In this document: in pieces, positions 1 through 25,709 of the stretch
Layout: each line of letters begins with the position of its first letter
How positions within the stretch are numbered: position 1 is the stretch's first letter
Assembly: GCA_035561375.1 (NCBI GenBank)
Contig: DATMXT010000237.1
Coordinates: 1 to 25,709 of the forward strand
From: Terriglobales bacterium
GTDB lineage: Bacteria > Bacillota > Clostridia > Oscillospirales > Feifaniaceae
Direction of reading: 5' to 3'
Length of the DNA: 25,709 bases
Position numbers and translations under genes: made by a program
Notes under the pieces: model-generated
What the model was told of the DNA's origin: nothing
Seen by the model: the letters and a program-made list of their open reading frames with translations, nothing else
Databases searched by the model: none

Positions 1-44
1 CATTTTCTCGGCTCTCAGAAAGGCCCGAGAAAATATGTTGATAT

Positions 45-76
45 CCTTATTTTTTAAACACGTTTAAAAAATAAGG
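45..76. repeat. Perfect AT-rich palindrome (15-bp arms, 2-nt centre); possible terminator or operator
   Basis: ccttattttttaaac-ac-gtttaaaaaataagg. A second hairpin, attttctcgg...ccgagaaaat, lies at about 2-34. Confidence 0.6.
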
Positions 77-120
77 CCAATGATATGCCGCCCGCCAGCG
101 CGAATTCACTTCGCGCGGTC

Positions 121-401
121 AAGGCGGTGGCAGCCCTCTACACACCGCACCTGCCCACGGCCCTATTCGGTGCTTTTCGCCTTGCCCGCCTTGCTTTGCG
201 TAAGCATTGTGGCTTCTGCCGTGACGAAAATCCCTCGAATATTGCTCCGGGGCGGGTGCGAAGCAGTTTTGGCGGAGCGGATTTTCGTTTGGGCAAGTAT
301 TGCCGTACAGCGAATACTTGCTGTATTCGCAAGCGGTTTGCGTAAAGCCCCGGCGGAAATACGACCGCCAAAATCGGTGCGGGGAGGACTATCGCCACCT
401 T
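121..401 (+). mobile_element. MITE-like structured intergenic repeat, copy A
   Basis: 159-341 aligns ungapped to the reverse complement of 25175-25357 (29 mismatches in 183 nt, about 84%, hand count). Ends 121-138 and 384-401 form a degenerate inverted repeat (13/18 Watson-Crick, all mismatches transitions). Confidence 0.7.
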
Positions 402-595
402 AGGGCATCGCTCACCTGGCGGAAAACCCCCAGGTTTTTCGACACTTTGGCCGCCTCTTTTTGGGGCGGCGCATTTTTGTAAAAAGTGGCAGGGCGGATT
501 TTCAGCATCCGCGCATGAACACCCTTCGCCTGCGCATACTGTCATTGTGGCACGCAAACTGTTTTGACACATCGTCTTGATAAGCGCGTGCCCAC

Positions 596-662
596 AGAAC
601 CATAGCTGGATGTACCCGACGGCAATAGCCTTAGGCTCTGCGTCCGGCTATGGTTCTTTTTT
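596..662 (+). terminator. Intrinsic terminator-like hairpin
   Basis: agaaccatagc (596-606) pairs perfectly with gctatggttct (647-657). The stem extends 8 bp with G-U pairs and is followed by a T6 run. Confidence 0.6.
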
Positions 663-728
663 ATTGACTCCATGACGAAGAGGGGGCGGAGGGTTATTGG
701 ACCTGCGTCCGCCTATGGTTCTTTTTTA
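638..728 (+). repeat. 26-bp direct repeat pair (638-663, 703-728), 25/26 identical
   Basis: ctgcgtccg(g/c)ctatggttctttttta occurs twice, 65 bp apart. Confidence 0.85.
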
Positions 729-791
729 AATTTTTGAAGGGTGTGCGCTCCGGAAAAACCTTTGTCCGCATTTCTTAACACGGCCGGCGGC

Positions 792-820
792 TGGACAAAG
801 TGACAACTTTATGTTATATT
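792..820 (+). promoter_or_regulatory. sigmaA promoter of the osmoprotectant ABC operon
   Basis: TGGACA (792-797), 17 bp, TG-n-TATATT (812-820). RBS GGAGG at 856-860. Confidence 0.65.
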
Positions 821-834
821 AGGGTTGTTGCTTT
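797..834. promoter_or_regulatory. Candidate BusR operator (bipartite inverted repeat)
   Basis: AAAGTGAC-N22-GTtgCTTT overlaps the -35/-10, and a busR-like gene ends the operon. The motif and spacing match my recollection of the streptococcal BusR site. Confidence 0.55.
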
Positions 835-868
835 TTGCGGCAAACTTAATGAGACGGAGGAAACCCAC

Positions 869-1888
869 ATGAAAAAATTCACTTTAGGACTCGCGTTCCT
901 GCTCCTGCTGGCCGTTTTTACGGGCTGCACGGCAAAGCCGGACGAAACGCCGGACGAGCCCGGCACACCGGTGACCATTGTCGTAACCGACAACGGCTGG
1001 GACAGCCAGAAGCTGCACAACGCGATCGCAAAACTTGTCGTTGAGCACGCATACGACGGATATGTGCTCTCCGAATCGACGGCCTCCTCCACGATGAACT
1101 GGCAGTCCTTAATCGCCGGCGAAGTCGACCTCGACATTGAAAGCTGGACCGACAACGTGGCCTCCTACCCGGATGACGTCGCAAACGGCGACATCATCGA
1201 CGTCGGCATTCTCGTGCCCGACAGCGCGCAGGGCCTCTATGTGCCCCGCTATGTCATTGAGGGCGACGCCGAGCGTGGCATTGAGCCCATGGCGCCCGAC
1301 CTGAAAACCGTCAAGGACCTCGCCAAGTACCCCGATGTCTTCCCGGACGACGAGAACGCGGCCCTCGGCCGCATTTACGGCTCCATTCCCGGCTGGATGG
1401 CCGACGAGGTGCTCTACAAGAAGTACGAGGCCTACGGCCTGGATGAATTTTATACTTACAACCGCCTTGGCAGCGAGGCCACGCTGTTCGCCTCTCTCGT
1501 GTCGGCCTACAACGTCGGCGACGCGTGGGTGGGTTACTGCTACGAGCCGACATGGGTGTCCGGCAAGCTGGACCTCGTGCTGCTTGAGGACGAGCCCTAT
1601 GACGCCGACCTCTTTGCCGAGGGGCTTTGCGAATTCCCCAAGCAGGCGCTCAAAATCGTCAGCAGCAACAAGTTTGCCGGCCGCGCCCCCGAACTCGTCA
1701 GCTTCTTTGAAAATTACGAGACCGGAAGCGCTCTGATCGCCTCGGCCCTGGCCCACCTCGACGAGACCGGCGCCACCCACGCCGAGACGGCGGTCTGGCT
1801 GCTGGGAGAAAACGACGCGCTGCTCGACTCCTGGCTTCCCGCCGAAAACGCAACCGCCCTTCGCGCATATCTTGCGACACTGAGCTGA
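869..1888 (+). CDS. Glycine betaine/proline ABC transporter substrate-binding lipoprotein (ProX/OpuAC family)
   Basis: Start moved from 800 to ATG 869 (GGAGG RBS). Lipobox LLAVFTGC. Motifs GWDSQ, DIESW, PRYVIEGD, PGW, YEPTW. Confidence 0.9.
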   Translation: MKKFTLGLAFLLLLAVFTGCTAKPDETPDEPGTPVTIVVTDNGWDSQKLHNAIAKLVVEHAYDGYVLSESTASSTMNWQSLIAGEVDLDIESWTDNVASYPDDVANGDIIDVGILVPDSAQGLYVPRYVIEGDAERGIEPMAPDLKTVKDLAKYPDVFPDDENAALGRIYGSIPGWMADEVLYKKYEAYGLDEFYTYNRLGSEATLFASLVSAYNVGDAWVGYCYEPTWVSGKLDLVLLEDEPYDADLFAEGLCEFPKQALKIVSSNKFAGRAPELVSFFENYETGSALIASALAHLDETGATHAETAVWLLGENDALLDSWLPAENATALRAYLATLS

Positions 1889-1975
1889 CGGCCGCGGGGT
1901 TTAACCCCGCGCCGCCGGCGGATACCTTGCGCCATTCTCATCGCGGCGACGGCCGCCCAAAGGAGCTGGTCTTAT

Positions 1976-2860
1976 TTGAACGAGTTTTTTAACAGCTATA
2001 TTCTGAACTTCCCGTCGGCCTGGCAGTTTCGGCCCTCCGACGCCCTCGACAACGCGGTCAAAGCCTTTTCCCGCGATCACCAGACCTCGCTGAAGGCCAT
2101 CAAGCAGGTCGTGATTGCGGGAATCGGCGGCATCCGCCGGCTGCTTCTTGCCACGCCCTGGATTGTGCTGGTGCTGATTGTCGTCGTCCTGGCCTGGCGG
2201 CTGACCAAAAAGCCTCTGGTCAGCCTGCTCTACGGCGGGATGCTCATCTTTATCGGCAGCTGCGGCTTTTGGGGCCACATGATCGAGAGCCTGAGCCTTG
2301 TCATCGTCAGCGTCATCCTGTGCATCCTGCTCGGGTTTCCGCTGGGGGTGCTGCTGGCCATGAGCAGCCGGGCCAATAAGCTCCTGCGCCCGGTGCTCGA
2401 CACCATGCAGACCATGCCCTCCTGGGTCTATCTCGTGCCGGCCGTCATTTTGTTTTTCACCGGCCTCACGCCGGCGCTGCTCGCCACCATGATCTACGCC
2501 ATCGTGCCGATGGTGCGGCTGACAAGCCACGGGCTCCTATACGTCGACGCCGAAATGATTGAGGCGGCGAGGGCCTTTGGCTCGACCAAGCTGCAGACGC
2601 TGGTCAAGGTGCAGATACCGCAGGCCATGCCGACCATCATGGCCGGCGTCAACCAGACCATCATGATGGCCATGTCGATGGTGGTCACCTGCGCCCTCAT
2701 CGGCGCAAACGGCCTTGGCATGGAGATTCTGCTCGCCGTCAACCGCGTCGAGATGAGCAAGGCGCTCTTCCCCGGCATCTGCATCGTCATTGTGGCCGTC
2801 ATCCTCGATCGGCTGACCCAGGCGCTGGTCAAAAAAAGCGAGGTGGGACAGGATGGATGA
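1976..2860 (+). CDS. Glycine betaine/proline ABC transporter permease (ProW/OpuAB)
   Basis: TTG start with AAGGAG RBS. Hydrophobic. LDTMQTMPSWVYLVP and EAARAFG (EAA loop) motifs. Confidence 0.92.
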   Translation: MNEFFNSYILNFPSAWQFRPSDALDNAVKAFSRDHQTSLKAIKQVVIAGIGGIRRLLLATPWIVLVLIVVVLAWRLTKKPLVSLLYGGMLIFIGSCGFWGHMIESLSLVIVSVILCILLGFPLGVLLAMSSRANKLLRPVLDTMQTMPSWVYLVPAVILFFTGLTPALLATMIYAIVPMVRLTSHGLLYVDAEMIEAARAFGSTKLQTLVKVQIPQAMPTIMAGVNQTIMMAMSMVVTCALIGANGLGMEILLAVNRVEMSKALFPGICIVIVAVILDRLTQALVKKSEVGQDG

Positions 2861-4085
2861 GGCAAAACACACGCTGCCCGCGGCCGAAAACCCGGCCGCG
2901 CCCGAGAGCGCCGTCAGTTACACGCTTGAGGCCGAGCACGTGACCAAAATTTTTGGGCACAATAAGGCCGCAGCCGCCCGCATGATGGAGGCCGGGGCCG
3001 CCAAAGACGAGGTCCACGCCAAAACCGGGGCCGCGGTCGCCCTGTGGGATGTATCTTTTCAGGTGAAAAAAGGCGAAATCTTTGTTATAATAGGTCTGTC
3101 GGGCTCCGGCAAGTCGACCATCATCCGCTGCTTCAACCAGCTCATTGCGCCGACTTCGGGCCACGTGAGATACGAGGGCGCCGACATCGGCGGCATGGAC
3201 AAGCGGCAGCTCACGGATTTGCGCCGCAACAAGGTCGCCATGGTGTTTCAGCACTTCGGCCTTTTCACCCACCGCACCGTCATGGAGAACGTCGCCTACG
3301 GACTTGAGGTGCGCGGCATGTCAAAGGCGCAGCGGGAGGCAAAGGCGATGGAGCTCATTGAGATGGTGGGCCTCAAGGGGTGGGAAGCCATGCCCATCTC
3401 CAACCTGTCGGGCGGAATGAAACAGCGGGTGGGCATCGCAAGAGCTTTGACAAACGACCCCGAGGTGCTGCTGATGGACGAGCCCTTTTCGGCCCTCGAC
3501 CCCTTGGTGCGCCGGGACATGCAGTTTGAGCTGCTGTCCATTCAGCGCAAGCTGAACAAGACCATCCTCTTCATCACCCACGACATCAACGAGGCCTTTA
3601 AGCTCGGGGACACCGTGGCCATCATGAAGGACGGAAAGGTCATTCAGATCGACACGCCCGACCGCATGTCGATGGCGCCGGCCGACGACTATGTGCGGCA
3701 GTTCATTGAGAGCGCCGACAAGTCGCAGGTGCTCAAAGTCCGGCACATCATGGTCACCCCGTCCTGCATGGTCAAAGAAAAGGACGACCCCGCCCACGCC
3801 ATACGGGAAATGCATCAAAACGGCGTCTCCAGCGCCTTTGTGGTCGACGCGAAAATGCGGCTGCAGGGTGTGCTGCACCTCAATGAGGCGCTGCGGGCCC
3901 TCAGTGAGAAAATCCCCATCGCGCCGCTGATTGAGCGGGACCCCGTGACGGCAGACCCCGACGCCGGCGTCGGCGACATCATGCCGCTGGCTGTGCGCAC
4001 CAAGTACCCCATCGCCGTCGTAGACGAGGGCGGCGTCCTCTTGGGCATCGTCAGCCGCGCGGCGGTCATCGCGTCCCTCATCTGA
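2853..4085 (+). CDS. Glycine betaine/proline ABC ATPase with tandem CBS domains (ProV/OpuAA)
   Basis: Walker A GLSGSGKS, signature LSGGMKQRVG, LLMDEPFSALDPL, H-loop ITHD, C-terminal CBS pair. Overlaps the permease stop. Confidence 0.95.
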   Translation: MDEAKHTLPAAENPAAPESAVSYTLEAEHVTKIFGHNKAAAARMMEAGAAKDEVHAKTGAAVALWDVSFQVKKGEIFVIIGLSGSGKSTIIRCFNQLIAPTSGHVRYEGADIGGMDKRQLTDLRRNKVAMVFQHFGLFTHRTVMENVAYGLEVRGMSKAQREAKAMELIEMVGLKGWEAMPISNLSGGMKQRVGIARALTNDPEVLLMDEPFSALDPLVRRDMQFELLSIQRKLNKTILFITHDINEAFKLGDTVAIMKDGKVIQIDTPDRMSMAPADDYVRQFIESADKSQVLKVRHIMVTPSCMVKEKDDPAHAIREMHQNGVSSAFVVDAKMRLQGVLHLNEALRALSEKIPIAPLIERDPVTADPDAGVGDIMPLAVRTKYPIAVVDEGGVLLGIVSRAAVIASLI

Positions 4086-4163
4086 CTTGACTGCGGCATT
4101 TCCTTTTTTGCGCAAACACAACATCACTGCGGGCCATGCCCGAAGGAGCGTCGAAACAGCGTC

Positions 4164-4805
4164 ATGGGAGAGTATGCCAAATTCGCGCCCGCGCGCTATC
4201 AGCAGGTGGCGGTGGACATCGCCTCGAAAATTGCGGACGGGCAGTACCAGGTGGGCGACAAGCTCTACGCCCGTTCGCAGGTGGCAAGCCAGTACTGCGT
4301 CTCCCCTGAGACGGCCAGGCGCGCCATCGCCATTCTCTCGGACATGGGCATTGTTGAGACGGCCAAGGGCAGCGGCGTGCTCGTGCGCTCCTATGAAAAG
4401 GCGCTGGCCTTTGTCCGGCACAGCCGCGACACCAACACCCTGTCGGAGCTCAGACAGTCGGCCGTCCGGCAGTCCGAACAGCTGGCCGGGGAGGTTGCGA
4501 AGCTGCGGGAGACCGTCGCCGACCTTGTCGACCACACCGACCAGTTCCACTTCACAAATCCGTTTGTCCCCTTCAAAGCCCCGATTGAGCCGCAGTCCAC
4601 CTGCATCGGGCTGAGCCTCTCGGAGCTGAACTTCTGGCACAACACGGCGGCCACCGTGGTAGCGGTGCGCCGGGGCGAGCGGCTGCTGCTCTCCCCGGGC
4701 CCCTACGAGGCGCTCAAGGCGGGCGACGTGCTCTATTATATCGGCGACGAGGGCTGCGCAGAGCGGGTCAAGCACTTCCTGCGCAACTTCTCGCCGCAAG
4801 GGTAA
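4164..4805 (+). CDS. busR: GntR wHTH + RCK_C/TrkA-C regulator (BusR-like)
   Basis: N-terminal RYQQVAVDIA...VSPETARRAIAIL. C-terminal LSLSELNFWHNTAATVVAVRRG..LLSPGP RCK_C domain. Lies after an opuA/busA operon. Confidence 0.85.
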   Translation: MGEYAKFAPARYQQVAVDIASKIADGQYQVGDKLYARSQVASQYCVSPETARRAIAILSDMGIVETAKGSGVLVRSYEKALAFVRHSRDTNTLSELRQSAVRQSEQLAGEVAKLRETVADLVDHTDQFHFTNPFVPFKAPIEPQSTCIGLSLSELNFWHNTAATVVAVRRGERLLLSPGPYEALKAGDVLYYIGDEGCAERVKHFLRNFSPQG

Positions 4806-4822
4806 GGTAAATATGGACGCTC

Positions 4823-4864
4823 AAAAAGCCCCTTGCTAAACAAATGTTTAGCAAGGGGCTTTTC
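4823..4864. terminator. Bidirectional intrinsic terminator
   Basis: aaaaagccccttgctaaac...gtttagcaaggggctttt between convergent busR and MFS genes. Confidence 0.92.
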
Positions 4865-4874
4865 ATGTGTTTGA

Positions 4875-6095
4875 TTATACCGTTTTCAAATCTGTTCTGC
4901 CCTTCTTTTCCCGCAAGGACGAGATCAGGGCCGCGGCCACAAGGCTGCTTGCGGCCCCGGCGAGGAAGGGCATGCGGGCCCCGCCCAGTCCCGACAGCGC
5001 CGACACGGCCACCGGGGCGAGCAGCGCCGAGACCACGGTGGACAGCAGCACGCAGCCGTAGTTGCCGCCGGCGTATTTGAGCCCGAAGAGGGCGCTTGTG
5101 AGGGTCGGATAGGTGGCGAGATACCCGCCGTAGCAAAAGGCTGTCGCAAAGCAGAGCAGCGGCACAAGCCAGCCGTTTGCCAGATAGAGCAGCACCATGG
5201 CGCAAAGGGTGGCGCCCTGAGACGCGAGAATGACCGGCCGCAGGCCGAATTTGTCGGAAGTCCAGCTCCCGACCAGCCTGCCGCAGGCGTTTGCAAGTCC
5301 GCAGAACATGACCGTGAGGGTGGCGGCGCGCACGGACAGGCCGCGCTCGACCACGAGGCTCTTGACCTGGGGCGACAGCATGAGGTAGGCCAAAACCGAG
5401 GCCAGCATGCCGAGGGAGAGCGGCCAAAACGAGCGGCAGCGCAGCATTTCGCGCGTCGTCAGGTCCCCCCCGCCCTCTTTGACGGGGGGCGGCGTGTACC
5501 CGGCCGGCAGATAGCCCGCAGGCGGGCGGTCGAAGCCGGCGGAGGCGACGAGCAAAATGGCGATGTAGGCGGCGCCCACCGCGAGGAAGGCCCCTTTGGC
5601 GCCCGCCCGGCCCAGCCAATACTCGGCATAGGGGCTGAAGACCAGCCCCGCGGCGCCCGCGCAGCCGACGACGCAGCCCATTGCGAACCCCCGCCGGTCG
5701 GGAAACCACATCTGAACCGACGGCAGCACGCAGTTGTAGGCGGCGCCGGAGCCCAGCGACATGACGGCGAAGACGAGGTAGAGAGGGATGGGGCCCATGC
5801 CGACCGCCACCGAGCAGAGCAGCATGCCCACTCCCAAAACGCCCGCCCCCATGACCCGCAGGACGGCCTTGGGGCCCGTCTTGTCGGCCAGGCGGCCGCC
5901 GATGAGGCCGCCGAAGGGGAACATGATCATGACAATGGAAAAGGGCAGCGAGGCCGCCTGCGGGGACCAGCCCATCGTCTCCACGAGGTAGAACTGGAAA
6001 ATGCTCCAAAAGTAGGGGGTCCCGAGCGACAGCATGGCCAGCATCCCGCAAATCAGCACGACCGCGCGATTTGCGGGACGTTTTATCTCCTCCAT
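4875..6095 (-). CDS. MFS transporter, oxalate/formate antiporter (OFA)-like
   Basis: About 12 hydrophobic segments. GRLADKTG and WTSDKFG loop motifs, WFPDRRGFAMG. ATG 6095 with GAGGTG RBS. Confidence 0.85.
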   Translation of the reverse strand: MEEIKRPANRAVVLICGMLAMLSLGTPYFWSIFQFYLVETMGWSPQAASLPFSIVMIMFPFGGLIGGRLADKTGPKAVLRVMGAGVLGVGMLLCSVAVGMGPIPLYLVFAVMSLGSGAAYNCVLPSVQMWFPDRRGFAMGCVVGCAGAAGLVFSPYAEYWLGRAGAKGAFLAVGAAYIAILLVASAGFDRPPAGYLPAGYTPPPVKEGGGDLTTREMLRCRSFWPLSLGMLASVLAYLMLSPQVKSLVVERGLSVRAATLTVMFCGLANACGRLVGSWTSDKFGLRPVILASQGATLCAMVLLYLANGWLVPLLCFATAFCYGGYLATYPTLTSALFGLKYAGGNYGCVLLSTVVSALLAPVAVSALSGLGGARMPFLAGAASSLVAAALISSLREKKGRTDLKTV

Positions 6096-6122
6096 AAACA
6101 CCTCTGAATGTCTTTTGTTATT

Positions 6123-7298
6123 TTATGCGCCCGCGGTGTAGTCCATCGCGTACTGCGCGTAGAGGCAGACCGAATAGAGTATTCCGTCCTCGTCAATCAT
6201 AAAGTTGCCGGCGTGGTGCGGCTTGTCGGCAAGTTTGGCGGGGTTGCCGACGCCGACAAAGGCCAGAAGCGAATCCGGGACCGCGTCCATCATATAGCAG
6301 AAGTCCTCGCCGCCCATCTGCATTTCGAAGGTGCCGATGGACTCCTCGCCAAAGCACTTGGTGAGGGCGCCGGCAGCCACACGGCTCGCGTGTTCAGGGT
6401 TGATGCAGGGGGTTGTGATCATGCGGTAGTCAATCCAGTCGGCCGTGCAGCGGTAGGCCGACGCGGTGTCCTTGATGATGCGCTCCATGATGCCCTTGAG
6501 CTTATCCTGGGTCTCGCGGCTGAAGGTGCGCACCGTGCCGTCCAGCACCGCTTCGCTTGCCAGCACGTTCCAGCGGGTGCCGGCGACGATTTTGCCGACC
6601 GTGACGGTCGTGGGCAGCATGGGCGAGAGCTCGCGGCTGATGATGGACTGCAAGTTGAGCAAAATGGAAGCCGTTGCCACGCCGGCGTCGACACCCTCGT
6701 TGGGCATTGCGCCGTGGCCGCCCTTGCCGGTGACCTTGAACTGGAAAATGCCCGCCGCAGCCATGCGGGGGCCGGCCTCAATCGAGACTTTGCCGAGCGG
6801 CAGCCCCGACCAGACGTGAATGCCTAAGACACTGTCGACGCCCTCAAGGCAGCCCTCTTTGAGCATGGCCTTGGCGCCGTCGGCCGTCTCTTCGGCCGGC
6901 TGGAAGAGCAGGCGCACTTCGCCCGAGAGCTCATCCCTCAGCTCGTTTAAAATTTTACCGGCGCCTAAGAGCCCCGCGGCGTGCGCGTCGTGTCCGCAGG
7001 CGTGCATGATGCCCTCGACCTTGGACTTGTAGGGGATGTCGTTGACCTCCTTGACGGTCAGGGCGTCGATGTCGCCCCGCAGCGCCACGGTCTTGCCCGG
7101 CTTTGCGCCTTTGATGGTGCCGACCACGCCGGTGCCCGCAACCACCTTGTAGGGAATTCCCATCTTTTCGAGCTCTTCGCAGATGCGCTTACTGGTGCGC
7201 TCCTCCTTTAAGCTGGGCTCGGGGTTCTCGTGGAACTCCCTGCGCATCGTCACGACGTAATCGTGATACTTTTCCGCCAGTTCTCTGACCTTTGTCAT
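6123..7298 (-). CDS. M20D-family amidohydrolase
   Basis: RREFHENPE, ALRGDIDAL, MHACGHDAH, FQPAEE, GKGGHGA, GGEDF, PHH. ATG 7298 with AAAGGCGG RBS. Confidence 0.93.
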   Translation of the reverse strand: MTKVRELAEKYHDYVVTMRREFHENPEPSLKEERTSKRICEELEKMGIPYKVVAGTGVVGTIKGAKPGKTVALRGDIDALTVKEVNDIPYKSKVEGIMHACGHDAHAAGLLGAGKILNELRDELSGEVRLLFQPAEETADGAKAMLKEGCLEGVDSVLGIHVWSGLPLGKVSIEAGPRMAAAGIFQFKVTGKGGHGAMPNEGVDAGVATASILLNLQSIISRELSPMLPTTVTVGKIVAGTRWNVLASEAVLDGTVRTFSRETQDKLKGIMERIIKDTASAYRCTADWIDYRMITTPCINPEHASRVAAGALTKCFGEESIGTFEMQMGGEDFCYMMDAVPDSLLAFVGVGNPAKLADKPHHAGNFMIDEDGILYSVCLYAQYAMDYTAGA

Positions 7299-7312
7299 GT
7301 TTTTACCGCCTT

Positions 7313-8236
7313 TCACCATTCTATTTGATTTGGTTCGTATAATCTCCTGTGCTTGAGCAGCGGCTTTTCAAGCCGGGCCGCAAAAGCCCTTACGCAGTCC
7401 TTGACCGGTTTTTTCATGTTGTCGTTGTAGACGACGGCGTCGATGCCGCCGTCAACGGTCTCCACCGCATGAAAGAGCTTTTCAAGTCCCGCCTCTTCCT
7501 CGTAGCCGCCGTTCACAAGCCAGATCGTGGGCAGGTAGTGCCCGACCGAAATGCCGGACGCGGCGTCCCTCAGGGAAGCTGAATAGGTCTCGTCGAAGTG
7601 AATGCCGCCGAGGGCCAAAATGGTCTTTGGCCGCGCCCCGGGCGCAAACACCTCTGTGAGTGCCCGTGCGATCGCCTCCTGGGCGACCGGATTTTCGAGC
7701 GTATCCTGCTCGGAGCCGATCTCGATGTCGAGCATGGGCACCGGATACTCTTCCAGCAGGGCCGTGTCGCTGCCGTGGATGGCCCCCGACCAGTGGGTGG
7801 CCTCGGTGTAGGCCGTGAAATCTTCGAGGCCGAGGGTTACCCGCCACTTTTCAAGCGCGACGGCGAGATTTTTCGTATAGAGGGGGTTTGACGGGGCGAA
7901 TTTGCCGGTGAGGACGTCCCCGATTGTGTGGACGGTCAGCACCTTGTCGGGCGCGTTTGCGCCGCCGTGCCAGTTGACATAGCCCGCGACGTCATAGTCC
8001 GCAAAATGGCCGTTCATCATAGGCAGGTATTTATCGTACCGGTGGCTGAGATAATAATCGCAGGAGACAAAGTCGAACCGGTCGCCGGCGCCGTCCACCC
8101 AGAAACAGGCCGGCATGCCGTCGACGACAAGTCCGCTCTCCTGTAAGGGCAAAAGGCTTTTCACCTTTTCTAAGACGCCTGTGGCGCAGGCGTCAAGCTC
8201 TTTTTTGGGGCAAAAGAAGTATACGGCCTTTTTCAT
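7313..8236 (-). CDS. dtdA: D-aminoacyl-tRNA deacylase of the archaeal/plant DtdA (DTD2/GEK1) family
   Basis: Family motifs in the correct order: VNWHGG, VLTVHTIGD, EATHWSG (cf. EATHHGP), DIEIGSE, LGGIHF, GHYLP. ATGA overlap with the racemase. Confidence 0.75.
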   Translation of the reverse strand: MKKAVYFFCPKKELDACATGVLEKVKSLLPLQESGLVVDGMPACFWVDGAGDRFDFVSCDYYLSHRYDKYLPMMNGHFADYDVAGYVNWHGGANAPDKVLTVHTIGDVLTGKFAPSNPLYTKNLAVALEKWRVTLGLEDFTAYTEATHWSGAIHGSDTALLEEYPVPMLDIEIGSEQDTLENPVAQEAIARALTEVFAPGARPKTILALGGIHFDETYSASLRDAASGISVGHYLPTIWLVNGGYEEEAGLEKLFHAVETVDGGIDAVVYNDNMKKPVKDCVRAFAARLEKPLLKHRRLYEPNQIEW

Positions 8237-8931
8237 GCCTTCACCTCATAGCCTGCGTAGAGCAGCGCGGCCCGCGCAAGCTCCAGCGAGGTGTCGATGA
8301 CGTCGGTGGCGACCCCCATGTCGGCAAAGGCCACGGGAATTTCGGTGCAGCCTAAGACAAAGCACTCGGCTCCCATGTTGCGCAGAATTTGAAGCTTGGC
8401 GAGTAAGCCCTCTCTGTCGTAATTCGTGTTGCCGGCTTTGACCTGATAGGCCAGGTGATAGAAAAACTCCTGACCGGCCGCGTCCGGCATGACAAGCTCG
8501 ACCCCGCCCTTTTCAAAGGCCTTCTGATAGATGCCGCTGCGATAGGTCCCGGCTGTGGCTAAAAGCGCCGCCCGGCGCTTTCCCTGCCGCTTGACGGCCG
8601 CGACCGCCTCGTCTAAAATGCTGAGCACCGGCACCGGGGAGACGGCGGCAATCTCCTCATAGTAGTAGTGGGCCGTGTTGCAGGGAATTGCGATGACCCC
8701 GGCTCCGCAGGCCGCAAGCCCCTTCACGCCGGCACAGAGCATCGGGAGGGGCGAGGGGCCACGGCCCAAAATGGCGGCCGTGCGGTCGGGAATCGCGGGG
8801 TTGTTGTCAATGAGGACACGGGGGTGGCCCGCGTCGCACTCGGCTTTTGTCAGCAGTACGAGCTTTTTAAAGAAGTCGGCGGTGGCCAGAGGGCCCATGC
8901 CACCCAGCACGCCGATTGTTTTTTTCTCCAT
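8233..8931 (-). CDS. PLP-independent amino-acid racemase (Asp/Glu racemase, RacX/YgeA-like)
   Basis: GVLGGMGPLAT, NPAIPDRT, and both catalytic Cys motifs (IPCNTAH, LGCTEIP). Confidence 0.92.
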   Translation of the reverse strand: MEKKTIGVLGGMGPLATADFFKKLVLLTKAECDAGHPRVLIDNNPAIPDRTAAILGRGPSPLPMLCAGVKGLAACGAGVIAIPCNTAHYYYEEIAAVSPVPVLSILDEAVAAVKRQGKRRAALLATAGTYRSGIYQKAFEKGGVELVMPDAAGQEFFYHLAYQVKAGNTNYDREGLLAKLQILRNMGAECFVLGCTEIPVAFADMGVATDVIDTSLELARAALLYAGYEVKA

Positions 8932-8949
8932 GTGGGTATTCTCTCCTTA

Positions 8950-9220
8950 GCCTGACCGATATAATACAAACCCGTTTTGCAGAGCACGGGCCGCCCCGGA
9001 GACACGCTTGCGCCCCTTGAAGGGCGTCAGCCCATCTGTGGGCCGCTGTCTCGCTCCGAACCGGCCGGTGCCCTGCAAAATCTTCGACCTACGCGGGAGC
9101 GGATTTTTGTGTCAGGCGAAATTGAATGACGCCGGCGGGCTGACGCCCGCCAAAGAAAGAAATGAAGTCTGGCGCGAAAAGCAGCCCCACGTAGGCGGGT
9201 CCGGATTATATTGGTCAGGC
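8950..9220. mobile_element. 271-bp MITE with terminal inverted repeats and a TA target duplication, copy B
   Basis: gcctgaccgatataat (8950-8965) vs attatattggtcaggc (9205-9220): 15/16 inverted match. TA at 8948-8949 and 9221-9222. No credible ORF. Confidence 0.8.
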
Positions 9221-10257
9221 TAAAGCAGGTCGGCCAGTGAGCGCTGTACCCGGCCGGTGTAGCCCGTCGTCGTCCTGGCGTGTAAAAGGGAGGAGTAGAC
9301 CGACTCCTGCACCGCCTCGATGACGGCCCGGAACATGAGCTCCATCGCGTCCTCGGCCAGCTGCGGGGCGGGGGGCAGGATGTCCTTATCCTCGAAGTGG
9401 GGAATGGTGCGGGCCGTGGAAAAGCCTACGGCGATGTCGCCCGAGCCGTTTCCGGTGATGGTGCCGGTGCGGGCAAGCCCGCTCTGGGCCCTGCGGCACA
9501 TGCGTTTTAGCTGCCGGTCCGAGACCGGCGCGTCGGTGGCGAGGACGATGATGACCGAGCCCTTGTCCCGCTCGTTTAAACCGGCGAGCTTCTTGGCCAG
9601 CTCCCGCCCGATGTTGCCCGCAGCCGACGTGAAGTCCTTTGTCGAGCCGAAGTTGGTGACCAGCAGGGCGCCTACGGTGTAATCCTTGCCGTCGAGCCTC
9701 ACGACGCGGGAGGCCGAGCCCACGCCGCCCTTCATGTCGTAGCAGCACATGCCGGTTCCGGCGCCGACGGCCCCCTCCTCAAACTCCGGGCCGGCGGCGG
9801 CGATGGCCTCCGCCACATGCTCCTCTTTGACGTGCAGCGCCCGGATTTCGTTTAAGCTGCCGTCGTTGCACTCCATGACGACGCCGTTGACGGTGCCGGT
9901 CGTGGCGCCGATTTCGGGGTTCCCGGCCAGCATGTACCGGACGAGCCCCGTCAGGCAGGTGCCGACCGACAGGGTGTTCGTGATGACGAGGGGCGCTTCA
10001 ATGGTGCCGAGCTCCTCAACCTGAACAAGGCCGGCCGACTTGCCAAATCCGTTGATGACATGGCAGGCCGCCGGCACCTTATCGCGAAAGAGATTTCCGC
10101 CGTGGGGCAGGATGGCCGTCACGCCGGTGCGGGCGGTCCCTTCGGTCAGCGTGACCTGGCCGACCGCGACACCCTCTACGTCGGTGATGAGGTTTCGCCG
10201 CCCTCTCGGCAGCCCGGACATGTCGAACTGCGGGTATTTCTTTGCGTCGATACCCAT
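9220..10257 (-). CDS. DmpA/P1-family (S58) aminopeptidase
   Basis: ITDVEGVAVG, GVTAILP, NTLSVG, GAVGAGTG, KGGVGSAS, and the self-cleavage site G|SVIIVLATDAP. Confidence 0.9.
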   Translation of the reverse strand: MGIDAKKYPQFDMSGLPRGRRNLITDVEGVAVGQVTLTEGTARTGVTAILPHGGNLFRDKVPAACHVINGFGKSAGLVQVEELGTIEAPLVITNTLSVGTCLTGLVRYMLAGNPEIGATTGTVNGVVMECNDGSLNEIRALHVKEEHVAEAIAAAGPEFEEGAVGAGTGMCCYDMKGGVGSASRVVRLDGKDYTVGALLVTNFGSTKDFTSAAGNIGRELAKKLAGLNERDKGSVIIVLATDAPVSDRQLKRMCRRAQSGLARTGTITGNGSGDIAVGFSTARTIPHFEDKDILPPAPQLAEDAMELMFRAVIEAVQESVYSSLLHARTTTGYTGRVQRSLADLL

Positions 10258-10291
10258 GAGCTAAATCCCCCTCAAGTCTTAATAATATATG

Positions 10292-10320
10292 ATTGTATCA
10301 CAGGGTGTGCTGTGTTACAA
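10292..10320 (-). promoter_or_regulatory. sigmaA promoter of the dmpA-racemase-dtdA operon
   Basis: Minus strand TTGTAA, 17 bp, TG-a-TACAAT, about 35 bp upstream of ATG 10257. RBS GAGGGG. Confidence 0.7.
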
Positions 10321-10436
10321 TAGCTGTAAGGTCCAAAAATGCCGCCCGCAAAGCGCCTTTGCTTAGGGCAAAGCGGAAAATGTTCAGCAATATGATTGCC
10401 GTTTCCCCCCTTTCTATTATCGGAGGAGTGCATAAA

Positions 10437-12131
10437 ATGAATCACAATTTTGAGGACAACGACTACGTCAACATCGACGACACAGGCGAGGCAAAGGCGA
10501 AAAAAGCGCCCCGCCGCGGCGGAGAAGCGAAGGCGCTCATCGTCACGCTCCTGGTGGCGCTGGGGCTGTTCTACATTCAGCTGCCGGCCATCAACCTCAA
10601 GTCGGAGAGCTTCTACTCCTATATCTGCATCGTGCTCATCGTCTACACCATAGCCCGCCTTCCCACCGTCCTGCGCAAGACCGATTTCGACTTCCGCAAT
10701 GTCGGCCGGCGCAACTTAAAGCCGCTTGTCACGGTCTTCTATCCCGCCGTCGTCATGCTCGTGCTCGTGGGGCTTTGCCTGATAGGCGCCCTGCTGTCCT
10801 CCCCCATCATAAGGGCGGGCGCCTACCGGGAGCTCATTACGGTCGAGCCCGGCTCCTTCACCGAGGACGTCGCCGCCGTCACTTTCGACCAGGTGCCGAT
10901 GCTCGACAAGGCCTCGGCGCAAGTCCTCGGCAACCGCAAGCTCGGCGAGCTGTCCGACCTCGTCTCCCAGTTCGAGGTGGCCGGCAACTACAACCAGATC
11001 AACTACAAGTCCCGGCCGGTGCGGGTGACCCCGCTTGAGTACGGCGACTTCTACAAGTGGATCGGCAACCGCGCGCAGGGCCTGCCGGCCTATATCATCG
11101 TCGACATGCTGTCACAGGAGGTCACGGTGCAGCGTTTGCAGGCCGGCATGAAGTACTCGATGTCGGAGCCCTTCTTCCGCAACACCTACCGGGTGCTGCG
11201 CTTTCGCTATCCGACCTATATGTTCTCAAATCCGGTCTTTGAAATCGACGACGCCGGCACCCCCTACTGGATCTGCCCCCGGGTGACCAACACCATCGGG
11301 CTCTTCGGGGGGCGGGACGCCATCGGCGCCGTGCTCATGAACGCGCAGACCGGCGAGATGCAGTATTTGGCGATCGGGGACATTCCGCAGTGGGTCGACG
11401 CCGTCTACAACGCCGACCTCATCATTGAGCAGTACGACTACTACGGCCGCTACCGCAACGGATTTTGGAACTCCATCTTCGGCCAGAAGGACATGACCAT
11501 GACGACGGCCGGCTACAACTACCTCGCCTTAAACGACGACGTCTACGTCTACACCGGCATCACCTCGGTCGGCGGCGACGAGTCCAACATCGGCTTCATT
11601 TTGACCAACCAGCGCACAAAGGCCACGAAATTTTATTCCATTCCGGGCGCTGAGGAGTATTCGGCCATGAGCTCGGCCGAGGGCGTCGTGCAGCACCTCG
11701 CGTACAACGCCACTTTCCCGCTGCTGCTCAACGTCTACAATCAGCCGACCTATTTCATGGCGCTCAAGGACAACGCAAATCTTGTCAAGATGTACGCGAT
11801 GGTCAACGTCAGCAGCTACCAGATCGTCGCGACCGGCACCTCCATTGCCGAGTGCCAGCGGGCCTATATCCAACTCATCCAAAATAACGGCATCATTGAG
11901 CCGGGCGAGTCCGAAGGGACGGTTTCCGGGGTCATTGAGGAAATCCGCACCGCGGTCATCGACGGCAACTCCATCTACTATATCAAGCTGGCGGGCGAAG
12001 AGGGTTACTTCTCAATTTCGGCCATCGCCGACAGCACCGTCGTGGTGCTCTCGGTCGGCGACGAGGTCGAGATCGGCTACTCCCTGCGGCAGGAAGGCAT
12101 CACGCCGGCGCTCGGGGTCAGGCTGAAATAG
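10437..12131 (+). CDS. Conserved membrane-anchored protein of unknown function (3 N-terminal TM segments, large soluble domain)
   Basis: ATG 10437 with GGAGGAG RBS. 564-aa ORF with host-like codon usage. No catalytic motif recognised. Confidence 0.8.
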   Translation: MNHNFEDNDYVNIDDTGEAKAKKAPRRGGEAKALIVTLLVALGLFYIQLPAINLKSESFYSYICIVLIVYTIARLPTVLRKTDFDFRNVGRRNLKPLVTVFYPAVVMLVLVGLCLIGALLSSPIIRAGAYRELITVEPGSFTEDVAAVTFDQVPMLDKASAQVLGNRKLGELSDLVSQFEVAGNYNQINYKSRPVRVTPLEYGDFYKWIGNRAQGLPAYIIVDMLSQEVTVQRLQAGMKYSMSEPFFRNTYRVLRFRYPTYMFSNPVFEIDDAGTPYWICPRVTNTIGLFGGRDAIGAVLMNAQTGEMQYLAIGDIPQWVDAVYNADLIIEQYDYYGRYRNGFWNSIFGQKDMTMTTAGYNYLALNDDVYVYTGITSVGGDESNIGFILTNQRTKATKFYSIPGAEEYSAMSSAEGVVQHLAYNATFPLLLNVYNQPTYFMALKDNANLVKMYAMVNVSSYQIVATGTSIAECQRAYIQLIQNNGIIEPGESEGTVSGVIEEIRTAVIDGNSIYYIKLAGEEGYFSISAIADSTVVVLSVGDEVEIGYSLRQEGITPALGVRLK

Positions 12132-12133
12132 TC

Positions 12134-12934
12134 ATGAGGTACAAAATCGGCGACATCGCGGCGCAGTTTGGGGTGTCAACCCAGACGGTGCGCAACTACG
12201 AGCAAAGCCGGTTTCTTGCGCCGGAGCGCCGCAAGGGCAGCACAACCCGCGAATACGACCCGGTCAGCGTAAAACGGGTGGGCAACCTCCGCCGCTTTCT
12301 CTCCTACGGCTTTTCAATGGAGGAGGTCCGGGCGCTCTTCTCGTACACTGAGCCGGAGCAGTTCATGGCCGCGTTTGAGGGGCGCATCGCCGACACCAAG
12401 GAGCAGATCATCCGGCAGATGCTGCTCGTGGAGGCGATGGAGCGGCGCATTGCCGACCTTCAGCTCATCGGCGCCCTGCTTGACCGCTGCCGCATTGAGA
12501 CCTGCCCGAAAACCCTGTTTCTCGTGACCCGCCGGGGCGAGGAGCTGCTGCGCAGCTCCGCCGTGACCGAGTGGACGGCGCTTTTGCCCTTTGTCGGAGA
12601 CGGCAGATGCGGCGAATTTGCGGCGGGAGGGCACATTGGGCGGGGCTATTCCATCTCGGCCGACGCTGCCGGCGAGCTCGGGCTTTCCGCCGAGCCGCCC
12701 GTACACGTCTATGAGGAGACGCCCTGTGCCCACACCGTCGTATGGGAGCAGTCCCCCCAGCCGCCCGAAGCGGGGCTGGCGGCAGCGCTTTTGCACATCG
12801 GGCATCAGGGACTGCGGCCCCGCGGCGAGTGGTTTGGCCGCTGCCTCATGGTCTCACAGGAGGCGCTCGGCGTCAAGCAGCCGACGCCGGGCGGACTCTA
12901 CTACGAATTTTGGATACCTGTGATAAATAAGTGA
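12134..12934 (+). CDS. MerR-family transcriptional regulator with C-terminal effector-binding (GyrI-like) domain
   Basis: YKIGDIAAQFGVSTQTVRNYE HTH, REY, GFSMEEVR coiled coil. C-terminus ends in EFWIPV. Confidence 0.88.
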   Translation: MRYKIGDIAAQFGVSTQTVRNYEQSRFLAPERRKGSTTREYDPVSVKRVGNLRRFLSYGFSMEEVRALFSYTEPEQFMAAFEGRIADTKEQIIRQMLLVEAMERRIADLQLIGALLDRCRIETCPKTLFLVTRRGEELLRSSAVTEWTALLPFVGDGRCGEFAAGGHIGRGYSISADAAGELGLSAEPPVHVYEETPCAHTVVWEQSPQPPEAGLAAALLHIGHQGLRPRGEWFGRCLMVSQEALGVKQPTPGGLYYEFWIPVINK

Positions 12935-12970
12935 CCGAATTTTCATGCAAAATGTCCTGTCGTCCGGCAC

Positions 12971-13001
12971 TTGAATCTCAAGCCGTTTGAGCTGATACAC
13001 T
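12971..13001 (+). promoter_or_regulatory. MerR-type promoter (19-bp spacer containing a dyad)
   Basis: TTGAAT (12971-12976), 19 bp, TACACT (12996-13001). The spacer carries CTCAA-N5-TTGAG. Confidence 0.8.
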
Positions 13002-13002
13002 T

Positions 13003-13036
13003 AATCCGTCGGGGTGCGCCCCGGCGGATTTTTTTA
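13003..13036 (+). terminator. Intrinsic terminator after merR, overlapping the next promoter's start site
   Basis: aatccgtcgggg-tgcg-ccccggcggatt followed by a T tract. Confidence 0.75.
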
Positions 13037-13069
13037 TTTAGTCCATCACATATCAAAAAGGAGGAAGCG

Positions 13070-15271
13070 ATGAAAAAAACACTTGCGGTCCTGCTTGCGC
13101 TGACCATGCTGCTGGGCGGCTGCGCGAGCACCGCCACGGGCGGGAAAGAGGTGTCGGGCGAATTTTCCGGCACCGCGAAGGGGTTTGGCGGCGACGTGAC
13201 CGTCACCCTCAAGCTTGAGAGCGGCAAGCTCGCCGACGTCGTCATCGAGGGCGGCGGTGAGACCGGGACGGTCGGCGGCCGCGCCATGGAGCTGATGGCG
13301 GCCGGCATGAAGTCCGGCAACACGGTCGAGGTCGACAAGATTTCAGGCGCGACCATTACGAGTGACGCCGTGCTTGCGGCTGCCGCCGACGCGCTTTCGG
13401 CCAGCGGCGCCACCCTCACTCCCGATGAGACAACCGTCACGCAGGCCATGACTCCCGGAACCTACTATGGCGAAGAGTACGGCAAATGGAAAGCCGGCAC
13501 CATTGAGGGCGAGCGCTTTGGCTCCCCCGCCGTCATCGGGCCCACCAGGGTCGCCGTCACGGTCGATGAGACTTCCATCCTCAAAGTCGAAGTGCTCTCC
13601 TGCGACGACACGCCCGGCTTTATTGAGCCCTGCACCCTGCGCATTCCGGCCGCCGTGGTCGGGCAGCAGTCGATCGCCGTCGACAGCGTCACCGGCTGCA
13701 CCCTGACAAGTCAGGCAATTCTCTCCGGCGTCTCCCAGGCGCTGACGCAGGCCGGCGCCAATCTGGCCGGCTTCTCCAGGGCCACCCCAAAGACCGAGGG
13801 GACCGAAACCTACGACTGCGACCTCGTCGTGGTCGGCGGCGGCGGCAGCGGCACCACAGCCGCCCTTACCGCGCAGGAGGCCGGGCTTTCGGTCGTCGTC
13901 CTCGAAAAGACCGGCAAGGTCGGCGGCGAGAGCACCTGCTCCACCGGCATGCTCACACTCGGCTCGAAGCATCTTCAGGAGCAGACGGGCACAGAGCCCA
14001 CGCCGCTCTACGAGGTTTTCAACGAGATGATGGAGTGGGCCAGCTGGCGGGCCGACGCCTCGGTCGTCATGTCCTTCCTGAAGAACAACGGCGAGACGGC
14101 CGACTTCCTGCAATCGCTGTGGAGCCAGACCGACAATCCCGGCTTCACCCGCATGGCCGCCCCCAAGAACGGCATGGACACCGGCAAGGGCGTGGCCAAG
14201 TACACGGTGCTCTATGAGGACTTCATTATTCCAAACGGCGGCAAGCTGCTGCTCGAGACGACGGCCTACGAATTGATCCAGGACGACACGGGCGCCGTGG
14301 TCGGCGTCAAGGCCCGCAGGCAGGACGGCACCGAGGTTACTGTCAACGCCAAGGCGACGCTGCTCTCGACCGGCGGTTTTGGCGGCAACCCCGAAATGCT
14401 GAGGCAGTACCTGCACAACGACAACTTCTATCTCTACGGCCTCTCGACCAACACCGGCGACGGCCTGCGCATGGCCCTGACGGCAGGCGCCGCGCTGACC
14501 AATGAGATTGCGCCGCACCTCGCCGAATTTTGCTCCAACCCCGTCGTCGACTTCTACGCCGGCTACATGAAGTTCATCAACTACACGGGGCTCTTGCAGC
14601 TCGGCCCGAACGGAACCCGCTTCTACAACGAGGAGATGGGCGCCTCCGACCCGCTCGCCAAGGGCGCCTCGGCCCTCTACACCGTCGGCTACGCCTACGC
14701 CGTCTTTACTGGGGCCGACCTCGACAAGCTCGAAGCCGAGGGCTGCCCCGGACTGCTGTCCGAGCAGACCCGCAGCGAGATGAACAACTACCGCCCCCGC
14801 GCCTGCGTGCCCTTCTACACCATCAAGGACGAGATGCAGGCCGCCATCGACGCCGGCGAGGGCTGGAAGGCCGACTCGCTTGAAGAACTCGGCGCGATGA
14901 TCGGCTTTGACCCCGCGGTCTACGGGCCCGCCATAGAGGAGTATCTCGCCATGGCGGAGGCCGGCGAGGACACCCTCTTTGGCAAGCGGGCCGACATGCT
15001 CTATTCGCTCTCTGAGGGCCCCTACTATGCCGTCCGCATCTGCCCGGCCCTCGACGGCACCCTGAACGGCGTCAAGGTCAACGCCAACATGCAGGCCGTC
15101 GACGAGGACTACACCCCCATCCCCGGCCTCTACATGGGCGGCTACGACGCCGGCGGCCTCTGGGCCTTCCCCTACTACCAGACCGAGCACACCAACGCCC
15201 TCACGCAGGGCTATTCCGTCACCTCGGGCCGCATCGCGGCAAAGCACATCGCCGCGACACTCGGAAAATAG
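13070..15271 (+). CDS. Lipoprotein flavin reductase: two FMN-binding domains + FAD_binding_2 (flavocytochrome c/fumarate-reductase superfamily)
   Basis: ATG 13070 with AGGAGG RBS. Lipobox LLGGC. Flavinylation motifs SGAT and TGCT. VVGGGGSG Rossmann, LSTGGFGGN, NTGDG, GLYMGG. Confidence 0.9.
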   Translation: MKKTLAVLLALTMLLGGCASTATGGKEVSGEFSGTAKGFGGDVTVTLKLESGKLADVVIEGGGETGTVGGRAMELMAAGMKSGNTVEVDKISGATITSDAVLAAAADALSASGATLTPDETTVTQAMTPGTYYGEEYGKWKAGTIEGERFGSPAVIGPTRVAVTVDETSILKVEVLSCDDTPGFIEPCTLRIPAAVVGQQSIAVDSVTGCTLTSQAILSGVSQALTQAGANLAGFSRATPKTEGTETYDCDLVVVGGGGSGTTAALTAQEAGLSVVVLEKTGKVGGESTCSTGMLTLGSKHLQEQTGTEPTPLYEVFNEMMEWASWRADASVVMSFLKNNGETADFLQSLWSQTDNPGFTRMAAPKNGMDTGKGVAKYTVLYEDFIIPNGGKLLLETTAYELIQDDTGAVVGVKARRQDGTEVTVNAKATLLSTGGFGGNPEMLRQYLHNDNFYLYGLSTNTGDGLRMALTAGAALTNEIAPHLAEFCSNPVVDFYAGYMKFINYTGLLQLGPNGTRFYNEEMGASDPLAKGASALYTVGYAYAVFTGADLDKLEAEGCPGLLSEQTRSEMNNYRPRACVPFYTIKDEMQAAIDAGEGWKADSLEELGAMIGFDPAVYGPAIEEYLAMAEAGEDTLFGKRADMLYSLSEGPYYAVRICPALDGTLNGVKVNANMQAVDEDYTPIPGLYMGGYDAGGLWAFPYYQTEHTNALTQGYSVTSGRIAAKHIAATLGK

Positions 15272-15287
15272 GGTTTCCTCCCGATGA

Positions 15288-15317
15288 TAAAGGCCCGGGC
15301 GTTTGCCCGGGCCTTTA
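15288..15317. terminator. Bidirectional terminator
   Basis: taaaggcccgggc-gttt-gcccgggccttta between convergent genes. Confidence 0.88.
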
Positions 15318-17120
15318 CTCTGTGCGAATGCTTCGCTTTTTGTTTGAAAGTCTGATATCGGGCGCCGGTATCTCTCTGAGCTTGGCCTCGATGCCCGCCG
15401 CCGCCAGTGCCGCCGCCAAGCGGTCAAGCCCACCCGGCGCAAAGCAGGAAATGATCAGCTCACCCGTGTTAACCGCCGCGTCGAAGTACAAAAGCGCCTC
15501 AATATCGCCGAGCGCTTCGTCAAGGGCGGCCATGCCGAGCGAATCCCCGCCGAGCCTGCCCTCGACCCTGCCAAGTCGCGGAAAGGAGCCGCCGCAGGCA
15601 CAGGGAGGGATAATGAGCCGGGCGATATCGCCGGTGCGGTAGCGGATGAGGGGCATGGCTCTGTCACGCAGCGAGGTCAGCACGACCTCGCCCGCCTCCC
15701 CGTCCGGTATGGGCAGCAGGGTTTTGGGCTCGATAATTTCAACGAAAAATTCGTCGTCCCGCAAGTGCATGCCGTCCCGGCAGCGGCAGTCGACGGCAAA
15801 ACCAAAGCCGGTCTCGGTCATGCCGTAGTGGGCGTAGACCGTGCACCCCCAGACCCGCTCGATGAGCCTGACAAAGCTCTTTGGGATATAGTCGGCGCTG
15901 AGCAGCACCGCCCGTGGAGAGAGCTCCGGGGCCGCAAGGCAGAGAGTGCGGGCAAAGCCCGGCTGGGCTATGATGCAGGCGGCCCCCCGCGCCGCCTCTA
16001 TTGCCTCGTTTATGTCGTCAAAGTCCCACAGCGACCGGCAGGATACGCCGAGCTTTTCAAGCCCCCGCCGCAGGAGGTCCGCGATTGAATCGGGGCCGTC
16101 CCGCATGAAGACGCAGACCGTCTCGCCCTCTGACACCAGCCCCGACATGCCGGCGGCGAAAAAGTCCACGGTCGCCTCGAGGTCGGCCTGCGACAGGAAG
16201 ACGCGTTTGCCGAGCCTCGTGCCCGAGGTTTGCAGCGTGACGACGCGGGGAATTTCGGCAGGGGAAACGGCAAGAAAGCCCTGCGGGTCGGCCGCAAGGT
16301 CTGCCGCAGTTGTAAAGGGAAGACGGCTCCACACGGCGGGAGTCGGCAAAATATCACGCCCGGCGAGGGATGTGCCGTAGTATTTGCCGCACTTTCGCGC
16401 ACGGAGGGCCGACTTCACTGCGAGAGCGAGCTGTGTCTCTCTGTTCGCTCCCAAATGGGTGGCCGCGGCGGTATAGACGGGTGAAATATCGGCCCTCTTT
16501 TTTGCAACAAGGAGGTAATAACCTGCAACAGCCCGTTTCATGAGGGCCATATCGGCCCCGTAAAAGGCGCACCCCCCGCCCGCATCTTCAAAAATGAGCC
16601 GGGCGTAGTATTCGCGAAGGGCCGGCGTGTGGTCCTCGAAGAGGACGATTTCAAGGCCGGCGGCCGCGATGCGGGTCTCAACCGTCTCCCGCTCCCGCAG
16701 GTGCAGCCCGCCCGTTTCAAGCCCCTCTTTTTTGGCGTAGAGGTCGGTGAGCACGAGGCTGCCGCCCCGCCGCAGCAGCCGCGCCGCCTCCATGACGGCC
16801 TTCCCGGCGTCCGGCAGGAGGGAGAGTACGCACTCGGCCAAAATCCCGTCGGCGTACTCGTCCCCGAAGGGCAGGGCGCAGGCGTCCCCTATGACAAAGC
16901 GGGCAGTCGGGTGGGCTGCCGTCGCGGCCGACACCGCATCTGCGTCCACATCAACCCCGACGGCGTCGTATCCGAGCTCCGACAAGAGCCCGGCCGTGGC
17001 GCCGGCTCCGCAGCCGACGTCGACAATGCGGCCTCCGGGGCGGATATCGGCCGCCGCAAGCCCCCTTTGGGTGAGCGTCAGTCCGCCCGGGCGGCGGATG
17101 CAGGGCGTGCGGTCAGCCAT
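15315..17120 (-). CDS. Fusion of class I SAM methyltransferase (DVU_1556-like) and PaaK-like AMP-dependent CoA ligase (DVU_1553-like)
   Basis: N-half: RPGGLTLT, VDVGCGAG, AECVLS, GYYLLVAKK. C-half: LPFT, TSGT, LLSAD, HYGMTE, YRTGD, GR. One uninterrupted frame. Start is ATG 17120 or 17129. Confidence 0.8.
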   Translation of the reverse strand: MADRTPCIRRPGGLTLTQRGLAAADIRPGGRIVDVGCGAGATAGLLSELGYDAVGVDVDADAVSAATAAHPTARFVIGDACALPFGDEYADGILAECVLSLLPDAGKAVMEAARLLRRGGSLVLTDLYAKKEGLETGGLHLRERETVETRIAAAGLEIVLFEDHTPALREYYARLIFEDAGGGCAFYGADMALMKRAVAGYYLLVAKKRADISPVYTAAATHLGANRETQLALAVKSALRARKCGKYYGTSLAGRDILPTPAVWSRLPFTTAADLAADPQGFLAVSPAEIPRVVTLQTSGTRLGKRVFLSQADLEATVDFFAAGMSGLVSEGETVCVFMRDGPDSIADLLRRGLEKLGVSCRSLWDFDDINEAIEAARGAACIIAQPGFARTLCLAAPELSPRAVLLSADYIPKSFVRLIERVWGCTVYAHYGMTETGFGFAVDCRCRDGMHLRDDEFFVEIIEPKTLLPIPDGEAGEVVLTSLRDRAMPLIRYRTGDIARLIIPPCACGGSFPRLGRVEGRLGGDSLGMAALDEALGDIEALLYFDAAVNTGELIISCFAPGGLDRLAAALAAAGIEAKLREIPAPDIRLSNKKRSIRTE

Positions 17121-18471
17121 TGCCGCCACCGATGTAGTAGGCGCAAAACGGCACCAGCCGCTCCCCGTCGCAGACGTGCAGGCTGCACCGGCGAAGCCGC
17201 TCGAGGTCGAGGTTCCACCGGTCCTGAAAGGCCATGGCCGTCACTGTAAAGCCGTGGGACTTGATACGGTCGGCAAACTCGTCGAGGCCCATGGACCCCT
17301 CTGTTTCCCCTGTTTCACCGCATGTACAGGGTTCCCCGCCGCCGGAGCGGGGCTGCAGCGCCTCGTCGCGCCGAAGCCACCGGCGGGCGACAAACTCGCG
17401 GTTTTGCTCGGCCGTCGCCACCCCGCAGCAGCAGTCCGCCTGCCCCCGGTGGAGCGGGTAGAGCGTGCCATCCTCCCGCACGATGTAGTCGCCGTGAAAG
17501 CCGCAGAGCGGATGGTCGCACCGCGAGGGCAGCAGCGTGTCTCGGGGCACCAGCCCATAGCTCTGCTCATAGACCGCGTCGATGAGCGCATCAAGCGTGA
17601 AGCGGTCGGCGTCGTCTGGAACTTTGGGCGCGCGGCCGAAGTAGCTGACCGGCTGGAAGTGCACGCCGCGCACCGCGGGCGAGCGGTTTGCGGCGAACCG
17701 CAGGATGTCGCCGATGTTATCGGTGTTGACGCCGGGTACGAGCATGGGCACCAGCGTCACTCCGATATGATATTTGTCGCAGAGCTCAATGGCACGTTTT
17801 TTGATGTCAAAGAGCGGGCGGCCGCGCAGCGCCTCAAAAATTTTGTCTTTGGTGCCGTCAAACTGCATGAAGACAAAGGAAAGCCCGGCGGCGGCGAGGG
17901 CCTCCACATAGGCCTCGTCCTGCGCAAGCCTTATGCCGTTTGTGTTGAGCTGCACATAGCGGATGCCGGCCGCATGGGCCGCCGCCACAATTTCCGGCAG
18001 GTCGTCCCGCAGCGTCGGCTCTCCGCCCGAGAGCTGCACAAGTCCGCCGCCCTTTGACACGATGAAGGCGAGGTCTTTTTTGACGTCTTCAATGTCCCGG
18101 TCGGCGCCCTCCGCTTCCCCTTGCGCAAAGCAGAAGGGACAGCCGAGGTCGCACCGCCTGGTCACCTCGAGCAGCACACAGCAGGTGCCCTGCCGGTGCT
18201 CGGGGCAGATGCCGCAGGCGGAGGGGCAGTTCTCGTTTTCGCCCGGCTTTATTTCGGGTTCCCCGCCTCGCCACTTGACGATGTCGACTTTGCCGCTCCA
18301 AATCAGGGTGGAAAAGCCGCCGCACTCGGGGCAGGTCTTCTCTAAATAAATTTTGTCGCCCCGGCGCACATGCCGGGCCCCGATGCGCCGCATACAGGTT
18401 GGACAGATGCTGTAGGTGCGGCGCACGACTTCGGTTTTCGGGCGGGCTAAAACCCTCTTTGTCCGCTTCAC
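17113..18471 (-). CDS. trsS: Radical SAM protein, TrsS-like (Cys form)
   Basis: CxxxCxxC (CDLGCPFC), SGGEPT, NTNG. N-terminal SICPTC...CPECG, C-terminal DLERLRRC..VPFCAYY. GTG 18471 overlaps the upstream TGA. Confidence 0.8.
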   Translation of the reverse strand: MKRTKRVLARPKTEVVRRTYSICPTCMRRIGARHVRRGDKIYLEKTCPECGGFSTLIWSGKVDIVKWRGGEPEIKPGENENCPSACGICPEHRQGTCCVLLEVTRRCDLGCPFCFAQGEAEGADRDIEDVKKDLAFIVSKGGGLVQLSGGEPTLRDDLPEIVAAAHAAGIRYVQLNTNGIRLAQDEAYVEALAAAGLSFVFMQFDGTKDKIFEALRGRPLFDIKKRAIELCDKYHIGVTLVPMLVPGVNTDNIGDILRFAANRSPAVRGVHFQPVSYFGRAPKVPDDADRFTLDALIDAVYEQSYGLVPRDTLLPSRCDHPLCGFHGDYIVREDGTLYPLHRGQADCCCGVATAEQNREFVARRWLRRDEALQPRSGGGEPCTCGETGETEGSMGLDEFADRIKSHGFTVTAMAFQDRWNLDLERLRRCSLHVCDGERLVPFCAYYIGGGNG

Positions 18472-18656
18472 TTGTCCTCCAGCTCCTGTTCCACCTCGGC
18501 CATGCGCCCTCTGGCGACGTCCTCCGGGATCAGCACCTGCCCGCACTTCGGGCAGCACAAAAACGTGTGGTGGAAGACCGTCCCCATGTAGGAGAACTCC
18601 ACCTGCTTCGGAATAAGTTTCAGGTTACACAGGCCGCAGTACAGGTCACTCTCCAT
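18468..18656 (-). CDS. Small CxxC..CxxC redox/Zn-ribbon protein (DVU_1557-like)
   Basis: CGLC and CPKC pairs, C-terminal EQELEDK. Translationally coupled on both sides. Confidence 0.8.
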   Translation of the reverse strand: MESDLYCGLCNLKLIPKQVEFSYMGTVFHHTFLCCPKCGQVLIPEDVARGRMAEVEQELEDK

Positions 18657-20865
18657 GCGCTTCATCCCCCTTGATGTTCATGCGGTGGCTGTAAGCCGTG
18701 AGCACCCGGTAGCCGTCCCCCTCCGGCCGGTATTTGACCCAGTGGGTGCGGTAGCCGATGCGCAGATGCCCGGAAAAAGTCCCGTCGGCCCGGTTTTCGA
18801 TTTTTTGGCCGGTCGCCTCGCAGTGGGCGACGACTGCCGCGATATCGCTCTCCAGCATGTAGTCGGCGTCTATGGCCTTCTTGATTTCGTCCGGGATGAT
18901 GAGCTTAACAGACGGTATTTCGGGCGGCGTCTTCTCTGCGCCAAAGCGTTTTTCCATCGTGCGTCTCAGCTCCTCTCTGTTTTGCCGCCGCACCGTCCAG
19001 GTGGGCGGGGTGCGGTCCGTGGGGTTTAAGCCAAAGAGCAGGTCGAGAATGTGGACGGCCGGCTTTCCGCCTTTCGCAAAAATGTCGCGACAGTTGGTGC
19101 AGTAAGTGATGTAGGGCAGGGGCGACAGGCCGGTGCGCTCACTGACGACCGCCTTTGTCATGGCGGGGTTTGCGGTTGTCGTCTGACCGCCGTAGCTGCA
19201 GCAGGCGGCCTCACCTCCCGCCGTCTTTAGCTCCTCAAAGGGGACGCCGGATTCTTTTAACAGCGTGCGCACACGCGCCTGAAGGGCAGGCTCTCCCCGC
19301 GAGGCGCAGGGGTCAAAGAGGGCAAAGGGGCTGTCCCCAGCGGCCTTCGGCTCGAGATAGTCGTATACAAACTCCGTCTTGACCTCCGGCAGGTGCTCCG
19401 AAAAGGTCTTTTTACAGGTAGGGCAGGCCAGAATGACGGCAGGCCCCCCGAGGGCTTCCAAAGCCGCTTTCAGCGCGGCCATTTTTTTGTCCTGCAGCGC
19501 CTTGTCTCCAGACCAGACGGCCGGCACCCCGCAGCAGCCGAGCAGGATGCCGGCGTGGGGCAGTTTTTTCATGAGGGCTTCATAGGTCTTTGTGACATAC
19601 CGGGGGTCGGAGGCCCCGAGCTGGCAGCCGGGGAAAAAGAGATGGGTGCAGGCGGCGCCCTCCGGAATGCCCGCAAAGGCGGCAGGTCCCTCCGCATGGG
19701 CCATGTCCTCAAGCCAGAAGGCCGAAAACACATGCGGCATGTCCCCTTTTTGTACCATTTCGCGCCTGCTCTCGAGCAAAAAGCGCTGCATGTCGACCCC
19801 CATGGGGCAGGCCGCGGCGCACATGCCGCACTGCTCGCAGCTCGCGATGAGCCTTGTCGCAATGCGGTTTGAGAAAATGGCGCCGGGGTTTACGGTGCCG
19901 TCGACCTCGTCGACAATGCGGCGGGGGGGCTTTTTGTAGAAGGTCATGAGGTCGCACCGGCGTATGCAGGCGTCGCAGTCGCACCTCAGACACCGGGCGG
20001 CCTCAGCCGCAAGCTCCTCCCCGGTGTAAAGCTCGCCCGCAGGGACGATGGGCGGCGCGGGTTCAAGCCCTGTCGTGTCGACATAGAGCCTTGTCGGGGC
20101 GCGGGGCCGGGTGGGCTCGAATTTTCCGGTGCGCATCAGGCTGTCAATGGCGGCGGCGGCCTTGACCCCGTGGACAATGGCTTCGGTCACGCCCTGCCCC
20201 AAAAGGCCGCCGCCCAGGACCGCCCCGCGGGCCTCATCCGTGAGAATGAGTTCGCTCTCAGTTGCCCCAAGCCCGAAGTCGGGGCCGCTCGGGCCTGTCG
20301 CAATATACCAGGCGTCGGCCGGAATCTCGGCGAGGCTTTTGATTTCGCGCATGAATTCAAACGCGCAGTCCTCGCTTTGAAACTGAAGGTCGAGCTCGGC
20401 TTGAACCAGCTCCGGCGGTAGCAGGTCAAGGGCCCTGCCGCCTAAGGCGGGCCCTTTTTCATAGACCGTGACCGCGTACTTTTTCTGGCACAGCCGCAGG
20501 GCACAGGCAAGGCCCGAAAGGCCGCCGCCCACGACGGCCACCCGCTCGGACTTGCCCGACATGTTGTAGCCGCTCGGCTTTTTGGCCTTGGCCGCGGCCG
20601 TCATCGACCGCTCGATGAGGTCCATTTGCAGGGCCTGGCCGAAATTTTCCCGCGCGCACACCCTCCTGCAGGGGGCGGGGCAGAGGGCCGCCACGATGCC
20701 GGGAAAGACGACGGCGTCGCGGTAGATGCGGTAGGCGGCGTCAACCCGGCCCCGCGAAAGCCTCGCCATGAAGTCCCGCATGTCGAGCGCAAAGGGGCAG
20801 GCGGAGGTGCAAAACGGCTCCTCCCCCTGTACGCAGCCCAAAATCTCTTTTTTCATCCGTTCCAT
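18646..20865 (-). CDS. FAD / Fe-S dicluster / CCG-domain oxidoreductase
   Basis: N-terminal GltD-like CTSACP/CPAPC..C. VAVVGGGLSG. CLRCDCDAC..RC and CEQCGMC...CP. CCG motifs FPGC, CCG, CPTC, DPC, CCSYGG, CTNC. Confidence 0.85.
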   Translation of the reverse strand: MERMKKEILGCVQGEEPFCTSACPFALDMRDFMARLSRGRVDAAYRIYRDAVVFPGIVAALCPAPCRRVCARENFGQALQMDLIERSMTAAAKAKKPSGYNMSGKSERVAVVGGGLSGLACALRLCQKKYAVTVYEKGPALGGRALDLLPPELVQAELDLQFQSEDCAFEFMREIKSLAEIPADAWYIATGPSGPDFGLGATESELILTDEARGAVLGGGLLGQGVTEAIVHGVKAAAAIDSLMRTGKFEPTRPRAPTRLYVDTTGLEPAPPIVPAGELYTGEELAAEAARCLRCDCDACIRRCDLMTFYKKPPRRIVDEVDGTVNPGAIFSNRIATRLIASCEQCGMCAAACPMGVDMQRFLLESRREMVQKGDMPHVFSAFWLEDMAHAEGPAAFAGIPEGAACTHLFFPGCQLGASDPRYVTKTYEALMKKLPHAGILLGCCGVPAVWSGDKALQDKKMAALKAALEALGGPAVILACPTCKKTFSEHLPEVKTEFVYDYLEPKAAGDSPFALFDPCASRGEPALQARVRTLLKESGVPFEELKTAGGEAACCSYGGQTTTANPAMTKAVVSERTGLSPLPYITYCTNCRDIFAKGGKPAVHILDLLFGLNPTDRTPPTWTVRRQNREELRRTMEKRFGAEKTPPEIPSVKLIIPDEIKKAIDADYMLESDIAAVVAHCEATGQKIENRADGTFSGHLRIGYRTHWVKYRPEGDGYRVLTAYSHRMNIKGDEAHGE

Positions 20866-20871
20866 TTTTCC

Positions 20872-21597
20872 TTAAACGTACGCTTTCAAATATTCGGCCA
20901 CCGACCGGCTCATCTCCTTGGAGAAGTCCGAGTTGTACTTTCTCTCGCAAAAGGCGCGGCACCAGTCCTCAAAGGGCGTCCCCTCGGTCTCGTGGGCCAG
21001 CATCCCCCGCAGCTCGGGGCCCTCCATGCGGCGGTAGGCGTTTTCGTGGACGATGTGGGACAGCTCGCAGCGCTGGGGCTTTTTGCGGCCGAGCTGCTGC
21101 GCCGTCGGGTAGCCTAAAATCAGCATGGCGGCCGGAAACACGTATTCCGGCAGCTTTAAAAGTTCCCGATGTGTTTCGCAGTGCTCCATGATATCCCCGA
21201 TATAGCAGGAGCCGACGCCAAGGCTCCACGCCGCTGTCACGGCGTTTTGCGCCGCGATGCAGGCGTCACAGACCGCGAGCACAAAATCGCCCGGGCCCGG
21301 CTTTCTGGGGGCGCAGCCACCCTCGCGGTAGACGTCGTACCACTTCCCAGCGTCGGCGCAGAAGATGAGCACCAGAGGGGCCTTCGCGATAAAGGGCTGG
21401 TTGTCGCAGGTGACGGCAAGGCGGTCTTCCAGTCGCTGGTCCGTAATGTCGAGAATGGTGTAAAGCTGCTGATTGCCCGCCGTCGGCGCCTGCGCCGCGG
21501 CGAGGAGAATTTCGCGCTTTACGTCCCGCGGGATTTCCCTGTCCTCAAATATGCGCACGGATTTTCGCGTATGAAGATTTTGTATGACCTCGTTCAT
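20872..21597 (-). CDS. Nitroreductase-family FMN oxidoreductase (NfrA/NfsA-like)
   Basis: RKSVR, APTAGNQQ, QPFI..APLVLIFCAD, AAQN, LGVGSCYIG, LGYP. ATG 21597 with AAGGAG RBS. Confidence 0.9.
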   Translation of the reverse strand: MNEVIQNLHTRKSVRIFEDREIPRDVKREILLAAAQAPTAGNQQLYTILDITDQRLEDRLAVTCDNQPFIAKAPLVLIFCADAGKWYDVYREGGCAPRKPGPGDFVLAVCDACIAAQNAVTAAWSLGVGSCYIGDIMEHCETHRELLKLPEYVFPAAMLILGYPTAQQLGRKKPQRCELSHIVHENAYRRMEGPELRGMLAHETEGTPFEDWCRAFCERKYNSDFSKEMSRSVAEYLKAYV

Positions 21598-21620
21598 TAG
21601 CTCTCCTTGTTTGTTTTTGC

Positions 21621-21645
21621 AAAGGCCGGGCCCTTCGGCCCGGCC
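21621..21645 (-). terminator. GC-rich hairpin after mop (weak terminator or mRNA stabiliser)
   Basis: Minus strand ggccgggcc-gaag-ggcccggcc followed by only TTT. Confidence 0.5.
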
Positions 21646-21658
21646 CTGTTCGTATCGG

Positions 21659-24532
21659 TTATTCGGCTTGCAGCGGGCCGCCGGCGGCGCCGACCGGATT
21701 TGCCACGATGTTGTCGATCTCGTCGTAGAAGTCGGTGCCAAAGAAGTAGGGCGCGGGGGTCAGCTCCTCGCCGCGGGCGAGGGCGTCAAGCCCGGCTTTG
21801 AGCTTGGCGGGCAGCGCCGGAATTTCGAAAATGCGCACGCCGCAGGCGTTTTTGATGGCGTTTAAGACCGCGACATGTCCGCTCGACTGGAAGAGCTCGG
21901 AGCACCCTGACGAGCCGTAGGGGGCCCTTGAGCGCGGATTCTCGAGGTAAATTAAATTAAAGTCGTCCGGGATGTCCTGAATTTGCGGGACGCCGGCGCC
22001 CGCCATGTTGGCGTGCTTTTTGACGTCGTGATAGTCCTCCGACAGGGCGTAGCCGATGGAGTGGGAGAGGCCGCCGTAGGCCTGCCCGTCGACTGAGGCC
22101 TTATTGCCGATGACGCCGACGTCGGCCACCGAGGTGTAGGCCACGACCGTCGCCTTGCCGGTGGCGACGTCGACCTCGACCTCGCTGAGGAACATGGCGT
22201 ACATATAGGTCGGAATGGGGTCGCCGACGCCGGTGTCGGGGCTGTATTCAACGAGCTCGGGGAAGTTCTGGGTGTTGGAGTACCGGCCCTCAAAGGTGGT
22301 GGGAAGTCCCTCCTTCACCATCTCGCCGTAGGTGCGGTAGCTGCCGTCCTCTTTGCGCATGGCGGCGAGCATCTCGGCCGCCACCTGCAAAATGGCGTAG
22401 CCGTTCATCATGTGGGAGCGGCTGCCGCCCGCGATGCCGCTGTCGGGCGAGAGCTTGGAGTCGTTGATGGGCTTGACGTTGATTTTTTCGGGGGTCAGCC
22501 CGAGCGGCTTTAAGGCCTCGAGCGTGAACATGACGGTGCCGACGTCGCCCCCCTGCCCGATGTCCTCCCAGGTGTTGTAGACCGTGACCGTGCCGTCCGG
22601 GTTGAGGTCGATCTTGGAGCCGGCGCTGTCGTGCTTGCCGCCGGTGCAGTTGTAGGAGCCAAACGCGACGCCGACGCCGTGCGGCTTTTCAGGGGTGCTG
22701 CGCTGCGAGGCCCGCTTTTTCATGGCCTCGTAGTAAGGCCGGGCCGTGTCCATGATCTCCTCCATCGGATACTCCCGGTAGGGATAGCTGTTGGGGGTCG
22801 TGTCGCCCGGCCGGGCGATGTTGAGGTAGCGGAACTCGAACGGGTCGATGCCGGCCTTCTCGGCCAGCATGTCCATGATGGCCTCGGAGGCCGTTGTGAT
22901 CTGCGGCGCGCCAAAACCCCGGTAGGCGACGCCGAAGTTGTGGTTGGTACTCGCCATGCGGGCCAGCCCCATGATGTTCGGGATGTTGTAGGGCCAGCCC
23001 ATGTAGCGGATGAAGCGGGTGATGAGCCCCTCGCCGCCGTCGGAATAGGCACCGTGGTCGACGGCCGTGTCGTATTCAAGCGCCGTGAGCTTGCCCTTTT
23101 CGTCGCAGGAGAGCCGGGCGTTTGTATAGCAGGCACAGCGCTTGCCGCTGAAGTGCTGGAACTCCTCCCACGACATGGAGAGCGAGACCGGTTTGCCCGT
23201 GACCTGGGCCGCGACGGCCGTCGCCGCGAATGACGGGGCCGCCGTCGACCAGCCGAAGCTGCCGCCCGTCGTATTCATGATGATGCGCACATTTTCCTTG
23301 GGCAGCCCCGCGACCTGCGCGACGGCGCCCCTGGCCGAGTAGACGGCCTGCGCCTTGCACTGGACGGTCAGCATGCCGTCGTCGTCAAAATAGGCCTGAC
23401 AGATGTCGCCCTCGAGCGAGAGGTGGGGCTCGCGGGAGGCGTAGAAGCTGCCCTGCGCCGAGTAGGCCGAGCGCTCGATGAGCTGGGGCACATCCTCGAA
23501 ATCGCCCTTGAGCACCGGCTGGCGGATGAAGACGTTGGGGGTGTCCTCGTGCACCCGCATGGCGTCCGGCATGCTGGCCTCAAGGAAGGTCAGATACTCG
23601 GGCAGCTGCTCGAGTTCAACCTCGACCGCGGCGGCGGCAGCCCTCGCGTGGGCCTTGGTGTCGGCCGCGACGAGGCCGACAATGTCGCCGTAGCGGAAAA
23701 TTTTCTCGTCGCAGAAAATCGGGTGGCTAGGGTCGACGACGGTGCTGCGCTTGTGGTTGTTGAAGGCGGGCAGCCGGTTGACCCCCTTGACGTCCTTTGC
23801 CGTGATGACCGCGACGACCCCCTCCATTTTCTCGGCCTTGGCGGTGTCGATGCCGAGAATCCGGGCGTGGTGGGCTTTCCTCGGCTGAATGATGGCGAGG
23901 TGCAGCGTGCCCTCCGGCATTTTCTGCGCGACGTCGTCGCCGTACTCGGCAAGGCCGCAGACCTTGGCGACGGCGGTGGGACGCGGCACCGGCGAGCCGT
24001 AGTAGGCGCCGTTTTCGGGGTTTTTATAGGTGATGTCGGCCATCGCGGCCTCGCCGCGGACGACTTTGGCCGCGTCCATGACGGCGTCGACCAGGGGCTT
24101 GTACCCGGTGCAGCGGCAGATGTTGCGGTGCTTTTGGAACCACTCGCGCACCTGCCTCCTTGTCGGGTTGTTATTTTGCTGCAGCAGCGCGTAGGCCGAC
24201 ACGATAAAGCCCGGCGAGCAAAAGCCGCACTGGGCCGAGCCGTGGGTGATCCAGGCCTGCTGGAGCGGGTGGAGGCAGGAGGGCGTGCCGACGCCCTCAA
24301 TCGTGACGACCTTGCTGTAGTCCTCAACCGTCTTGATGCGGCGGGTGCAGGAGCGGATGACCTCGCCGTTTAAGATGACCGAGCAGGCGCCGCAGACGCC
24401 GGTCCCGCAGCCGACCTTGACGCCGGTGAGCCCCTCGCGGCGCAGGACGTCGGCAAGCGAGTCCTTTTCGGGGTCGCAGGTGAGCATCCGGTCGGCGCCG
24501 TTGATGTTGAGCCAAAGTTTACACAGTTTCAT
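21659..24532 (-). CDS. mop: Molybdopterin-dependent aldehyde oxidoreductase (Mop-type, xanthine oxidase family, 2x[2Fe-2S], no FAD domain)
   Basis: GCGTGVCGAC..C, QCGFC..G, CRCTGY, GGSFG, YRGFGAPQ, DQAY-like DGQAYGG, catalytic Glu region GCSEL. AGGAGG RBS. Confidence 0.92.
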   Translation of the reverse strand: MKLCKLWLNINGADRMLTCDPEKDSLADVLRREGLTGVKVGCGTGVCGACSVILNGEVIRSCTRRIKTVEDYSKVVTIEGVGTPSCLHPLQQAWITHGSAQCGFCSPGFIVSAYALLQQNNNPTRRQVREWFQKHRNICRCTGYKPLVDAVMDAAKVVRGEAAMADITYKNPENGAYYGSPVPRPTAVAKVCGLAEYGDDVAQKMPEGTLHLAIIQPRKAHHARILGIDTAKAEKMEGVVAVITAKDVKGVNRLPAFNNHKRSTVVDPSHPIFCDEKIFRYGDIVGLVAADTKAHARAAAAAVEVELEQLPEYLTFLEASMPDAMRVHEDTPNVFIRQPVLKGDFEDVPQLIERSAYSAQGSFYASREPHLSLEGDICQAYFDDDGMLTVQCKAQAVYSARGAVAQVAGLPKENVRIIMNTTGGSFGWSTAAPSFAATAVAAQVTGKPVSLSMSWEEFQHFSGKRCACYTNARLSCDEKGKLTALEYDTAVDHGAYSDGGEGLITRFIRYMGWPYNIPNIMGLARMASTNHNFGVAYRGFGAPQITTASEAIMDMLAEKAGIDPFEFRYLNIARPGDTTPNSYPYREYPMEEIMDTARPYYEAMKKRASQRSTPEKPHGVGVAFGSYNCTGGKHDSAGSKIDLNPDGTVTVYNTWEDIGQGGDVGTVMFTLEALKPLGLTPEKINVKPINDSKLSPDSGIAGGSRSHMMNGYAILQVAAEMLAAMRKEDGSYRTYGEMVKEGLPTTFEGRYSNTQNFPELVEYSPDTGVGDPIPTYMYAMFLSEVEVDVATGKATVVAYTSVADVGVIGNKASVDGQAYGGLSHSIGYALSEDYHDVKKHANMAGAGVPQIQDIPDDFNLIYLENPRSRAPYGSSGCSELFQSSGHVAVLNAIKNACGVRIFEIPALPAKLKAGLDALARGEELTPAPYFFGTDFYDEIDNIVANPVGAAGGPLQAE

Positions 24533-24573
24533 TTGCTGCCTCCTGTTTGATATGCTGCCACATATTTTGTCCG

Positions 24574-24981
24574 TCAGCCTTCGGGCAGCTGCCCCGATTC
24601 GGTCAGCAGCCGCTTGGCCTCAAAATAGGTCTTTTCAATGATGGCGGGACACCGCACCGCCTTGAGAGAGGGGTCGGCTCCGATGACGTCGGCGCAGGCG
24701 ATACCGCCGTAGGCCCCTGTCATCTCGTCTTCAAACCATTCGGTGAGCCTCGGAATGAGTTCGGTTTTGGCCGTCTCCCGGTCGAAGAGATTCAGCATCA
24801 TGACGGCCCCCGTCAGCGTGCCGCAGAGCAGTCCGCTGTAAAGCCCGAGGCAGAGGCCGCCGGCGGCCTCGACAAGCCGCTCGTTTTCCTCCCCCTTGAG
24901 CCAGAGCCCCATGGCCACCAGAATCTGCGCGCAGCAGAGCTTTTGCGCTCGAAGCGCGGCGAGCATCTCTCGGTCGTCCAT
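24574..24981 (-). CDS. C-GCAxxG-C-C family protein (DVU_1555-like)
   Basis: CCAQIL, GGLCLG..SG.LCGTLTG, IAC, RCP. ATG 24981 with GGAGG RBS. Confidence 0.82.
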   Translation of the reverse strand: MDDREMLAALRAQKLCCAQILVAMGLWLKGEENERLVEAAGGLCLGLYSGLLCGTLTGAVMMLNLFDRETAKTELIPRLTEWFEDEMTGAYGGIACADVIGADPSLKAVRCPAIIEKTYFEAKRLLTESGQLPEG

Positions 24982-25031
24982 TCCATTCCTCCCCTCTTGC
25001 GGCGTTGCCACAGTTCTTCAGGATATAGAAA

Positions 25032-25060
25032 AGTATACCATATGGGGCATGCTCCGTCAA
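25032..25060 (-). promoter_or_regulatory. Strong sigmaA promoter of the Mop/TrsS cluster
   Basis: TTGACG, 17 bp, TG-g-TATACT, about 50 bp upstream of ATG 24981. Confidence 0.78.
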
Positions 25061-25117
25061 TGACGGGGGGTGCCCCAAAAAAGGGCGCGGGGTGCAAAAT
25101 CTTCCCCCGCGCCCCTT

Positions 25118-25391
25118 GGCGGCGGGAACCCTCCCCACACCGGTTTTGGCGGGCGCATTTCCGCCCAGACTTCGGCAAACCGCTTGCGAATACAGCAAGT
25201 ATTCGCTGCTCGGTTTTACTCGTCTGAACGAAAATCCGCTCCGCCAAAACTGCCTTGCACCTGTCGGCGAGCAATATTCGAGGGATTTTCGTCACGGCGG
25301 ACACCGCTTTGCTGACGCAAAGCACGAACAACAAGGCGAAAAGCACCGAATAGGGCCGCCGACAGGCGGTGCGGGTTCTACTCCCGCCGCC
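25118..25391 (-). mobile_element. MITE-like structured intergenic repeat, copy C (inverted relative to copy A)
   Basis: About 84% identical to copy A over 183 nt. Perfect 10-bp terminal inverted repeat ggcggcggga / tcccgccgcc. Confidence 0.72.
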
Positions 25392-25410
25392 TTAGGTAAG
25401 GTGAACTACT

Positions 25411-25709
25411 ATGTCCAAGGTATATACGTCCATTGACCAGCTCATCGGCAACACCCCGCTGCTTGAGCTGACAGGTTACGAGAAACTGCACGGCCTTGGG
25501 GCCACCATCCTGGCCAAACTCGAGTATTTCAATCCGGCCGGCAGCGTGAAGGACCGCATCGCAAAGGCCATGATCGACGACGCCGAGGAGCGGGGCATCC
25601 TGAAAAAGGGCGCGGTCATCATTGAGCCGACCAGCGGCAACACCGGCATCGGGCTGGCCGCGGTCGCTGCGGCCAGAGGATATCGCCTCATCATCACCAT
25701 GCCCGAGAC
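25411..25709 (+). CDS. cysK: Cysteine synthase A, N-terminal part (runs off the window)
   Basis: My translation: [17 protein letters not shown]...[17 protein letters not shown]...[22 protein letters not shown]. Not in the ORF track because it has no stop in the window. Confidence 0.95.

Follow-up and report, generated by a model that had tools for sequence, protein, structure and literature searches.

Three intergenic repeats in an Oscillospirales genome are probably TA-duplicating foldback MITEs of one superfamily

The window, meaning the whole stretch of 25,709 nt that was analysed, is contig C237 of a 1.83-Mb metagenome-assembled genome (MAG; 332 contigs, 60.7% GC) that we refer to as G000. 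A preliminary description had recognized three intergenic elements in it, A, B, and C, with A and C about 84% identical. Our alignments agree with this, as A and C form an inverted pair with 83% identity over 192 nt when aligned without gaps and 78-82% identity over 245-286 nt with gaps. C lies on the strand opposite to A, and both belong to one ~278-bp repeat, designated F1, at ~80% identity. According to the gene calls, B is located within an operon, between the stop codon of an S58 peptidase gene and the ribosome-binding site (RBS) of a racemase gene. Copy C occupies a divergent intergenic region, 16 nt upstream of the cysK start codon (25411). The features of the three loci are listed below; R80 is a further repeat, and R1 is a covariance model for which only the right halves of 15 B elements were used.

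36..121, + strand: left part of R80, an AT-rich palindrome with the hairpin GCGCGAA-TTCAC-TTCGCGC
122..400, + strand: F1 copy A, 279 nt, delimited by family alignments, flanked by CA (120-121) and TA (401-402)
Ends of copy A: terminal inverted repeats AGGCGGTGGC.../...GCCACCT
401..446, + strand: right part of R80, GGGCATCGCTCACCTGGCGGAAAACCCCCAGGTTTTTCGACA, followed by a terminator-like hairpin at 450-470
8950..9220, + strand: B-family element, 271 nt, flanked by TA (8948-8949) and TA (9221-9222)
Ends of B: terminal inverted repeats of 26 nt, GCCTGACCGATATAATAC...
8969..9087, - strand: left module of B, a copy of the right module that is inverted and has diverged (R1, E 5.9e-9)
9081..9201, + strand: right module of B, GGGAGCGGATTTTTGTGTCAGGC ... 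GGCGGGC-TGA-CGCCCGCC ... GAAGTCTGGCGCGAAAAG (R1, 130.6 bits)
25118..25392, - strand: F1 copy C, 275 nt, with TA at 25393-25394 and a degenerate TT at 25116-25117
274-285 (A), 9096-9107 (B), and 25231-25242 on the - strand (C): landmark GGAGCGGATTTT
9164-9172 (B): landmark GAAGTCTGG, 56 nt after GGAGCGGATTTT

Every landmark that had been described as shared by A, B, and C in the same order was located in the sequence. These include the hairpins gggc-gtca-gccc in B and gctttgc-gtca-gcaaagc in C (read on the minus strand), and an inner hairpin that occupies the same position with different sequence, gcgaatac/gtattcgc in A and C vs ggcgggc/gcccgcc in B. The inverted ends reported for all three elements were also recovered, as 28-nt arms with 86% complementarity in B (8947-8974 and 9196-9223) and as arms of ~27 nt in F1.

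Several other features of the window were recorded near the elements. Upstream of an opuAC-type glycine-betaine transporter gene (800-1888) are two direct copies of the 26-nt sequence CTGCGTCCGSCTATGGTTCTTTTTTA (638-663 and 703-728), separated by 65 nt and 96% identical. On the minus strand, a GC-rich hairpin at 25075-25115, GGGCGCGGGG...CCCCGCGCCC, is followed by a T-run; it is positioned just downstream of C in the orientation of the element and upstream of a promoter-like site (25060-25032) of a minus-strand operon, and it was missed by a simple terminator scan. Synteny with the sister species G004 is broken at copy C (25116-25394), where the left flank continues G004 contig C58, while cysK, to the right of C, is found on G004 contig C60 behind a different gene. 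This break may represent a rearrangement at the element.

Comparison with related genomes showed that the elements insert and duplicate a TA. The site orthologous to that of B is empty, with a single TA, in the sister species G004 (C58) and G005 (C8): the empty G004 site reads ...CTCTCCT-TA-GAGTAAG..., and the window reads ...CTCTCCT-TA-[271 bp]-TA-AAGCAGG.... Copy A interrupts R80 at a TA or CA, giving GCGCGGTCA[element]TAGGGCATC in the window (GCGCGGT-CA-[A]-TA-GGGCATC), and more than 20 other contigs have its two flanks joined directly, as in the intact R80 sequence GCGCGGTTAGGGCACC. Most B copies carry TA on both sides, and TA flanks 10 of 15 left and 11 of 16 right F1 ends. Empty sites thus confirm that A, B, and C are members of a mobile element family, as had been proposed. 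In a few copies the flanks are inverted instead of direct (GTCA...TGAC at C157, TTTA...TAAA at L028), a pattern for which simple TA duplication offers no explanation. At a separate locus, L079 (Ga0099364_10041953), two abutting elements have one TTAA in common.

The interrupted repeat, R80, is ~130 nt long and more abundant than F1, with more than 30 matches, many of them at contig ends. Its parts are a perfect palindrome rich in AT and two hairpins, GCGCGAA-TTCAC-TTCGCGC and GAAAACC...GGTTTTTC. Downstream of each aligned R80 (seven intact copies, such as those at L077, G000:C27:9300-9750, and L078, plus the one in the window) stands a GC-rich terminator-like hairpin that is unique to that copy, and no Rfam family matched R80 at threshold. 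R80 is a hot spot for F1, as five F1 ends abut its TTAGGGCACC site. The F1 copy at L004 (G000:C145:6076-6457) has R80 right halves on both sides in inverted orientation, and these halves are closer to each other than to R80 copies elsewhere; the palindrome there appears to have been lengthened by copying of one flank. Orthology between copy A and G004:C40 was considered and rejected, since the similarity stops at the R80 borders and the two are therefore different loci.

Both families share one layout. F1 has ~27-nt terminal inverted repeats, seen in 18 copies, that enclose two long imperfect internal palindromes, and B repeats this arrangement with 28-nt terminal repeats. The outer ends differ, AGGCGGCGGG in F1 vs GCCTGACC in B, and the inner motif (A/T)AATC(C)GAACC is common to both. 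A third family from another genus (TA-AGGTGACAAGAGTAATCCGAACC) has terminal repeats that bridge those of F1 and B.

To relate the halves of these elements to one another, we relied on R1. In addition to the left half of B, R1 matched F1 copies with E values from 7e-9 to 5e-2 in 82 kb, including both halves of the F1 copy on C235 (7e-9 and 5e-8) and the right module of copy C at 25138-25258 on the minus strand (6e-5). The right half of A itself scored below threshold. R1 also matched the Oscillibacter variant (L051) and half-size elements that have a single module, at C27:1955-2072 (E 2e-7) and on C80. Since a model made from right halves of B finds the left half of B, the halves of F1, and monomers, this model makes F1 and B homologous and shows each ~275-bp element to consist of two ~120-nt hairpin modules joined as an inverted dimer. 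The earlier view that B is related to A and C, diverged in sequence but alike in architecture, therefore holds up under R1. Sequence profiles did not reveal this relationship, as neither the F1 nor the B nhmmer profile found the other family in 2 Mb and the covariance model alone did. Modules occur as monomers, inverted dimers, and tandem copies; in two metagenome contigs, L087 and L080, a single module is present as tandem direct copies. When single-stranded, an element can adopt a shape of two long hairpins, with its paired ends closing the structure.

About half of the F1 right ends resemble a tRNA T-arm with a 7-nt acceptor strand, GCGGG-TTCGACT-CCCGC-CACCTTA (e.g., L009, G000:C235:2503-2776), and reversing GGTTCGGATT gives AATCCGAACC, the inner motif shared by the terminal repeats. 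A tRNA-derived element was nevertheless rejected, as ARAGORN was negative at five loci and the motif is absent from half of the copies.

The preliminary description had also claimed that structure is retained while sequence changes, and the alignments support this. Among B elements, 38 of the 78 predicted pairs show double, pair-preserving changes, and across genera the inner hairpin takes four forms that all pair, GGCGGGC/GCCCGCC, GCTGGGC/GCCCAGC, GGTGGAC/GTCCACC, and GATGGGT/ACCCATC. We then scored 52 module instances against the structure stored with R1, in an alignment fitted to that model, the instances being mutually related and some rows being the reverse strand of the palindromic module. 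Under these conditions 91.6% of cells paired, compared to 68.0% with shuffled partners and 40-52% with slid partners. Changes on both sides affected 32 of the 34 pairs (24.8 when shuffled, 13-22 when slid), and the covariation score was 0.59 (0.20 when shuffled, at most 0.14 when slid). These caveats notwithstanding, the pairing potential predicted from the alignments is clearly maintained. The most conserved part of the element is the internal core rather than the outer terminal repeat, which is unusual if a transposase alone constrains the sequence.

A further prediction was that three copies in one contig implied many genome-wide. The elements are indeed multi-copy, but their number in the 1.83-Mb genome is modest, with 16 F1 matches to A (~10 full and 6 partial, some copies being interrupted by contig ends) and 4 matches to B. 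Elements range from 260 to 279 nt in length, with a median pairwise identity of 74% within F1 and 71% within B. Full-length F1 copies number 18 over the three species of the genus, all three of which contain both F1 and B; both families are scarce elsewhere in the GTDB family. An exact-pattern scan with the shared core extended the B type to at least seven further Oscillospiraceae MAGs, which come from human, goat, and buffalo gut, and also detected, in an Oscillibacter MAG, an F1-like element whose ends differ. Using R1, we found the ~120-nt module in 17 of 151 sampled Oscillospirales genomes, spread over 8 of 30 families, with at most 10 copies per genome.

Two of the genomes call for separate comment. 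G004 bears the public title 'Candidatus Acidoferrum sp. SMAG_U13168', yet it belongs to the same genus as our MAG, with synteny and 91-96% nucleotide identity, so its taxon label is probably wrong. In G076, from another genus, one such element is part of a ~540-nt non-coding composite present in at least four copies with 96-99% identity (C10:54000-68500, L095; C8, L096; C9, L097), which suggests recent spread of the composite unit. The 97-99% identical repeats of this genome were considered as an insertion sequence (IS), a possibility ruled out by the non-coding nature of the ~540-nt composite.

We searched for an enzyme that could move the elements and for longer copies with the same ends. 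PF13358 (IS630-type DDE_3) gave no matches in the three genomes of the genus, one of which is in only 8 contigs, while control genomes did give matches, and PF01609 (IS4/IS5-type DDE_Tnp_1) was absent from all three. PF01797 (Y1_Tnp, HUH) was absent from G000 and G005, both of which carry copies; one PF01797 and one PF00665 (rve) match were present in G004 only, neither with an element adjacent. These four families, DDE_3, DDE_Tnp_1, Y1_Tnp, and rve, are the ones that the search covered. All pairs of B terminal repeats in the genus were ~275 bp apart, with no longer copy among them. An order-wide scan for terminal repeats returned mostly single matches and was discounted, as a reversed-pattern control matched ~12 genomes. 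No longer element with the same ends was found in plasmids and phages by BLAST or in IMG/VR by pattern scan, and the metagenome and genome loci that were fetched contained short elements only. The longer copies with a transposase, RAYT, or reverse transcriptase between the same ends, which the preliminary description suggested looking for, were thus not encountered in these searches.

The conserved pairing could be taken to mean that the module is chiefly a functional structured RNA, either a small RNA (sRNA) or a cis-acting mRNA element, with mobility secondary. Such an RNA would fit the strong compensatory changes and an unpaired core that is highly conserved across genera. It would also fit the folding of the consensus sequences, which is better on the (+) strand (the orientation of A) than on the (-) strand, at -94 vs -80 for B and -85 vs -68 for F1; the difference gives some hint of a functional form that is single-stranded. 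The helix UUUUUGUGUCAGGC/GCCUGGCGCGAAAA of the core has conserved U-G pairs, in agreement with this, but where a helix is predicted on both strands the counts of G-U and A-C are equal (24 vs 18 and 29 vs 33), so the strand bias is weak; the raw count of 157 G-U vs 42 A-C was set aside as a strand signal because it is inflated by the folding program. Many B copies adjoin an RBS or stop codon and must therefore be co-transcribed. The orientation of the elements relative to genes is nonetheless mixed, with copies in divergent, convergent, and co-directional intergenic regions, and orthologous F1 copies at G000:C21:2382-2659 (L002) and G004:C74 (L027) are oppositely oriented. At C222 (L008, G000:C222:2796-3071), the 5' half of the copy is inverted between internal repeat arms; judged from sequence, this copy and the C21/L027 pair point to recombination between inverted repeats. 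Neither A nor C contains a sigma-70-like promoter or an intrinsic-terminator-like site, which together with the mixed orientation argues against an sRNA gene. No reading frame is open across copies, and the ORF over A has no Pfam match. Rfam yielded no gathering-score match in the whole window and only noise at E <= 10 for A and B and at E <= 1 for the C27 and C80 monomers, consistent with the earlier failure to place the elements in a named Rfam family. With terminal repeats and a TA duplication, which are features of transposons, also counting against it, we consider a primarily RNA-based role quite unlikely. The mixed orientation, the lack of a promoter or terminator in A and C, and the weak G-U bias likewise give no support to the earlier proposal that the elements act as structured RNA or single-stranded DNA (ssDNA).

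Movement as folded ssDNA recognized by its structure, in the manner of REPIN/RAYT systems, IS200/IS605 PATEs, or attC sites, appears similarly improbable. The inverted hairpin dimer resembles the inverted REP doublets known as REPINs, conservation across families is greater for structure than for the sequence of the outer ends, and some palindromic flanks and the slight strand bias in folding could be accommodated. Against this, the Y1/HUH enzyme is missing from two copy-bearing genomes and occurs once in the third, one TA at empty sites becomes two at filled sites whereas HUH elements have neither a duplication nor long terminal repeats, and the terminal repeats have an inner motif that is conserved, as a site bound by a protein would be. 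It is also conceivable, but very improbable, that the elements are inert palindromes decaying after inverted duplication, with no selection on structure. Copies have diverged to the median identities given above, several are truncated or rearranged, and no transposase is present, all of which would suit decay. Decay should break pairs, however, and families that are ~55-75% identical still pair in 91.6% of cells, pairs changed on both sides far exceed both controls, and pairing in the inner hairpin remains perfect through four changes of sequence.

Collectively, these findings make it probable that A, B, and C are TA-duplicating foldback miniature inverted-repeat transposable elements (MITEs) of one Oscillospirales superfamily. 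They have terminal repeats, a target duplication with a corresponding empty site, small size, multiple copies, and no internal transposase, while an autonomous element with matching ends was not found, a lack that they have in common with several accepted MITE families such as Correia. The superfamily is unnamed and new, and a full-text literature search for MITEs in Oscillospiraceae found no paper on them; the kind of element is ordinary. The combination of terminal inverted repeats and a TA duplication is characteristic of cut-and-paste transposition by IS630/Tc1-mariner elements. For an origin from this group, the TA duplication is in place and DDE_3 is absent from the host. MITEs are usually taken to be IS-derived, and the claim that the elements are something other than decayed IS fragments therefore lacks demonstration; their anatomy, with terminal inverted repeats and TA duplication, is that of classical MITEs.

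In the mechanism that we envisage, the elements would have moved by cut and paste, mobilized in trans by a TA-specific DDE transposase of the IS630/Tc1-mariner type, an enzyme that the three genomes lack. The hairpin would be kept because foldback transposition needs its shape, through an RNA-based route, or both. In the RNA-based route, co-transcribed copies could fold into compact hairpins that are harmless, stabilize the mRNA, or insulate, as has been proposed for ERIC and Correia elements. It is possible, though unlikely, that the hairpin module is instead a functional single-stranded unit recognized by shape by an enzyme or host factor. The module core GGAGCGGAUUUUYGU-UCAGGC with its covarying inner hairpin would then define a structure-based mobile or regulatory class, comparable to attC sites or REPINs instead of to a common MITE moved by a DDE enzyme. 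If true, this would account for the stronger conservation of the core relative to the outer ends and for the absence of the transposase families that were searched.

Interpreted as foldback MITEs, the elements can be compared with several known systems. Correia elements of Neisseria (CREE/NEMIS) are non-coding, intergenic, and often co-transcribed, with ~26-bp terminal repeats, a TA duplication, and long hairpins. To our knowledge, they have no cognate transposase. Like the present family, they are small, orphan, TA-duplicating foldback MITEs; they differ in being ~104-157 bp long and present in hundreds of copies with IHF sites and promoters, compared to ~275 bp, 4-20 copies per genome, and an inverted-dimer structure here. 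This likeness rests on architecture, and sequence similarity is not expected. RUP elements of Streptococcus pneumoniae have terminal repeats and a TA duplication and are moved in trans by an IS630-family transposase. Their parent, IS630-Spn1, is identifiable, whereas no DDE_3 was found in the three genomes of the present genus. The bcr1 repeat of the Bacillus cereus group is MITE-like, with a conserved predicted RNA structure and compensatory changes. It is a Firmicute repeat like the present one, but is ~155 bp long, with a TTTAT duplication and unrelated sequence.

In REPINs, an inverted hairpin pair is the replicating entity, as the dimer may be here, but REPINs are ~100 bp long, make no duplication of their target, and need a RAYT (Y1) gene in the same genome. 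The TA duplication and the absence of PF01797 from G000 and G005 do not fit a REPIN/RAYT system. IS200/IS605 PATEs have subterminal hairpins without terminal repeats, insert strand-specifically 3' of a 4-5-nt target, and go with TnpA or TnpB in the genome. The symmetric terminal repeats, the TA on both sides, and the lack of Y1_Tnp in the same two genomes do not fit an IS200/IS605 PATE or omega-RNA. TA-flanked bacterial MITEs, including ERIC, Correia, and RUP, have been reviewed, and ERIC/IRU of Enterobacteriaceae are described as TA-flanked imperfect palindromes in transcribed intergenic regions (PMC3184786). ERIC RNA hairpins affect mRNA stability and their structure is conserved through substitutions, to which the present elements may be likened by analogy. 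ERIC is a 127-bp single foldback of Gammaproteobacteria, in contrast to the ~275-bp dimer described here.

This work delimits a previously undescribed repeat superfamily of uncultured gut Oscillospiraceae, with its boundaries, TA target, and architecture, and supplies a covariance model fit for use. Assemblies of MAGs break at the family, as several copies lie at contig ends. Its elements insert exactly at stop-codon and RBS junctions within operons and mediate local inversions, and for annotators they are a reason against calling riboswitches or sRNAs at such regions. If it is true that the conserved core acts as RNA or ssDNA, the superfamily would represent a new class of structured element in a major gut clade.

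Follow-up and report, generated by a model that had tools for sequence, protein, structure and literature searches.

The tRNA deacylase DTD2 has been described as confined to archaea and plants and is reported to carry two firmly bound zinc ions; PH0006 (2gfq) and AF0625 (1yqe) are biochemically active representatives. One gene within the window, i.e. the whole 25,709-nucleotide stretch of DNA analysed here, encodes a bacterial protein predicted to share its full-length two-domain fold with PH0006, AF0625 and Arabidopsis GEK1, together with the motif positions RH, HxxG, E-x-T-H, E-I-G-S, GG-x-H and H-x-L-P, despite an identity to DTD2 of only 17-18%. Unlike the archaeal and plant enzymes, this DTD2-like gene occurs in bacterial hosts that also have DTD1, and does so in hydrolase/racemase operons or fused to a lyase. 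Its partner genes also have described relatives. As with DmpA, BapA and PH0078, the S58 aminopeptidase belongs to its family over the full length and keeps the self-processing/nucleophile motif; the racemase has the same family and length as the 1jfl aspartate racemase and CuyB of Bilophila wadsworthia, with both Cys motifs present; and the M20 amidohydrolase matches the TIGR01891 group (B. subtilis YxeP, Arabidopsis ILL2, Sulfolobus CpsA) at the level of the subfamily, but not at that of its equivalogs. CuyB has been described as part of a CuyA-CuyB-SDF-RidA cluster (PMC11193023), a context unlike that of the racemase here, which lies with S58, DTD2-like and M20 genes. We found no description of the five-gene set in the literature searched, in agreement with the sequence-only reading, which had presented the combination as a candidate undescribed one.

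The five genes form a genuine cluster (Table 1). The co-orientation and the domain assignments proposed from the sequence were both borne out, the minus-strand open reading frames matching, in order, Peptidase_S58, Asp_Glu_race, tRNA_deacylase (PF04414), Peptidase_M20 with M20_dimer, and MFS_1 in Pfam. Four of the genes are closely spaced, and the whole cluster recurs, with gene order kept and protein identities of 66-98%, at three further loci (L011, L012 and L013), the last in another genus. The start of the DTD2-like gene overlaps the racemase stop as ATGA; the DTD2-like to M20 spacer is 14 nt if ATG 7298 is the M20 start, where the ribosome-binding site GAAAGGCGG is found, and the M20 to MFS spacer is 27 nt if ATG 6095 is the MFS start, where the ribosome-binding site is AGAGGTG. 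These are the tight junctions that had been claimed, the latter two depending on start choice; the fourth junction, DmpA to racemase, had gone unmentioned and is 288 nt long.

Table 1. Features of the cluster and its flanks, with positions counted from the first nucleotide of the window
Feature	Position	Strand	Basis or remark
S58 / DmpA-family Ntn aminopeptidase, 345 aa, PH0078 type	9220..10257	-	Pfam PF03576 376.6 bits, full length
PLP-independent Asp/Glu-type amino-acid racemase, 232 aa	8233..8931	-	Pfam PF01177 136.7 bits
Bacterial DTD2-like (PF04414/UPF0204) putative two-zinc hydrolase, 307 aa	7313..8236	-	Pfam, profile, fold
M20 amidohydrolase, TIGR01891 subfamily	6123..7298	-	Likely start ATG 7298, alternative ATG 7319 (open reading frame 6123-7319); Pfam M20 + M20_dimer
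MFS transporter, oxalate/formate-antiporter / monocarboxylate type	4875..6095	-	Likely start ATG 6095, alternative GTG 6101 (open reading frame 4875-6101)
Sigma-70-like promoter match TTGTAA-17-TACAAT, TG-extended	10292..10320	-	9 of 12 matches to consensus
Bidirectional intrinsic-terminator-like hairpin, 18-bp stem	4824..4863		T-runs on both strands
MITE-like insertion, 274 bp, terminal inverted repeats ~24 nt	8945..9218	.	Between S58 stop codon and racemase ribosome-binding site

For the single terminator proposed for the cluster, a terminator-like hairpin was found immediately after the MFS stop, common to the cluster and a convergent GntR-family gene. The "one clear promoter" fared less well: the site is present, within the 180-nt divergent spacer that separates the S58 gene from a gene for a CvpA-family membrane protein, but a scan of the whole 7.5 kb gave two promoter-like sites against 1.5 expected from shuffling, so that the 10320-10292 site agrees with the consensus and is suitably placed but carries no statistical signal. 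Within the DmpA-racemase gap lies a MITE-like repeat, of which this genome has four copies (identity 79-100%). It is not at the corresponding junction in L011, L012 or L013, and in the first two of these, which are same-genus relatives, the gap is about 15-20 nt. The repeat folds as a very stable hairpin (RNA fold -142.9 kcal/mol, z -7.7) and contains two terminator-like hairpins on the operon (minus) strand. Given these elements, we regard it as uncertain whether DmpA is transcribed together with the remaining four genes in this genome.

The DTD2-like protein scores 80.9 bits against PF04414 (cut-off 33.6), with residues 79-290 covering positions 3-201 of the 205 in the model, and its family profile matches 2gfq and 1yqe full length over residues 10-303; it falls below the NCBIfam DTD2 equivalog NF003072 (38.6 bits against a cut-off of 272). 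Foldseek comparison of its AF2 model (pLDDT 97.4) gave E 2e-20 and TM values of 0.75-0.82 to 2gfq/1yqe, the next-best folds (MTAN, PNP, Pth) having TM values of at most 0.52. As judged from this predicted structure, the homology to the characterised DTD2 enzymes of archaea extends over the whole length of the protein. Across 50 sequences H90, E145, H148, D170 and E172 are invariant, and H103, H213 and H233 are at least 90% conserved. Seven of these residues (H90, H103, E145, H148, E172, H213 and H233) align with His/Glu residues of PH0006 and AF0625 and are presumed zinc ligands; the shared motif positions are consistent with two-zinc binding, as in DTD2, and since they are common to the zinc-dependent archaeal enzymes, a hydrolase is to be expected. 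The bacterial protein differs from archaeal DTD2 in its EATHW motif, in which Trp replaces the second His of EATHH, in two bacterial-specific invariants, W89 and D170, and in two short insertions.

Among PDB entries the S58 protein is far nearer to the uncharacterised archaeal PH0078 of P. horikoshii (2drh), with 348.6 bits, than it is to DmpA of O. anthropi (1b65, 183.4 bits) or BapA (155.4 bits), and D-Ala or beta-peptide specificity is therefore not transferable to it. Its GNGSGD motif, the Ser of which we take to be the nucleophile, as in DmpA, lines up with NGSGD in PH0078 and with NNSGD in DmpA. The M20 protein scores well above the TIGR01891 cut-off (337.1 against 153.75 bits; M20_dimer domain 41.9 bits) and gives about 262 bits with each of ILL2 (1xmb) and YxeP (1ysj), yet lies under every NCBIfam equivalog cut-off (CpsA 351 against 500; DoeB2 300 against 550). 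The transporter matches solely the general MFS_1 model (132.2 bits) and scores below the NCBIfam cut-offs for SfMCT (257.2 against 320) and TIGR00890 (157.5 against 374.85).

The complete cluster is limited to four genomes from two genera of uncultured Oscillospiraceae, all in one subclade. At three related loci (L015, L016 and L019) nothing of the cluster is retained but the DTD2-like gene and, 60-220 nt after it, M20; with L013 included, the spacer between these two genes ranges from about 60 to 380 nt, and their pairing is thus sometimes loose. A CvpA-family neighbour is present in eight of nine clade loci, whichever other genes occur. The DTD2-like family as a whole is small and patchy, with 117 representative clusters from 1.84 billion proteins, which suits accessory metabolism.

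A neighbourhood analysis of PF04414 homologues, which the sequence-only reading had put forward as a check, naming a lack of conservation as grounds for refutation, went against a conserved arrangement: within 8 kb a racemase occurs at 4, DmpA at 5 and M20 at 6 of 80 loci, and the full set remains at four genomes. Neighbours vary over the roughly 80 bacterial loci (MarR-GNAT is among those seen), and numerous members of the family stand alone among genes unrelated to them. Other contexts recur. Fusions of argininosuccinate-lyase-like and DTD2-like domains form three independent 50%-identity clusters, and a cassette of SbnA-like, ATP-grasp, argininosuccinate-lyase-like and DTD2-like genes is found in three phyla (Acidobacteriota, Planctomycetota and Rhodothermota). 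Such cassettes carry the same bacterial DTD2-like family with identical invariant residues, but belong to another clade, look biosynthetic with diaminopropionate-type chemistry, sometimes include ThrRS, and are without the four partner genes of the window. In Intestinibacter the DTD2-like gene has a diaminopropionate ammonia-lyase gene immediately upstream, and in Wukongibacter one lies some 6 kb upstream (577 bits, above the cut-off); together with the lyase fusions, these neighbours point to small-molecule substrates. In Synergistales, S58, NadB-like and alpha/beta-hydrolase genes adjoin the DTD2-like gene divergently, and S58 and PF01177 racemase genes have each come to adjoin DTD2-like genes again, independently, in distant Synergistota clades, a recurrence that fits a theme of D- or unusual amino acids. 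A stand-alone homologue of B3_4, the PheRS editing domain, is near the DTD2-like gene at 10 loci, ThrRS adjoins the DTD2-like gene in L048 and is in its vicinity in L017, and the contexts also include a formyltransferase-like gene.

The explanation that we consider best, while holding it with somewhat less than even confidence, is an accessory operon for salvage of D- or N-substituted amino-acid conjugates in which the DTD2-fold zinc enzyme acts on a small molecule. In this scheme all substrates, the way in which the flux runs and the action of the DTD2-like protein on a small molecule rather than tRNA are inferred; the cargo would be short peptides, amides or esters bearing D-, beta- or N-substituted residues. 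The S58 aminopeptidase would take off unusual N-terminal residues, the M20 amidohydrolase would cut N-acyl-L-amino acids or C-terminal residues, and the DTD2-fold two-zinc hydrolase would cut a small aminoacyl ester or amide beyond the reach of both, which, by analogy with DTD2, probably has a D configuration or an N-substituent. The acidic or small polar amino acid thus released would be converted between its D and L forms by the aspartate-type racemase, and the oxalate/formate-type MFS carrier would transport either the substrate, as an anion, or an organic acid formed as product. Translational coupling within the hydrolase set, i.e. the ATGA overlap with the racemase and the short spacer to M20, speaks for salvage, as do the recurrence of the whole cluster and of the DTD2-like and M20 pair, the His/Glu positions shared with archaeal DTD2, the patchy distribution, which is not complementary to that of DTD1, and the family-wide contexts, which are those of small-molecule amino-acid metabolism. 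Against it are the predicted fold and motif residues, both known from an enzyme proven to deacylate tRNA, the tRNA-flavoured contexts (B3_4, ThrRS, formyltransferase-like), the stand-alone family members, the sometimes wide spacer between the DTD2-like gene and M20, and the envelope contexts of the nearest non-clade racemases, which argue for D-amino-acid supply rather than catabolism.

More broadly, and as a tentative proposal, bacteria may hold an unrecognised DTD2 branch recruited either (a) as a novel type of two-zinc hydrolase of small D- or N-substituted aminoacyl compounds, diaminopropionate-type antimetabolites included, or (b) as a tRNA deacylase coupled to metabolism. Option (b), if true, would mean a deacylase that is switched on with pathways by which D- or non-proteinogenic amino acids flood the cell; should the proposal hold, the operon of the Oscillospiraceae would be one instance of the coupling of the DTD2 branch to metabolism.

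In the rival that follows the sequence-only reading, the PF04414 protein would be a true D-aminoacyl-tRNA deacylase, or one whose substrate is N-alkyl- or non-proteinogenic aminoacyl-tRNA, and would be co-expressed with enzymes that enlarge the pool of D- or odd amino acids, such that translation is protected; we think this rather unlikely, but a live alternative. The full-length DTD2 fold, with its TM values to PH0006 and AF0625, and the alignment of the seven His/Glu residues with the archaeal motifs argue for such a role. So does the recurrence of DTD2-like genes beside unusual-amino-acid enzymes (racemase in L050, S58 in L021 and L067), beside diaminopropionate ammonia-lyase and SbnA-like diaminopropionate synthesis, and beside the tRNA-related B3_4 domain and ThrRS. 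However, the equivalog score is far under its cut-off, the EATHW motif, W89, D170 and the two insertions set the protein apart from archaeal DTD2, the argininosuccinate-lyase-like fusions are hard to square with a tRNA substrate, and catabolic partners imply a bulk flux such as tRNA editing would not generate. Moreover, every relative with the DTD2-like gene has DTD1: the DTD2-like gene is present in 10 of 41 relatives, canonical DTD1 (PF02580) in all 10 of these, and the eight relatives without DTD1 are also without the DTD2-like gene, i.e. the complementary pattern was not seen. On this distribution the DTD2-like protein does not serve as chiral proofreader of the cell, a role in which it would be expected where DTD1 is missing.

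We think it unlikely that the genes are neighbours by shared ancestry with no common pathway, an older unit of DTD2-like and M20 genes beside the CvpA-family gene having been joined recently by S58, the racemase and MFS. The restriction of the full set to one four-genome subclade, the near-constant CvpA-family neighbour, which resembles plain synteny, the MITE within the cluster and the heterogeneous neighbourhoods over the family would all suit such a history. On the other hand, the ATGA overlap, the two short spacers and the ribosome-binding sites argue for one transcript of at least four genes, the cluster is kept in the other genus (L013) at protein identities of 57-72%, and S58 and the racemase join DTD2-like genes independently elsewhere.

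A module of opposite direction, in which the racemase would provide an envelope polymer or secreted product with D-Asp or D-Glu, the MFS protein would export and the hydrolases would trim precursors, is in our view quite improbable. The closest racemase homologues outside the clade (50-64% identity) do lie in cell-envelope biosynthetic contexts with TupA-type ATP-grasp ligases and glycosyltransferases, and GNAT::racemase fusions exist, but neither a ligase nor a glycosyltransferase is in or adjoins the cluster, and hydrolases make up three of its five genes.

It is very improbable that the racemase is CuyB, a cysteate racemase, in an operon handling cysteate or related sulfonates, since, although CuyB is a PF01177 racemase and the protein exceeds the NCBIfam CuyB equivalog cut-off (233.1 against 190 bits), the generic Asp-racemase model TIGR00035 (195.2 bits, cut-off 93.1) and P. 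horikoshii aspartate racemase 1jfl (201 bits; the two motifs of the catalytic Cys residues, PCNTAH and GCTE, are conserved) score nearly as high, no sulfonate-related genes lie within the window, and a CuyA/D-cysteine-desulfhydrase-type PLP enzyme was not found among the best four of six PF00291 matches, "not found" rather than "absent" being the proper term for a genome that is 96% complete. Those four matches are two of threonine/serine dehydratase type and two of cysteine synthase type.

The PF04414 protein of the window cluster shares its fold with DTD2, the archaeal and plant D-aminoacyl-tRNA deacylase. Its AlphaFold model (pLDDT 97.4) has close structural matches only in PH0006 (2gfq) and AF0625 (1yqe) (TM 0.75-0.82, 17-18% identity), with MTAN, PNP and peptidyl-tRNA hydrolase folds ranking far behind. 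Single-sequence phmmer of the protein against the PDB gave no match; only a profile of 50 family members reached 2gfq (E 1.7e-26) and 1yqe (E 7.7e-24), near full length. Deacylase activity has been measured for the P. horikoshii and A. fulgidus DTD2 enzymes, and DTD2 holds two firmly bound, essential zinc ions. Because H90, H103, E145, H148, E172, H213 and H233 align with archaeal His/Glu residues and are invariant or nearly so across the bacterial family, the bacterial protein can safely be called a predicted metal-dependent hydrolase. It differs from archaeal DTD2 in having EATHW in place of EATHH, in the bacterial-specific invariants W89 and D170, and in two short insertions, and it scores only 38.6 bits with the NCBIfam DTD2 equivalog model (cut-off 272). 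The window clade is distinguished in turn from other bacterial members by WHGG (WHEG elsewhere), HYLPTIW (HILPNQW) and NDNMKKP (HDxLKG). The bacterial family is small and patchy: 1.84 billion representatives include 117 clusters of it at 50% identity. Bacterial and archaeal-like members are equally acidic, so pI and net charge could not serve as a guide to tRNA binding.

According to the literature, DTD2 occurs only in archaea and land plants, and even counts as one of just two proteins that these groups alone possess. The existence of a coherent bacterial family with the DTD2 fold and motif residues makes that picture incomplete. Databases already annotate such bacterial proteins as 'D-aminoacyl-tRNA deacylase'; a literature search for a bacterial PF04414/UPF0204 member, including the C. 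difficile DTD2 homologue, found nothing relevant. The hosts are amino-acid-fermenting anaerobes (Oscillospiraceae, Peptostreptococcaceae including C. difficile, and Tissierellaceae) and Synergistota, and the genes also lie inside biosynthetic-looking Acidobacteriota cassettes. The family may represent a second, small-molecule activity of the DTD2 fold or, alternatively, a second inducible proofreader tied to the metabolism of D- or odd amino acids. The window genome, an Oscillospiraceae MAG of 1.83 Mb (96% complete), also encodes canonical DTD1 (PF02580, 175 bits). Among 41 related genomes, the PF04414 gene is present in 10, all from one family; every one of these carries DTD1, and the eight relatives with no DTD1 match also have no DTD2-like gene. 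The DTD2-like protein thus does not stand in for DTD1 as proofreader; it may be a second, specialised deacylase.

The contexts in which the family occurs point to small-molecule amino-acid substrates, because of lyase fusions and two independent links to diaminopropionate chemistry; the family with its contexts is a more interesting object than the operon itself. Immediate neighbours are heterogeneous (63 genes at 35 non-redundant loci, the most frequent being MarR, 5/63, and GNAT, 4/63), and clade-specific contexts were resolved by targeted tblastn and family scans. In Intestinibacter the gene immediately upstream of the DTD2-like gene, on the same strand, encodes a diaminopropionate ammonia-lyase (TIGR03528, 577 bits, exceeding the cut-off); the Wukongibacter counterpart is about 6 kb upstream. 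The DTD2-like gene of Acidobacteriota, Planctomycetota and Rhodothermota is preceded by genes for an SbnA-like PLP enzyme, an ATP-grasp ligase and an argininosuccinate-lyase-like protein, with a formyltransferase-like gene nearby; the set has the look of a cassette for a diaminopropionate-type natural product or antimetabolite. Argininosuccinate-lyase-like::DTD2-like fusions, each of about 800 aa, make up three separate representative clusters. A MarR-HTH::GNAT fusion gene accompanies the DTD2-like gene at seven loci in three phyla, at six of which it is adjacent; at L089 it lies about 1.4 kb upstream. At two Synergistales loci, the divergent neighbours of the DTD2-like gene encode an S58 protein, a NadB-like flavoprotein and an alpha/beta-hydrolase; as a rough estimate, not a computed test, this second, independent S58 association is unlikely to reflect chance. 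A different PF01177 racemase gene lies two genes downstream of the DTD2-like gene at one locus (L050), a recurrence that is not significant.

In the window, the partners of the DTD2-like protein belong to common enzyme families. The S58 protein retains the GNGSGD motif; its score against P. horikoshii PH0078, itself uncharacterised, is 348.6 bits, far above those against O. anthropi DmpA (183.4 bits) and BapA (155.4 bits). The M20 protein is a TIGR01891 amidohydrolase (337 bits, cut-off 153.75) nearest to YxeP and ILL2, and is under every equivalog cut-off; the MFS protein resembles monocarboxylate and oxalate/formate carriers, scoring below the cut-offs of both. Our tentative preference is for an accessory operon that salvages unusual conjugates of amino acids; gene order, motifs, fold and distribution are observed, and all substrates and the direction of flux are inferred. 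The S58 and M20 enzymes would act on N-acyl amino acids or on the two termini of short peptides, releasing amino acids. For the DTD2-fold zinc hydrolase, the predicted substrate is an aminoacyl ester or amide of small size that is probably D-configured or N-substituted, as DTD2 is known to tolerate D- and N-alkyl-aminoacyl groups. The racemase would equilibrate the freed amino acid, and the MFS protein would transport an anionic substrate or product.

The sequence-only reading proposed instead that the deacylase protects translation, which we regard as somewhat unlikely. A tRNA-linked role for DTD2-like proteins stays alive because of B3_4 and ThrRS neighbours, whereas the fusions and diaminopropionate links indicate small molecules. 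The gene for a stand-alone B3_4 protein is divergently adjacent to the DTD2-like gene at six Synergistota loci and nearby at four more, and a ThrRS gene lies 3' of the DTD2-like gene once, in association with the SbnA-like cassette. The B3_4 domain is homologous to the editing domain of the PheRS beta subunit. In Synergistota, genes for two uncharacterised proteins related to aminoacyl-tRNA editing enzymes thus lie side by side.

The structure of the cluster described from the sequence was largely reproduced: five consecutive minus-strand ORFs each have a Pfam match above gathering score, the PF04414 start overlaps the racemase stop (ATGA), and the 14- and 27-nt spacers are recovered with the ribosome-binding-site-supported starts ATG 7298 (M20) and ATG 6095 (MFS). 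An 18-bp-stem bidirectional hairpin 3' of the MFS gene, the last of the five, accords with the proposed terminator. The claim of one clear promoter holds in part. A TTGTAA-17-TACAAT match with TG is present in the 180-nt divergent spacer 5' of the S58 gene, but we grade it a plausible, not a proven, promoter because the number of matches in the scan (2) is not above the shuffle expectation (1.5).

Coordinates of cluster genes, neighbouring features and family contexts (L numbers, loci of other genomes with DTD2-like relatives, except L099-L101, loci on contigs of the window genome; P numbers, homologous proteins)
Feature	Location	Strand	Basis or remark
S58/DmpA-family peptidase	window 9220-10257	-	ORF; Pfam above gathering score
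Asp/Glu-type racemase	window 8233-8931	-	ORF; Pfam above gathering score
PF04414 'tRNA_deacylase' protein (307 aa)	window 7313-8236	-	ORF; Pfam above gathering score
M20 amidohydrolase	window 6123-7319	-	ORF; Pfam above gathering score
MFS transporter	window 4875-6101	-	ORF; Pfam above gathering score
CvpA-family membrane protein (564 aa)	window 10437-12131	+	No Pfam match; ESM Atlas 'CvpA family' clusters
GntR-HTH + TrkA_C regulator	window 4164-4805	+	
ABC ATPase with CBS domains	window 2853-4085	+	Osmoprotectant-uptake type
274-bp insertion	window 8945-9218		
Other copies of 274-bp repeat (L099-L101)	C292:3301-3571; C302:1593-1861; C143:3915-4071		Own genome
MarR-HTH::GNAT acetyltransferase fusion	L050:2012-2938; also L032, L039, L052, L057, L035, L089		
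B3_4 protein (236 aa)	L036:7183-7893, L027, L028, L037, L040, L063; L032, L047, L058, L070		First six adjacent, last four nearby
Diaminopropionate ammonia-lyase	L025:6633-7946; L044:6730-7959; L029, L030, L047, L064		L064, Wukongibacter
SbnA-like cassette	L048:4159-10791; L068:4117-9834; L075, L079, L059		Proteins P0143, P0149, P0158

Conservation of this neighbourhood among bacterial PF04414 homologues, the check that the sequence-only reading had called for, was not borne out. A DTD2-like relative is encoded at 263 loci of a genome-wide collection, of which the best 80 were examined; context counts were taken from tblastn and not from ORF clusters, because ORF calls in high-GC loci overlooked the DTD2-like gene in 13 of the 80. 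Queries with the five window proteins recovered the full set, beyond the window itself, at just three of these 80 loci: L011 and L012, from the same genus, with 85-98% identity to the window proteins, and L013, from another genus, with 57-72%; the L011 contig stops before the MFS position. At three further loci (L015, L016 and L019) all that is kept is the PF04414 gene and, after a spacer of about 60-220 nt, M20 (58-59% identity), and no window-type M20 or MFS gene was found within 8 kb in the rest of the 80 by tblastn. In a maximum-likelihood tree, the cluster-related loci form one long-stemmed clade (support 98/94), inside which the four complete clusters are a subclade. Given that the full set is limited to four genomes, the module is a narrow, recent assemblage that bacterial PF04414 genes in general lack, and with such common enzyme families, in few uncultured genomes, the operon alone is of moderate interest. 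Literature searches found no description of the five-gene combination or of an operon pairing DmpA with an aspartate racemase. That the five genes are a functionally loose juxtaposition is unlikely, and an anabolic or export role for the cluster is more doubtful again.

Several observations concern the loci themselves. The CvpA-family gene is the divergent neighbour at eight of nine clade loci, which looks like inherited synteny; its start, TTG 10293 in the ORF list, is likely the ATG preceded by a GGAGG ribosome-binding site at 10437. Pfam scans of further neighbours at clade loci L015-L018 gave nothing informative. The L011 record (DATMZG010000058.1) is titled Candidatus Acidoferrum sp. (Acidobacteriota); as its proteins are 95-98% identical to those of the Oscillospiraceae window, with which it groups in the tree, mislabelling or mis-binning of a soil MAG is probable. 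Among the sequencing runs listed as containing window DNA, all are soil or freshwater-sediment DNA runs and none is an RNA run. An apparent 456-aa racemase::DTD2-like fusion on an ENA contig (P0015), joined exactly at the ATGA overlap, was rejected as a Rosetta-stone fusion, since it matches the window proteins only between racemase residue 59 and DTD2-like residue 216; indel errors made in assembly across the overlap are its most likely origin. The GntR regulator gene, preceded by the ABC ATPase gene, converges on the cluster terminator; it is part of a neighbouring plus-strand unit and is not beside the cluster in L012 or L013.

The S58-racemase junction, unmentioned in the sequence-only reading, spans 288 nt in the window and only about 15-25 nt in L011, L012 and L013. 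A 274-bp insertion, not present at this junction in those three loci, sits precisely after the S58 stop codon and before the ribosome-binding site of the racemase gene. It ends in terminal inverted repeats of about 24 nt, occurs in four copies (79-100% identity) in its own genome, and as RNA forms a long, very stable hairpin (-142.9 kcal/mol, z -7.7); we read it as MITE-like. An Rfam scan of the whole window, in which a riboswitch or T-box was sought in the 288-nt gap, gave no match near any gathering score. Two terminator-like hairpins lie on the operon strand within the insertion, so coupling of the S58 gene to the remaining four may be partly lost in the window genome.

The racemase retains both catalytic cysteine motifs and matches P. 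horikoshii aspartate racemase (201 bits). It also exceeds the NCBIfam cut-off for CuyB, a cysteate racemase (PMC11193023) (233 vs 190), but no CuyA/D-cysteine-desulfhydrase-type enzyme was found among the classified PF00291 enzymes of the window genome, so we did not adopt the CuyB assignment and consider a cysteate route highly improbable. The nearest homologues outside the clade (48-64% identity) lie beside TupA-type ATP-grasp ligases and glycosyltransferases, or peptidoglycan-peptide genes, and GNAT::PF01177 racemase fusions (P0326, P0331 and P0337; 389 aa) are 47-48% identical to the window protein. These contexts and fusions suggest that this type of racemase serves both supply and recycling of D-amino acids.

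Follow-up and report, generated by a model that had tools for sequence, protein, structure and literature searches.

The genes DVU_1553-DVU_1559 of Desulfovibrio vulgaris Hildenborough form the neighbourhood of the radical SAM enzyme TrsS, and all seven NCBIfam models that describe them (NF045645, NF045646, NF045663 and NF045666-NF045669) fall in one operon that includes Mop, a molybdopterin aldehyde oxidoreductase. The cassette is already known as a database-curated set, and TrsS is listed among selenoprotein families, after Haft & Tolstoy 2025 (PMC13188914). A preliminary description of the present locus had called the pathway uncharacterised, and our literature search likewise found no paper that tests the function of the DVU_1553-1559 families. 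The rearranged copy described here offers a few new clues to the roles of the helper genes.

The window, by which we mean the whole 25,709-nucleotide stretch of DNA that was analysed, carries one operon that joins a Mop-type aldehyde oxidoreductase to the conserved ‘Trs’ helper module (Table 1). Family calls rest on NCBIfam models with curated cut-offs, Pfam being searched as well, and the six cassette families, with seven NCBIfam models, are all above these cut-offs. Seven co-oriented minus-strand genes, in the order CGC, Mop, NTR, Diclust, Znr, TrsS and a methyltransferase-ligase fusion (MT~Lig), lie between a near-consensus promoter and a strong terminator hairpin, AAAGGCCCGGGC-AAAC-GCCCGGGCCTTT, which overlaps the stop codon of the last gene. 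Across the region, the promoter scan returned three promoter-like sites, where chance alone would give 1.8. The 76-nt stretch around the hairpin (15255-15330) folds at -36.8 kcal/mol on the minus strand (z = -5.8) and at -34.3 kcal/mol on the plus strand (z = -3.9). The preliminary description, made from the letters alone, had recognised families of the Desulfovibrio DVU_1551-1559 region, the single promoter and terminator and a compact clostridial variant; all of this holds, the families being those of DVU_1553-1559, the compactness in a gene fusion and the loss of XdhC, and the clostridial origin at class level. Its ‘mostly overlapping’ genes were slightly generous, since only three of the six junctions overlap (by 20, 4 and 8 nt), the first three being gaps of 41, 61 and 6 nt.

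Table 1. Features of the operon, listed in the direction of transcription (positions are those of the window).
Feature	Position	Strand	Length	Basis
Sigma-70-type promoter, TTGACG-17-TATACT, extended -10 TG	25032..25060	-		10/12 consensus positions
CGC, DVU_1555-family C-GCAxxG-C-C protein	24574..24981	-	135 aa	NF045669, 107 bits (cut-off 103); Pfam PF09719
Mop-type molybdopterin aldehyde oxidoreductase	21659..24532	-	957 aa	NF045668, 1197 bits (cut-off 1100)
GC-rich hairpin between Mop and NTR, 3′ of the Mop stop codon	21622..21647	-		Folding
NTR, NfsA/NfrA1-like FMN flavoprotein, nitroreductase family	20872..21597	-	241 aa	Pfam PF00881
Diclust, FAD / Fe-S / double-CCG oxidoreductase	18646..20865	-	739 aa	NF045663, 709 bits (cut-off 530)
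Znr, DVU_1557-family zinc-ribbon protein, DUF7479	18468..18665	-	65 aa	NF045645, 82 bits (cut-off 60)
TrsS radical SAM enzyme	17113..18471	-	452 aa	NF045646, 529 bits (cut-off 490)
MT~Lig fusion	15315..17120	-	601 aa	NF045667, 187 bits (cut-off 155); NF045666, 315 bits (cut-off 300)
Intrinsic-terminator-like hairpin, bidirectional, common to the operon and a convergent flavoprotein gene	15287..15318			Folding

Like the D. vulgaris set, the window operon holds all seven models together with Mop, and it differs in several respects. The order is CGC-Mop-Diclust-Znr-TrsS-MT-Lig rather than Mop-Diclust-Znr-MT-CGC-TrsS-Lig, which places the copy in a distinct gene-order clade; the methyltransferase and the ligase form one fused protein, Mop is followed by an inserted NfsA-like flavoprotein, and neither XdhC nor an NTP-transferase gene is present in cis. 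TrsS, which starts at a GTG within a GTGA overlap, is here the Cys form: its reading frame is free of TGA codons, and selA was not found in the genome. The same genome contains a second, divergent cassette that is devoid of the methyltransferase and CGC, so that full Mop/Diclust/Znr/TrsS/Lig sets are present twice, at 31-46% identity. The co-occurrence of the families, as claimed in the preliminary description, is borne out across genomes. Among 399 genomes of the same class, TrsS exceeds the cut-off in 18 and Mop in 15, and all 15 of the latter have TrsS; a survey of 80 loci from at least 10 phyla found Znr in 63, Lig in 62, Diclust in 61, MT in 58, CGC in 56 and Mop in 52, many of the absences being due to contig ends.

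Mop contains two [2Fe-2S] domains and molybdenum cofactor-binding domains, and no FAD domain. It matches the Desulfovibrio aldehyde oxidoreductase 1DGJ over residues 8-912 (E = 5.5e-275), and shares with the D. gigas and D. desulfuricans enzymes (MOP/MOD; PDB 1VLB, 1SIJ, 1DGJ; full-length alignment, E ~1e-275) the domain order, the missing FAD domain and, in the alignment, the active-site Glu and the arginine of RG(F/Y)GAP. It differs from them at about half of the aligned positions, as judged by eye, in a 42-residue C-terminal extension and in belonging to a divergent subclade by model score (1146-1197 bits versus 1470-1637 bits for the main clade). In a review, the flavin partner of the Desulfovibrio enzyme is called ‘missing’ (PMC10223205). 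Diclust, in which Pfam recognises Fer4_20, NAD_binding_8, Fer4_17 and CCG domains, is predicted from its sequence to combine a flavin fold with four ferredoxin-type clusters, and displays two CX(n)CCX(n)CXXC motifs of the HdrB/HdrD-type CCG kind. Mop would thus oxidise an aldehyde and probably hand the electrons on to Diclust by way of its two [2Fe-2S] clusters; Diclust would be the source of the flavin domain that Mop lacks. NTR, which among solved proteins is closest to NfrA1, NfsA and Frp, scores 112 bits on NF008033, below the cut-off of 223; it is a lineage-restricted addition to the cassette, found in three close relatives and absent from the 80-locus set and from every class-sample locus, and in the window lineage this FMN protein may connect the chain to NAD(P)H.

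For TrsS, the closest comparison is GDGT-MAS/Tes (MJ0619; PDB 7TOL, 7TOM; PMC9433317). The preliminary description had noted that the N-terminal Cys layout resembles MJ0619, and this is confirmed by a match of the N-terminus to the zinc ribbon of MJ0619 (Pfam PF23545), residues 14-316 aligning with 7TOL at E = 6e-69. TrsS retains the rubredoxin-like site, the N-terminal [4Fe-4S] cluster ligands (C82, C86, C89 and H92 in the alignment), the radical SAM motif CX3CX2C and the C-terminal cluster region, with its Cys residues and the labile Met (Met413, aligned with Met439 of GDGT-MAS). It differs in that Tyr459 is not conserved, the second lipid-pocket region (TrsS residues ~317-403) has no alignment, the Tes model gives only 298 bits against a cut-off of 450, and the context is a soluble redox operon rather than lipid synthesis. 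What falls away is the link to pterin methyltransferases, because MJ0619 is a tetraether lipid synthase whose earlier assignment as a pterin methylase was neither corroborated nor reproducible, and whose narrow hydrophobic tunnel is unsuited to pterin (PMC9433317).

This result removes the main argument for one of the two functions first proposed, namely that the pterin cofactor of Mop is made or altered by the helper genes, or that they mature Mop's molybdenum site in some other way. The genome context speaks for such a role: TrsS accompanies Mop in every Mop genome of the class sample, and genes for XdhC (44 of the 80 loci), MobA-like proteins, MoeA and FdhD are often in or beside the cassette, as in the three close relatives with NTR and one further locus. 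Set against this, the solved Desulfovibrio Mop (PDB 1DGJ, 1VLB; PMC10223205) contains ordinary molybdopterin cytosine dinucleotide, which tells against the role if those strains carry the cassette; the window keeps the helper module even though XdhC is lost; and MoaC is kept in 10 of the 10 other TrsS genomes tested, so that ordinary cofactor synthesis is not taken over by the helper genes. We consider a cofactor-building role very unlikely.

The fusion protein bears on the other initial proposal, in which Mop makes an acid, the PaaK-like ligase converts it into a CoA ester, the methyltransferase and TrsS tailor it, and the electrons leave via the Fe-S/CCG protein. MT~Lig consists of a DVU_1556 methyltransferase (residues ~9-207) and a full-length DVU_1553 PaaK-like adenylating ligase (~227-601). 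In relatives the MT and Lig genes abut, and the junction in the fusion arises by read-through from one such gene into the next. Full-length fusions elsewhere share 33-90% identity, and MT-Lig fusion recurs in other lineages, including a Spirochaetia locus on a separate TrsS branch, which implies that the two enzymes share one substrate. The ligase retains the YGMTE, RYRTGD and GR motifs and the C-terminal Lys; its P-loop, TSGTRLGKR, is one residue short in the window clade. A family III CoA transferase lies directly upstream in close relatives, and in Clostridium ljungdahlii the up-regulation of one of two tandem Mop sets on syngas or H2/CO2 coincides with acid-aldehyde interconversion (PMC5640608). 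This scheme is nevertheless unlikely: no transporter, beta-oxidation or other catabolic gene accompanies the set in 107 loci, Mop-Diclust-Znr-TrsS sets occur without ligase and methyltransferase, and no role is left for the strictly conserved, tiny Cys-rich proteins or for an invariant lysine tail.

That tail belongs to Znr, which has four invariant Cys and ends in ...LEDK in the window. The pattern [LM]E[DEG]K followed by a stop is found in all 63 loci of one set, all 17 of another and all 120 database homologues (200 in total), and a structure model shows a confident zinc ribbon followed by a low-confidence C-terminal helix. In being small, with a flexible and strictly conserved C-terminal tail, Znr resembles DsrC and LysW; its gene lies alongside that of an HdrD-type CCG protein, as in DsrC/DsrK, and that of an ATP-dependent ligase, as in LysW/LysX. 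Searches found no sequence or fold match to either, and Znr differs from both in a tail without cysteine that ends in Lys rather than Cys-Val or Glu; the ligase of the cassette belongs to the ANL/PaaK group instead of the ATP-grasp group.

The explanation we tentatively prefer, as possible rather than probable, combines the Mop operon and the Diclust electron outlet with helper enzymes that may act on or through Znr. The targets of TrsS, the methyltransferase, the adenylating ligase and CGC would then be neither the product of Mop nor its pterin: all four activities would work on or through Znr and its flexible tail ending in ...EDK. The ligase would couple an activated acid onto the tail; TrsS would take hydrogen from an unactivated carbon and, like GDGT-MAS, make a carbon-sulfur bond via its C-terminal auxiliary cluster; the methyltransferase would cap the TrsS/ligase product; and the Cys-rich CGC would provide sulfur or rebuild the cluster. 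The CCG site of Diclust, which is of the heterodisulfide-reductase type, would then take the resulting protein-bound thiol or disulfide group as its substrate. The invariant tail of Znr, the motifs retained by the ligase, and the abutting or fused MT and Lig genes speak for this scheme. The two paralogous sets in the genome fit partner-specific protein contacts better than a single diffusible product. Several observations count against Znr as a carrier. Its tail could be merely a docking helix, and profile and fold searches link it to neither LysW nor other known carriers. At three loci that have Mop, Diclust, Znr and TrsS, the ligase, the methyltransferase and CGC are all missing in cis, and the second cassette also lacks some helper genes. 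The ligase P-loop of the window clade is short, and PaaK-type enzymes usually form CoA thioesters, not lysine amides.

A further objection to the carrier is that the fusions and neighbours of TrsS suggest metal-binding partners, and a reading nearly as likely as the carrier, if also doubtful, is that TrsS and the ArsM-related methyltransferase modify a metal, a metalloid or an iron-sulfur cluster held by CGC and Znr. In that case the Mop/Diclust complex would receive a metal centre altered by alkylation or in some other way, or else an unusual cluster, by a logic comparable to that of NifB with NifX or of the Hcg enzymes that serve the [Fe]-hydrogenase cofactor. TrsS occurs fused to DUF5714, one fusion protein scoring 652 bits on NF045646; DUF5714 adjoins TrsS at another locus, and the DUF5714 part reaches 123-159 bits with NF045648, the model for ‘metal-binding double selenoprotein MbdU’. 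In three further proteins DUF5714 is joined to an ArsM-like methyltransferase, with or without a SPASM-type radical SAM enzyme as well. Two lineages have operons of the ArsR-CobW GTPase-TrsS kind, and a NifX-like Nitro_FeMo-Co protein adjoins TrsS in one locus. Beyond its own family, the window methyltransferase finds its best NCBIfam matches in ArsM-type models, though with little similarity (47 bits, cut-off 263). CGC, like Znr, has four invariant Cys (C17, C53, C96 and C111 in the alignment); its AlphaFold model is all-alpha (pLDDT 96) and finds no structural relative among solved structures. DUF5714, however, cannot be shown to be homologous to CGC (hhalign probability 4.7%) and has only a generic zinc-ribbon likeness to Znr (56%), the window operon has no ars, metal-transport or metal-sensor gene, and metal chemistry leaves the ligase and the lysine tail of Znr unexplained. 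In the five genomes tested in which TrsS stands apart from a full cassette, three having TrsS alone, a ligase above the cut-off and a Znr elsewhere are each found in four of the five, so that a separate TrsS may serve a normal cassette in trans.

Within the operon, the 71-nt stretch 21595-21665, which contains the hairpin that follows Mop, folds at -25.3 kcal/mol (z = -4.2), and this hairpin is possibly a partial terminator or an mRNA stabiliser.

The operon is a real cluster of a catalogued kind, of which it is an architectural variant. Its products exceed the curated cut-offs of seven NCBIfam equivalog or exception models (see the table), so that the assignment to the Mop/TrsS families in the preliminary description holds and the models do not place the genes in unrelated families; the models for the methyltransferase (MT) and the ligase (Lig) both fall in a single polypeptide of 601 aa. 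The name of the radical SAM enzyme TrsS comes from NCBIfam and PMC13188914, and atlas look-ups of the window proteins returned only their own families. The claim that these families co-occur was also borne out: among 399 scored genomes drawn evenly from the same class, 18 carried TrsS over the cut-off and 15 carried Mop, and all 15 Mop genomes had TrsS. These results are given as counts, with no statistical test, because related genomes are not independent. Of the three genomes with TrsS and no full Mop, one has Mop as a fragment at the end of a contig, one is only 71% complete and one is an apparently true exception. TrsS and Mop are absent from all 14 sampled genomes of the window's own order, and the cassette is therefore patchy in distribution and probably mobile. 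A scan of species-representative genomes gave 80 TrsS loci, spread over Bacillota, Synergistota, Acidobacteriota, Bacteroidota, Desulfobacterota, Chloroflexota, Nitrospirota, Campylobacterota and other phyla. Within 10 kb of TrsS, these loci hold the zinc ribbon Znr (63), Lig (62), the FAD/Fe-S/CCG protein Diclust (61), MT (58), the C-GCAxxG-C-C protein CGC (56), Mop (52) and XdhC (44), with contig ends accounting for many of the misses; gene sets were listed for these and 27 other loci (107 in total). In none of the 107 does the module lie beside a tungsten enzyme or a Flx-Hdr complex.

The seven genes are separated by gaps of 41, 61 and 6 nt and then joined by overlaps of 20, 4 and 8 nt, the 20-nt overlap lying between the end of the Diclust gene and the 65-codon, easily overlooked Znr gene. 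The TrsS start was set by the GTGA common to the Znr stop and the TrsS start, and not at the GTG farther upstream that opens the longest ORF, while the gene of the NfsA-like flavoprotein NTR begins at an ATG preceded by the ribosome-binding site AAGGAGAG, and not at an overlapping TTG. The last stop codon is overlapped by a GC-rich hairpin of 14 pairs (-36.8 kcal/mol and z = -5.8 for the surrounding 76-nt stretch). Another hairpin lies downstream of the Mop stop codon (-25.3 kcal/mol and z = -4.2 for the enclosing 71 nt) and could raise the Mop message relative to the genes downstream. No Rfam family, the Moco riboswitch included, was found upstream of or in the region. Synteny with close relatives is lost just upstream of the promoter: they carry a family III CoA transferase there, of which the window's own genome has a copy on another contig (C150), and the window instead has one repeat element of about 275 bp, already noted in the preliminary description, and then a cysteine synthase gene on the opposite strand.

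Features of the operon and of the compared loci, with model scores (positions without a prefix are those of the window; C, contigs of the same genome; L, compared loci)
Feature	Position	Strand	Model or method	Score
Seven-gene operon	24981-15315	minus		
Promoter TTGACG-17-TATACT with TG extension	25060-25032	minus	promoter scan	
Region of lost synteny	25062-25411			
DVU_1555-type C-GCAxxG-C-C protein (CGC)		minus	NF045669	107 bits, cut-off 103
Mop		minus	NF045668	1197 bits, cut-off 1100
NTR start (ATG)	21597	minus		
Pyridine nucleotide-disulfide oxidoreductase/dicluster protein (Diclust)		minus	NF045663	709 bits, cut-off 530
DVU_1557 'redox protein' (Znr)	18468-18665	minus	NF045645	82 bits, cut-off 60
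TrsS	start 18471	minus	NF045646	529 bits, cut-off 490
TrsS residue 50	18322-18324	minus		
DVU_1556 methyltransferase (MT)		minus	NF045667	187 bits, cut-off 155
DVU_1553 ligase (Lig)		minus	NF045666	315 bits, cut-off 300
Ligase P-loop	16224-16250	minus		
Second Mop with XdhC and MobA-like/LysR fusion, same genome (L062)	C299:1-6690			
140-codon ORF before second Mop	C299:3304-3726			
Second Diclust-Znr-TrsS-Lig set, same genome (L061)	C4:1-5139			
Ppnp-type gene after ligase	L049:7090-7401			
ArsR, CobW-type GTPase, TrsS (Clostridia genome)	L047:7730-10703			
ArsR, CobW-type GTPase, TrsS (Pelotomaculum MAG)	L073:164-3088			
DUF5714 with TrsS	L085:10004-12181			
DUF5714 with TrsS	L053:8515-9237			
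Array ending in TrsS (Pelobacter MAG)	L127:2635-6708			

In the TrsS tree, the window falls within a clade of 28 rows (SH-aLRT support 99) whose gene order is CGC-Mop-Diclust-Znr-TrsS-MT-Lig, in contrast to the Mop-Diclust-Znr-MT-CGC-TrsS-Lig order of the Desulfovibrio cassette. In this clade, Mop reaches 1146-1197 bits, barely over the cut-off, against 1470-1637 bits in the main clade. The MT and Lig genes adjoin or overlap in relatives of the clade; in the window, the stop codon between them is absent (AKKE*/MISPV has become AKKRADISPV). Judged by homologous proteins, this fusion is not an assembly artefact, because the best 120 database relatives include some 30 that are likewise fused, with lengths of 550-670 aa and identities of 33-90%. 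All five fusion neighbourhoods that were examined lie beside Mop, Diclust, Znr and TrsS, one of them with a transposase in between. A Spirochaetia fusion is placed on a separate branch of the TrsS tree, a sign that MT and Lig were fused on at least two occasions. The relatives closest to the window (three loci, L063-L065, with Mop 91% identical to that of the window) carry XdhC between CGC and Mop, where the window has its 41-nt gap; neither an XdhC-type factor nor a DVU_1551-type NTP transferase was found in the window, and the XdhC paralogues of its own genome are distant (31-34% identity; contigs C299 and C42). Five loci of the same gene-order clade (L049, L050, L052, L054 and L055) have a gene for a Ppnp-type pyrimidine/purine nucleoside phosphorylase of about 103-110 aa after the ligase, which the window does not have.

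The ligase keeps the adenylation motifs YGMTE, RYRTGD and GR and the C-terminal Lys, and reaches 83.6 bits on the PaaK phenylacetate-CoA ligase model TIGR02155 (cut-off 646). Its P-loop, TSGTRLGKR, has one residue fewer than that of unfused relatives (TSGSSGRPKR); the short form is common to the fused clade (P0010, P0012), and the Spirochaetia fusion does not have the change. NTR occurs in the same three closest loci and in none of the 80 species-representative loci or the class-sample loci. It clears only the Pfam Nitroreductase domain threshold (72 bits against 23.5); its nearest solved proteins are NfrA1 and NfsA, and its identification as the oxygen-insensitive NADPH nitroreductase NfsA was rejected (equivalog score 112.6 bits, cut-off 223).

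Mop is among the best-studied molybdenum enzymes. By Pfam domain order, the window protein is a single chain with two [2Fe-2S] domains and molybdopterin-binding domains and no FAD domain, and an alignment to 1DGJ shows the catalytic Glu and Arg to be conserved. Searches of the window's own genome (332 contigs, 1.83 Mb, 96% complete) gave no match for MoaC, MoeA (MoeA_N) or SelA, even though its genes include those for two Mop enzymes and for a third enzyme that is xanthine-dehydrogenase-like (C239), together with a MobA-like gene on contig C299. The missing MoaC and MoeA are likely an assembly gap, and the alternative is that the organism may scavenge the cofactor. That the cassette replaces Moco synthesis was rejected, because MoaC is present in 10/10 other TrsS genomes tested. 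The second Mop of this genome is accompanied by XdhC and a MobA-like/LysR fusion gene, and a second Diclust-Znr-TrsS-Lig set lies on another contig. Proteins of this second cassette are 31-46% identical to those of the window, and it groups with Oscillospiraceae-type cassettes, yet, unlike its nearest relatives, it has neither MT nor CGC. A 140-codon ORF that precedes the second Mop was rejected as a divergent CGC, having neither a Pfam match nor a Cys pattern. In Clostridium ljungdahlii, too, two sets lie in tandem, and one of them is up-regulated on syngas (PMC5640608).

Two readings of the pathway had been proposed: (a) a small-molecule route from an aldehyde via an acid, and (b) the building of a modified pterin cofactor for Mop by the helper enzymes, based on the likeness of the N-terminal Cys layout of TrsS to MJ0619-like pterin methyltransferases. 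The likeness to MJ0619 itself is confirmed by Pfam Zn_ribbon_HMPTM and by E = 6e-69 to PDB 7TOL. The pterin part has to be corrected: the authors of the structure were unable to reproduce pterin methylation by MJ0619, which was shown to be GDGT-MAS, the tetraether lipid synthase (Tes), joining the terminal carbons of two lipid tails via a carbon-sulfur bond to an auxiliary [4Fe-4S] cluster (PMC9433317). By this published evidence, the founding assignment is uncorroborated and contradicted by the structure, and reading (b) loses its main argument; moreover, all other TrsS genomes tested have MoaC. For reading (a), accompanying catabolic genes were sought and none was found.

TrsS keeps all four metal sites of the GDGT-MAS ligand list (PMC9433317): a rubredoxin-like site with C23, C26 and C47 invariant, an N-terminal cluster bound by C82, C86, C89 and H92, the radical SAM cluster (C107, C111, C114) and a C-terminal cluster (C323, C349, C429, C443) with the labile M413. 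The fourth rubredoxin-like ligand, residue 50, is Cys here (CPECGG), in place of the His of GDGT-MAS and of 14 of the 15 aligned TrsS. In contrast, Tyr459 of GDGT-MAS, strictly conserved near the substrate carbon, aligns with Val433, a position at which TrsS proteins differ from one another; residues 317-403 are unaligned and the second lipid-pocket region is missing, and membership of the Tes family was rejected (NF045702, 298 bits against a cut-off of 450). From these conserved ligands, the radical step of TrsS probably works as in GDGT-MAS, though TrsS stands outside that family. With a bacterial relative of the archaeal GDGT-MAS inside a soluble redox operon, counts of bacterial 'Tes homologues' may be counting TrsS instead. 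One class-sample match to TrsS flagged with a TGA (G263:C203) was rejected as a selenoprotein, as it reads through without an internal stop and the TGA is a neighbouring stop codon.

The identity of the partner of Mop, which has no flavin domain of its own, is an old question (PMC10223205). Two heterodisulfide-reductase-type motifs, CX(n)CCX(n)CXXC, are present in Diclust, along with four ferredoxin-type clusters and a flavin fold; a second nucleotide fold is not obvious. In Znr, four Cys are invariant, and the protein ends in [LM]E[DEG]K followed at once by the stop in 63/63 and 17/17 loci and in 120/120 database relatives; its zinc ribbon is modelled with confidence and its terminal helix with low confidence, and fold searches with the Znr and CGC models found no informative solved relative for either. 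A conserved flexible tail next to a CCG protein recalls DsrC-DsrK, a likeness that neither sequence nor fold supports, and a zinc ribbon with an acidic tail next to an ATP-dependent ligase recalls LysW-LysX in architecture only; a relationship to LysW was not supported, as no LysW appeared in a profile search of solved structures or in a Foldseek search. From this anatomy and these likenesses comes a tentative carrier model, whose chemical steps are all inferred and in which the helper enzymes would act on or through Znr. In a bolder reading, the Trs module would build a protein-bound redox group, organometallic or in the form of a lipoyl-like organosulfur arm, on the invariant C-terminal Lys of the 60-aa zinc-ribbon carrier, through the carbon-sulfur(cluster) chemistry of the tetraether-synthase relative. 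This group would be the natural electron acceptor, and the heterodisulfide-reductase-type CCG site would couple it to the very-low-potential oxidation of aldehydes. That the module makes such a previously undescribed Lys-bound group is an improbable proposal.

A rival reading, in which the module would act on a metal, a metalloid or a cluster, draws on the surroundings of TrsS. In two separate lineages, a TrsS copy away from the cassette shares the same three-gene array with an ArsR regulator and a CobW-type GTPase of 362 aa; a NifX-like protein is another neighbour. The Cys-rich DUF5714, which has 964 relatives, occurs both as a neighbour of TrsS and fused to it (P0250). On the 'metal-binding double selenoprotein MbdU' model it reaches 123-159 bits, and it is also joined to ArsM-like methyltransferases (P0283, P0272, P0286), in some cases together with a SPASM-type radical SAM enzyme; proteins with all three parts have about 1000-1080 aa. 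ArsM-type models are also the nearest outside families of the window MT, whose identity as an ArsM arsenite methyltransferase was rejected (PRK11873, 47 bits, cut-off 263). The TrsS neighbours, the DUF5714 fusions and this kinship of the MT together point towards such metal-centred chemistry. However, five genomes in which TrsS is apart from a full cassette, three of them with TrsS alone, have a ligase over the cut-off in 4/5 and Znr elsewhere in 4/5, which weakens 'stand-alone' TrsS as proof of an independent function. DUF5714 as a Znr-CGC fusion was rejected, homology not being shown (hhalign probability 4.7% against CGC and 56% against Znr, in the zinc ribbon only).

Six genes accompany Mop in anaerobes of at least 10 phyla, and the worth of the window copy lies in its comparative clues: MT fused to Lig, two paralogous sets in one genome, an additional flavoprotein and a lost XdhC. 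All but the last of these, together with the invariant Lys tail of Znr, narrow experiments to that single small protein. At one locus, in a Pelobacter MAG, genes for an OsmC-like protein, a 292-aa radical SAM protein, an LplA/LipB-like lipoate-protein ligase, a double zinc ribbon and TrsS form a tight array that is suggestive of acyl-lysine chemistry.
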